Part shown: piece by piece, positions 1 through 64,000 of the stretch | Numbering within the stretch: position 1 is the stretch's first letter | Layout of the letters: each line of letters starts with the position of its first letter | From: Malacoraja senta | Taxonomy: Eukaryota | Direction: 5' to 3' | Assembly: GCA_038087875.1 (NCBI GenBank) | Contig: CM075995.1 | Span: 2,854,001 to 2,918,000, forward strand | DNA length: 64,000 bases | Position numbers and translations under genes: made by a program | The notes under the pieces: generated by a model | Told to the model about the DNA's origin: nothing | The model's input: the letters and a program-made list of their open reading frames with translations, nothing else | The model's database searches: none

Positions 1-322
1 GTCTTTGGTCGCCACCGCCGGAACGCCGGAACGCCACCGCCGCCCCGATGTCGGCCAGCCTCGCGTTGGTAAGTCCTGGCTCTGCCTCCAGAGCCTCGTG
101 GTCGGTCATAGTTGGAGGCCGCCAGCTCCGCCATTAGGCCTCAGAAAATGTCGCATTCCCCCGAAGGAAGAGACAAAAATCATGTTTTCACTCCCCCACA
201 CACATACACAACCCAATAAACTAAAATTTAACTAAAACAGGACAAAAGAAAACAACAACAAAAAATAAGAACAGACGGACTGCAGGCGAGCCGCAGCTGT
301 TCAACAGCGCCGCCACTTCCGG
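1..322 (-). mobile_element. 5' end of a GC-rich non-autonomous LINE-derived element (same class as 14601-15429 and 38911-39797); runs off the window
   Basis: + strand ...ACAGACGGACTGCAGGCGAGCCGC...GCGCCGCCAC, preceded by an A-rich tract, resembles the termini at ~15385-15429 and ~39745-39797. Confidence 0.55.
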
Positions 323-324
323 AT

Positions 325-681
325 TCTGCTTGAAATGCTGTGAGATTGGTTTTGCTGCCTGCACTGCTTGAAGTGCTGTGACAATGGATTTGCTGACTGC
401 ACTCTGCTTGAAGTGCTGTGAGATTGGATTTGCTGCCTGCACCTGCTTGAAGTGCTGTGAGATTGTATTTGCTGCCTGCATTCTGCTTGAAGTGCTGTGA
501 GATTGGATTTGCTGCCTGCACACTGCTTGAAGTGCTGTGAGGTTGGATTTAATGCCTGCAGTCTGCTTGAAGTGCTGTGAGATTGGATTCGCTGCCTTCA
601 CTCTGTTTGAAGTGCTGTGAGATTAGATTCACTGCCCGCACTCTGCTTGAAGTGCTGTGAGATTGGATTCGCTGCCTGCAC
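325..681. repeat. 40-bp minisatellite, left part
   Basis: ~9 copies of TGCTTGAAGTGCTGTGAGATTGGATTTGCTGCCTGCACTC. Confidence 0.95.
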
Positions 682-1601
682 CAATCAAATCTGCTTAACC
701 TTACCCACTGCCTCGAGGATATAAAGTGTTGGATGGCCCAGAACTTCCTCCAACTAAACGAGAGTAAGTCTGAGGTCATCCTTCTCGGCCCCTCGGACTC
801 AATCAAAATGATAGCAGGCAGCCTTGGAAGCTTACCCCACTACTCAAACCTCACGTCAAAAACCTTGGCGTGATATTTGACTCAGCACTGAAATTTGACA
901 AACAAGTCAATGCCGTGATAAAAGCTAGCTTCTTTCAGCTTCGGACGATAGCTAAAATAAAACAATTCCTCCAGTTTGATGACCTCGAAAAGATCATCCA
1001 CACATTCATCTCCCGCCTAGATTACTGCAACTCCCTTTACACTGGCATCAGCCAATCTTCCCTGTCCCGCCTGCAAATGGTCCAAAACGCCGCAGCGAGA
1101 CTCTTGACGGGCACCCAAAAAAGGGACCACATCACCCCGATCCTGGCCTCTCTCCACTGGCTCCCTGTGCGGTTCCGTATAAACTTCAAGATCCTCCTCC
1201 ATGTCTACAAAGCCCTCAATGGGCTTGCCCCCACCTACATTAAAAGGCTTCTTACCCACCACTCCACTTCCAGGTCCCTCAGATCGGCCGACTTGGGGTT
1301 GCTGAATATCCCATGGTCTAGGCATAAGCTCAGGGGCGACCGCGCCTTTGCGGTTGCAACCCCTAGACTGTGGAACAGCATCCCCTTTTCCATCAGAACA
1401 GGCCCCTCCATCGACTCTTTTAAGTCAAGACTAAAAACGTATCTATACTCCCAAGCCTTTCCTGACGTCCTCTGAGTGAGGGCTACATGTATATATGTAT
1501 GTAGTTTGTTTTGTTTATGCTATTCTTATAACAAATGTAAAGCACTTTGGCCAACGAGAGTTGTTTTTTAAATGTGCTATATAAATAAATGTGACTTGAC
1601 T
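682..1601 (+). mobile_element. L2 LINE, 5'-truncated (RT C-terminal region and 3' UTR), inserted in the minisatellite
   Basis: Open frame to 1475 with L2 motifs SRLDYCNSL, LQMVQNAAARLL, HITPILASLHWLPV, GDRAFAV..PRLWN; AATAAA plus (TGACT)n tail; TGCAC on both sides (677-681, 1602-1606). Confidence 0.93.
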
Positions 1602-2045
1602 TGCACTGCTTGAAGTGCTGTGAGATTGGATTTGCTGCCTGCACTCTACTTGATGTGCTGTGACATTGGATTTGCTGCCTGCCCTCTGCTTGAAGTGCTG
1701 TGACATTGGATTTGCTGCCTGCACTCTACGTGATGTGCTGTGACACTGGATTTGCTGCCTGCACTCTGCTTGAAGTGCTGTGGCATTGGATTTGCTGCCT
1801 GCACTCTGCTTGAAGTGTTGTGATATTGGATTTGCTGCCTGCCCTCTGCTTGAATTGCTGTGGCATTGGATTTGCTGCCTGCACTCTGCTTGAAGTGCTG
1901 TTACATTGGATTTGCTGCCTGCACTCTGCTTGAGGTGCTGTGACATTGGATTTGCTACCTGCACTCTGCTTGAAGTGCTGTGACATTGGATTTGATGCCT
2001 GCACTCTGCTTAAAGTGCTGTGACATTGGATTTGCTGCCTGCACA
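1602..2045. repeat. 40-bp minisatellite, right part
   Basis: ~11 more copies of the same unit (mostly the GACATTGG variant). Confidence 0.95.
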
Positions 2046-2103
2046 CAATGATGACTTTTGAGGTAAATTCTCAGATGTTCTTTATTACAATTTGACCACT
2101 CAA

Positions 2104-3169
2104 TCTCTCTATATTAAAATTGTCTCTTTTTTTATGAACAGCAATGAGTCGTCAAGAGGCAGTGAGCAGCAGAACACAACAAGAGACACAAGAAAGAAAT
2201 CTTTAACATTTAAATTGTTGTTATATTTTAAGTCATTCACATTTAAACTTTAATAAATCCTTTTTCCACTTGCCATGCCTGCGTGTTCTTCATCACAATG
2301 GGTACCCAATATGCAGGAATGGCTGCGCTGTCAGAGAGCCACTAAGAGTGCATGGGGGCGAGATTGAGGGGAGATGGACTGAATGTGTGGGGGGAAGGGA
2401 AATGTCAAGGAGCAGAGTGGGGGCGTGAAGGGAGGAGGGGTGACTGAGTGAACTTCCACCACACCAGCCGTGAGTGACACGATTGCCAGCCCACCAGCCA
2501 TGAGTAAGTGAACTGCCGGCCCACCAGCCATGAGTAAGTGAACTGCCGGCCCACCAGCTGTACGTGACTGAAGTGCCAGCCCACCGGCCATGACTTAGTG
2601 AACATGCCAGCCCACCAGCCATGACTCACTGAACTGCAAGTCCAAGAATCCATTCAGTCCACAATGTCCATACTAGTCCTCTGGAAAACAGTCCCTTCAG
2701 CCCACAACACCCATACTAGCGCTCCGGAGATCCACGCAAGGATAGACTTTCCTCCTTCATTGCTGTGATCTAAAAAAATATGAAAATGTTTTAAATTGAT
2801 TGTCCACCCTCTCCCCCTTCTCTATTACAGAGTCTGTCCCCTGTTTTCAGCAGAATTTCTGGCAGTTTCTGAGCTGCCAGCCTGCCAGGCCTGAGTTACT
2901 GAGCTGCCAGTCTGCCAGGCCTGAGTGACTGAGCTGCCAGGCCTCAGTGACTGAGCTGTGCCCAAAAACCCATTCGGCCCACAATGCCCATACTAGCCCT
3001 CTGGAAACCAGTCCCTTCAGCCCACAACACCCATGCTAGCACTCCAGAAAGCCCCCCCCACACTCCTGCCACTGGCCAGCAATATTGGAATTGGTGGAGA
3101 GGTGTAATATTGCGTTGGGGGACCAGTCCTCCCGTGTGGCTGGGACCCAACGGGTCCCACTTAGTCTAG
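2104..3169 (+). mobile_element. Non-autonomous Helitron (3' end clear, 5' end tentative) with internal ~30-bp tandem repeats
   Basis: 3' hairpin GGGACCC-AAC-GGGTCCC (3142-3158) then CTAG|T (3166-3170); possible 5' A|TCTCTCTATATTAAAA at 2104; 3' half homologous to 54521-54820. Confidence 0.7.
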
Positions 3170-3850
3170 TACTTCTTAAACGTTGTGATAGTTCCTGCCT
3201 CAACTACCTCCTCTGGCAGCTCAATCCATGCACCCACCACCCTCTGTGTGAAAAAGTTACCCCTCAGATTGGTTTAGTTTAGTTTTGAGATTCAGCGAGG
3301 AAACAAACCCTTCAACCCAATGAGTGCGCCGACCAGCGATCCCCGCACATTAACACTACCCTACACACGCGCTAGGGACAATTTTTACACTTAAACAAAG
3401 CCAATTAACCTACAAACCTGTACGTCTTTGGAGTGTGGGAGGAAACCGAAGATCTCAGAGAAACCCATGCAGGTCACAGGGAGAACGTACAAACTGTACA
3501 GACAGCACCCATAGTCAGGATCAAACCCGGGTCTTTGGCACTGTAAGGCAGTAGCTCTACCGCTGCACCACGGGGCGCCCTTTACAATTCTATAAATTCT
3601 TTCCCCCTTCACCTTAAACCAATGCCCTCTTGTTCTGGATTCCCCAACTCTGGGCAAGAGACTCAGTATATAGTGCGTCTACTCAATCTATTCCTTTCAT
3701 GATTTTATACACTTCTATAAGATCACCTCTCATTCTCCTGCGCTCCAGGGAGTAGAGTCCCAGCCTGCTCAACCTCTTCCTGTAGCTCTGACCCTCCAGT
3801 CCTGGCAATATTCTTGTAAATCTTCTCTGCACCCTTTCCACTTGACAACA
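3170..3850 (-). mobile_element. CR1 3' fragment interrupted by a V-SINE
   Basis: Minus-strand frame MPRVGESRTRGHWFKVKGER; typical CR1 3' sequence. Confidence 0.8.
3268..3580 (-). mobile_element. tRNA-derived V-SINE (HE1-like)
   Basis: A box GGTGCAGCGG, B-box-like GGTTTGATCC, V-domain GTACGTTCTCCCTGTG...GGTTTCCTCCCACACTCC, (CTAAA)n tail. Confidence 0.88.
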
Positions 3851-4950
3851 TCTATATTACTAAAAGTCTGATCTTGACCGCTTTTGGCCCACTGTGGTGC
3901 GATTTCCGAGAGAACTGTCATTTTTGGCCACCTCGCTCAGAACCCACGTCCGCCTTCCTGTACCAGAGGATTTTTCCCATCGATGAAAAATCAGAGAGAT
4001 ATTAATGTTTTAAACAAAATTTGCCATTCTCTCTGCTGCCCCTGCTGGAGGGAGGGGGAGGGACTATAAAACAAGGAAGTGGTGTGCCTCACTCAGTCTC
4101 TGCAAGATGGAGGAAGCCAGAGGGTCACGTTTCTCTGAGCTCTGAATAACACTGAACACATGTCTACTCAACTGTGAGTCCCCTTAATGTGGTTTGAAAA
4201 TGAAAATATGGTTGGTTTGGGTTGCTTTGGGTTGAAGTTGTTTGGGTGCTTTGGGTTGAAGTTAAAAGGCACTACTACAAATGGTGGTTTTGGTGCTTTG
4301 GCTTGAAGTTAAAAGGCACTACTGCAAATGGTGGTTTGGGTGCTTTGGGTAACTTCCAGTTTGCACTGTATATTGATTTTAGATAAAACGCTACCACTTA
4401 CGGCTGTGATTTTTGGCCATCTTACTGAGTCCCCCTCCGCTCAGCAGGTGCAGAGAATTCTTCCCATCAATGAAAAATAAAAGTGTTATTAGTGTTTAAA
4501 AAATGTTGAGAATCTCTCTCCTGTCAATCACGCCATGAAGGCCACATCTTTTCCGGTGGGAGGGGGAGGGGTTATAAAACCCGGATGTGGCTCAGTCTCT
4601 GCATGATGGGGGAGGGAGAGGTCACGACTGTCTGAGCTGTGAATCAACTGAACACACTGAATGTCTACTGAACTGTGAGTTTGGTGTTTTGTGTGGTTTC
4701 ATGGTGGTTTTACCCTGCATGAAATGGTATGAAGCTGCATTTGAATTTGGTGGCCTTGCACCCTGCTTGAAATGGAATGGAACTGCACTTGAATTTGGTG
4801 GCCTTGCACCCTGCTTGAAGTGGAATGAAACTGCACTTGAATTTGTCGGCCTTGCACCCTGCTTGAAGTGGTATGAAACTGCACTAAATTTGGTGGCCTT
4901 GCACCCTGTTGAAAGTGGTATGAAACTGCACTTGAATTTGGTGGCCTTGT
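3851..4950 (+). mobile_element. Non-autonomous Helitron, 5' portion, ending in 48-bp tandem repeats
   Basis: A|TCTATATTACTAAAAGTCTGATCTTGACC start matches the 5' end at 55965(-); 48-bp unit TGCTTGAAGTGGTATGAAACTGCACTTGAATTTGGTGGCCTTGCACCC at ~4710-4950. Confidence 0.75.
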
Positions 4951-5512
4951 ATCCATTCTCCTACCTTCTCCCCATAATTTCTGACATCTGTACTAATAAA
5001 AAATCTATCTATCTCTGCCTTAAAAATATCCACTGACTTGGCCTCCACAGCCTTTCTATGGCAAATAATTCCAAAGATTCACCACCCTCTGACTAAAGAC
5101 ATTTCTCCTCATCTCATTCCTTAAAGAATGTCCTTTAATTCGAAGGCTATGACCTCTAGTCCTAGACTCTCCCACTAGTGCCTCCATCACAGTGAGGAGG
5201 TGCCTGGTGAACTCACTGTGGTCGATGTTAATTTGTGTTTATTGTGTGTTTTGTTATTTATTTATTATTATATGTATGACTGCAGGCAACGAAATTTCGT
5301 TCAGACCGAAAGGTCTGAATGACAAATAAAGGAATCTCTAATCTCTCTAATCTCTAGTGGAAACATCCTCTCCACATCCACTCTATCCAAGCTTTTCACT
5401 ATTCTGTACGTTTCAATGAGGTCCCCCCCCTCCTCATTCTTCTAAACTCCAGCGAGTGCAGGCCCAGTGCCAACACATGCTCATTATAGGTTAACCTACT
5501 CATTCCTGGGAT
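4951..5512 (-). mobile_element. CR1 3' fragment hosting a 173-bp insertion
   Basis: CR1 3' region (IPGMSRLTYNE..LGLHSLEFRRMR on the minus strand). Confidence 0.8.
5181..5353 (+). mobile_element. 3' end of a Rex1/Babar-type or derived non-autonomous retroelement
   Basis: TSD CTAGTG (5175-5180, 5354-5359); hairpin TTCAGACC-GAAA-GGTCTGAA; AATAAA and (AATCTCT)n-like tail. Confidence 0.75.
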
Positions 5513-6156
5513 ATAACTGCAACATGACCTCCCAACATCTGTACTCAATGGATGCATCAATAACAAAAACAATGAGACATCGTATCTCCCCTCTCTCCAC
5601 ACTCAGACAACAAGGGAGTTGATTGCCAAATTGAGTGAATCAAATTCAGATTGCACGGAATCTGTCTGCTGAACTGACACAAGACCACCCTGAACTGTGG
5701 ATGCCTCAAGTGGGACGACAAAATGGAAAAATGCAGCATCAGTGGCCACAAATGAGATACAAAATCCCTGGCACTCCCACAGCTTTGTGTTTGTCCTGAA
5801 GGGCCCAACGCAAACATGTTGCCAGCTTGCACACACAAGCAGGGGCTTTTGTTGTGAGACCACATTGGACCAACACCATATTTTCCTGAATGATTACTTC
5901 ATCTTACATGATAATTCCTCTGCTGAAAATAGGCACCTTGTTCAAATCTGTCCAACGCCATGGGCACTTTTCACATTGTCTCATGCATTTGAATATCTTC
6001 TAAGTCGCATCATTGGAGGCCTAACTGGCGATGGGTTAGCAGAAGTGTCTGAAGAAGGGTCTTGACCCGAAATGTCACCCATTCCTTCTCTCCAGAGATG
6101 CTGCCTGCCCCGCTGAGTCACTCCAACTTTTTATGTCTTTCTACAAGTAATAAAGC

Positions 6157-6616
6157 TTAGTTTAGTTTAGTTTAGAGATACAGCATTGAAACAGGCCCTT
6201 TGCCCCACTGATTCCGCGCCGACCAGCGATGCCCGCACACTTACTCTATCCTACACACTAGGGACAATTTACAAATAATACCAACCCAATTAACCGCAAT
6301 CCTGTAAGTGTTTGGAGTGTGGGAGGGAACCGGAGAGATTTGTTTAATTGAGAGATGCAGCGTGGCAGCAGGCTCTTCGGCCCACCGAGTCCACCCCTTC
6401 ACACTCGTTCCATGTCCTACACACTAAGGGCAATGTATTTAACCAATCCACCTACAAACCTGCGCATCTTTGGGGATTGGGAGGAAACCGGAGCTCCTGG
6501 ATTAAACCCACGCGGGAGAATATACAAACTGCATACTGACTGCACCCGTAGTCAGGATCGAACCCTGATCACTGGCACTGCAAGGCAGCAACTCTACCGC
6601 TGCGCCACCGTGCCTC
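6157..6616 (-). mobile_element. Two tandem V-SINE copies (one partial)
   Basis: (TTTAG)n tail, SINE body, tRNA head ending ...CTACCGCTGCGCCACCGTGCC. Confidence 0.8.
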
Positions 6617-7009
6617 CGCATAATGCTGACTCGTGCACAGGCAGCAAAAGTGCCTTTGAGATTAAGCCACGGCAGAGCTTGGTTGACGATTACAATGACG
6701 GGTTTGATCCAAAGGAAGTTACAAACAAAGTTGTGGGCTCAGAATTGGTTACAGTTTAAAAAGAAGCCTTTAATGAAGCCTGGGGCAAAGAAAGGATGCA
6801 TAAGGCAGAGGTATGTTGGGTCAGGCGGGGGCGAGGAATGTAGGATGATAACTGAATTGCTTCATTCATGAATTATAATGGCAGGACCAGAGGCAGGGTC
6901 AAGGCATCATGACAAGCCAAGTATTGTTCCGAGCTAGTTTATTCCAGAGCACAGCACTGGACAGACCACAGCACAGGAAGGGCAAAGGGTGACAGGCGCA
7001 GTTAAAGAA

Positions 7010-7620
7010 ATCGGAAAAGATTCTTTCTCTGGAACGTCAGAGGTTGAGGGGAGACATGATAGTCGTACATAAAATTATGATAGGTGCAGATAGGGTTGAC
7101 AGTCAGAAGTTGACAGCACTGGGCCTCGACTCGCTGGAGTTTAGAAGGTTGATGGGGATCTCATTGAAACTTACAGAATAATGAAAGGCAATAGGAAGAG
7201 TGGATGTGGAAAGGATGTTTCCACTGGTGGGAGAGTCTAGGACCAGAGGTCATGGCCTCAGAATTAAAGGTTGCTCTTTTAGAATGGAGGTGAGGAGAAA
7301 CTTCTTTAGTCAGAGGGTAGTGAATCTGAGAAACTCATTGCTACAGAGGGCTGTGGAGGCCAAGTCAGCGGATATTTTTATGGCAGAGATAGACAAATTA
7401 TTGATTAGCACGTATGTCAAGGGTTAGGAGGAGAAGGCAGGAAAATGGCATTGTGAGGCAGAGATCAGCCATGATTGAATGGCGAGTAGACTCGATGGGC
7501 CGAATGGCTTAATTCTACTCCTATAACTTGTGAACTTTTCTACCAAGGTGGAAATGTCCAACTCTAGACGGCAAGGGTGAGAGGGTGAAAGTTTAATGAA
7601 GATGTGTGGGGCAAGTTCAT
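7010..7620 (+). mobile_element. Nested CR1 3' fragments
   Basis: MFPLVGESRTRGHGLRIKG..FFSQRVVNL frame and CR1 3' UTR. Confidence 0.8.
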
Positions 7621-8010
7621 TAGTTTATCAGTTTAGTTTATTGTCACGTGTACCGAGGTACAGTGAAAAGCATTGGTTGTGCACCATCCATTCAGCAGAA
7701 AGACAATACATGATAATAATCGAACCATTTACAGTGTGTAGATACTTTAAATGATAAGGGGATAACGTTTAGTGCAAGGTGAAACCAGCAAAGTCCGATC
7801 AAGGATAGTCCGAGGGTCACCATTGAGGAAGATAGTAGTTCAGCACTGCTCTCTGGTTGTGGGAGGATGATCCATTTGGCTGATAGCAGCTGGGAAGAAA
7901 CTGTTCCTGAATCTGGAGGTGTGCATTTTCACACTTCTGTGCCTTTTGCCCGATGGGAGAGGGGGGAAGAGGGAGTGGCCAGGGTGCGACTCATCCTTGA
8001 TTATGCTGCC
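7621..8010 (-). mobile_element. Rex1/Babar LINE 3' fragment
   Basis: IIKDESHPGHSLFPPLPSGKRHRSVK..TSRFRNSFFPAAI; 3' TGTACCTCGGTACACGTGACAATAAA. Confidence 0.8.
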
Positions 8011-8553
8011 GGTCTTCACACAAGAGGGTGGTGGGGGCCTGGAACGTATTGCCAGGGATGGTGGCAGATACGACAGTGGCATTTAAGTAGCTTTTGGATA
8101 GACGCATGGAAATGTAGGGAATAGAGGGATATGCATCATGCACAGGTAGATAGAAACCTAGAAACAGAGAATAGGTGCAGGAGTAGGCCATTCAGCCCTT
8201 CGAGCCAGCACTGCCATTCAATATGATCATGGCTGATCATCCAAAATCAGTACCCCGTTCCTGCTTTCTCCCCTGCTTGATTCCGTTAGCCCAAAGAGCT
8301 ATATCTAACTCTCTGCAAAAAACATCCAGTGAATTGGCCTCCACTGCCATCTGTGACAAGGATTTCCATAGATTCACAACTCTCTGGCTGAAATTTGTTT
8401 TCCTCATCACAGTACTAAATGGCCTACCCCTTATTCTTAAACTGAGATCCCTGGTTCTGCACTCCCCCAACATCGGGTAACATTTATCCTGCATCAAACC
8501 TGCCCAATCCCTTAAGAATTTTATATGTTTCTATAAGATCCTAATGGTATGGT

Positions 8554-9209
8554 ATGAAAATGGTAAATCTGTTTCTAAACAGATATACCATTTTGGATAC
8601 TGTTGGGGGAGATGGCTCATCAGGGGAAGGCAGTAGCAGCCAAGTTCATGGCACCATGGGTGGCTCTGCGGCACAGGAGGGGAGGAAAAATAGTGGAAGG
8701 GCTATAGTAATAGGGGATTCAATTGTAAGGGGAATAGATAGGCGTTTCTGCGGCCACAAACGAGACTCCAGGATGGTATGTTGCCTCTCTGGTGCAAGGG
8801 TCAGGGATGTCACTGAACAGCTGCAGAACATTCTGGAGGGGGAGGGTGAACAGCCAGTTGTCGTGGTGCACATTGGCACCAACGATATAGGTAAAAAACG
8901 GGATGAGGTCCTACAAGGTGAATTTAGGGAGCTAGGAGATAAACTTTAAAAAGTAGGACCTCAAAGGTAATAATCTCTGGATTACTACCAGTGCCACGGG
9001 CTAGTCAGAGTAGAAATAGAAGGATATTGCAGATGAATACGTGGCTTGAAAAATGGTGCAAGGGGGAGGGATTCAAATTTCTAGGGCATTGGAACCAGTT
9101 CTGGGGGAGGTGGGACCAGTACAAACAGGACGGTCTGCACCTGGGCTGGAATGGAAGCAATGTCCTTGGGGGAGTGTTTGCTAGTGCTGTCGGGGAGGAT
9201 TTAAAATAA
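8554..9209 (+). pseudogene. CR1 ORF1 SGNH/GDSL-esterase domain (frameshifted)
   Basis: IGDSIVRG, HIGTND, QDGLHL motifs across ORFs 8554-8949 and 8991-9209. Confidence 0.88.
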
Positions 9210-9210
9210 T

Positions 9211-12200
9211 GTGGCAGGGGGAGGGTGCAAGAGCAGAGAGACAGAGGGGTGTAAAATGAGGGTAGAAGCAATAGGTAGCAAGGTGAAAAGTAAAAGTGGC
9301 AGGCAGACAAATCCAGGGCAAAAATCAAAAAGGGCCACTTTTCAACATAATTGTATAAGGGGTAAGAGTGTTGTAAAAACAAGCCTGAAGGCTTTGTGTC
9401 TCAATGCAAGGAGCATTCGTAATAAGGTGGATGAGTTGAATGTGCAGATAGTTATTAATGAATATGATATAGTTGGGATCACGGAGACATGGCTCCAGGG
9501 TGACCAAGGATGGGAGCTGAACATCCAGGGATATTCAATATTCAGGAGGGATAGACAGAAAGGAAAAGGAGGTGGGGTAGCGTTGCTGGTTATAGAGGAG
9601 ATTAACGCAATAGAAAGGAAGGACATTAGCTTGGAGGATGTGGAATCGATATGGGTAGAGCTGCGAAACACTAAGGGGCAGAAAACGCTAGTGGGAGTTG
9701 TGTACAGGCCACCTAACAGTAGTAGTGGAGTTGAGGATGGCATCAAACAGGAAATTAGAAATGCGTGCAACAAAGGTAAAACAGTTATAATGGGTGACTT
9801 CAATCTACATATAGATTGGGTGAATCAAATTGGCAGGGGTGCTGAGGAAGAGGATTTCTTGGAATGTATACGTGATAGTTTTCTAAACCAACATGTAGAG
9901 GAACCAACGAGAGAACAGGCTATTCTAGACTGGGTATTGAGTTATGAGGAAGGGTTAGTTGGCAGTCTTGTTGTGCGTGGCCCCTTGGGCAAGAGTGACC
10001 ATAATATGGTTGTGTTCTTGATTAGGATGGAGAGAGACATTGTTAATTCAGAAGCAAGGGTCCTGAACTTAAGAAAGGTTATGAGGGTATGAGACGTGAA
10101 TTGGCCAAGATAGACTGGCAATTGATTCTTAAAGGGTTGACGGTGGATATGCAATGGAAGGCATTTAAAGACTGCATGGATGAACTACAACAATTGTTCA
10201 TCCCAGTTTCGCAAAAGAATAAATCATGGAAGGTAGTGCATCCGTGCATAACAAGGGAAATCAGGGATAGTATCAAAACAAAGATGAAGCATACAAATTA
10301 GCCAGAAAAAGCAGACTACCAGGGGACTGGGAGAAATTGAGAGTCCAGCAGAGGAGGACAAAGGGCTTAATTAGGAAAGAGAAAATAGATTATGAAAGAA
10401 AACTGGCAGGGAACATAAAAACTGACTGCAAAAGTTTTTATAGATATGTGAAGAGAAAAAGATTAGTTAAAACAAATATAGGTCCCTTGCAGTCAGAAAC
10501 AGGCAAATTGATCATGGGGAACAAGGTCATGGCAGACCAATTGAATAACTACTTTGGTTCTGTCTTCACTAAGGAAGACATAAATAATCTGCCGGAAATA
10601 GCAGGGGACCGGGGGTCAAATGAGATGGAGGAACTGAGTGAAATCCAGGTTAGCCGGGAAGTGGTGTTAGGTAAATTGAATGGATTAAAGGCCGATAAAT
10701 CCCCAGGGCCAGATAAGTTGCATCCCAGAGTACTTAAGGAAGTAGCCCCAGAAATAGTGGATGCATTAGTGATAATTTTTCAAAACTCTTTAGATTCTGG
10801 AGTAGTTCCTGAGGATTGGAGGGTAGCTAATGTAACCCCACTTTTTAAAAAGGGAGGGAGAGAGAAAACGGGGAATTACAGACCAGTTAGTCTAACATCG
10901 GTAGTGGGGAAAATGCTAGAGTCAGTTATTAAAGATGAGATAGCAGCACATTTGGAAAGTGGTGAATTCATTGGACAAAGTCAGCATGGATTTATGAAAG
11001 GTAAATCATGTCTGACGAATCTTATAGAATTTTTCGAGGATGTAACTAGTAGAGTGGATAAGGGAGAACCAGTGGATGTGTTATATCTGGACTTTCTAAA
11101 GGCTTTCGACAAGGTACCACATAGGAGATTAGTATGCAAACTTAAAGCACACGGTATTGGGGGTTCAGTATTGATGTGGATAGAGAACTGGCTGGAAGAC
11201 AGGAAGCAAAGAGTAGGAGTAAACAGGTCCTTTTCACAATGGCAGGCAGTGACTAGTGGGGTACCGCAAGTCTCAGTGCTGGGACCCCAGCTATTTACAA
11301 TATATATTAATGATCTGGATGAGGGAATTGAATGCAACATCTCCAAGTTTGCGGATGACACGAAGCTGGGGGGCAGTGTTAGCTGTGAGGAGGATGCTAG
11401 GAGGCTGCAAGGTGACTTGGATAGGTTGGGTGAGTGGGCAAATGCATGGCAGATGCAGTATAATGTGGATAAATGTGAGGTTATCCACTTTGGTGGCAAA
11501 AACAGGAAAGATTATTACCTGAATGGTGGCCGATTAGGAAAAGGGGAGATGCGATGAGACCTGGGTGTCATGGTACACCAGTCATTGAAAGTAGGCATGC
11601 AGGTGCAGCAGGCAGTGAAGAAAGCGAATAGTATGTTAGCATTCATTGCAACAGGATTTGAATATAAGAGCAGGGAGGTTCTACTGCAGTTGTACAGGGT
11701 CTTGGTGAGACCACACCTGGAGTATTGCGTACAGTTTTGGTCTCCTAATCTGAGGAAAGACATTCTTGCCATAGAGGGAGTACAGAGAAGGTTCACCAGA
11801 CTGATTCCTGGGATGGCAGGACTTTCATATGAAGAAAGACTGGATAGATTCGGCTTGTACTCGCTAGAATTTAGAAGATTGAGGGAGGATCTTATAGAAA
11901 CGTAGAAAATTCTTAAGGGGTTGGACAGGCTAGATGCAGGAAGATTATTCCCGATGTTGGGGAAGTCCAGAACAAGGGGTCACAGTTTAAAGATAAGGGG
12001 GAAGTCTTTTAGGACCGAGTTGAGAAAGCAGGAGAATGGGGTTAGGAGGGAGAGATAGATCAGCCTTGATTGATTTCACACAGAGAGTGGTGAATCTGTG
12101 GAATTCTCTGCCACAGAAGGTAGTTGAGGCCAGCTCATTGGCTATATTTAAGAGGGAGTTAGATGTGGCCCTTGTGGCTAAAGGGATCAGGGGGTTTGGA

Positions 12201-12232
12201 GAGAAGGCAGGTACAGGATACTGAGTTGGATG
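9211..12232 (+). pseudogene. CR1 ORF2 (APE endonuclease and reverse transcriptase), disrupted
   Basis: NARS, ITETW, YRPP, MGDFN, SDHN; KSPGPD, NYRPVSLTS, QHGF, KAFDKV, FADD; several frameshifts and stops. Confidence 0.93.
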
Positions 12233-12420
12233 ATCAGCCATGATCATATTGAATGGCGCTGCAGGCTTGAAGGGCCGAATGGGCTACTCCTGCACCTATT
12301 TTCTATGTTTCTATGTCTATCCCCTCTCATCCTAAATTCCAGTGAGATCAATTTACCTTGGCATCATGTTTAGCTCAAACATTGTGGGCTGAAGGGCCTC
12401 TTCCTGCGCTGCACTGTTCT

Positions 12421-12612
12421 ATGTGTAGGAAAGAACTGCAGATGCTGGTTTAAATCAAAGGTAGACACAAAATGCTGGAGTAACTGAGCGGGACAGGCAG
12501 CATCTCTGGAGAGAAGGAATGGGTGACGTTTCGGGTCAGGTCGGGTCTGAAGAATGGTCTTGACCCGAAACGTCACCCATTCCTTCTCTCCAGCATTTTA
12601 CTCCAGCATTTC
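12421..12612. mobile_element. Palindromic Penelope-derived element with hammerhead motif
   Basis: Inverted arms (GGAGAGAAGGAATGGGTGACGTTTCGGGTC / GACCCGAAACGTCACCCATTCCTTCTCTCC); CTGAAGA...GAAACGTC core at 12547-12574. Confidence 0.7.
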
Positions 12613-12636
12613 CTGTACTGTTCTATGTTCTACATA

Positions 12637-14247
12637 CAGTGGCTTGCAAAAGTTTTCATACCCCTTGAACTTTTCCACATTTTGTCACGTTACAACCACA
12701 AACGTAAATGTATTTTATTGGGATTTTATGTGATAGACCAACACAAAGTGGTGCATAATTGTGAAGTGGAAGGAAAATGATACATGGTTTTCAAATTTTG
12801 TTACAAATAAAAAACTGAAAAGTGTGGTGTGCAAAAGTATTCAGTCCCCTTTACTCTGATAACCCTAAATAAAATCCAGTGCAACCAATTGCCTTCAGAA
12901 GTCACCTAATTAGTAAATAGAGTCCACTTGTGTGTAATCTTATCTCAGTATAAATACAGCTGTTCCGTGAAGGCCTCAGAGGTTTGTTAGAGAACATTAG
13001 TGAACAAACAGCATCATGAAGCCCAAGGAACACACCAGACAGGTCAGGGATAAAGTTGTGGAGAAGTTTAAAGCAGGGTTAGGTTATAAAAAAATATCCC
13101 AAGCTTTGAACATCTCACGGAGCACTGTTCAATCCATCATCCGAAATGGAAAGAGTATGGCACAACTGCAAACCTACCAAGACATGGCCGTCCACCTAAA
13201 CTGACAGGCAAGGCAAGGAGAGCATTGATCAGAGAAGCAGCCAAGAGGCCCATGGTAACTCTGGAGGAGCTGCAGAGATCCACAGCTCAGGTGGGAGGAT
13301 CTGTCCACAGGACAACTATTAGTCGTGCACTCTACAAATCGGGCCTTTATGGAAGAGTGGCAAGAAGAAAGCCATTGTTGAAAAAACCCCATAAGAAGTC
13401 CCGTTTGGAGTTTGCCACAAGCCATGGACACAGCAAACATGTGGAGGAAGGTGCTCTGGTCAGATGAGACCAAAATTGAAGTTTTTGACCTAAATGCAAA
13501 ACGCTATGTGTGGCGGAAAACTAACACTGCACATCACCCTGAACACACCATCCTCACTGTGAAACATAGTGGTGGCAGCATCATGCTGTGGGGATGCTTT
13601 TCTTCAGCAGGGACAGGGAAGCTGGTCAGAGTTGATGGGAAGATGGATGGAGCCAAATACAGGGCAATCTTGGAAGAAAACCTGTTAGAGTCTGCAAAAG
13701 ACTTGAGACTGGGGCGGAGGTTCACCTTCCAGCAGGACAACGACCCTAAACATACAGCCAGAGCTACAATGGAATGCTTTAGATCAAAGCATATTCATGT
13801 GTTAGAATGGCCCAGTCAAAGTCCAGACCTAAATCCAATTGAGAATCTCTGGCAAGACTTGAAAATTGCTGTTCACAGACGCTCTCCATCCAATCTGACT
13901 GAGCTTGAGCTATTTTGCAAAGAAGAATGGGCAAACATTTCAGTCTCTAGATGTGCAAAGCTGGTAGAGACATACCCCAAAAGACTTGCAGCTGTAATTG
14001 CAGCGAAAGGTGGTTCTACAAATTATTGACTCAGGGGGGCTGAATACTTTTGCACGCCACACTTTTCAGTTTTTTATTTGGAAAAAAATTTGAAAACCAT
14101 GTATCATTTTCCTTCCACTTCACAATTATGCACCACTTTGTGTTGGTCTATCACATAAAATCCCAATAAAAAACATTTACGTTTGTGGTTGTAACGTGAC
14201 AAAATGTGGAAAAGTTTAAGGGGTATGAAAACTTTTGCAAGCCACTG
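12637..14247 (+). mobile_element. Full-length Tc1 DNA transposon (Passport-like, DD34E)
   Basis: TA|CAGTGGCTTGCAAAAGT ... ACTTTTGCAAGCCACTG|TA; ~210-bp near-identical TIRs; internal transposase. Confidence 0.97.
13016..14029 (+). pseudogene. Tc1 transposase with two frameshifts
   Basis: MKPKEHTRQVRDKVVEKFKAGLGYKKIS; WSDETK; QQDND then 34 residues to PIEN; WPSQSPDLNPIE. Confidence 0.95.
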
Positions 14248-14469
14248 TACATCTCTCTGCATTAATCTCTGCAAGAAATTGACCTCTTTTTGTGGACCCA
14301 GCAAACCCAAGCTGGAGGGTAGCTGCGTCAACAAAGCATAGAGTCATAGAGTTCTACCACATAGAAACAAGCCCCTTGGCCCAACTTGCCCACGTTGACC
14401 AAGATGCCCCATCTGCACTGGTCTCACCTGCTTGCGTTTGACTCATATCCCTCTGAATCATTCCTATCC

Positions 14470-15501
14470 TTGTACCAGGGGTCACAGTTTAAGAATAAGG
14501 TGTAGGCCATTTAGGACTGAGATGAGGAAAAACTTTTTCACCCAGAGGGTTGTGAATCTGTGGAATTCTCTGCCACAGAGGGCAGTGGAGGCCAATCCAC
14601 AAAGGACAAAGGACATTTATTGTCACATACACCAATTGGTGCAGTGAAATTTGAGTTGCCATGCAGCACACAATAAGATAAACACAACACTTTAGAATTT
14701 GACATAAAACATTAAAAAAAACATCGCCCCACACCGGAATCAACGTTTCCTACTGTGAGGGAAGGCACCAACGTTCAGTCCCCTTCCTCTTTCACCCGTG
14801 CTCGGGGCCTATTGAGGCCTCCGCAGTCGCCGCTCCGGCCCGATGTTTCAGGCCCTCGAACGGAAGAACACTCTCAGCGGCCCGGAACCTTCGAATCGGC
14901 CGCGGCTTCCGAAGTCCACAGGCCGAGCTGGGCGGCGATTCAACACTGGCAACCTCGGCGAGAGATCCCAGGCTCCGCGATGACAAAGTCAGCGCCGCCC
15001 GCTGCTGGAAAGTCAGCGCCGCCCGCGGCTGGAAAGTCAGTGCCACCAGCGGCTGGAAGCTCCACAGGCCACAGTCCCAGTTGGCAGTCCCAGCACTCCG
15101 GAGCTTCGAACACGGCGACCCTAGTAAGGCATCGGCCGCTCCGCGATGGAATCCAGTGCTGCGCCGCTGCTGAAGCTGAGGCTCTGGCCGGTCTCCGGCA
15201 GGAAGGGCCACGCCTATCCAGGTGGTAGGCTGCGAGGAGGGGGCGAAGATGCGGCTCGGAGAATAGCCGCATCCTCGACCAGGAAGTGACTGAGAAAAAT
15301 AGTTTCCCCTCCCCCCACATAAAAAAGACTAAAAGACCTCCAAAAACAACGTTTAAAGCAGACTAAAAATAACAAAAAGAACGAAAGGACGGACAGCTGT
15401 AGGCGAGGCAGCCACACACGATGGCGCCACCACTGGATGTTTTCAAGAGAGAATTAGATTCAGCTCTTAGGGCTAAGGGGAAAAAGCAGGAAGGGGATAT
15501 T
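14470..15501 (+). mobile_element. CR1 3' fragment hosting the 14601 element and the DIRS; resumes at 23808-23890
   Basis: TRGHSLRIR..FFTQRVVNLWNSLPQRAVEA; CR1 tail continuity across both insertions. Confidence 0.8.
14601..15429 (-). mobile_element. ~830-bp non-autonomous GC-rich retroelement with Rex1/Babar-like 3' end
   Basis: Splits CR1 GCCAATCCAC|TGGATG with CCAC on both sides; minus-strand 3' end TTTCACTGCACC-AATT-GGTGTATGTGACAATAAA plus (TGTCCTT)n; internal 24-bp repeats. Confidence 0.75.
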
Positions 15502-18500
15502 AATAGTAAGATTAAACGAGACCTTACCAGTTTGAAGTTTGATCTTTATTTTATGAGGAGTTACGTTGGTGATTACGTGAAGAAGACCCGTCAGGGCGCA
15601 TGCGCGCCAATCTTCAAAGCCGCGGTATGAAATCACAAAATACCAATAACGAAGTAACATAGTAACATAGTAAAAATGAGTAAATTTTAGAACTTCCATC
15701 TGACCTTTATGAAAGAGGGTTGGGCGTGGTGGGCACGTAATCACCAATGTAACTCCTCATTAAAAAAATCTAACTTCAAACTGGTAAGTTCTCCTTTAAT
15801 CTTACTATTTTACTTCGGAGTCACGTGAGTGACTACGTGAAGACTTTAAAGCTTTGTGATTTCATGCTGCAGATTCAAATCCCGGCCTCACTGCATTGAT
15901 TGACACGGAACGAGAAATAATCAATAATGCATTAATGACATTTGCATGAAAAAATGCAGTAATTCATTTATTTGAATAATAGAATTAACAGTATCCCCTT
16001 TAACCCAGGGGAATTTAAGCAGAACTTAATATAGTATCTGCAAACAGCCCCGTATTGGCAATAGGTCGATGGTAAAAGTGTTGAAACACCAACTTATTAG
16101 ATCACCCGGCGGCTGCGAGAATATGGTCGACGGAACGTCCTTCGCCCTGGCCGCCGATGTTGCTGCTAAATCAAATGGGATGTAAAAACATCACTATTAA
16201 CACCTGCAGCAACCAAGACTTGTTTTAACCATCTTGAAATAGTCTGAACTGACACTATCTGGTATGGTTTTTCGTGAATGATAAACAATCTTGTTTTCAT
16301 ATTTCATAAGACCTTTGTAGCCTCAATGTATTGCAACAAATATGTCTTAACGCAAAGACATGGATCCATGGAATATGCTAATATAACACTCTTAAATCCT
16401 GTCACACCTGACCCTACTTCATTTGAGTAGGTCATAAATGTAAAACATAACATTATCCTGAGGTACTTCCATCCTGTGTATCTGTAACTTTTGTAATGTC
16501 TGCACTCTCTGTGCTTGTTACAAGTGCCATAAGCATGACTACCTTCATGCTGAATTTGGCCAAAATCAGAATCGTACCAAGAGTCCATTGATGAAGTAGC
16601 TTAAAACCACTCTATATTCCAGAATGCCATACCTAGGTTTAGAAGGTCTAGAATTGAAATTCCTTTCATTAATCTGGAAACAAAAGAACGAGACTCAACA
16701 GGATGTCTTTCCGACCCCATCAATAAAAAACGAGGACCATGTACTTCTGGCTGAATAAATCGCACTATAACTCAACCCCTCATAATAGAGTGTTGACAAA
16801 ACCCAAGACATTTGAGACATGTGCCTTACAACATTCAATATTCTTTTGTACACAGAAAATTTTCCCATTCTTTACATAATGGGAAAGCAGCATTTACAGA
16901 GTCATAACCTCCGATTCGCAATTGTACTGCTTTTGAGTGCTCAATCAGTATCTTACTCGAACTACTGGAGACATGTTAAATCCACCACTGCAAATCAGAA
17001 GCAGCATTTGTTGTTTAACTGCATGGCCTATCAAAATGGCTGCCATGCATCTTAGTGCCTTTTCTTTTTGCCGTCTGTAGCTGCTGGTAGTGCGATGGCC
17101 CATATTGTATTCCTTGAAATAACACAAATTTTCCTAGCAAGCTGGCCACCTGTCTTAATTGAAGATTGTTGCTTTTTCAAAAGCTTAATGCAACCATCAA
17201 TCAGCTCTACCCTTTACCCTGGGTAAAATTACTACCATGTCAATTGAATCAAGTGTGACATTAAAATAATCAATTGTTGTAAGTGGCGTTAACCTTGATT
17301 TCTCTGGATGAATTAAACCCAAAACTTTCAAAAGTGGATTGCACAATTGAGAGAGATAACTCACTAATTCCCTTGTTCGTCCTAATTAGGACATCATCCA
17401 GTTAAGCCATCAACATCTGTCCTTGGACTCTAATTAGCCCCAAAATTGGTTTTACCAATTTAGTGACATTCTAGGAACTGTAGTTAACCCATTAGACAGA
17501 ACTTTGAATTGCCACAATAGTTTCATTCAGATAAATTTCAAATATTTTTATCTTACAAATGAACAGACACTGAATAATATACATCTTTCAGATCTATAGG
17601 TGCCATATAACATCTTTTGAAATGTTGTTTGGCAGTCTCAAAGTCTCCATTTTGAAGTGTCTACACAAAGACTTGTCAGATCTAAAATACTCCTCACCTT
17701 ATTAGGTCGAGAAAGTTTAAACACAATTTGGTGGTTTTGATAAACCAACCTTTCAATTACTTGTTTATCGACAATTTTTCAAATTTAGCTTGAACCTCCA
17801 TCGCTTCTTTTTGTGAAATTGGAGTGTTCTGCTAGGAACATGCTGGATGGCAAATCACTGTTTGGATCGAATCAATTCGAAACCTTTGAATAATACTCAG
17901 AATAATGAATCTGAAGTAATTTGCTTCCAATATTTGGCTGTTTTTGCCTTAACATGTCCCCATGAGAACCAGGTCCACCTACCTCCTTTGTCACCTGAGT
18001 AACCTGTGGTCCCTGGCTCCTGGCAGGAAAACCCACACTTTTTCGTGTTCCTGCTGCAGGACGCCAACTGCTTCAATGGTCGACTTGTTCCTGGTGTAGG
18101 CCCAGGATTCTGTATGATGTCTGAAAGGATACCTCCTCTTCACAGACTTGCCGACCATCGATGTTTTGATCAACCTTGCTGTTTTTGCCTCATCATCCAA
18201 CTCTTTCCCGCATTTCATGAGGTTTTTTCTCCGAAGAGTAAGTTGAGTGACTACACATTGCTGGGCTTTACAGTGTTGCTGCAACTTGGGGTTGATGGTG
18301 GGCCGAATGGCATACTTCCTGAAACAATTAATCTCAAAGTGGGTGCTACATAGCAACCCTAGTGCCTCTTGATGCATCTCCATCCCTGGCCTCCATCCAT
18401 TGTTCTTGCAAAAATGCAGTTGTTCCTCAACCCAGCAGTTTCATAGAAACATAGAAACATAGAAATTAGGTGCAGGAGTAGGCCATTCGGCCCTTCGAGC

Positions 18501-18540
18501 CTGCACCGCCATTCAATATGATCATGGCTGATCATCCAAC

Positions 18541-21500
18541 TCAGTATCCCATACCTGCCTTCTCTCCATACCCTCTGATCCCTTTAGCCACAAGGGCCAC
18601 ATCTAACTCCCTCTTAAATATAGCCAATGAACTGGCCTCGACTACCCTCTGTGGCAGAGAGTTCCAGAGATTCACCACTCTCTGTGTGAAAAAAGTTCTC
18701 CTCATCTCAGTTTTAAAGGATTTCCCCCTTATCCTTAAGCTGTGACCCCTTGTCCTGGACTTCCCCAACATCGGGAACAATCTTCCTGCATCTAGCCTGT
18801 CCAACCCCTTAAGAATTTTGTAAGTTTCTATAAGATCCCCTCTCCATCTCCTAAATTCTAGAGAGTATAAACCAAGTCTATCCAGTCTTTCTTCATAAGA
18901 CAGTCCTGACATCCCAGGAATCAGTCCGGTGAACCTTCTCTGCACTCCCTCTATGGCAATAATGTCCTTCCTCAGATTTGGAGACCAAAACTGTACGCAA
19001 TACTCCAGGTGTGGTCTCACCAAGACCCTGTACAACTGCAGTAGAACCTCCCTGCTCCTATACTCAAATCCTTTTGCTATGAAAGCTAACATACCATTCG
19101 CTTTCTTCACTGCCTGCTGCACCTGCATGCCTACTTTCAACGACTGGTGTACCATGACACCCAGGTCTCGCTGCATCTCCCCTTTTCCTAGTCGGCCACC
19201 ATTTAGATAATAGTCTGCTTCCCTGTTTTTGCCACCAAAATGGATAACCTCACATTTATCCACATTATACTGCATCTGCCAAACATTTGCCCACTCACCC
19301 AGCCTATCCAAGTCACCTTGCAGTCTCGTAGCATCCTCCTCACAGCTAACACTGCCCCCCAACTTAGTGTCATCCGTAAACTTGGAGATATTGCCTTCAA
19401 TTCCCTCATCCAGATCATTAATATATATTGTAAATAGCTGGGGTCCCAGCACTGAGCTTTGCGGCCCACTAGTCACTGCCTGCCATTGTGAAAAGGACCC
19501 GTTTACTCCTACTTTTTGCTTCCTGTTTGCCAGCCAGTTCTCTACACACATCAATACTGAACCCCCAATGCCATGTGCTTTAAGTTTGTATACTAAGCTC
19601 TTATGTGGGACCTTGTCGAAAGCCTTCTGGAAGTCCAGAAACACCACATCCACTGGTTCTCCCCTATCCACGCTACTAGTTACATCCTCGAAAAATTCTA
19701 TAAGATTCGTCAGACATGATTTACCTTTCGTAAATCTATGCTGACTTTGTCCAATGATTTCACCACTTTCCATATGTCCCATCTTTACTAACTGACTCTA
19801 GCAGTTTCCCCACTACCGATGTTAGACTAACTGGTCTGTAATTCCCCGTTTTCTCTCTCCCTCCCTTCTTGAAAAGTGGGGTTACGTTTGCTACCCGCCA
19901 ATCCTCAGGAACTACTCCAGAATCTAAAGAGTTTTGAAAGATTATTACTAATGCATCCACTATTTCTGGAGCTACTTCCTTAAGTACTCTGGGATGCAGC
20001 CTATCTAGCCCTGGGGATTTATCGGCCTTTAATCCATTCAATTTACCCAACACCACTTCCCGACTAACCTGGATTTCACTCAATTCCTCCAACTCCTTTG
20101 ACCCGCGGTCCCCTGCTATTTCCGGCAGATTATTTATGTCTTCCTTAGTGAAGACGGAACCAAAGTAGTTATTCAATTGGTCCGCCATATCCTTGTTCCC
20201 CATGATCAACTCACCTGTTTCTGACTGCAAGGGACCTACATTTGTTTTAACTAATCTCTTTCTTTTCACATATCTATAAAAGCTTTTGCAGTCAGTTTTT
20301 ATGTTCCCTGCCAGTTTTCTTTCATAATCTATTTTTCCTTTCCTAATTAAGCCCTTTGTCCTCCTCTGCTGGTCTCTGAATTTCTCCCAGTCCTATGCTG
20401 CTTTTTCTGGCTAATTTGTACGCATCATCCTTCGCTTTGATACCATCCCTGATTTCCCTTGTTATCCACGGATGCACTACCTTCCCTGATTTATTCTTTT
20501 GCCAAACTGGGATGAACAATTTTTGTAGTTCATCCATGCAGTCTTTAAATGTCTTCCATTGCATATCCACCGTCAACCCTTTTAGAATTAATTGCCAGTC
20601 AATCTTGGCCAATTCACGTCTCATACCCTCAAAGTTACCTTTCTTTAAGTTCAGAACCATTGTTTCTGAATTAACAATGTCACTCTCCATCCTAATGAAG
20701 AACTCAACCATATTATGGTCACTCTTGCCCAAGGGGGCACGTGCAACAAGACTGCTAACTAACCCTTCCTCATTACTCAATACCCAGTCTAAAATAGCCT
20801 GCTCTCTCGTTGGTTCCTCTACATGTTGATTTAGATAACTATCCCGCATACATTCCAAGAAATCCTCTTCCTCAGCACCCCTGCCAATTTGATTCACCCA
20901 ATCTATATGTAGATTGAAGTCACCCATTATAACTGTTTTGCCTTTGTCGCACGCATTTCTAATTTCCTGTTTGATACCATCTCCAACTTCACTACTACTG
21001 TTAGGTGGCCTGTACACAACACCCACCAGCGTTTTCTGCCCCTTAGTGTTTCGCAGCTCTACCCATACCGATTCCACATCCTCGAAACTAATGTCCTTCC
21101 TTTCCATTGCGTTAATCTCCTCTCTAATCAGCAACGCTACCCCACCTCCTTTTCCTTTCTCTCTATCCCTCCTGAATATTGAATATCCCTGGATGTTCAG
21201 CTCCCAGCCTTGGTCACCCTGGAGCCATGTCTCCGTGATCCCAACCATATCATAGTCATTAATAGCTATCTGCACATTCAACTCATCCACCTTATTATGA
21301 ATGTTCCTTGCATTGAGACACAAAGCCTTCAGGCTTGTTTTTACAACACTCTTACCCCTTATACAATTATGTTGAAAAGTGGCCCTTTTTGATTTTTGCC
21401 CTGGTTTTGTCTGCCTGCCACTTTTACTTTTCACCTTGCTACCTCTTGCTTCTACCCTCATTTTACACCCCTCTGTCTCTACGCTCACACATTTAAGAAA

Positions 21501-21560
21501 CCCTTTCCCTTTAACTCCATCCTCCACTATCCCATTCGACACCCCACCCCCCTTATTCAG
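18541..21560 (-). pseudogene. CR1 ORF2 (endonuclease and RT) with frameshifts
   Basis: ORFs 20343-21617, 19760-20269 and 18541-19782 carry APE and RT motifs. Confidence 0.93.
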
Positions 21561-22483
21561 TTTAAAACCACCCGTGTAGCAGTGGCAAACCTGCCTGCCA
21601 GAATGCTGGTCCCACACCTGTTAAAATGCAATCCGTCCCTTTTGTACAGTTCCCCCTTACCCCAAAACAGATCCCAGTGATCTAAGAATCTAAATCCCTG
21701 CCCCGTGCACCAGTTCCTCAGCCACATGTTCAGGTCCCGTATCTCCCTGTTCCTGCTCTCGCCAGCACGAGGAACTGGAAGCAAACCGGAGATAACAACC
21801 CTGGAGGTCCTGCTTTTCAGCATTTTTCCGAGCTCTCTAAAGTCACGCTGCAGATTATTCATCCCCTTCTTTCCGACATCGTTTGTGCCGACATGCACTA
21901 CCACTTCCGGATGTTCACCTTCGCCCTTGAGGATTTTCTGCACTCTGTCCGTGACATCCTGGATCCTGGCACCAGGAAGGCAGCACACCATCCTCGCATC
22001 CCGTCTGTTGCCGCAGAAACCCCTGTCCGTTCCTCTCACAATGGAGTCTCCCACTACAATGGCATTGCCTGCCTTAGGCCTTTTTGGTTTTGGCTCAACA
22101 GCCCTATTCGCATCGCAAGCCAGTCCGCCGCTCAGTGTAAACACGTCTTCTGTCCCAACAGCTTCTAAGTGGGTGAACCTGTTCACAAGAGGTACAACAC
22201 CCGGGGACATTGGCATTCCATGCTTCCCTCCCTTTCTCACCGTCTCCCACCTTCTCTCTTCCAGTACCTTAGGTGTAACAATCGTACTGTAGGATTTGTC
22301 GAGGAACGACTCCGTTTCTCAGACGAACCGGAGGTCATCCACTTGCTTCTCCAGTTCCACAACACGGCCCTTCAGGAGCTCTACCTGGATGCACTTCTCG
22401 CATTTGTAGCAGCCAGAGGCACCAGCGGTGTCCTTGACCTCCCACATACTGCAAGCATCGCACTGAATCAGCTTGCCTGACAT
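21557..22483 (-). pseudogene. CR1 ORF1: zinc finger, coiled coil and SGNH esterase, with one in-frame TGA
   Basis: ATG at 22483 gives MSGKLIQCDACSMW...YKCEKC..LEKQVDDLR; in-frame TGA at 22321-22319; then VGDSIVRG, HVGTND, RDGLH. Confidence 0.88.
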
Positions 22484-22663
22484 CTCCTTCTTTCGTCTCT
22501 ACCTCTCAAGCATATTGCGTGGTCTCCTCGCCGAAGACTCTCGAGCCAAAGACTCACACTTCCCTCACAAGGCCGCTCACTCACTGCCGCTCGCTAAGAG
22601 CCGTCTTGCTTAAATTGATGGATAAATTGCCTGATTTACCAATTTACAAACCAAATTCCTCAG

Positions 22664-22925
22664 TTTTCAACTGTTTTCCCCACTCTGACTCACTTCTCTC
22701 CTCCCACTCGGGCTAGAGCCAATCAGTCGTATCTCTTGCTAATCTCCTGCTGCTGTTGCTCCCAAATCTACAGCAGTTCTGAGTAAAGTCTGCCTGTGCT
22801 TGGCTTCTACTTTTCAACTGTTTTCCCGGCACTGACTCATTTCTCTCCTCCCACTCGGGCTAGAGCCAATCAGTTGTATCTCTTGCTAATCTCCTGCTGC
22901 TGTTGCTCCCAAATCTACAGCAGTT
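22664..22925 (-). repeat. Tandem 147-bp monomers in the CR1 5' UTR
   Basis: TTTTCAACTGTTTTCCC...AAATCTACAGCAGTT starting at both 22664 and 22811. Confidence 0.85.
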
Positions 22926-24114
22926 TCAATATTCTCTGCAGTTTTATTTTGTAGGCTCACATGCCCTCGCCCATCTGACTCCTTTTATATTGGTTCACTG
23001 CTAGTACTTTGAGCAATATGCAGTTCCTTGGGGTCTCGTGCTTTTTTTGGCATTTTCATCCATCGTAAGCTACTGGAGCTGATGGAAGACAAAATAGTTG
23101 ATCGTAGATCCCACTTCTTCTCCCAGTGGCTCTCCTGACTCTGACGGGGCAGCGAATCGTACTGCCAGGAGTAGAACATCTGGCAGCTGCCGTCTTCGCT
23201 TGTATCGGAGACCTCTGCTGACCCTGTGCACGCGCCTCATCAATGAGGGTGCTATCAAGCAGCCCTTTACTAGATGCTGCTGACCTGGCTTCTGCAGCCT
23301 GGCTCTGACATCACTCCTCCTGGAGTATGTCTTGTTGGAGCAACCCGTGTACAGGTTCTCCATTTGGAATATCCACTCAGAAAGTGGTATCCAGCCTTGG
23401 AGGTGAATCCCAAACTGACTCTTGCTCCATGGACCTGACTTGCATGTTGGCTAGCGCCCAACTGACGCTGGCTCCGTTCTTTTTCTAAATACACAAGTCC
23501 ACAGTCGCCCCGCTCCCAGCCGGCGACTGTTACAGGGGTATGAGGCAGCCCTTCACCAACCGCATTCCCGCGGCTCTCTATCGGCTTTGCGCCTCGCCTC
23601 TTGCCCTTGCCCATTTTGTTCACGGTGCCTGTGAAAAATCGCAACAGACCACCACAGCAAACGGACCTAAAAAACTCCCTTGGAGTTGTAAAAACTACAT
23701 TCCACTACATTCCACGTCCGTGAGCGCCAATGCGTCTGACGTAATGACGCACATGCGCCCTGACGGGTCTTCTTCACGTAGTCACTCACGTGACTCCGAA
23801 GTAAAATTTTGGATGATCAGCCATGATCATATTGAATGGCGGTGCTGTCTCGAAGGCTCGAATGGCCTACTCCTTCACCTATGTTTCTATGTACCTGTCC
23901 AAATGTCCTTTAGATGTTGTTATTGTACCCACCTCAACTGCCTCCTCCAGCAGTTCGTTCCATATACCCACCATCCTTTACATGAAAAAGTTGCTCCTAA
24001 GATTCCTATTAAATCTTTCCCCTCTCACCTTAATCCTGTGTCCACTGGTTCTTGATTCCCCTACTCTGGGTGAAAGGCACTGTGCAATCACAATTTTAAT
24101 TTTTATTCCCCTCA

Positions 24115-24318
24115 TGTAAAGGCTTGATAACGAGGCATCATTACTTTACTATCTTTATTCATACTGGATCATTATACATTGCACTAGCTGTACGTGGTCT
24201 GTCACAGGAACTAGAGAGCGATCTGTGGGTGGGGAGGTTGTAGTTATACTTGTGATATGGGGAGTGGTTAGTAGGTATGAGGTCACTATGTTAAAGGCAC
24301 ATGCATATCTCATCTACA
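24115..24318 (-). repeat. Gypsy 3' LTR (204 bp)
   Basis: TGTAGATG...AATAAA...CTTTACA, immediately after PPT GGAGAGGAAGGA (24330-24319). Confidence 0.85.
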
Positions 24319-24387
24319 TCCTTCCTCTCCGAAACGACAGGCAAATACAATGGTGACATGGCGACCACGGCTCATGCGCTAGGATAG

Positions 24388-24670
24388 CTAGGCAACATCG
24401 CCATAGCGGTCAGGCGGTTTGACAAGACGTCCCGCCCGGGTTCGCGTCTCGCCATCCACCCTTCCTGCAGGAGGAAGAGGCACCAGCGGGGACAGACGAA
24501 CCTGAAAGGGAGAAACGGGAGGAAACGGAAGAGACCGCGGCACCGAAACTGGAGGGGATGCGGGGCCGGGACCGGGAAGAGCGCGGGGGGGCGAGCGAGG
24601 ACTAGTCGGAGTGTGATGGAGCGGAGGGGGCGAAGGAGGAGCAGACCGAGGCATGTCAGGAATCACGGGC
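24388..24670 (-). pseudogene. Gypsy pol (integrase) Pro-rich C-terminal tail
   Basis: Ends ETRTRAGRLVKPPDRY, the typical Gypsy integrase C-terminal TRxGRxVKPPxR motif, ~60 bp before the PPT. Confidence 0.75.
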
Positions 24671-24671
24671 C

Positions 24672-25400
24672 CAAGTAGATGTCCCTCATTTCCAACATCT
24701 CAGCTCAAAGTTCTTCCATTTCATCCTTCAGGTAGTCGTTCTCTGAGCGCAGCTCCTCCATCTCCTTGACCATCTCCTCCTCCTCATGGACGCCGTCGGG
24801 CAGCTGTTCCTCGCTGAAGTCGGAGAACCCGAGCGAGTTGGTGAGGTGGAGGCGGCCGTCGGACTGCGGGCTGCCCGGTGATCCGGAGCCGGAGCCGGGG
24901 AGGGGGAGGGGGAGGGGGAGGGAGAGGGCCGGCGCCTCGCTGTCGCTGGTGTGGGCCGACAGGTCGGAGCTGCTGTCGGTGGCTCCGGCTGCCCAGCGCC
25001 TGCCCGGGCCCGGGGTGTGGACGTGGCCGTGGCCGTGGTTGTGGGCCTGGGCCCGCGGGCTCTTCCAACGGGCGGCCGCTTTCTTCTTCTTCCCGCCCGC
25101 GGCCGCAGCGGACGCCGCCGGCGCCTTCTTACCCCTGAGCTCAGCCCGCGCTCCCTCCGCCCCGGGCCCGGCACCGGCCGCCTTGCCGCTCGCGCCTGGC
25201 CGCGTATCCTTGAGCCCCGGGCTGTGGCTGTGGGTGTGTCTGGACAAGCGGCATTGCCCCTTCACCCGGCCCACTGACCAGCCCTGCACCGCTGCCTTGG
25301 GTCTGGCCGGCGACGGCTCACGGTGCACCTTCTTCTTCTCGCCCGGCATCTTCTTCTGCTGCTGCTGCTTGGTATCTGCAGTCCCGTTCACCGCCTCCAT
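24672..25400 (-). pseudogene. SOGA1: Processed 5' fragment of SOGA1/MTCL2 (microtubule cross-linking factor family); 231-aa ORF ending at a TGA where Arg is expected
   Basis: [69 protein letters not shown] match the recalled SOGA1 N-terminus ([55 protein letters not shown]); no intron; abruptly joined to Gypsy sequence. Confidence 0.85.
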
Positions 25401-25519
25401 CCCTCACCCAACCCACCGATGCGATTCACTCAATGCAACGAACCAAGACCGATGGGATCCTTGTCTCAGCTCATCTCATCTCATCTCATCTCATCCCATC
25501 CCCGCGTCCTGGTCGGCTC

Positions 25520-25830
25520 AAAGCAAATGCAAAGCTCGGTCCAGTTGCAGATGCCAAGCTCGGTGCAAAGACACAGATGCAAACCCCCCGGGTGACGGTC
25601 GAAATTCAGATGCAAAGCTCGGGTCCAAATTCAGATGCAAAGCTCGGGTCCAAAGACACAAATGCAGAGCTCGGGTCCAAATTCAGATGCAAAGCTCGGG
25701 TCCAAAGACACAAATGCAGAGCTCGGTCCAATTGCAAATGCAAACCTCGGTCCAAAGACACAATTGCAAAGCTCGGTGCAAAGACAAATAAATGCAAGCC
25801 CCGGTCCAAAGACAAAAACCTCAGTCCAAA
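25520..25830. repeat. ~25-27-bp imperfect tandem repeat in the putative SOGA1 5' UTR
   Basis: TGCAAAGCTCGGGTCCAAATTCAGA / TGCAAAGCTCGGGTCCAAAGACACAAA units. Confidence 0.85.
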
Positions 25831-26264
25831 TTACAAATCTCAATCCACAAGCAGTCGGTCCCCTTTTGCTCAGATGTCCAACAACAGTTTCCTTTGTGTC
25901 TTTTTTATATTTTTATTGGAGTGCTGGTGCGATCTATCTATTTCTTGCGATCTCTCTGTTTTCACTGAAACACGCTGGCTGTCTAATGCACCACTCCGCT
26001 CCTGGGAAATACTTAAAGGGATCAGGGGGTATGGAGAGAAGGCAGGTACAGGATACTGAGTTGGTCTACACCTCATGACACATCTCTCTGCACCTCTATA
26101 GGATCACCCCTCAAGGAATAAAGTCCTCGCCTGCACGGCACCTCCCTATTTTTCAAATGTCGAAACCGGGTCTTTGGCGCTGTGAGGCAGCAACTCTACC
26201 GCTGCGCCACCTTGCCGCCCTCTGAGGCATTAAGAACTTTAAAGGAATTAATAATGTGAATGAA

Positions 26265-26670
26265 CTGATAAATAGATTCTTGATTAGTACGGGTGTCGGG
26301 GGGCAATGGGGAGAAAGCCGGAGAATGGGGTTAGGAGGGAGAGATAGATCAGCCTTGATTGATTTCACACAGTGAGTGGTGAATCTCTGGAACTCTCTGC
26401 CACAGAAGGTAGTTGAGGCCAGTTCATTGGCTATATTTAAGAGGGAGTTAGATGTGGCCCTTGTGGCTAAAGGGATCAGGGGGTATGGAGAGAAGGCAGG
26501 TACAGGATACTGAGTGGATGATCAGCCATGATCATATTGAATGGCGGTGCAGGCTCGAAGGGCCGAATGGCCTACTCCTGCACCTATTTTCTATGTTTCT
26601 ATTTTCTATGATTGGCAGCATAGACTTGATGGGCCGAATGGCTTAATTCTGCTCCTATCATTTATGAACT
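26265..26670 (+). mobile_element. Older CR1 tail interrupted by a younger CR1 3' fragment (~26363-26608)
   Basis: Two CR1 tail subtypes; the older resumes at GATTGGCAGCATAGACTTGATGGGCC. Confidence 0.78.
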
Positions 26671-26945
26671 GATTGCAATGTCATCCAGTTGACCATAAAT
26701 TTCCCAAACCGTTCAACCTAGTTCATTACACCCGTGTTCATTCATATCAGAGACGTATTGAAATTGGTAATACATCTTGTGCACTTTTACAGAGTTGATT
26801 TACACGTATTTTTCATTTTAGAGCTTCTGCAATTCATCTGTCATCTGGAGTCACAATGCCGCAATCTCCAGTCTGGTTTGCTGCTGATTAAGTCTCACAG
26901 AGAACGAGTAAACATCTGCACACTTGCATGATGACCAAACAATAA

Positions 26946-27170
26946 GGGCGGCAAGGTGGCGCAACGGTAGAGTTGCAGCCTCACAGCGCCGGAGACCCGG
27001 GTTCGATCCTGACAAAGGGTGCTGTCTGTATGGAGTTTGCACATTCTCCCTGTGACCGCGTGGATTTTCTCCGAGATCTTCAGTTTCCTCCCGCACTACA
27101 AAGACAAACAGGTTTGTAGGTTAATTGGCTTGGTATAAACTAAACTAAACTAAACTAAACGAAACTAAAC
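26946..27170 (+). mobile_element. V-SINE, internally deleted
   Basis: A/B boxes, V-domain, (TAAAC)n. Confidence 0.85.
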
Positions 27171-27444
27171 TGTTCCGGGCCTTTGGTTATATTCTGATCC
27201 CAACTGCTCTTTAACATTTGGCCTTCTCCTTCCCTACCTTCCCTGACACCTCTCTGTCTCTCTTTCTTCTGGCCCTCACTACAACCCCTCTGCCTCCTCT
27301 TCACTCCCAAGTTATCTCCACACCCTTCTTTGCTCTCCAGCCTGAAACTCCTGGGAAAATATCTAATTGCAGAGACCGAGTGGGGACCTGGCGACCATAT
27401 AGCAGAACACTTGTGCTAGGCCCGTCAAGGCCTACTGGAAGGCC

Positions 27445-28100
27445 TGTTAGCCATTTAAAATCCCCTTCCCATTCCCATACTGACTTTTCTGTCCTGATCT
27501 TCCTCCATTGCTAGAGTGAGGCCACAGGCAAACTAGAGGAATAGCACTTCATAGCTTACAACCTAATGGTTTGAAACATTAAAATTCTTAATTACATTCA
27601 ATTTTAAGTACCTCGTTCAACGTCCCCGCCCCCAACCCTCCCTCTTTCTCCCCTACACCCACCTGGACTTGCACCTAATTCTCTCCTTTCCCTCCCACTC
27701 CAGCCACATTCCTTCCTCTGGCTTCACAGTTCACACCTTCAATTCTTTTGTTCACACCTTCTGTTTAAATCTTTGGCCTTTATCCAACCAGCGAGATAGA
27801 GAGGTGTCAGGGGAGGTAGGGAAGGAGAAGGCTTAATGTTGGTGCAGTTGGGATCAGAATATAACCATCTGCCTATCAAACACCCCTCTTGCCTGTGTTC
27901 ACCTATTACCTACCACACTTAGTCTTATGTCTCCGCTCTCCCAGCTTTGTCTCCCCCTCACCCTTACAAACAGTCTGAAGAAGGGTCCCAACCCAAAACG
28001 TCACATGTCCATGTTCTCCAGAGATGCTGCCTGACCCGTTGAGTTATTCCCCACTTTATATCCTTTTTTGTAAACCAGCACCTGCAGTTCCTTGATTCTA
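27445..28100 (+). mobile_element. Decayed Penelope 3' fragment with hammerhead motif
   Basis: Homologous to 45670-46070; CTGAAGAAGGGTCCCAACCCAAAACGTC at ~27974. Confidence 0.7.
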
Positions 28101-28606
28101 TCCAAGACAAAGTTCAAGACTTAGTGGACAGCAATGGCCCTGCCCTCCTGCTTTGGAGATATACAGTATCTATGTTAATCCTGGCTAAATTGGAGCAGCC
28201 ATGGTATTACGATTGACTAAGGGTTTGTGTGCTGCTAGGCCATTTTGGTCAAGTTAAATGTGCCTTTGCTGAACTGAGACAAGCTGCTGAAAGGTGCCAG
28301 TTTGTCTGTGGCCTACATAAGAACTGCAGAGGAAGAATGGGACATCTACAGAAGTATTACAATAAGGTCTGAAATGCATGGAACTGATTAGGTCAATGCA
28401 AACCAGATATACATATTGTAAATAATGTTGCGAAGCCTTACTTTGTTAGTTGTTGATTGGTTGAAATGTTAAGCTTTGGCTGGGTTGTCTGAATACCAAG
28501 GCACATGTTGCATTATTCATCTGTGTTAGCTTCTTTCTAGAAGCTCCTTTCAAATACAATGTATTAGTTACTATGTTATTGAGTTAGGGAACTGTCAATC
28601 ATGTAC

Positions 28607-28929
28607 TGTCATAATCGATATGTGTTATTGGACTGAACAGAGACCACCTCCATGTGGTTCGGCCCCTCGGGGTTCGGGGACCTATAAAAGGTAGCTCCCA
28701 CGTGGTCCAATGTTGATCTTTTGGGACTGCATGACCTTTTGGAGTGTCTCTGCTTGCACGAGGCTGGAAGGGCTTGGCCAAGCAGATACAAGGATTGAAC
28801 CCGCGGTGGTTAGGCACTGTATAGGGGAATTTGTATTGTGTTATCCAAATTAAAGTTTAGTTGTTCAAGTGTTTCAGTATTTTATTGACTGAAACTTGAC
28901 TGGGGGGAGCTTAGAACAAGCTATTTACA
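28607..28929 (+). repeat. Probable solo LTR
   Basis: TGT...ACA ends, TATAAAA box, ATTAAA signal; flanks TGTAC/TCTAC (one mismatch). Confidence 0.45.
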
Positions 28930-29759
28930 TCTACAGCAACCATCTTAAAGCACTGTAGAGATCTAGGGCAGCACGGTGACGCAGCAGTAGAGTTGCTGCC
29001 TTACAGTGCTTGCAGCGCCGGCGACCCGGGTTTAATCCCGACTATGGGTGTTGTCTGCACGGAGTTTGTACGTTCTCCCCATGACCATGTGGGCTTTCTC
29101 TGAGATCTTCGGTTTCCCCACACTCCAAAGGCGTACAGGTTTGTAGTTAAACTTGAAAGGAAAAGCCTTTTAAAAAAAGACAAGGTTGTGTAAAATATAT
29201 TTGTAGGTGGTCTGATTCAACCCAAAACATTGACAATTCGAATTAGCCAAATGCAGGCAGGTGGGACTAGTGTAGTTGGGACATGTTGGCCGGTGTGGGC
29301 AATAGTTGGGCCGCTGTATCACTCTTTGGCTCTATGACACGAATTCCTTTCTCCCCAAAGATTATGAGTTCCAAAAGCAGATTTTGTTGATGACTTGAAG
29401 ATTGATTTTGGAGAGAGTGAAAAAGTATGTTAAAGGATATGGAAAGATTTAGATCGGCTGGAGAGTTGAATGGAGAATTAGCAGAATTAACATAATCTTG
29501 AAAAATGTGAGGTAATGCACGGACGTGTACAATATATGCCAGGGAGGATGTGTCCAATAAATGCCAGTGACCTCAGGAGTGCTGATGTACAAATAGACCT
29601 TAGGGTGCAGGTTTGTCATTCCCTGAAGACGCTGACATGGATGAAGAGGGGATGAGTGTGAATAAGGCTTAACTGAGGGTGTTATTTGACCTTAAATCTC
29701 CATGGAAGCTGATGGATCAATTTTGACTTTCGCTGGTTTCTTAAGAATGGCGGGAGAAA

Positions 29760-30078
29760 TGGGTGGCAGCGGTAGAGTTGCTGCCTTACAGGGCTAAAAG
29801 CGCCAGAGACCTGGGTTCGATCCTGGCTACCTGTGCTTGTCTGTGCGGAGTTTGTACATTCTCCCTGTGAACTGTGTGGGTTTTCTCCGAGAACTTTGGC
29901 TTCCTCCCACACTCCAAAGACGTACAGGTTTGTAGGCTAATTGGCTTGGTGTAAATATAAAAAATTGTCCAAAGTGTAGGATAGTGTTGGTGTGCGGGGA
30001 TCGCTGGTCGGTGCGGACTCGGTGAGCCGAGGATGCTGTTTCGGCGCTGTATCTCTGAACTAAACTAAACAAAACTAA
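29760..30078 (+). mobile_element. V-SINE
   Basis: tRNA head, V-domain, (CTAAA)n. Confidence 0.85.
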
Positions 30079-30284
30079 ATGGGGTTGAGGGGGAAAAATA
30101 AATCAGTCATGATTGAATGACATAGTAGATTCGATGGGCTGAATGGCCTAATACTGCACCTATGTCTAATGGTCATGGTCTGATCGTGAGGCCTCCAAAT
30201 GGAAAATGAACTGCAGGCATCAGGAGCCATGGGAGGCCAGGCAGTGTCAAAACTCAAGGAGCCTCTGCCTGTTTTACTAAAACA

Positions 30285-30740
30285 AACCTGAGTAACAAAC
30301 TCACCAGGAAGGCTGGCTCCTTCCTGGGGGCAAAGTTAGATTCATGGGAGGCGGTCTTGGAGGGGAGGATGCTCCTCAAACTGCGGAGCATCCTGGACAA
30401 TACAGCTCACCCCCTCCATGACACACTGGTCAACCTGAGGAGCACCTTCAGCAACAGACTGGTTCCACCAAGATGCAGCACAGAACACCACAGGAGATCC
30501 TTCTACCCTGTGGCTATCAAACTGTACAACTCCTCCACCTTCTGTCATGGGGTAGACTGAGACTGACTCCAGCTCCCCCCCCCCCCACCCCCTCCCCAAT
30601 CGTTGCACACCCCCCCCCCCCCCTCCAATCCTTTCCACTTGTCACATTAATTTCATGTTTCATGTATTTTGTGTTTTTATGATTGTCGGCAGATCAATTT
30701 CCCTCCTGGGAAAAATAAAGTTCTATCGTATCATATCATA
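30285..30740 (+). mobile_element. Rex1/Babar LINE 3' fragment (second subfamily)
   Basis: KLRSILDNTAHPLHDTL..RSTFSNRL..PRCSTE..RRSFYPVAIKLYN; AATAAA plus (TATCG/TATCA)n. Confidence 0.8.
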
Positions 30741-32204
30741 ACAATTTTCCCTGTGAGCCAAAGAGAGCTCTTGTTTGTATTTTACGTGGGATTGTGATGG
30801 TGAAGACATGCAAGTGGTCATTTGTATGCTCGGAGCAAACAACACTCTTAATTAAATATAAGGGTTTGCCTTTATTCCTGTTCTTTGCTTTCGGCAATTG
30901 TGTGCGGAAAGGGTAAAGGGAGAAAGAGGCAGAACCATTATTATTATCCTGGCTGAAGAAGATGGGAAGTCAGCTTTGTTCATCTGTCTCAGCTACGGGT
31001 GAGAAAAATTATGCCAACCGAGGAAATGATAAAGATGAACCCATAATTAACAGGGGAAGCTCCTCCGGCCTCATTTGCAATTGATTATCAGTGAGGTTAC
31101 ACTTTGATCTCGTTGCATCTTTTTAATGGAGGAAGATCAAGTGACTTGCATGGATTCAGTGCAAAAATCAACCCATTGTCACTTGAACTCTCTGTTCTGG
31201 ATCGGTCCAACTCTAGCTGCTATTGTCTTTCTAATTAGAGGGACTGTGCAAATGCTGCCAAGAGAAGGGTATCTTCCTCACTCCTGAATTCTTTCCCCAT
31301 AGAATTTTAAAGCATAGAACTTGGTGGCGCAGCGGTAGAGTTGCTGCCTTACAATGCTTGCGGTGCTGGAGACTCAGGTTCGAACCCGACTATGGGTGCT
31401 GTCTGTACGGAGTTTGCACGTTCTCCCCGTGGCCGCATGGGTTTTCTCCGAGATCTACGGTTTGAGCCATGAGCACATTGAACGGCGGTGCTGGCTCGAA
31501 GGGCCGAATGGCCTACTCTGCACCTATTGTCTATTGTCTATTTTCCTCCCACACTCCATATACGTGCAGGTTTCTAGGTTAATTGGCTTGGTATAAGTGT
31601 AAATTGTCCTAGCAGGGGTAGGATATGGTTGATGTGCTGACTCAGTGGGCCGAAGGGCCTGTTCCCACGCTGTATCTCTAAACTAAACTCAACTAAACTA
31701 AAACTGCATAGGGGTTTTTGCACTTCATCGACTTCTGAAAATCTTGCCCCTGCAATCATTTACAGGGTCTTGGGTCCCAAGGTCCAAAGCCATGCATGTT
31801 TCTGTTCACGTTGCATAAAGAAGGGTGTGGATGCGCTGAAGTAGATGAAACAACTAGCCGAAAGGATGATGCCTGCTTTACTTCTCAGAATTGACTGAAT
31901 AGGCTGAGGCTGTTTTCTCTCGATAAGGGAAGTGTTGACACGTGACCTTAAACACTGAAAGGATTTGAAAGGGTAAAGAATGAAGAAAACGCTTCCACTT
32001 GTGCGATGTCCCAAAACTGAGGACACAACATGGGAAGTGTCAACAGAGAATGAAGGAGAAACATTTCAGCCCAGCGAGTGGGAATGGCTTGGAATGTGTT
32101 CCTGGAAGGATTGGTAGAATGACTTTCATGGGAATTATGATATTCATGTGGGAGAATAATTAATTGGAAAGGGTTAAGAAAAACATGAACAGACGGGAAT
32201 TTAG

Positions 32205-32515
32205 ACATTAGACTTAGAGAGATAGATCGCGGAAACAGGCTCTTCGGCCCACCGGGTCCGTGCTGACCAGTGATCACCCTGTACGCTAACACTATCCTAC
32301 ACACTAGGGACAATTTACAATTTTACCGAAGGCAATTAACCCAAAAATCTGTACGTCTTTGGAGTGTGGGTGGAAACCGGAGTACCCGGGGTAAAACACA
32401 CGCAGTCACGGGGAGAACGTACAAACTCTGTACAGACAGCACCCGTATTCAGGATTGAAACTGGGTCTCTGGTGCTGTGAGGCAGCAACTCTACCGCTGC
32501 GCTGCCGTGCCGCCC
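32205..32515 (-). mobile_element. V-SINE
   Basis: Full body and tRNA head on the minus strand. Confidence 0.85.
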
Positions 32516-34098
32516 CCAGATAAAGCAGAGATAAAGTGCAGACACAGAGGGTGTCTGTTTGGGTGAATGGCCTTTTCCTTTGCTGTAAACTTGATGTAAC
32601 TCTCTGGACCAAGTTGTTGTGGATTTGAAAGTGTGGAGCGAATGTGATGCGTGATTGCAGATCCACCTTCTGCGACCAACACACAAAGAGTCGTCTGTCT
32701 TGGGCGCCGTCTCGGATCCATTTTGGAATAGGACCCTGTATCTCACTGTTGAGGTTACCGAGTGACGAATGCATGCCTAGGTGCGGTATTAGAAGGTTGG
32801 ACAACAATACGATGAAAAAATAGGAAAGAGGTTTATTTTATTTTAGTTTAGTTTAGTATAGAGATACAGCGCGGAAACAGGCCCTTCGGCTCACTGAGTC
32901 CACACCAACCAGGTGGGCCGAAGGGCCTGTTTCCGCGCTCTATCTCTGAAGTCTAAAATCTAAATTCCCTTCGAGCCTGCACCGCCATTCAATATGATCA
33001 TGGCTGATCATCCAACTCAGTATCCTGTACCTGCCTTCTCTCCATACCTGATCCCTTTAGCCACAAGGGCCACATCTAACTCCCTCTTAAATATAGCCAA
33101 TGAACTGGCCTCAACTACCTTCTGTGGCAGAGAATTCCACAGATTCACCACTCTCTGTGTAAAAAATGAAATGTTTCTGGGCTGAAATGTTTCTCCTTAA
33201 TTCTCCGTAGACACTTCCCATGTTGTGTCCTCAGTTTAAACTACACCAACCTATGCATGCATAAATTATATGATATGTTCACCAGAAGCAAAACGTTGGC
33301 GTTACAAATGAAACCACTGAGCCTAGGTGTCGTGTATTTTTTTGGGGGCTGACAAGAAAATATACATTGTCTCAGCAGCGGGTTGTTAATCATATCAGTT
33401 GCATCTTACCAACCTCTCTTATCGTACGGTAATTATCCCCATCTAATGAGGGGCACCAAAGTTACGGGAGCATTTAATAAATTTCATTAGGAGGATGTTG
33501 CAACAGGAAATGTCACATTTGATAAATTTGCTAGGTACGACGCCTGATGTACAACGTGTAAAACTTCCGAGGATAATCCTGTAACGGTGAGAGTTCAAAT
33601 CGCCAAACGTTAATGAGACAGTCAGATTAATTTGTTTCTTCACAATTCCGTGCTGCACTGTCTTATTAGAAGCCACTGTTGTTCATTTGCTCTCTGACCC
33701 GCTGAGGTAGGAACTCGGTCATTAAGTGGATGGTAATTAGTCATTAGAATATACGGGCAGGAATTTGTAATGCTGCAGATATCCATCACTAAAGAGCAAA
33801 GAAACTGGCAGCTCCAACAGCGATTCATTAGACTCTGAGCTGGAAGACCTTGAGATGAAACTGGGTCCTATTCACGCAAGGACACAAAGTGCTGGAGTAA
33901 CTCAGCAGGTCGGGCAGCATCTCTGTAGAACATGGATAGGTGACGTTTCGGGTGGAGTTAATGTGCAATGCTATTTGGTAGTTTAATTTGGTGTAGTTTA
34001 GAGATACAGCGCGGAAACAGGCCCTTCAGCCCACCGAGTCCGCGCCGACCAGCGATCCCCGCACACTAACACAATCCTGCACACACTAAGGACAATTT

Positions 34099-34298
34099 NN
34101 NNNNNNNNNNNNNNNNNNNNNNNNNNNNNNNNNNNNNNNNNNNNNNNNNNNNNNNNNNNNNNNNNNNNNNNNNNNNNNNNNNNNNNNNNNNNNNNNNNNN
34201 NNNNNNNNNNNNNNNNNNNNNNNNNNNNNNNNNNNNNNNNNNNNNNNNNNNNNNNNNNNNNNNNNNNNNNNNNNNNNNNNNNNNNNNNNNNNNNNNNN
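34099..34298. other. Assembly gap (200 N)
   Basis: Run of N between a SINE and a CR1 fragment. Confidence 1.
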
Positions 34299-35654
34299 TC
34301 GCTGGAGTTGAGAAGGATGAGGGAGGACCTAATTGAAACTTACGGAAGAGTGAAAGACCTGGATGGAATGGATGTGGAGAGAATGTTTCCACTTGTGGGA
34401 GAGAATAAAAGGACATGCATTTAGAATGGTGATGAGGAGGAATTTATTTTGTCAAAGTGTGGTGAATCTGTGGAATTCATTATCACGGGGCTGTGGAGGC
34501 CACCAATGGATATTGTTATGGTGGAGATTGATAGATTCTTGATTAGTACGGGTGTCAGTGGTTATGGGGAGAAGGCAGGAGAATAGGCTTGAATGGCAGA
34601 GTACACTTGATGGGCCGAATGGCCGAACTGGAGTACTGCATTCGGATTTGGTCACAGTACTTAAAGAAGGGTTGATTTACATTCATACCAAGACAATTAG
34701 CCGACAAACCTGTACGTCTTTGGAGTGTGGGAGGAAACCGAAGATCTCGGAGAAAACCCAGGCGGTCGAAGGGATAACGTAATGTATACAAACTCCATAC
34801 AGACAGCACCCGTAGTCGGGATCGAACCTGCATCTCTGGCGCTGATAGTGCTGTAAGGCAGCAACTCTACCGCTGCATCACCCTGCCGTCCGGTCCGAAG
34901 AATGGTGCCGACCCCGAAACGTCACCCGTTCCTTTCCTCCAGAGATGCTGCCTGACCCACTGAGTGGGTCCAGCACTTGGCGTCTATTTTCGGTATGAGC
35001 CAGCGCCTGCAGTTCCTTCCTTCACGTCAATGATCCCTGGCTAATGGCTGCAATAGTGCTCAGACTTCCTCATTAAAGGGGGTTATCTGACTCAGATTTT
35101 ACAGTCTTAGGTTTCTTTTTGGCGTCGCTGAAAGTATGATCAATCTGACTAGACAGAACCACAATGGACCATCGCTTATTGAAGCCAGCTACTGTCCAAC
35201 TAATCAGTGGCGTTGAGTGTAACATTGCAAGCCGGTTATATCTTGTGGTACAGTCAGTTCTTTAAACTCATTTACACTATGAAGCTTCCTCATTAATAAG
35301 TCGAATCTACCCATACAAACCGTAAATTATCTACACATGTGAAATTACACATTAACTAATCATTTGCAGACTAACGCAGATATAAATGTACTCATTTTCT
35401 CAATCTATTCATTAACAAAGCTCCTCGCCACCTGCTGTTCTCAACATCTCCTTAATTGTTGCATTAATAGATTACCTCTGCAACACTAAACATACTGTGT
35501 GCAGTATGCAGTTCACAGAAACCTTAGCACAAACATCTAATAACACTAATTAATAACTACAGCACTGCAAATATCCAATGTATTTGACACAGTACTAAAT
35601 ATTGTGAATTCAATGTTAACTGCCTCGTTGGTTGCCTTTTCGCACTCTCCATCT

Positions 35655-35955
35655 TAGATTAGTTTAGTTTCGAGATACAGCGCGAAAACAGGCCCTTCAT
35701 CCCACTGCGTCCGCGCCAACCAGCAATCCGCGCACACTAACACTATCCGACACACTATATTTCACCGAAGTATATTAACCTACAAACCTGTACGACTTTG
35801 ACGCGTGGGAGGAAATCAGAGCACCCGGGGAAAACCTCATGCGGATCACGGGGAGAAGGTACAAAATCCGTACAGACAGCACCAGTAGTCAGGATCGAAC
35901 CTGGGTCTCTGGCGCCGTAAGGCAGCAACTCTACCGCTGCGCCACCGTGCCGCCT
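35655..35955 (-). mobile_element. V-SINE
   Basis: Tail, V-domain and tRNA head. Confidence 0.85.
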
Positions 35956-36527
35956 CTTCCGTTTTCTTGCGTTTGTTTTCACGCTGCCGTGTTCTTCGTG
36001 ATTTCTCCCTTCCGGTTCTTTTCTTTTTTAGTTCAGTTTGTCGTCACGTGTACCGAGGTACAGTGGAAAGCTTTTTGTTGCGTGGATATTTTTAAGGCAG
36101 AGATAGATAGATTCTTGATTAGTCCGGATGTCAGAGGTTATGGGGAGAAGGAAGGAGAATGGGGTTAGGAGGGAGACATGTATCAGCCATGATTGAATGG
36201 CGGAGTAGGCTTGATGGGCTGAATGGCCTAATTCTACGCCTATACCTTATGACCTTATGAGCTCTGTGATTATTTTTGATTTGTGGATCCAGTCCATATG
36301 GCAGTAAACACTGGTTAAATGTTTTGCTCATGCTACTAGGTTCTGGAGCCACCAGGAAACTCTTACGCTAATTAAATGTTTAGGAAGCCATATGGCCAAA
36401 GGATATGTCAACGAGGATGTTGTCTTTCTCATTCCATCTCTGGCACAGAAAGAAATCAGATGCTAAAATCATTCCTTTAAACATAATGTCCTGCTCATCC
36501 CAAGGAACCATTTGTTGTGATCATATA

Positions 36528-36936
36528 CAATGTTCCCTCTAATTTTTAGCAGTTCGTGCACGCAGAAATCTTGTATTGTGCAATTATTTATGCTGTTACA
36601 AATGACACTGAATTCTTGTGCAAATATATGACCTCATGCAGTAGTTTTTACTATTCCGCTAAGCCATTCATTTTAAACCAGCTTGCAGTACTTTGGTGCT
36701 TCACACCCTTTGCACCCTTTGAATTTGACATGGTGATTCAAAATTTCTTTCAATAAAAACTCAATAAGCAAGCTACAGAATTTGCAAGCTATCATTTATG
36801 GCGGAGAAATTTTATAACGGAGATTTTTTTTTCTCCAGAATTTCTAAAGCCTTTGTGCGCACATACATTTTCTTTGTGCACTGGTTTCAAAACTTGTGTG
36901 CTGCGCGCACACGCGCACAGCTCAGTGGGAACATTG
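36528..36936. mobile_element. hAT-type MITE (409 bp)
   Basis: TIRs CAATGTTCCCTCT / AGTGGGAACATTG; 8-bp TSD ATCATATA / ATCATACA. Confidence 0.88.
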
Positions 36937-37056
36937 ATCATACATTTTAATCACATATTACAATACTGACTGCTCTTGATGGCGACATCAATCTGCAAGC
37001 CAAGGTCTGTCACAAGACCAAATGTTCAACCTTAAGACAGCACCGGGCAAACAATA

Positions 37057-37475
37057 TTGGAATGGAATACTTTATTGTCACATGTGACAGGGGACAGTTA
37101 AATTCTTTGCTTGCACACCCAAGGTATGCAAATAGTCGCCACATAAAGAATGCCTACAAAGTTACAAAGTACCCTCTCCAGGTCCTCCATTGTTCTTACC
37201 CCCTCACGGTGGTTCCCCCGTGTCCTCATAGACAGCCAATCGCGGGTCAACCATGAGGCTTGACCACCACGAGGCCTCACCACGTGGCCCCACCGCTGCC
37301 GAGGCTCCACCGCCTTCGCCAAGGCTCCACCACTGCCAAGGCTCGACTGCTGCCGAGAGGCTCCACTGCCACCGCCGCTGCCCCACCGCCGCCGCTGAGG
37401 CCTCACCACCACGGCCGAGGCTCCATCACCGCCGCTGAGGCACCACTGCTGCCGAGAGGCTCCACCACCGCCCTC
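37057..37475 (-). mobile_element. Non-autonomous element with Rex1-like 3' end and ~20-bp GC-rich tandem repeats
   Basis: Minus-strand ...GTCACATGTGACAATAAAGTATTCC tail; repeated GCCGAGGCTCCACCAC units at 37270-37470. Confidence 0.55.
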
Positions 37476-37689
37476 GATTACAGCTGAAGAAGCAATTCTC
37501 AAGGCATTGTTTATTAATCCCAATGAACATCCTGTCCCATCACGGAAACAATCACTAGAATGGAAACAGGCCCTTCGGCTCAACCTCAGTGGAAACTTAA
37601 ACGAAGACCCCAAAGATGAAAGAGAAGAAATGTCTCTGTAAGTTGAAGGCTGCGTTCATTCATCAGACAGAAACTGATGAGAGTGCACA

Positions 37690-38260
37690 TAGCATCATAG
37701 CATGGAAACAGGCCCTACAGCCCAACTTGCCCACACCAACTAACATGCCCCATCTACACTAGACCCACCTGCCTGCTTTTGGTCCATATCTCTCTAAACC
37801 TGTCCTATCCATGCACCTGTCTAAATGTTTCTTTAATAGTACCTGCCCCAACTACCTCCTTCGGAAGCTTGTTCCATAGACCCTCCGCCCTTTGTGTACA
37901 AAAGTTACCTCTTATGTTACCATTAAATCTTTCCTTCCTCACTTTAAACTTAAGTCCTCTGGTTCTCGATTTTTCTACTCTGAGCATCCGATCTATTCCT
38001 CTCATGATTTTGCACACCTCTATAAGATCACCCCTCGTCTCCCTGTGCTCCAAGGAATAAAGCCCGAGCCTGCACAACCTCTCCCTATAGCTCAGGCTCT
38101 CGAGTCCTGGTAACATCTTTGTAAATATTCTCTGCACCCTTTGCAGCTTGACACCGTCATTCCTTTTATATGGTGACCAAAACATACCAAAATACTCTAA
38201 ATGTGGCCTCACCGACGTCTTCTATAACTGTAACATGGCCTCCCAACTTCTATACTCAAC
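37690..38260 (-). mobile_element. CR1 3' fragment
   Basis: RPHLEY..FWSPY..LQRVQRIFTKMLPGL..LSYRERL..LGLYSLE. Confidence 0.85.
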
Positions 38261-38261
38261 C

Positions 38262-38640
38262 TAGACACAAAAAGATTGAGTAACTCAGCGGGACCGGCAG
38301 CATCTCTGGAGAGAAGGAATGGATGACGTTGCTGGTCGAGCCCCTTCATCAGACTCGAAAGGTCTCCCATTCCTTCTATCTAGAGATGCTGCCTGTCCCG
38401 CTGAGTTACTCCAGCTGTTTGTGTCTACCTTCAGTTTAAACCGGCATCTGCAGTTCCTTTGTATACTCAACGCTCTGACTGATGATAATACTCTGACATC
38501 CACTCAGTCTGAGGAAGGGTCTCCACCCGAGACGTCACCTGTTCCTTCTATCCAGAGATGCTGCCTGTCCCGCTGAGTTGCTCCAACATTTTGTGTCTAC
38601 CTTTGGTTTAAACCAGCATCTGCAGTTCCTTCCTACACAT
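38262..38640. mobile_element. Penelope-derived palindromic and tandem units with hammerhead-like motifs
   Basis: GAGTAACTCAGCGGGAC...GTCCCGCTGAGTTACTC arms; CTGAGGAAGGGTCTCCACCCGAGACGTC at ~38509. Confidence 0.65.
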
Positions 38641-38910
38641 CAGGGAAGACAGTCCGTAAAGTGCTACAGAATGTTGTTTGTTAAGGATCTTTCTCACAAA
38701 ATGAAGCTGGCTGACCTCAGGGAAATTTTCAAGCATCCCATCGACATTAGAATTCCTGGCTCTCGGGTTGGCCAAGAATGAAATGGCGAGAGCCATCAGC
38801 TCTGGAACAGACCCAAAGTACTGCAGTGAAGAGCTGAATCAGAACTTTCCATGTTTTGCGTGATTCATTCGAAATGATTTTATTTTTGATAGGAGCAGAA
38901 TTAAGTCATT

Positions 38911-39797
38911 CAATTCAATTCAATTCAATTCAATTATTATTTATTTGTCATTTGGACAAATTTGTCATTTGGACCCCTTGAGGTCCAAACGAAATGTTGT
39001 TTCTGCAGCCATACATTACAAAACGAAGAAGACCCGAGACACAACACAATTTACACATCCATCCATCACAGCGCTGTGATGGAAGGCAAAAAACCTTATC
39101 TCTCCACTGCACTCCCCCCCCCCACCCCCCGATGTCAGAGTCAAATTCAAAGCCCCCGGCGGGCGATGGTGATTATCCCGTGGCCATTAAAGCCACGCCG
39201 GTTAATGCAAGGTCGCGCACCGGGTCTTGGTGTTAGAGCTCCGGCGCGCGCTCGCCGCGGCCATTCCAAGCCGCGCGGGGCGGTGATGTAAAGCCCCGCT
39301 CCAGGTGCTCTTCAACCCCGCAACTCGGGCGGGAGAAGTCGCCGCTGCGGAAGCCCCGAAAAGCGGTCTCCCCATAGGGACCCGTGGGCTTCCGGTGTTG
39401 CCGTCCGCCAGACCCGCGGTTGTAGCCTCCGAATCTCCGGGGGTCGGGTAGCAGCAGCAATTGTTTCCACCACAGCTCCACCCGCTCCGGACTCGGCCAG
39501 CCCCGCGACGGTGAGTAGTCCACAGCTCCGCAACTGGAGCCCCAGGTCGTTCCTGCTGGAGGCCGCTCCACGTTGCCCAGCCCCAACGACAACGGAGACC
39601 CGACAAAGAAAAGGTCGGGTCTCCTGTGCAGGGGAAAGATTTTAAAGTCCCCCCCCCCCCCACCCACCCACCACACACACACACACACATACCCCGACAA
39701 AAAAATAATAAAAACTACATAGAAACGAGACAAAAATAATAAAAAAGACAGACGGACTGCAGAGGCCGCTGCTGACGAGAGTCGCGCCGCCCACCGA
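38911..39797 (-). mobile_element. ~890-bp non-autonomous GC-rich retroelement inserted in a CR1 tail
   Basis: (TTGAA)n tail; hairpin TTTGGACC/GGTCCAAA; 3' region homologous to 5181-5353; host CR1 AGAATTAAGTCATT...GGCCCATCAAGTCTAC split. Confidence 0.75.
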
Positions 39798-40873
39798 TAG
39801 GCCCATCAAGTCTACTCTGCCATTCAATCATGGCTGATCTATCTTTCTCTCCCAACCCCATTCTCTTGCCTTCTCCCCATAACCCCTGACTCCCATTCTA
39901 ATCAAGAATCTATCTATCTATCTCTGCCTTAAAAATTACCATTGACTTGTCCTCCACAGCCTTCTGTGGCAATGAGTTCCACAGATTCACCACCCTCTGA
40001 CTAAATAAATTCCTCCTCATCTTCCTAAAGGAACGTCTTTTAATTCTAAGGCTACGACCTCTGGTCGTAGGCTCTCCCACTAGTGGAAACATCCTCTCCA
40101 CATCCACTTTATCCAGCATTGCACAAACATAAGGCAACTTCAGAGGAAACTCACTGCACTTGAGACAGCGAGTAAAATAAACGCTACAACCATTGAAAGT
40201 GCTTGCAAAGGAGTGTCAATGATCAACGTTCTGACTGAGATGACACAGATGGGTCATAATCCAAAATGTCATCTGTCCATTCCTTCCACAGATGCTCGCC
40301 TGACCTATTGAGTTCCTCCAACACCTTGCAAAAGCCTAAGCAGCTCAAGCCAAAGTCACAAGTTAGTTCCTAGGAGTCAATATCACCAGCAACTTCTCCT
40401 GGACCACTCACATCGAAATAATGGCCAAGAAAGCCCACCAACGCCTCTACTTCCTTCGAAGGCTTATGGGCCTGTCCCACTTAGGCGACTGTTTAGGCGA
40501 CTGCAAGAGACTCTGCGGTCGCCAAACGGTCGCCACATGTTGAAAAATTAGCGGCGACCAGAATGAAGCTGCTGTGGAGAGTAGCGAGAATTATCGTGCG
40601 TAGGTGGGTCGCCAGGAGGTCCTAGTGGGTTGCCAGGAGGTCGAAGGTTGTCGGAGGTTCTCGTAGGCTGTAGCCGGTGCTGACCGGTGAATTTCATTGG
40701 CTCATTGGGGAACAAAACGTAAGCAGTAGTTCTCAGAACCGGTAATGTTAATGTCTGCCGAGCTTCACAGCCGTGTATCTGTGGCTTCTCAAAAGTTGTC
40801 TCCATTTCTTCTCGGTCCTTCTCCCCCCTTCTCCCCCCTCTCCCCCGTCTCACCCCCTCTCCCCCCCTCTTTT

Positions 40874-43159
40874 TTATTGTGATATAAATTTTTATTAGAA
40901 GCAAACATATTACAATGTAGAGTAACATATTATAATGGAAGAAAAAACTTTTCATATACATCAATCACTCATACATTATTAAATTTATCAATTGTCAGTT
41001 AATTCTGCTTCTAGTGGATTTTTTTATATAGATAGAAAAAGAAAAATAAAGAGAAAGAAGAAAGAAGAGAGAGAAAGAAGAATTACAATATCAAAAAAGA
41101 AAAAGAGGTGGAATGAATAACTTATAATACGTCATAGGAGATAAGTTCGTAGGTTATGAAATATAATTACATCTAATCCTGAGTTCAAGCTTCAGTCGGG
41201 CTTTCGCGCTGGGCCACTCTATCCCTTCAAATAGGCAATGAATGGAGCCCATATTTTAACAAAAAGTTCTTGCTTGTCCATTAAGACAAGTCTAATTCTT
41301 TCTAGATGTAGGGTCTCTGACGTTTCCACAATCCACGTTTTAATTGTGGGGGTTGTAGGGCCTTTCCAGAATTTTAATATTAATTTTTTCCCTGTTATTA
41401 TACTGTAGTCAAGGAAGTTTATTTGGCTTGTTGTGAGTGTTAAACTTTGTTCTGATATCCCAAGTATTATTAATTTTGAGTCTGGAGCCAATTTGGTATT
41501 AACAACTTCAGAGATTATTTGAAAAATATCAGTCCAGTAATTTTTAATTTTTATACAATTTGCAAAGGTATGTGTTAAATTGGCCTCTAGGTGCAGGCAT
41601 TTATCACATATAGGAGAAATATGTGGGAAAATTCTATTTAGTTTTATTTTGGAATAATGTAATCTGTGTAAGACTTTAAATTGTATTAAAGCATGTCTGG
41701 CATTTAACGAACATTGATGTATATGTTGTAAACTTTCGTCCCAAATATCTTTCGTAATAGGATAACCTAACTCATTTTCCCATTTATGTCTATATAGTTC
41801 CATCGGTGGTTCCTCATTATTTAGGAGAATGTTATAAATATAAGCTATTAATTTTTCAGTGTTAGGATGCTTATTCAAACATTCATCAAGAATTTCTGGT
41901 TCCCTAGTCCTATAAACTTGTGTATTGGATTTAACATAATCTCTAATTTGTAAATATCTGAAAAAGTTATTTGAGTGTAGTCCATGATTCTGTTGTAACT
42001 CTTGAAATGACAGAAAGATGCCTTCCCTATAAAGATGTCCAATCCTTTTAATTCCATGATTTTTCCATTGTATAAAACCTCTATCCAATATGGATGGCTT
42101 GAATAGAGGATTATTTACAATGGGAAGACATAGTGGTATATTATTCAGTTTTAAAGCCTTTTTTAATTGTTTCCAAATTCGTATTCCACTATGTATTATA
42201 GGGTTTTCCTTATAGGTTTTTTTATGCAATTTTGTGGTAGCAAATATAATCGAACCTATTTCAAAAGGTAAACAGTCTTCCTTTTCCATCCTTAACCATT
42301 CTGGTTGTTGGTCCGTTTCTTCCAGCCAGAAATTCATGTTTTTAATATGGACTGCCCAAAAATAAAATAAGAAATTTGGCAAAGCCAAACCTCCGTTGCT
42401 CTTTGACTTACATAAATGTTTTTACTTATTCTATGATTCTTATAATCCCAAATAAAGCTTGTAACAATGGAGTCGACTTTTTTGAAAACGTTTTTTGGAA
42501 TATATATCGGAATTAATTGAAATAAATATAGTAGTTGCGGTAAGAAAATCATTTTTATAGCATTAATTCTACCAAGCATTGAAATAGGAAGTGTTTTCCA
42601 GTACTGAATATGTTTGTGTAATTTATTAAGTAAGGATGGAAAATTTTGTTTAAATAAAGAGGTATATGTCTTAGTTACATAGATTCCTAAATATTTAAGT
42701 TTATCTTTAACTATTTTAAAAGGGGATTGTTGTATTGTATTTAAGTTGAATTTTGTTATTGGCATAATTTCACTTTTATTCCAATTAATCCTATATCCTG
42801 AGAACTGACCAAATTGTGTTATTAGATTTAATAGATTTGGAATACTAGTTTCTAACTTTGTAATATATATTAATACATCATCTGCATATAAGGACATTTT
42901 ATTCCTTGTATCTCTAGTGTTGTATCCATGTATTCCTGGATGGTTTCTAACGCTTTCTGCTAATGGTTCAATTGCAAGAGCAAATAATAGTGGGGATAGT
43001 GAACATCCTTGTCTACAACCTCTAGAAAGATTAAATTTGGCTGATAACATTTGATTTGTTAATATTCTAGCTGTTGGATTAGAGTATAACAATTTAACCC
43101 ATGTACAGTACTTCTCTCCCAATTGAAATTTTTTCATTACCGAAAATAAATATGTCCAT
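40874..43159 (-). mobile_element. L1-clade LINE, 5'-truncated (RT and C-terminal zinc-binding region, one frameshift)
   Basis: RGCRQGCSLSPLLF, LYADD, KYLGI, CDKC..LTHTFANC; TSD TCCCCCCCTCTTTT (40860-40873, 43160-43173) at a TTTT/AA site. Confidence 0.93.
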
Positions 43160-43200
43160 TCCCCCCCTCTTTTAAAGGACTTACCGTACACTGTGCTTAA

Positions 43201-43894
43201 AGGGCCTGTCCCACTTACGTGTCATTGGCACGCAAATTACGCGACCTCGTGGTCGCGTTGAGGCGCATGGGCATTGTATGGCCGCGCGTGGCGGGTCCCA
43301 CTGAGAAGCGTGGAGGGGTATGTAGTTGTGCGCGACATCGCGCGGGGCTCCGAAATTTTTGTAGCGAACAAAATCTTCGCGCGCCAACGGCCTGTCACGG
43401 AACTGACGGCCAAAGTGGGACAGGCCCAAGACCCTGGCGCGACGCAACGTCTCACCTTCAACAGCAGCAGAAGCAGGCAAACGATCGCCGAACTTGGCCT
43501 GGGGCTCACGGCCGTTGCGGTCCGGATCCACCCCCACTTCTACTCCCAGAGCGGGGCCAAGAAAATTGAAGATAGACACAAAATGCTGGAGTAACTCAGC
43601 GGGACCGGCAGCATCTCTGGAGAGAAGCAATGGATGACGTTTCGGGCCAAGACCCTTCTTTTCAGACTGAAGAAGAGTCTCGACACGAAACATCACCATT
43701 GCTTCTCTCCAGAGATGCTGCCGGTCCCGCTGAGTTACTCCAGCTTTGTGTCAATCTTCAAATGACGTCACGACCTCCAGACGGCTGTGCGTACGCATGA
43801 AATCGCGCCCGACCTTCGCGGGACCATCGGGGCTCAACGCGACCACGTGGTCGCATAATTTGCATGCCAAGGACACGTAAATGGGACAGGCCCT
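43201..43894. mobile_element. Second Harbinger-like MITE nested in the first; contains a palindromic Penelope-derived unit (43566-43762)
   Basis: ~65-bp imperfect TIRs starting AGGGCCTGTCCCACTTACGTGTC. Confidence 0.8.
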
Positions 43895-44169
43895 TTCGCC
43901 GTCAAATTATAGCGGCAACCTTCCTGTTCTTCGCGGTGTGTGTCTGTATCACATTGGCTTTACGCAGCATTAATTTCACTCAGACAGCGCTCCCCCCACT
44001 TGCCCTGTCCCCTGCCTGCATAACGGGCTGGTGAAGGAAGAGATGTGTTTGTGTGTGTGTCCCACTCTGACAGTCGCCATTCCAGTTGCCGTTTTATCAG
44101 GCGACTGCCGGTAACTTGACAGTCGCCGGCAGTCATCAAAAAAATCGCCTAAGTGGGACAGGCCCATTT

Positions 44170-44810
44170 GGAAGTTTGGCATGTCCCCAACATCTCTCGC
44201 CAACGTCTACAGAGGCGTCGTAAATTAGTATTTTATCGGGATGCATCATAGCATGGTTTGGGAACAGCTCCATCCAAGACCGCAAGAAATCGCAGAGAGT
44301 TGTGGACGCAGCCCAGACCATCACACAAACCGACCTCCCTTCCATTGACTCCATCTACACTTCACTCTACCTCTGCCACCAGCATAACCCAGGACGAGTC
44401 TCACCCCGGTCACTCCCTCTTCCCTCCTTCTATCCAGAGATGCTGCCTGTCCCGCTGAATTCCCTCCTCTCCCATCCTCTCCCATCAGGCAAGAAGAGGT
44501 ACAGAAGTGTGAAAACCCACTTCTCCAGATTCAGGGACATTTTTTTCCCAGCTGTTATCAGGTAACTGAACCATACTGTCAACAACTAGAAAGCAGTCCT
44601 AAGCTACTATCCACCTCATTGGAGAACCTCAGACTATCTTTGATCAGACTTTACTGGACGTTACATTCCACTAAATGTTATTCTCTTATCATGAACACTG
44701 CGGATGGCTGATGATGGTCATCATGCACAGTCTTTCCGCTGACTGGTTAGCATGCAGCAAAGAGATTTTCCCTCGGTACAGGTGACAATAAAACAAAATA
44801 AAACAAACAA
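44170..44810 (+). mobile_element. Rex1/Babar 3' fragment (continues 40365-40466)
   Basis: DAAQTITQTDLPSIDSIY...LPSGKKRYRSVKTHFSRFRD.FFPAVIR; GTGACAATAAA tail. Confidence 0.82.
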
Positions 44811-45297
44811 AGACTCATGGGTGATCACGAATGGTAACAAGCCTTGAATGCCACGGGTTCTCCGCATGGATACGATGATGGAGTGTTCCAAAGCTAGAGG
44901 ATGGCAACATGAGCAACACTAACTGGGAAAAGGGCGGAAGAAGCTGATAGAAACTAGAGGTTATGGATGAGAGCGGTTTAAAACCAACATGGACTCCCGG
45001 ACTGGACCCAGGACTGCAAGGCAATCTGAAGCCAGGGTAGAAATCAAGCTGTGACGAAGGCTGATGCTAACAAGAGCAGATGATGAAGTAATCAGAGGAA
45101 TTTTAAAGAGAACATCATTATGGTTGGAGGCGCAAGGTGCTGGTTTCGAAAGAAAACACAAAGTGCTGAAGTAATTTCGTTTTGTTTCGAGATACTGCGC
45201 GCAAACAGGCCCTTCGGCCCACAGAGTCCTCGCCGACCAGCGATCCCCACCCACTAACACTATCCTACACACACTAGGGACAATTAACAATTATATC

Positions 45298-46076
45298 CAA
45301 CGTGACCCCACCACTCGCCACATCTTCCCATCTCCCCCCATGTCTGCCTTCCGCAAAGACCGCTCCCTCCGTAACTCCCTTGTCAATTCTTCCCTTCCCT
45401 CCCATACCACCCCCTCCCCTGGTACTTTCCCTTGCAACCGCAAGAGATGCAACACTTGTCCCTTCACCTCCCCCCTCCACTCCATTCAAGGACCCAAGCA
45501 GTCGTTCCAGGTGCGACAGAGGTTCACCTGCATCTCCTCCAACTTCATCTATTGCATTCGCTGCTCTAGATGCCAGCTGATCTACATCGGTGAGACCAAG
45601 CGGAGGCTTGGCGATCATTTCGCCGAACACCTCCGGTCGGTCCGCAATAACCAACCTGAACTCCCGGTGGCTCAGCACTTCAACTCCCCCTCCCATTCCG
45701 TATCTGACCTCTCTGTCCTGGGTCTCCTCCATGGCCACAGCGAGCAACACCGTAAATTGGAGGAAATGCACCTCATATTCCGCTTGGGCAGTCTACATCC
45801 TGGGGGTTTGAACATTGAATTCTCCCAATTCTGCTAGCCCTTGCTGTCCCCTCCCCTTCATCAGCCCTCTGGTTGTCTCCTCCCCTCCCCCAGCCCTCGG
45901 GCTCCTCCTCCGCCTTTTTCCTTTTTTCCTTTCTTCTCCCCACCCCCTATCAGTCTGAAGAAGGGTTTCGGCCCGAAACGTTACCTATTTCCTTCGCTCC
46001 ATAGATGCTGCTGCACCCGCTGAGTTTCTCCAGCATTTTTGTGTACCTTCGATTTTCCAGCATCTCAGTTCCTTCT
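45298..46076 (+). mobile_element. Penelope-like element 3' fragment (GIY-YIG endonuclease and pLTR with hammerhead), inserted in a V-SINE
   Basis: PCNRKRCNTC, IYCIRC..C..IYIGETKRRL..HFAEH, VAQHFN, PGGLN; 14-bp TSD TTAACAATTATATC (45284-45297, 46077-46090). Confidence 0.92.
45950..45990 (+). ncRNA. Minimal hammerhead ribozyme motif in the Penelope pLTR
   Basis: CTGAAGA-A-GGGT-TTCG-GCCC-GAAAC-GTT: CUGANGA core, stem II, GAAA, minimal stem III. Confidence 0.6.
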
Positions 46077-46799
46077 TTAACAATTATATCTACCCAATTA
46101 ACCTACAAACCTGTGCGTCTTTGTAGTATGGTAGGAAACTGGAAGTCCCGGAGAAAACCCACTCAGGTCACGGGAGAAATGTACAAACTCCGTACAGAAA
46201 GAAAACACAACGTGCTGAAGTGATTTAGTTTTGATTAGAGATACAGCATGGAAACAGGCCCTTCGGCCCACAGTGTCCACATCGACCAGCGATCCCCGCA
46301 CATTAACACTATCCCACACACACTAGGGAAAATTTATAATTTTACCAAGCCAATTAGCCTACAAACCTGTGTGTCTTTGGAGTGTGGGAGGAAACTGGAG
46401 ATCCCGGTGAAAACCCACACAGATCACGGGGAGAAAGTACAAACTCCGTACGGACAGCACCTGTAGTCAGGATTGAACCCGGGTCTCTGGCGCTGTAAGG
46501 CAGCAACTCTACTGCAATGTCACATTGTTCTCTCCTCACCTCTCCTTAATCTTATCTGATCTTTCTTAGGTCTGATAGAGTCATAGAGTCACACAGCACT
46601 GGCCCAGCCTTTGGCCCAACTTGCCCCCGCTGACCAATATGCCCCATATACTCTAGTCTCAGCTGCCTGCATTTGGCCCATATCCTTCTAAACCTCTCCT
46701 AGTACAAATGTCTTTTAAATGTTGTTATAGCTCCTGCCTCAACTACCTCCCTCTGGCTGCTCATTCCATCATACTCACCACCCTCCTTGTGAAAAGTCT

Positions 46800-47225
46800 G
46801 AAACCAACTCTGATTCTCTCTTGATAGACCATTCTCGCCACTCTAACTGCTTGCGAGACGTGAACTCTCTTGACTTTTCTTGGCCCCTTACCTCACCCCA
46901 TCCAAAGTCCAAGCCCTTCGATCACACCCCACAGTAATCCCACCATTATCATCAAACCCGCTGACAAGGGAGGTGCCATTAGAGTCTGGCGGGATGACCT
47001 ATATCGTGCTAAGGCCAGACGCCAACTCTTGAGTACCTCCTCTTACCTACACCTTGACCATGAGCCCACAGGTTAACACCAGGCCATTTATCTCCAGAAT
47101 GAAGAACGGACCCAACCCGAAACGTCACCCGACCTTTTTCTCCAGAGATGACACCTGCCCTGTTGAGTTACTCCAGCACTTTGTGTCTACCTTTGGTACA
47201 AAACAGCATCTTCAGATCTACACGG
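46800..47225 (+). mobile_element. Decayed Penelope RT-upstream fragment and pLTR unit
   Basis: IIIKPADKGGAI.VW motif; TGAAGAACGGACCCAACCCGAAACGTC at ~47100. Confidence 0.65.
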
Positions 47226-47644
47226 CTTCTACCTTTCTTTCTTTCCTTGCAGATGCTGTCTGATTTGTGGATTATTTTTTAGCAGTTTCTGTTTTCAATT
47301 GAGAAATCAGTGGTATGGTTTTTGTTGTAACGGTAATTTCTGAGCTCAGGCAGACCTCCGCATTGTGAGAACAGTTCCTGGAACCATGTGTGAAACAGAC
47401 TTGTTGGGTTACAGCCTCGTCGCTGCATGAAAATAAATCGTTAGCATTTGAAATATCGCTCCCCCTTTAAAAATTATGTCACCGCTTCCATCTCTCTTTG
47501 CTGGTTTCAGAATTTATTCCCAGCGAATACGGGATCTGAGAGCTGCTGGGAGTGATTCATTAATAGTGCGTTGGGTTGCGGAGAGCTCAGAGACCCTGGT
47601 GCATCTGATCATCAAAGGGAAATAGTACACGGCATTTCACCACA

Positions 47645-48146
47645 GCTACGTGGCGCAGTGGTAGAGTCGCTGTCTTACAGCGCTTGCAGAGCCTGAGATG
47701 GGGTGAAGGAAAGAGCGTTCACGTCGCGGCCCTGTTTCCACCAATCTTTCCACCACCAGGCACAAGAAGCACCAAGACAGACACCATTGTATGCAGATGC
47801 TGAGAAGCGTGGTCAGCCCTGGCTGAACAGCTTCTGATCTTGTGTGTGGACTCAATAAGAAGAAGTGCCTGAGAAGAAGGGGTTCGATCCCGACTTTGGG
47901 TGCTGTCTGTGTGGAGTTTGTACGTTCTCCTCGAGACCACGTGGGTTTTCTCTGAGATCTTCTGTTTCATCCCACGCTCCAAAGACGTCCAGGCTTGTAG
48001 GTTAATTGACTTGGTATGAATGTAAAATTGTCCCTAATGTGTGTAGGGTAGTGTTAATGTGCGTGGATCGTTGGTCGGTACGGAGTCGGTGGGCCGAAGG
48101 GCCTGTTTCCGCGCTGTACCTCAAAACTAAACTGAACTAAACTAAG
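47645..48146 (+). mobile_element. V-SINE with a 168-bp insertion (47699-47866) in its tRNA head
   Basis: GCCTGAGA duplicated at 47691-47698 and 47867-47874. Confidence 0.8.
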
Positions 48147-48660
48147 CAGCTCATAATCTTCCTCCTTCCCAGATGATTCACTGGAGAGATGCCTGGCGTC
48201 TTTAACCACATCAGCTGAAGGAAGCACCAGCATACATCCTCCCCTGTCTTCTGCTAGCCATGGGAATACACCCACCAGCTTCCATCTTGTGGTTTCTCCA
48301 GAACCACAGAAGCTTATTGATGATTACCAGCACTGACTTGCATCTTCTTCCCCCTCGTATAGAATAAGCGAGAACCGATGTTTAGTTTAGTTTAGTTTAG
48401 TTTAGAGATACGGAGTGGAAACAGGCCCTTCGGCCCACCGAGTCCACACCGACCAGCGATCCCTGCACATTAACACACTAGGGACAATTTACACATACAC
48501 CAAGGCAATTAACCTAAAAACCTGTACGTCTGTGCAGTGTGCGAGGAAAACTGAAGGTCTCGGAGAAAACCCACGCGGTCAGGTGCAGAACTTACAAACT
48601 CCGTACAGTCAGCAGCCGTAGTCGGGATAAAATCTGGGTCTCTGGTGCTATAATCTCTGT

Positions 48661-48897
48661 AAAGCCCCTGTCCCACTTTCCCGAGTTACTCACGAATTCT
48701 CCCGAGTTTCCTCCTTGATTCAAACTCGGAGATGCCAGCCGTAGGAACTCGGGGCTATTTTCTTTACCCGTGGACATTTTTCAACATGCTGAAAATACGT
48801 CCCGACTTACCTGATGCCCCGAGTACCTACGGCTGGCGTTACGAGCCGCTACGAAATATCTACGGACTCCTACGGACTCGCTACGGACATTCTCCGT
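48661..48897. mobile_element. Truncated Harbinger-like MITE
   Basis: TAA|AGCCCCTGTCCCACTT terminus resembling those at 40467 and 43201; second TIR not seen. Confidence 0.55.
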
Positions 48898-48899
48898 GT

Positions 48900-49618
48900 T
48901 TGGTTCTACCTAACCTATCTCCTAAGGTTGAACGCAAACGATCTGATCAGAAACGTCATTATGGTGGAAGTCAAAAAGAACGTAGGTTCAATACACATGA
49001 TCAGGTTTGTGTTCTCAGCCCCCCTTACAAAGCAAACAAATGGGAGGTGGGAACAGTAGTTGAAGTGTGTGGTACCAGGAAGTACATGGTAGAAATTGGA
49101 GGATGTGTTAGAAGTGTGCACATAAACAATATGGTTCCAGCGAGGGATGAACAAGAGCAAAGCACAGACAAAGAAGCAGATCTGTCAGACTTTGGCATTA
49201 TTCTAAGTTCAGATGTCAGAGCAGAATCACCAAAGAAAGTAGACACAAAGGTAAATGATCCTGAACGTGACTCTCCTTTAGACCCACAACCTGACACTCC
49301 CCCTAAACCACTCAGGACATCAGAAAGAGTGCGTAAACCAGTCGTCAAGAGTAAATTCATAAAATTGTTCTTGTTTGTCTAATTTACAAGTTATGTTACT
49401 TTCTAAGGGGAGAGCAGTGTAGTGTGATGGTAACTGTAACTTTAAGTACTGATGGTATGATTTGTGATCTGATATATTCTATATCTTATCAGTCTCGTGA
49501 ATATGTGTGAGTACGCGCGGTGTACTTTTGCAAAATAAAGAAGACCCACACTGGCAACAGCGTGCACTGAAAACCTGTGCTTGTTTCTATCCACATGCTG
49601 AAGCCGTAATATCTTACA
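48900..49618 (+). mobile_element. Gypsy 3' remnant: integrase C-terminus, PPT and LTR (49418-49618)
   Basis: KWEVGTVVEVCGTRKYMVEIGG..RSVHINNM, LRTSERVRKPV; PPT AAGGGGAGAGCAG; TGTAG...AATAAA...TTACA. Confidence 0.85.
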
Positions 49619-50684
49619 TGCGCTGTATCTCGAAGCTAAACAACTAAACTAAACTAAACTGAGGCAGGGGCCATCGCAACATTGAAGAGGCAATTAGACA
49701 AGTACATGGATAGGATGGCTTTAGAGCGATCTGTGCCAAATGCAGGTTAGTGTAGCTGGGGCATGTTGGTCGGTGTTGGCAAGTTGGGCTGATGAGCCTG
49801 TTTTCACATTTGATTTTATAAATCTGAACTATAACACCAATAATCATTTGCAGATGTATTGTAGAAAGTATCCTGACTGGCTGCATCATAGCCTGGAGTG
49901 GAGTGTGCAATTCCAGTGCAGAGGATGCAGAGAGGCTGCATGGGAACAGCCCTCCTCACCATTAAAGAGCAGCGACATGGGGCACTGGCCCAGGAAGGAA
50001 ATGTACCGATGGTCATCGAGATTGTACAAGACCACTATAGTAATTGAGACACAAGGAACTGCAGATGCTGGTTTACGTAAAGGACGCAAATTACTGGAGT
50101 AACTCAGTGGCTCAGACAGCATCTATTCTCTGGAGAACACGGATAGGTGATGTTTCGTGTCAGGACCCTCCTTCAGTCTGAAATGTCACATCTCCATGTT
50201 CTCCAGAGATGCTGCCTGATTCTCCCCGAGTGTCAGTCTGAAGGTGTGTCTCGACCCGAAACATCACCTGTTCCTTTTCTCCAGAGATGCTGTCTGACCC
50301 GCTGAGTTACTCCAGATTGTTGTGTCCATCTTCGGTTTAAAGCAGCATCTGTCCCATCCTAAACATGCTGCCTAAGCCACTGAGTTACTCCAGTACTTTG
50401 TGTCTTTTTTCCCCCAACTGTGGTAGTGATCAGTTGGTAATGAATGGTTAATCAAATTGAATGATGTTCTTTGAAGGATAAACATTGATTAGGACGGTCG
50501 GTCGGTTTAACACCTCAATTATTCTTTAGAACAGTGGCATGGGAATGATTGAATCTACTCAAGAGGTAAAGTGCTTCAACAGCATCCTTCAGAGGGGGAA
50601 AAGCTGTGGTTGTTACCTGCTTTAGCCTGCACGTCACACGGGTATACCTTCAACAGCAATTCCCAGCTGTTATCAGGCAACTGA

Positions 50685-51535
50685 ATCACCCTAAATTCCT
50701 AGGAGTCAATTTCACCAACAACTTCTCCTGGACCACCCATATTGAAGCAATGAATACGAAAGTCCACCAACGCCCACCATACTTCCTTAGAAGGCTTAGG
50801 AAGCTCAGCATGTCCCCAACAACTCTCACGAACATCTACAGATGTGCCACCGAAAGTATTTTATCAGGATGCATCACAGCTTGGGAACAGCTCCATCCAT
50901 GACAGCAAGAAATTGCAGCAAATTGTGGACGCAGCCCACACACAAACCAACCTCCCTTCCGCTGACTCCATTTATACCTCACGCTGCCTCGGCAAGGCCA
51001 GCAGCAGGGTGCGACTCAAGGACGAGTCGCACCCTGGCCGCTCCCTCTTCTCCCCTCTCCCATCAGACAAAAGGTATAGAAGTGTGAAAAAAGTGCTTCC
51101 ACCAGATTCAGGGACTGTTTCTTCCCTGCCGTTACCAGGCAACTGAATCATGCTACCACAACCAGAGATCAGTGCTGAATTACTGTCTACCTCTTTGATG
51201 ACCCTCGGACTATTCTTGATCGGACTTTACGTCATCTGGACTGCGTCAAGCTGTGCTGCTTCACCTACTGAAGATGGAAGCGAATTCCTCTCCCTTTAGT
51301 TTAGTTTAGTTTATTATTGTCACGTGTACCGAGGTACAGTGAAAAACCTTTTGTTGCTTGCTATCCAGTCGGAGAAAAAAAACGTTATTCCCTTACCTTG
51401 TATCTGTACACTGCAAATGGCTCGATCGTGATCATGTATTGTCTCTCCGCTGACTGCAGAGCACGCAACAAAAGCTTTTCACTGTACCTTGCTACATGTG
51501 ACAATAAACTAAACTGTAAACTGTAACTGTAACAA
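50685..51535 (+). mobile_element. Rex1/Babar 3' fragment
   Basis: KFLGVNFTNNFSWTTHI..YFLRRLRK..IYRCATESILSGCITAW; GTGACAATAAA tail. Confidence 0.85.
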
Positions 51536-51631
51536 TTCCTGGCCTGTATCCATGCTGTATCTCTAAACTAAACTAAAACTAAATATGAATATCTGCAACC
51601 CTCCAGTCCAAGCGTTATCACTGTCATGAAC

Positions 51632-52210
51632 AGTGAGACCACACCTGGAGTAATGTGTGCAGTTTTCGTCTCCTAATTTCTCCTAAGAAGGACATTCTTG
51701 CTACTGAGGGAGTGCAGCGTAGGTTCACCAGGTTAATTCCCAGGATAGCGGGACTGACATATGATGAAAGAATGGGTCAACAGGGCTCGTATTCAGAGGA
51801 ATTTAGAAGGATGAGAGGATATCTTATCTAGAAATATAAAATTCTTAAGGGATTGGAAAGGCTAGATGCAGGAAAAATGTTCCCCATGTTGGGGGAGTCC
51901 AGAACCAGGGGGTCACAGTTTAATAATAAGGGCTAGGCCATTTAGGACTGAGTTGAGGAAAAAACTTTTTCACCAGAGAGTTGTGAAACTATGGAATTCT
52001 CTTCCACAGAAGGCACTGGAGGCCAATTCACTGGATGTTTTCAAAGGAGAGTTAGATTTAGCTCCTAGGGCTAATGGAATCAAGGGATATGGGGAAAAAG
52101 CAGGAATGGGGTACTGATTTGGGATGATAAGCCATGATCATATTGAATGGTGGTGCTAGCTCAAAGGGCCAAATGGCCTACTCCTGCACCTATTTTTCTA
52201 TGTTTCTATG
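51632..52210 (+). mobile_element. CR1 3' fragment
   Basis: RPHLE..., QRVVKLWNSLPQKA, (TTTCTATG)n tail. Confidence 0.85.
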
Positions 52211-53024
52211 AACAATTCACTGAGGCGATGAAATGTGATCTGGATATGAATGGGATAACCATCTCCTTGATAATGCATGCACTCACCAAAGACCTGTGGG
52301 GAGACATTATTCAATTATATTTCCAAAACAATCAGGTCAACGTGATCTTTGGCATCTGATTAGGCTTTTGTGACATCCTTGCTCTCGCACTGATTGCACT
52401 TTTCTTCAGAACAGGGTGATTGGTTATGCTTGCTCACTTAACATTCTGTTTGAAGCGATTGAAATGTAATCTACAGTCGTTTTTAATTCCATGGCATTGG
52501 CTGCAAATTGAGAGGTCAGAAGCATTTTCCCCGCAGATAAGGAAAAAAATGTGAAGGATATCTTATCAAAATCAACATTCTGAACAATATCTAAGACGTC
52601 ATCATCTGAACTTCTGATGGCTTTCTGATCAATAACCATGGTTTCTGGATTAGGCTGCCATGCCCATACATTTGGAATACAAAGATCACACGTTGACTTC
52701 CATTGTGTCGTGTTATTTAGTTCAGTTTAGTTTAGTTTCTGTTTGGAGATACGGCGCAGAAACAGGCCCTTTGGCCCAAACCGACCAGCGATCCCCTACA
52801 CTACCACTATCCCACACACGCTAGGGACAAAATACAATTAAAAAAAACCCGAATCCAATTAACCGACAAACCTGTACGCTTTTGGAGTGTGGGAGGAAAC
52901 TGGAGCACCCGTAGAACACGTACGCGGTCACAGGAAGAACGTACAGACTCGTGCAGACAGCACCCATAGTCTGGATCGAGCCCGGGTCTCTGGCGCTGTG
53001 AGGCAGCAACTCTACCGCAATGTA

Positions 53025-53790
53025 TCACAACTCTCTGTGTGAAAATTTTTTACCTCATCTCCGTTCTAAATGGCTTACCACTTATTCTTAAACTATGGCC
53101 CCTGGTTCTGGACTTCCCCAACATTGGAAACATGTTTCCTGCCTCTAGTGTGTCCAAACCCTTAATAATCTTACATGTTTCAATAAGATCCCCTCTCGTC
53201 CTTCTAAATTCCAGAGTATACAAGCCCAGCCGCTCCAACCTATCAACATATGACAGTCCCGCCATCTGGGGAATTAACCTCTTGAGACTATGCTGCACTC
53301 CCTCAATAGCAAGAATGTCTTTCCTCAAGTTTGGAGACCAAAACTGCACACAGTACTCCAGGTGTGGTCTCACCAGGGCTCTGTACAACTGCAGAAGGAC
53401 CTCGTTGCTCCTACTGTATACGCAACTCCTCTCTTTATGAAGGCCAACATGCCATTCGCTTTCTTCACTGCCTGCTGTACCTGCATGCTTACTTTCAGTG
53501 ACTGATGAACAAGGACCCCCAGATCCCATTCTACTTCCCCTTTTCCCAACTTAATTCCATTTAGATAATAATCTGCTTTCCTGTTTTGCTACCAAAGTGG
53601 ATATCCTCACATTTATCCACATTAAACTGCATATGCCATGCATCTGCCCACTCACCCAACCTGTCCAAGTCACCCTGCATCCACATAGCATCCTCCTCAC
53701 AGTTCACACTGCCACCCAGCTTTATGTCATCTGCAAATTTGCTACTGTTACTTTTAATCCCTTCATCCAAATCATTAATATATATTGTAA
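53025..53790 (-). mobile_element. CR1 RT C-terminal fragment
   Basis: SKFADDIKLGG, QFNVDKC, LVRPHLEYCVQFWSP. Confidence 0.88.
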
Positions 53791-53805
53791 GGAGCTAACT
53801 ATTCA

Positions 53806-54137
53806 GGGTGGCCACGGTGGCACAGCGGTAGAGTTGCTGCCTTACAGCACTTGCAGCAGTGGATACCCGGGTTCGATCCTGACTACGGGTGCTGTCTGTA
53901 CGGAGTTTGTACGTTCTCCCCGTGACCTGCGTCAGTTTTTGCCGAGATCTTCGACTTCCTCCCACACCCCAAGACGTACAGGTTTGTAGGTTAATTGGCT
54001 TGATGTATGTGTAAATTGTCCCTAGTGTGTGTAGGATAGTGTTATTGTGCAGGGATCATTGGTCAGTCCGGACTCGGTGGGCCAAAGGGCCTGTGTCCGC
54101 ACTGTATCTCTAAACTAAACTAAGCTAAACTAAACTA
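53806..54137 (+). mobile_element. V-SINE
   Basis: tRNA head, V-domain, (CTAAA)n. Confidence 0.88.
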
Positions 54138-54520
54138 TTCCTTTAATGTTGTCTAGGGAAACGTCTATCCTTAACTTTTCTCCTCATTATACGAGTCAAA
54201 CGCCGCCAAAACAAATACTTCAGCATTCAGAGCTAGGCAATAAATGCCAGTGGTGCCTACATTCTGGGAATGAATAAAAAAATAAAAGTAGACAAAAAAA
54301 TTAATCAAGGAACTAAAATATCTGCATCATTACTTTTTACTAACCATTATCTCTACCCCACCCTATCTTCCTTGAGTCTGTTACTCAAAGTAGAACATTT
54401 ACTTTTCCTTGTAGTATATTTGGATGTTGGTCCTTTGGGTTACAATTACTGAATTATTGCTTCCCATAGTGATCCTGAATGGGTTGGAAAAATTAGTTGG
54501 TATCAAATTATATTAACATA

Positions 54521-55965
54521 CTAAACTAAGCGGGACCCGTTGGGTCCCAGCATCACACGGGAGGGCTAGTCCCTCAACGCAATATTCCACCTCTCCAATA
54601 ATTCCAATATTAGTGGCCAGTGGGGGGAGGGGGGGTGGGGGTTGGGGCTTTCTGGAGTGCTAGTATGGGTGCTGTGGGCTGAAGGGACTGGTTTCCAGAG
54701 AGCTAGTATGGACATTGTGGGCCGAATGGATTCTTGGGCTGGCGGCTCAGTCACTCAAGCCTGTTGTGCTGGCAGCTCACTCACTCACAGCTGGTGGGCT
54801 GGCAGTTGACTCACGGCTATTCCATGAAATTCCATTTCAAGCAGGGTGCAAGGCCACCAAATTCAAGTGCAGTTTCTTACCACTTCAAGCAGGGTGCAAG
54901 GCCATCAAATTCAAGTGCAGTTTCATACCACTTCATGCAGGTTGCAAGGCGACCAAATTCAAGTGCAGTTTCATACTATTTCAAGCAGGGTGCAAGGCCA
55001 CTAAAGACAGCGAGTCATGACCTCTCCCTCCTTGCAGAGACTGAGCCATGCTCATACTTCTGGGTTTTATGGTCCCTCCCCCCTCCCACTAGAAGAGGCG
55101 TGGCCTTCATGGCGTGATTGACAGGAGAGAGAATCTCAACATTTTTAAAACACTAATAACTATTTTATTTTTCATCGATGGGAAAATTCCTCGGCACCTG
55201 ATGAGCGGAGGGGGACTCTGAGTAAGATGCCCAAAAATCACAGCCGTACATGTTAGCGTTTTTTCTAAAATCAATATAAAGCACAAACAGGAAGTGGTCA
55301 ACATTAGACTTTTAATTATATAGAAGGCAAGGCAACTTTAATTAGGCAAGGCAACTTTAATTGGGCAAGGCAACTTTAATTGGGCAAGGCAACTTTAATT
55401 GGGCAAGGCAACTTTAATTAGCAAGGCAACTTTAATTAGGCAACACAGCTTTAGCATTTCCAAACCAAAGGCAACACAGCTTTAGTATTTCCAAACCAAA
55501 GTCAACACAGCTTTAGCATTTCCAAACCAAAGGCAACACAGCTTTAGCATTTCCAAACCAAAGGCAACACAGCTTTAGCATTTCAAACCACATTAATGGC
55601 ACTGACAGGTCTGTAAAACCACTCACAATTTAGTAGACATGTGTTCAGTGTTATTCACAGCTCAGACTGAGAGACGTGATCCTCTCGTTCCCCCATCTTG
55701 CAGAGACTGACTGAGGAACTCAACAGTTCCGGGTTTTATAGTACATCCGGAAGGGGCGTGGCCTTCAGGAGAGAGAATCTCAACATTTTTTAAACACTAA
55801 TAACTCTTTTATTTTTCATCGATGGGAAAAATCTTCTTGTCCTGCGCAGCGGAGGGGGACTGAATAAGATGGCCAAAAATCACAGCCATAAGTGGCAGCG
55901 TTTTTTCTAAAATAAATATACAGAACAAATGGAAGTGGTCAAGATCAGAATTTTAGTAATATAGA
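54521..55965 (-). mobile_element. Complete non-autonomous Helitron with a duplicated 5' module and internal minisatellites
   Basis: Minus strand A|TCTATATTACTAAAA ... GGGACCCAACGGGTCCC-GCTTAGTTTAG|T, with A/T flanks and no TSD; second 5' end at 55324; 18-19-bp and 31-bp repeats at 55325-55590. Confidence 0.85.
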
Positions 55966-55967
55966 TA

Positions 55968-56278
55968 GAGTGGCACGGTGGCGTAGCGGTAGAGCTACTG
56001 CCTTACAGCACCAGAGACCCGGATTCGATCCTGACTATGGGTGTTTGTCTGTACACAGTTTGTACGTTCTTCCCATGATCTGCGTGGGTTTTCTCCGAGA
56101 TCTTCGGTTTCCTCCCACACTCCAATGAGGTACTGGTTTGTAGGTTAATTGGCTTGGTTTAAATGTAAATTGTGTGTGTAGGGTAGTGCTAGTGTGCGCG
56201 GATGACTGGTCGCCGCGGACTCGGCTGGCCGAAGGGCATGTTTCCTTACTGCATCTCTACACGAAACTAAACTGAAAT
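55968..56278 (+). mobile_element. V-SINE
   Basis: tRNA head, V-domain, tail. Confidence 0.85.
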
Positions 56279-56724
56279 TTAAACATGACTTTTGAAATTA
56301 CCACAGATGTTTGATCCTCTGCACTTAACGCATCTCCGTTGGGGGGGTATTGACAGGAACAAATCCATTGACTTGTTGGCAGGCGGGAGAGGGAGGGGTG
56401 GGGGAACGAGGGAGGATTGGGGGATGTGCTGGGAATAAGGCAGCGGGGGGGGGGGGGGAGTGGGGAGAGAAAGATTCAATAGAAACCTGAGGGGTAGTGT
56501 TTTAACATAACGTTTGGTGGGCATTATGGAACGAACTGCCGGATGAGGTAGTTGAGAGTTACTGTCATAGTATTTAAAAGACGTTTGGTCACGTACATGG
56601 ATAGGATAGGTTTAGAGGTGATGTTCCAAACATGGGCAACCTGCATGGGGAAGATGGGCCGAAGGGCCTGTTTCAATGCTGTATGGAATGCTGTATGGTG
56701 TTGTTGTAGTTTGACTTCATCTAC

Positions 56725-57112
56725 CATAGAAACATAGAAACATAGAAAATAGTAGCAGGAGTGGCCATTTGGCCCTTCGAGCCATTCAATATGATCATGG
56801 CTGATCATCCAAAATCAGTACCCCGTTCCTGCTTTTTCCCCATATCCCTTGATTCCTTTAGCCTTAAGAGCTGAATCTAACTCTCTCTTGAAAACATCCA
56901 GTGAATTGGCCTCCACTGCCTTCGGTGGCAGAGAATTCCACAGATTCACAACTCTCTGGGTGAAAAATGGCCTACCCTTTATTCTTAAACTGTGACCCAT
57001 GGTTCTGGCCTCCCCCAACATGGGAACATTTTTCCTGCATCTAGCCTGTCCAATCCTTCAAGAATTGTATGTGTTTCTATAAGATCCCCTCTCATTCTGC
57101 TAAATTCCAGTG
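56725..57112 (-). mobile_element. CR1 3' fragment
   Basis: (CATAGAAA)n tail; FFTQRVVNLWNSLPPKAVEA. Confidence 0.85.
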
Positions 57113-57787
57113 ATCCGAAGATCAGTAGGGACTGCCACTTTAAACCAGTCTGTGTTTTTGACTAGGTATGCGAGCAAGAACCTCTTTATTACATTACTCC
57201 AACAGTTATCCACCACAGTTGTGCGTTGTTCTTTGGGCCAGATTCCATCTGCCTTGCATCCAGGGGATGTAAAATATATTCCGTTGATCCTGTTTGGAAA
57301 CCTGGACTGTGAATGTGTGAGAGGGAAGCATTTAGCATGATGGATCTCTGCCTAGTGCCAACTGGCGTATGTCCAATTCAACCACTCCTCCTCCGTCTTC
57401 ACATGTACTTGAGGAACTGACTGTTCTTCCTCTTCTAATTATTTCCTTAATAACATGCCAATTGTTACATGATTCAAGTAAGATAATGGCTTAAGTGGGA
57501 AGTTTTCTCAGATGTGCCTGGTCTATCTGCGGACTTTTGTGTGGGAAGGCTATAGATGTGGAGTTTTTCGTTTGCGAGCCGTATAAGGCCTCCAGACATG
57601 ATTAAGTCTTCGTGTGGCATTATGTGAACCATAGTATCCAAGTAAGTTTGGTCTTTCACTGGTTCTCAAAAGTTTAAAATCCGCCCCCCCCCCTTCAGTT
57701 ACTCAAACAGCGTCTGAATGGGGAAGAAACTATTTACTGTCTGGGGCCCCACCGTCACGGCTACTGGTGTTGTGTATTCTCCACTGT

Positions 57788-58370
57788 GCGGCACAGTGGA
57801 GTTTTGCCTTACAGTGCCAGAGATCCAGGTTCAATCCTGACTACGGGTGCTGTCGGTACAGAGTTTGTACGCTCTCCCTGTGACCGCGTGTGTTTTCTCC
57901 GGGTGCTCTGGTTTCCTCCCACTCTCCGGGAGCTTCGGTAAGATTGTAAATTGACCCTAGTGTGTAGGATAGTGCTAGTGTGCGGGGATCTCTGGTCACC
58001 GCTGACTCGGTGTATCTAACATAGTTTAGTTTAGTTTAGTTTCGAGATACAGCGTGGAAACAGGCCCTTCGGCCCACCGAGTCCATACCGACCAGCGATC
58101 CCCGCACATTAACACTTTCCTACACAAACTATGGACAATTTACACTTATACTAAGCCAATTAACCTACAAACCTGTACGCCTTTGGAGTGTGGGAGGAAA
58201 CTGAAGATCTCGGAGGAAACCCACACGGTCACGGGGAGAACGTACAAACTCCGTACAGAGAGCACCCGTAGTTGACATCGAACCCGGGTCTCTGGCGCTG
58301 TAAGGCAGCAACTTTACCCTTGCGCCACCATGTCGCCGTGCTGTTTCCGTGCTATATCTCTAAAGTCTAA
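57788..58370. mobile_element. V-SINE (+) interrupted near its tail by an opposite-strand V-SINE (58023-58340)
   Basis: Two SINE bodies in opposite orientation; the first tail resumes at ~58341. Confidence 0.8.
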
Positions 58371-58604
58371 AGTCCAGGTTCATCTCACATCCTCCAAAAA
58401 TAAAAATGAAACTCTAAGACACTGTTGTGAGAAACATTGTTCTGGAATCAAAATCAATTAAAAAAAATATGTACACATAAAATTATCAGTTATAAAAATA
58501 TTGAAGGGGGGGGGGTACCAAGAGATCAATTTGACTGGGACTTGCTACAGTCTCCATTAATATGTCCAGCAAATAATTTGTTACATAAAAACAGAAAATG
58601 CGTT

Positions 58605-59465
58605 CAGTTATTTTATTGTCACGTGTACCAAGGTACATTGAAAAGCTTTTGTTGCGTGCTAACCAGTCAGCGGAAAGACAATACATGATTACAATCGATC
58701 CATTCATGATAGGGGAATAATGTTTTGTGCAAGGTAAAGCTAGTATAGTCCGATCAAAGATAGTCTGAGGGTCTCCAATGAGGTAGATAGTAGTTGAGCA
58801 CTGCTCTCTGGTTGCAGTAGGATGGTTCCGTTGCCTGATAACAGCTGCGAAGTATCTGTCCCCGAATCTGGTGAGCGTTTTCAACACTTCTATATCTTTT
58901 GCCCGATGGGAGAGGGGAGAAGAGGGAGTGGCCAGGGTGCAAGTCATCCTTGGTTATGCTGCTGACCTTGCAGAGGCAGCGTGAGGAATAAATGGAGTCA
59001 ATGGAAGGGAGGTTGGTTTGTGTGATGGTCTGGGTTGCGTCCACAATTCTCTGCAATTTCCTTCGGTCCTGGATGGAACTGTTCCCAAACCGTGCTGTGA
59101 TGCATCCCGTTAAATGCTCTCTGCGGCGCATCTGTAGAAGTTGGTGAGAGTTGTAGGGGACATGCCGAGCTTCCTAAGCCTTCTAAGGAAGTAGAGGTGT
59201 TAGTGTGCTTTCTTGGCCAATGTTTCAATGTTGTTGGTGACATTGACTCCTACGAATTTGTAGCTTTCAACTTCTCCTTCGGTGCGGTCAATGCAAACTG
59301 AGATATGTGTACCGCTTCGGTTCCTGAAGTCGATCAGTTGTCTTGCTCACATTGAGAGAAAGGTTGTTGTCTCGACACCAGGATTTTCCATCTCCTTCCT
59401 GTAGTCCGTCTCATCATTATTTGATATTCGGCCCACAATGGTGGTGTAGTCTGTGAATTTGTAAA
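58605..59465 (-). mobile_element. Rex1/Babar 3' fragment
   Basis: LTGCITARFGNSSIQDRRKLQRIVD..HPGHSLFSPLPSGKRYRS. Confidence 0.85.
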
Positions 59466-59739
59466 TTGAATTAGTTTTGTACTAACAGAGTCTAGACATT
59501 GAATCAGGGCATTCTTAGTTTGTCCTTGGGTTGTTTGCCACAAAATATGTATGTGTCTTTTCTCCTGTAAGACATATATATAGGAATAGGATTAGGCCAT
59601 TCAGCCACGCTCATCTATTTTTCCCTCTCGACCCCATTTTCCGCCTTCTCCCTGTGACCTTTAACCTCCATACACTTGAGCTTGTCCTTGAACACTTTTA
59701 CTGGGAAAGAAGCCTGTTGCTGACGTGTGACTCATTAAA

Positions 59740-60055
59740 GGGTAGCACGGTGGCGCAGTGGTAGACGTGCTGCCTTACAGCGCCAGAGACCCGAGTTCCA
59801 TACTGAATATGGGGTGCTGTCAGTACGGAGATTGGACGTACTGTCCGCGACTGTGTGCGTTTTCCCCGGGTGCTCCGGTTTCCTCCCACACTCCAAAGAC
59901 GTAAAGGTTTGTAGGTTAATTTGCCTTCTGTAAATTGTAAATTGTCCCTAGTGCGTGTAGGATAGCTTTAGCGTGCAGGGATCGCTGGTCGTTGGAGACT
60001 CGGTGGACTGACGGCCCTGTTTCTGCGCTGTATCTCTAAACTAAACAAAAACCAA
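59740..60055 (+). mobile_element. V-SINE
   Basis: tRNA head, V-domain, tail. Confidence 0.82.
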
Positions 60056-60304
60056 AGGAATTTCACGATGAATTCGTAGGCGATTGACTCAAAACAGCAC
60101 GTCTGGCTGCCAAACTGTTTGCATTTTCAGGACATGACATTTAAAATCTGCGTGTCCTTTTAAATTCATTGTCAGCTCGTAAAAAACCACTGTGAAAATA
60201 CAGACAGTTCTCGCTCGCATGGACAACCCAGTCTGAGGTGACAGCAGACAGAATGAAACTACAGGGGAGACTGGCAGCGAACAAGCTTGACCTATCCATC
60301 ACCC

Positions 60305-60660
60305 CGAATGATGGATATGGAGAGGATGCTGCCGCTAGTGGGAGAGTCTTGGACCAGAGGTCATAGCCTCAGAATTAAAGGACGTTCTTTTAGCAAGGAG
60401 ATGAGGAGGAATTTCCATGGTCAGAGGGTGGTGAATCTGTGGAATTCATTGTCACAGAAGGCTGTAGAGGCCAAGTCAGTGGATAGTTTTAAGGCAGGAA
60501 TAGATAGGTTTTTGATTGGTATAGGTGTCAGAGGTTATGGGGAGAAGGCAGGAGAATGGGGTAAGGAGGGAGAGATAGATCAGCCATGATTGAATGGCAG
60601 AGTAGACTTGATGGGCCGAATGGCCTAATTCTACTCCTATTCCTTATGACCTTATGATCA
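60305..60660 (+). mobile_element. CR1 3' fragment
   Basis: PLVGESWTRGHSLRIKG..QRVVNLWNSL. Confidence 0.85.
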
Positions 60661-60732
60661 CAGTACCAGGTTGCAGGTGGGCAGATTTAATTGTCTGAGC
60701 CCCGAGGTACATTAGAGAAGGTAATGAACATA

Positions 60733-61165
60733 AGGGCAGCATGGTGGCGCAGCGGTAGAGTTGCTGCCTTACAGCGCTTGCAGCACCCGGAGACCCGGGT
60801 TCGATCCCGACTGCGGGTGCTGTCTGCACGGAGTTTGTACGTTCTCCCCGTGACCTGCGTGGGTTTTCTCAGCGATCTTCCGTTTCCTCCCACACCCCAA
60901 AGACCTGGCAGTCTGAAGAAGGGTCCTGACCAGAAACGTCACCCATTCCTTCTCTCCAGATATTCTGCCTGTTCCGCTGAGTTACTCCAGCTTTTTGTCT
61001 TTATCTTAGGTTAATTGTAGGTTAATTGGCTTGGGTTTGTATACTTGGTATAAGTGCAAATTGTCCCGAGTGTGTGTAGGATTGTGTTAATGTGCGGGGA
61101 TCGCTGGTCGGTGCGGACTCAGTGGGCCGAAGGACCTGTTTCCGTTCTGTATCACAAAACGAAAA
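60733..61165 (+). mobile_element. V-SINE containing an inserted hammerhead-bearing Penelope-derived unit (~60905-61012)
   Basis: SINE body split after CCAAAGAC; CTGAAGAAGGGTCCTGACCAGAAACGTC at 60913. Confidence 0.78.
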
Positions 61166-62174
61166 AAAATAAGGCCATGTGTAGGCGTACATAGTTGCTA
61201 GCATTAGGTGGGGCAGGCACATGTATCATTAATGTTACCGAGGTTTCTTGTGTTTGTGCAAATCCATGCAAACCTCATTAGATTTTTAGGGACCGATTTA
61301 CAGAGTTGGCGGCCAACCTGATTCACATCAATCTGCGAGGGAAATTCATATTGTGGTGGTTGGGGCATCTTAGTTTAATCTAGTTTAGATTTAGTTTAAG
61401 AATACAGTGCTGAAACAGGCCCTTCGGCCCACCAAGTCCCCACCGACCAGCAATCCCTGTAGACCAACACTCTCCAACACACACTAGGGACAATTAACTA
61501 TTATACCAACTCTAATTAACCTACACACACTGGCGACACTTTACAATTACACCAAACCAATTAACCAACAAACCCTTACATCTTTGGGGAGTGTGGGAGG
61601 AAACTGGATCTCCTGGAGAAAACACACACAGGTCACGGGGAGAAAGTATAAGCAGGCAGCACCCGTAGTCAGGATCGAGCCTGGGTCTCTGGTGCTGCAA
61701 GGCTGCAACTCTACCGCTGTGCCACGCTGCCTCCGCTAAAATCCCATAACATCAAATAAAATACATCGTGGAGACATTTCTGGGTCACTCAGAATCACTA
61801 TGGAAATTCCATTCGGCACTTCCCAGCAGGAGTCCCACTGTCACATCTGATGTGCTTTTCACCCCAGTTCACAGAGTTCCCCATTGCAGTATTCCTTCTG
61901 GAGCGTTGCCAGGGATGTTGGACCTTGCTGCTCCTCCGTCCCAGCAGCCGCGTCTTCTTCCGTGCACCAGTGTGTGAGCTGGAATGCGTAGCGGCAATTC
62001 GCAGGCACCCCACTGCCTCCTGTTGGAGGCCCACAGCTAATGACAGCTACTGTATTGAGCAGGAAGGAACTACAGTTTTTACCGAAGACAGACATCAACG
62101 GGTCAGGCAGAACTGGAATAGGTGGCGTTTCGGGTCAGAAACCTTCTTCAGACTGAAAGACAGAGAAGGCCAGC

Positions 62175-62445
62175 GGGTGGCACGGTGGCGCAGCGGTAGA
62201 GTTGCCGCCTTACAGTGCCAGATAACCGTGTTCAACCCTGACTACGGGTGCTGTCTGTACGGAGTTTGTACGTTCTCCCCGTGACCTGTGTGGGTTTCCT
62301 CTGACATCTTCGGTTTCCTCCCACACTCCAAAGACGTACAGATTTGTGGTTTACTCGGCACGGACTTAGTCAGGCCGAAGCGCTTGTTTCTGTGCTGTAT
62401 CTCTAAACGAAACGAAACGAAATTAAACTAAACAAAACAGAACAA
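62175..62445 (+). mobile_element. V-SINE
   Basis: tRNA head, V-domain, tail. Confidence 0.82.
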
Positions 62446-62469
62446 AACCAGGATTTGGTCTATGCGATC

Positions 62470-62930
62470 TCGAAGGTTGCCAAGCATTTTAACTCCCCTT
62501 CCCATTCCCACGCTGTCCCAGGCCTCCCCCACTGGTAGAGTGAGGCCACATGCAAATTGGAGGAACTGCACCTCGTATTTCTCTTGCGCAGCTTACAACG
62601 CAGTGGTATGAACAATGATTTCACATAACTCCTGCATACCCTTCCCCCCCCACGTCCCCCACCCCCGCTCCTCACCTCCCCCACCCTAGTCATGCTACTA
62701 GTTCCACTGTTTGCATCCTTGTGTCATTCTCTTTAGCACATATTCCCCAGTCAACAATGGACCATTGTGGACTCCACCCTTCCTGAGGTCATCTGTTGCC
62801 GACCCTGTTTTGGTCTGGCCTTCTCTATCTTTCGGCCTGAAGAAGGGTTCCGAGCCGAAACATCACCTCTTCCTCTTCTCCAGAGATGCTGACTGACCCG
62901 TTGAGATATTCCAGCATTTTGTGTCTATTT
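62470..62930 (+). mobile_element. Decayed Penelope 3' fragment
   Basis: Homologous to 45660-46050; CTGAAGAAGGGTTCCGAGCCGAAAC at ~62837. Confidence 0.7.
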
Positions 62931-63549
62931 GTCGCTACCATATTGCGCTCCTTTAAAAGCACACGGCGAATGTAGGCGTGCGATTTTCTTAGTGAACATC
63001 TTTTTGCTGCATGTTATCCAGTCAGCGAAAATACTATACGTGATTACAATCAAGCCGTCTACAGTGTACAGATACAGGGCGATGGATATAACGTCCAGTA
63101 AAGGCCCAATAAATTGCAAGATAAAAGTGCAATAAAGTTCAAGATAAAGTCCAGTTACATGTATAGGACAGGTTTAGAGAGATATGGACCAAGTGCAGAG
63201 AAGTGGGACTAGGGTAGCTGGGACATTGTTGGCCAGTGTGGGGGGGTTGGGCTGAAGAGCCTGCTTCCACACTGTATCACTCTATGACTCTCTATGACTC
63301 TATGACTAAGTCTGATTAATGATAGTTTGAAGGTCTCTCGTGAGGTAGATGGGAGGTCAGTTGGTGATAGGACAGTTTGGTTTAGTTGCTTGATAACAGC
63401 TGGAAAGAAACTGGAGGTGTGCATTTTCACACTTCTACGCCGCTTGCCTGATGGGAGAGGGGAGAAGAGGGCCTGAGTGTGGTCCTTGATTTCTGCTGGT
63501 GGCACTGCCGAAGGCAACGTGAAGTGTAGGTGGAGTCAATGGAAGAGAG

Positions 63550-64000
63550 GTGCAAGACCACACTTAGGGTATTGTGTTCGGTTGTGTTTGGTTTTGGTCA
63601 CCCTGTTATGGGAAAGAAGTTGTTAAGCTGGAAAGAATGTAGAAACGCTTCTACCACGTGTGCAGGATGTTGCCAGGACTTGAGGGCCTATGCAATAGGG
63701 AGAGGTTGAGCAGGTTTAGGTTTATTCCTTGGAGCGCAGAGGATGAGGGTTGTACAAGATCATGAGAGAAATAGATAGGGTAAATGCACAGAGTCTCTTG
63801 CCCAGAGTAGGGGATTGAGAATAGGAAACCAAGGGACAACAATTTTACACAAAAGGTGGTGGTTGTATGAAACAAGCTGCCAGAGGAGGTGGTTGAGGTA
63901 GATATTATGGCAACAATTAAGAAACTTTAGCCAGGTGCATGGACAGGATAGGTTTAGAGGGATTATGGGCCAATTGTAGGCAGATAGGACGAGTGTAGAT
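63550..64000 (+). mobile_element. Decayed CR1 3' fragment
   Basis: AGACCACACTTAG..TATTGTGT...GGAGAGGTTGAGCAGG CR1 RT-end and 3' sequence. Confidence 0.75.

What the first reader, a model, noticed from the sequence alone, without database searches (positions are those of the whole stretch)
24110..26075. Host SOGA1/MTCL2 mRNA captured inside a Gypsy LTR retrotransposon
Seen, minus strand 5' to 3': TGTAGA end, ~600 bp UTR-like sequence, a 231-codon ORF plus 11 more SOGA1-like codons after the stop, an abrupt switch at ~24671 into a Gypsy integrase tail (TRAGRLVKPPDRY*), PPT GGAGAGGAAGGA, and a 204-bp TG...CA LTR. The unit is bracketed by a perfect 5-bp duplication CCTCA that splits one CR1 fragment. 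Recalled knowledge: the protein matches the SOGA1 N-terminus, and I recall an exon boundary at ...ENDYLK|DE. Here that point (24726/24725) has no intron and the sequence changes from CpG-island-like to AT-richer. Inference: a spliced host mRNA was recombined into a Gypsy genome by template switching and integrated by integrase, as in retroviral oncogene transduction. It lacks the poly(A) tail and long TSD expected of LINE retroposition.
Basis: partly seen in the sequence, partly recalled or inferred. Interest (0 to 1): 0.92.

Follow-up and report, generated by a model that had tools for sequence, protein, structure and literature searches.

The report
Host gene captured behind stub LTR
A spliced front piece of a skate's SOGA1 gene is fused to the tail of a jumping gene between matching insertion scars, with only six bases where the front repeat should be; ten other insertions share such a stub, one carrying a second spliced host gene, so this family likely picks up cell RNAs through a premature strand jump before it inserts.

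Summary
Confirmed. Window 24110-26075 is a single-copy chimera: SOGA1/MTCL2 exon 1 plus 55 nt of exon 2, spliced exactly across an 18.7-kb GT-AG intron of the parent on another chromosome, joined bluntly to the last 556 nt of a young Gypsy family, within a 5-bp duplication. LTR-mediated retroposition is known. The departure: there is no 5' LTR or PBS, only 6 nt of the LTR start, followed by a 53-nt antisense CR1 piece. A survey found 11 TSD-bounded insertions with 6-27-nt stubs of the LTR start. Some carry the stub inverted at the far end or at both ends, which simple deletion cannot make; in 10 of 11 the next segment is antisense to its source. One holds a second spliced host mRNA piece (DnaJ, three introns removed, antisense). 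Best reading (inferred): the newly primed plus strand leaves early, primes on other RNAs in the particle, lands on minus-strand cDNA, and integrase accepts the short end. The SOGA1 copy has a nonsense change and no LTR promoter, so it is probably dead. No independent reads confirm the junctions yet. New variant of a known kind.

The parts
24110..24114 (.). Target-site duplication, copy 1 (CCTCA)
   Evidence: 5-bp TSDs are the family norm
24115..24318 (-). Complete 204-bp 3' LTR (TG..CA) of a young Gypsy family
   Evidence: 97.5-99% identical to LTRs of 29 other loci
24319..24330 (-). Polypurine tract
   Evidence: PPT-LTR junction pattern has 152 exact matches in the genome
24331..24670 (-). 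Gypsy gag-pol 3' end (integrase C-terminal tail) and 3' untranslated stretch; starts at position 4189 of the 4744-bp family copy used as ruler
   Evidence: Pfam RT, RNase H, integrase order in the family ORF
24671..24725 (-). First 55 nt of SOGA1/MTCL2 exon 2; blunt join (0 shared bases) to the Gypsy tail at 24671/24670
24705..24707 (-). TGA stop where the parent has CGA
24708..25400 (-). 231-codon SOGA1 N-terminal ORF spanning the splice junction
24726..26011 (-). SOGA1 exon 1 (about 610 nt of 5' leader with 25/26-nt tandem repeats, then coding part); 10 substitutions and 12 gaps over 1267 aligned bases against the parent
26012..26064 (+). 53-nt piece of the CR1 LINE RT C-terminus/3' region, antisense within the unit; not taken from the neighbouring copy at 26468-26515
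26065..26070 (-). 6-nt stub of the LTR start (TGTAGA), in place of a 5' LTR
   Evidence: same architecture in 10 other loci
26071..26075 (.). Target-site duplication, copy 2 (CCTCA)
23990..26110 (-). Old CR1 fragment split by the insertion (flanks about 23990-24109 and 26076-26110)
   Evidence: both flanks hit the same CR1 copy colinearly within about 11 nt (L062)

Best explanation
This is a spliced SOGA1 mRNA piece fused to a Gypsy tail and bounded by a 5-bp duplication, likely built inside a Gypsy particle by two abnormal reverse-transcriptase jumps and likely inserted by Gypsy integrase using a 6-nt stub as its second end. Step 1 (inferred): minus-strand synthesis passed the PPT and 340 nt of tail, then jumped without homology onto a co-packaged SOGA1 mRNA 55 nt into exon 2 and copied it towards its 5' end, so the cDNA had no PBS for the normal second transfer. 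Step 2 (inferred): the plus strand primed at the PPT left after 6 nt, copied 52-53 nt of a sense CR1 RNA (hence antisense), then landed on the 3' end of the minus strand. Step 3 (inferred): fill-in gave a linear DNA with TG and CA ends, which integrase inserted. Shown: splice, junction sequences, TSD, single copy, recurrence of stubs. Outcome (inferred): a dead-end copy with no LTR promoter or PBS and a nonsense change; no function is indicated.
For: Precise loss of the parent's intron. 5-bp TSD and TG..CA ends as in full-length copies. Eleven TSD-bounded insertions carry 6-27-nt stubs of the LTR start: window, L058, L091, L114, L148, L172, L194/195, L196, L200, L204, L205. L114 and L148 have a full 5' LTR and an inverted stub as right end; L194/195 is 350 bp with inverted stubs at both ends and no LTR; plain deletion cannot give these. 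In 10 of 11 the segment after the stub is antisense to its source, as expected if a plus-strand primer copies sense RNA; in L172 that source is a spliced DnaJ mRNA with three GT-AG introns removed, so the template was RNA or its copy. Breaks cluster at nt 26-27 (9 TSD-confirmed stubs among 20 elements) with 0 of 6 after nt 25, with 5-11-nt similarity at the two internal landing sites. Mirror control: 0 of 55 elements anchored at the 5' LTR end in a short stub of the LTR's own 3' end. Ectopic landing of longer plus strands is common too: LTR plus a tRNA-like run-through joined to internal sites (391 matches of the LTR-end/tRNA-type PBS pattern across this and related families).
Against: The window's stub (6 nt) is much shorter than the 26-27-nt hot spot and its three junctions are blunt, unlike most sister stubs, so it may have formed differently. 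Tan et al. state that integrase needs 15-20 bp at each end (PMC5131818). The order of steps and the enzyme (RT versus host repair) are not shown. That the capture starts at the mRNA cap is unproven: a contig from a related organism, guessed to be RNA, runs about 690 nt past the matching point (record 19), and the terminal G could be CR1-templated (2 other exact 53-mers). Stub junctions recur at two sites (4 and 3 loci), so some may share ancestry, though their other junctions differ. Post-insertion loss of 5' ends does occur (10 of 100 listed PPT-LTR sites have no TSD-matched 5' end).
Confidence: 0.66

Rival explanations
1. Same pre-integration origin, but host alternative end-joining, not reverse-transcriptase jumping, stitched the stub, the CR1 piece and the SOGA1-Gypsy cDNA together before integrase acted.
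For: A review passage says alt-EJ drives second-strand synthesis of LTR retrotransposons in Drosophila (PMC11092383; the primary paper was not held). Most sister stubs land on short similarities. Full-length copies match the tRNA-type PBS for only 8 nt.
Against: The antisense bias (10 of 11) and the spliced antisense DnaJ insert point to copying of sense RNA from the stub; the window's junctions have no microhomology.
Confidence: 0.15
2. A canonical two-LTR retrocopy inserted first; a later genomic deletion removed all but 6 nt of the 5' LTR and left a CR1 filler.
For: Tan et al. note retrocopies that lost LTR remnants on one side. A near-identical CR1 stretch lies 454 bp away in the same orientation. 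5'-truncated copies exist.
Against: The filler differs from the neighbour at both ends and matches distant copies exactly. 4 of 31 rearranged PPT-anchored copies break within the first 30 nt (3 of 30 without the window; P about 0.001 under a crude uniform null). Inverted and double stubs cannot come from deletion; no mirror-image 3' stubs in 55 elements.
Confidence: 0.12
3. A LINE-made processed pseudogene landed in or beside a Gypsy remnant.
For: CR1 is abundant here and a CR1 piece abuts the capture.
Against: No poly(A); the copy is 3'-truncated inside exon 2; the only duplication is 5 bp and brackets the whole unit at TG..CA ends; the CR1 piece is antisense and at the 5' side.
Confidence: 0.04
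4. Assembly artefact.
For: The locus is repeat-rich and present once in one assembly.
Against: An assembler has no route to a precise splice, a private CpG change and a perfect TSD; the same architecture recurs on several chromosomes with different TSDs.
Confidence: 0.03

Closest known systems
LTR-mediated retrocopies of animals (Tan et al. 2016, PMC5131818; parts 1-4 of 8 of the text read; supplements not opened)
   Same: Partial spliced mRNA replaces the internal part of an LTR retrotransposon; no poly(A); 3' truncation; more than one cellular RNA in one product.
   Different: Their model has both LTRs, microsimilarity at 25 of 29 junctions, LTR-driven transcription and re-mobilisation. Here the 5' end is a 6-nt stub, junctions are blunt, there is no PBS or LTR promoter, and there is one copy.
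Retroviral oncogene transduction (recalled, not from a call)
   Same: Cellular mRNA recombined into a retroelement genome during reverse transcription.
   Different: Transducing viruses keep 5' LTR, PBS and packaging signal and spread; this unit keeps none of these.
Ty3/Gypsy LTR retrotransposons (donor family, 4.74 kb; Mag-like clade label is recalled and untested)
   Same: Tail, PPT, LTR and 5-bp TSD are those of the family.
   Different: The window unit holds 562 of 4744 nt of it.
Amplified capture families in other ray genomes noted by this scan (SUDS3, 4E-T, RBM25, unchecked AI notes)
   Same: Gypsy plus spliced host mRNA in cartilaginous fish or similar genomes.
   Different: Those are described as multiplied to dozens or thousands of copies; this is a young single copy that lacks the parts needed to multiply.

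Membership tests
LTR-mediated retrocopy (Tan et al. 2016) | Intron-less copy of a gene whose parent has the intron | tested here: met
   parent exon ends also seen in contigs of runs X1, X2, X17
LTR-mediated retrocopy (Tan et al. 2016) | Retrocopy replaces internal element sequence rather than interrupting a continuous element | tested here: met
   Gypsy resumes at position 4189; positions 7-4188 absent
LTR-mediated retrocopy (Tan et al. 2016) | No LINE hallmarks (poly(A), long TSD around the mRNA) | tested here: met
LTR-mediated retrocopy (Tan et al. 2016) | Both 5' and 3' LTR present | tested here: not met
   one LTR in the window; 6-nt stub at the 5' end
LTR-mediated retrocopy (Tan et al. 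2016) | Microsimilarity at switch points (usual, 86% in flies) | tested here: not met
   0 shared bases at SOGA1/Gypsy; 0-1 at the two CR1 junctions
LTR-mediated retrocopy (Tan et al. 2016) | Co-transcription from the LTR | not testable with these tools
   no RNA run on record for this organism; no 5' LTR is present to drive it
LTR-mediated retrocopy (Tan et al. 2016) | Secondary re-mobilisation (optional) | tested here: not met
   SOGA1 part matches only window and parent
Ty3/Gypsy retrotransposon (donor family) | RT, RNase H, integrase in that order in one pol ORF | tested here: met
   Pfam on one full-length copy
Ty3/Gypsy retrotransposon (donor family) | TG..CA LTR pair, PPT, 4-6-bp TSD | tested here: met
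   18 of 20 fetched loci have two LTRs, most with a perfect 5-bp TSD
Ty3/Gypsy retrotransposon (donor family) | tRNA-complementary PBS | tested here: inconclusive
   8-nt match in full-length copies, longer tRNA-like run in rearranged ones; tRNA-Leu label is recalled; ARAGORN found no tRNA gene in 36 loci
LINE-mediated processed pseudogene | 3' poly(A) or tail repeat with flanking TSD | tested here: not met
   copy ends inside exon 2 at the Gypsy junction

The most novel reading that the evidence does not exclude
Gypsy elements have a second, PBS-independent route of gene capture: a 6-27-nt nascent plus strand carries the integrase end as a mobile primer onto any RNA in the particle. It yields integrated retrocopies and even LTR-less mini-elements with two inverted stubs that LTR-finding software cannot see, so LTR-made retrocopies are undercounted and some short inverted-repeat elements derive from LTR retrotransposons.
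Probability: 0.5. Interest if true: 0.75.

Novelty: new variant of a known kind. Interest (0 to 1): 0.6.

Why it matters
The capture itself is a clean, young example of a known process. The stub class matters more: it suggests that this integrase works in vivo with as little as 6 nt of one end, that capture need not leave two LTRs or microhomology (so one-sided retrocopies need not be decayed), and that fossil insertions record where plus-strand synthesis stalls and jumps. Both host-mRNA captures seen here are stub elements (2 of 4 stubs versus 0 of 58 sequence-checked full-5'-LTR copies; without the window 1 of 3 versus 0 of 58, Fisher P=0.049), a weak but testable link. I found no description of such stub elements in 10 paper searches; most subscription and older retrovirus papers were not searchable, so it may be described there.

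Tried and rejected
Read support: no RNA holder listed. In contigs of runs X1 and X2 (the two best holders) and X17, the listed pieces show only the parent's intron-bearing form and the uninterrupted Gypsy; none bridges a chimera junction; X24 gave no piece. The tool says such holes prove nothing, so this is inconclusive (other individuals lacking a young insertion, filtering, or an artefact all fit). Pfam found no family in the window's two ORFs and only sub-threshold coiled-coil hits for parent exon 2; identity came. The neighbouring CR1 copy as source of the filler was rejected. The source copy of the filler was not identified. Ten-kb upstream extensions of six 5'-truncated copies found no stub or LTR. 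L198 (stub plus foreign DNA) has no far end in 9.5 kb; L211 (27 nt doubled before a solo LTR) is ambiguous; both were left out of the 11. L254 (LTR, tRNA-like run, then an antisense 361-aa ORF) has no far end in 9.3 kb and no Pfam hit. ARAGORN found no tRNA gene near the run-through matches. LTR-pair divergence left out L053 and L062 (length differences) and the ungapped tail count is uninformative for three rows with indels. Earlier-finding look-ups by stub words, place and sequence returned nothing. Yang et al. 2023 could not be opened.

Full report
Observation. Read on the minus strand the unit is: TSD (26075-26071), TGTAGA (26070-26065), 53 nt of CR1 (26064-26012), SOGA1 exon 1 (26011-24726), 55 nt of exon 2 (24725-24671), Gypsy tail (24670-24331), PPT, 204-bp LTR (24318-24115), TSD (24114-24110). 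Both flanks match the same CR1 copy colinearly within about 11 nt.

The host part. A search of the own genome gave three matches: the window and two pieces on contig C6. Exon 1 ends CTGAAG|GT and exon 2 begins AG|GATGAA, 18,711 bp apart; the window joins them exactly. Parent exon 2 is 99% identical to a skate SOGA1 protein and the named top hits are SOGA1/MTCL2, so the host is likely a skate or close kin. The window ORF matches residues 1-225 of that 1630-aa protein at 85%. The stop is a C-to-T change of the parent's CGA; the frame beyond it would end two codons into the Gypsy tail. Exon 1 differs from the parent at 10 of 1267 aligned bases plus 12 gaps, mostly in repeats. At two of these sites contigs of run X1 show the window's base while X2 shows the assembly parent's, so part of the difference is allelic and the copy is young. 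It is single-copy.

The element part. The tail and LTR belong to a 4.74-kb family with 204-bp LTRs and 5-bp TSDs; the ORF of one full-length copy, used as ruler, has RT, RNase H and integrase domains in Gypsy order. The exact PPT-LTR pattern occurs 152 times. LTR pairs differ by 0.43% on average in 16 copies. The SOGA1/Gypsy junction shares no base.

The 5' end. There is no 5' LTR or PBS, only 6 nt of the LTR start. The next 53 nt are antisense to the CR1 RT C-terminus; they differ from the neighbouring CR1 copy at both ends and match two distant copies exactly. Whether 26011 is the cap site is open: a GC box lies just upstream in the parent, but a contig from a related organism, guessed to be RNA, extends about 690 nt further.

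Family survey. Of the 100 PPT-LTR sites listed (of 152), 58 have a full 5' LTR by sequence, 20 by pairing with coordinates, 4 have a TSD-matched stub (window, L058, L091, L172), 10 have no TSD-matched 5' end, 1 lacks the first 18 nt, 4 run into a gap or contig end, and 3 were not examined (my hand count). Among 55 elements anchored at the 5' LTR, none ends in a short stub of the LTR's 3' end, but two (L114, L148) end in an inverted 27-nt stub of the LTR start followed by the matching TSD. Patterns for an LTR start broken after nt 26 or 27 gave 21 hits in 20 elements: 9 TSD-confirmed stubs, 7 LTRs with a point change, 1 interrupted 3' LTR, 1 83-nt partial LTR, 1 ambiguous, 1 unresolved. A break after nt 25 gave 6 hits and no stub. 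In all, 11 TSD-bounded stub elements. L194/195 is 350 bp with inverted stubs at both ends and no LTR. In 10 of 11 the segment after the stub is antisense to its source; seven land at two internal sites with 5-11 nt of similarity. Other stub lengths were not searched, so 11 is a lower bound.

A second capture. L172 (C1090:120140-120823) is TSD, 27-nt stub, about 336 nt of antisense DnaJ-family mRNA, Gypsy tail, PPT, LTR, TSD. The insert maps to four exon pieces on C1 with three GT-AG introns removed and hits Pfam DnaJ_C. No host-mRNA insert was seen in the 58 sequence-checked full-5'-LTR copies; the link between stubs and capture is weak once the window is left out (P=0.049).

Mechanism. The standard steps of LTR reverse transcription are established knowledge. 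The plus strand starts at the PPT with the first bases of the LTR, so a stub is what a plus strand looks like if it leaves early. Copying a sense RNA from that primer gives an antisense insert, which is what is seen for Gypsy, CR1 and DnaJ. Landing on the minus strand completes a DNA with two integrase ends. In the window the minus strand had itself jumped to SOGA1 mRNA, which explains the sense orientation and the missing PBS. Longer plus strands also land ectopically: many rearranged copies have a full LTR, then up to about 45 nt of tRNA-like sequence, then an internal site, while full-length copies match that sequence for 8 nt only. These steps are inferred from sequence. Host alt-EJ could do the joining (review passages, PMC11092383). 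Later deletion remains possible for the window alone but cannot explain inverted stubs.

Comparison. Tan et al. 2016 (PMC5131818; parts 1-4 of 8 read, supplements not opened, where one-sided cases may be listed) describe LTR-mediated retrocopies in animals, expect both LTRs because integrase needs 15-20 bp per end, and find microsimilarity at most junctions. A history of integration research (PMC11054761, passages only) gives 20-25-bp model ends and 4-6-bp TSDs. This locus works like an LTR-mediated retrocopy but fails the two-LTR and microsimilarity features. Ten searches of the held library found no account of stub elements; the other papers were seen as listings only. Unchecked notes from this scan report amplified capture families in other ray genomes, which makes capture as such unremarkable.

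Limits. Independent reads did not settle the junctions either way (see Tried and rejected). Function is not indicated. Verdict: real, new variant of a known kind; interest 0.6, carried by the stub class rather than by SOGA1.

Noticed in passing
L172 (G000:C1090:120140-120823): Second stub-ended capture: spliced DnaJ-family mRNA piece, antisense, parent at C1:180.94 Mb, TSD GTATG.
   Followed up: yes
L194/L195 (G000:C1:162726389-162726738): 350-bp element with inverted 26-nt LTR-start stubs at both ends, 5-bp TSD and no LTR; looks like a miniature inverted-repeat element but derives from Gypsy.
   Followed up: partly
L074, L093, L101, L108, L175, L177, L228-L263: Many rearranged Gypsy copies of this and related families carry a tRNA-like run of up to about 45 nt after the 5' LTR, joined to ectopic internal sites; 391 and 177 pattern matches.
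   Followed up: partly
L254/L264 (G000:C1:144.956 Mb): LTR plus tRNA-like run followed by an antisense 361-aa ORF and leader that resembles a LINE-1 ORF1 (recalled; no Pfam hit); no far LTR end in 9.3 kb.
   Followed up: partly
L223 (G000:C1:195.307 Mb) and L200 (C10:22.75 Mb): Short fold-back insertions with LTR starts at both ends and a 5-bp TSD.
   Followed up: no
L005 (G000:C9:20.91 Mb): 1.8-kb copy with an inverted gag piece that shares a rare LTR variant with the window's LTR.
   Followed up: partly
L198/L216 (G000:C6:57.40 Mb): 26-nt stub followed by unrelated DNA, no far end found in 9.5 kb.
   Followed up: partly
window 25510-25840: 25/26-nt tandem repeats in the SOGA1 5' leader, also in the parent, with one unit of difference.
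   Followed up: no
window 18541-22318 and 9205-11557: Long, fairly intact CR1 LINE copies; further LINE-like and Gypsy-like ORFs at 41219-43221 and 48663-49382.
   Followed up: no
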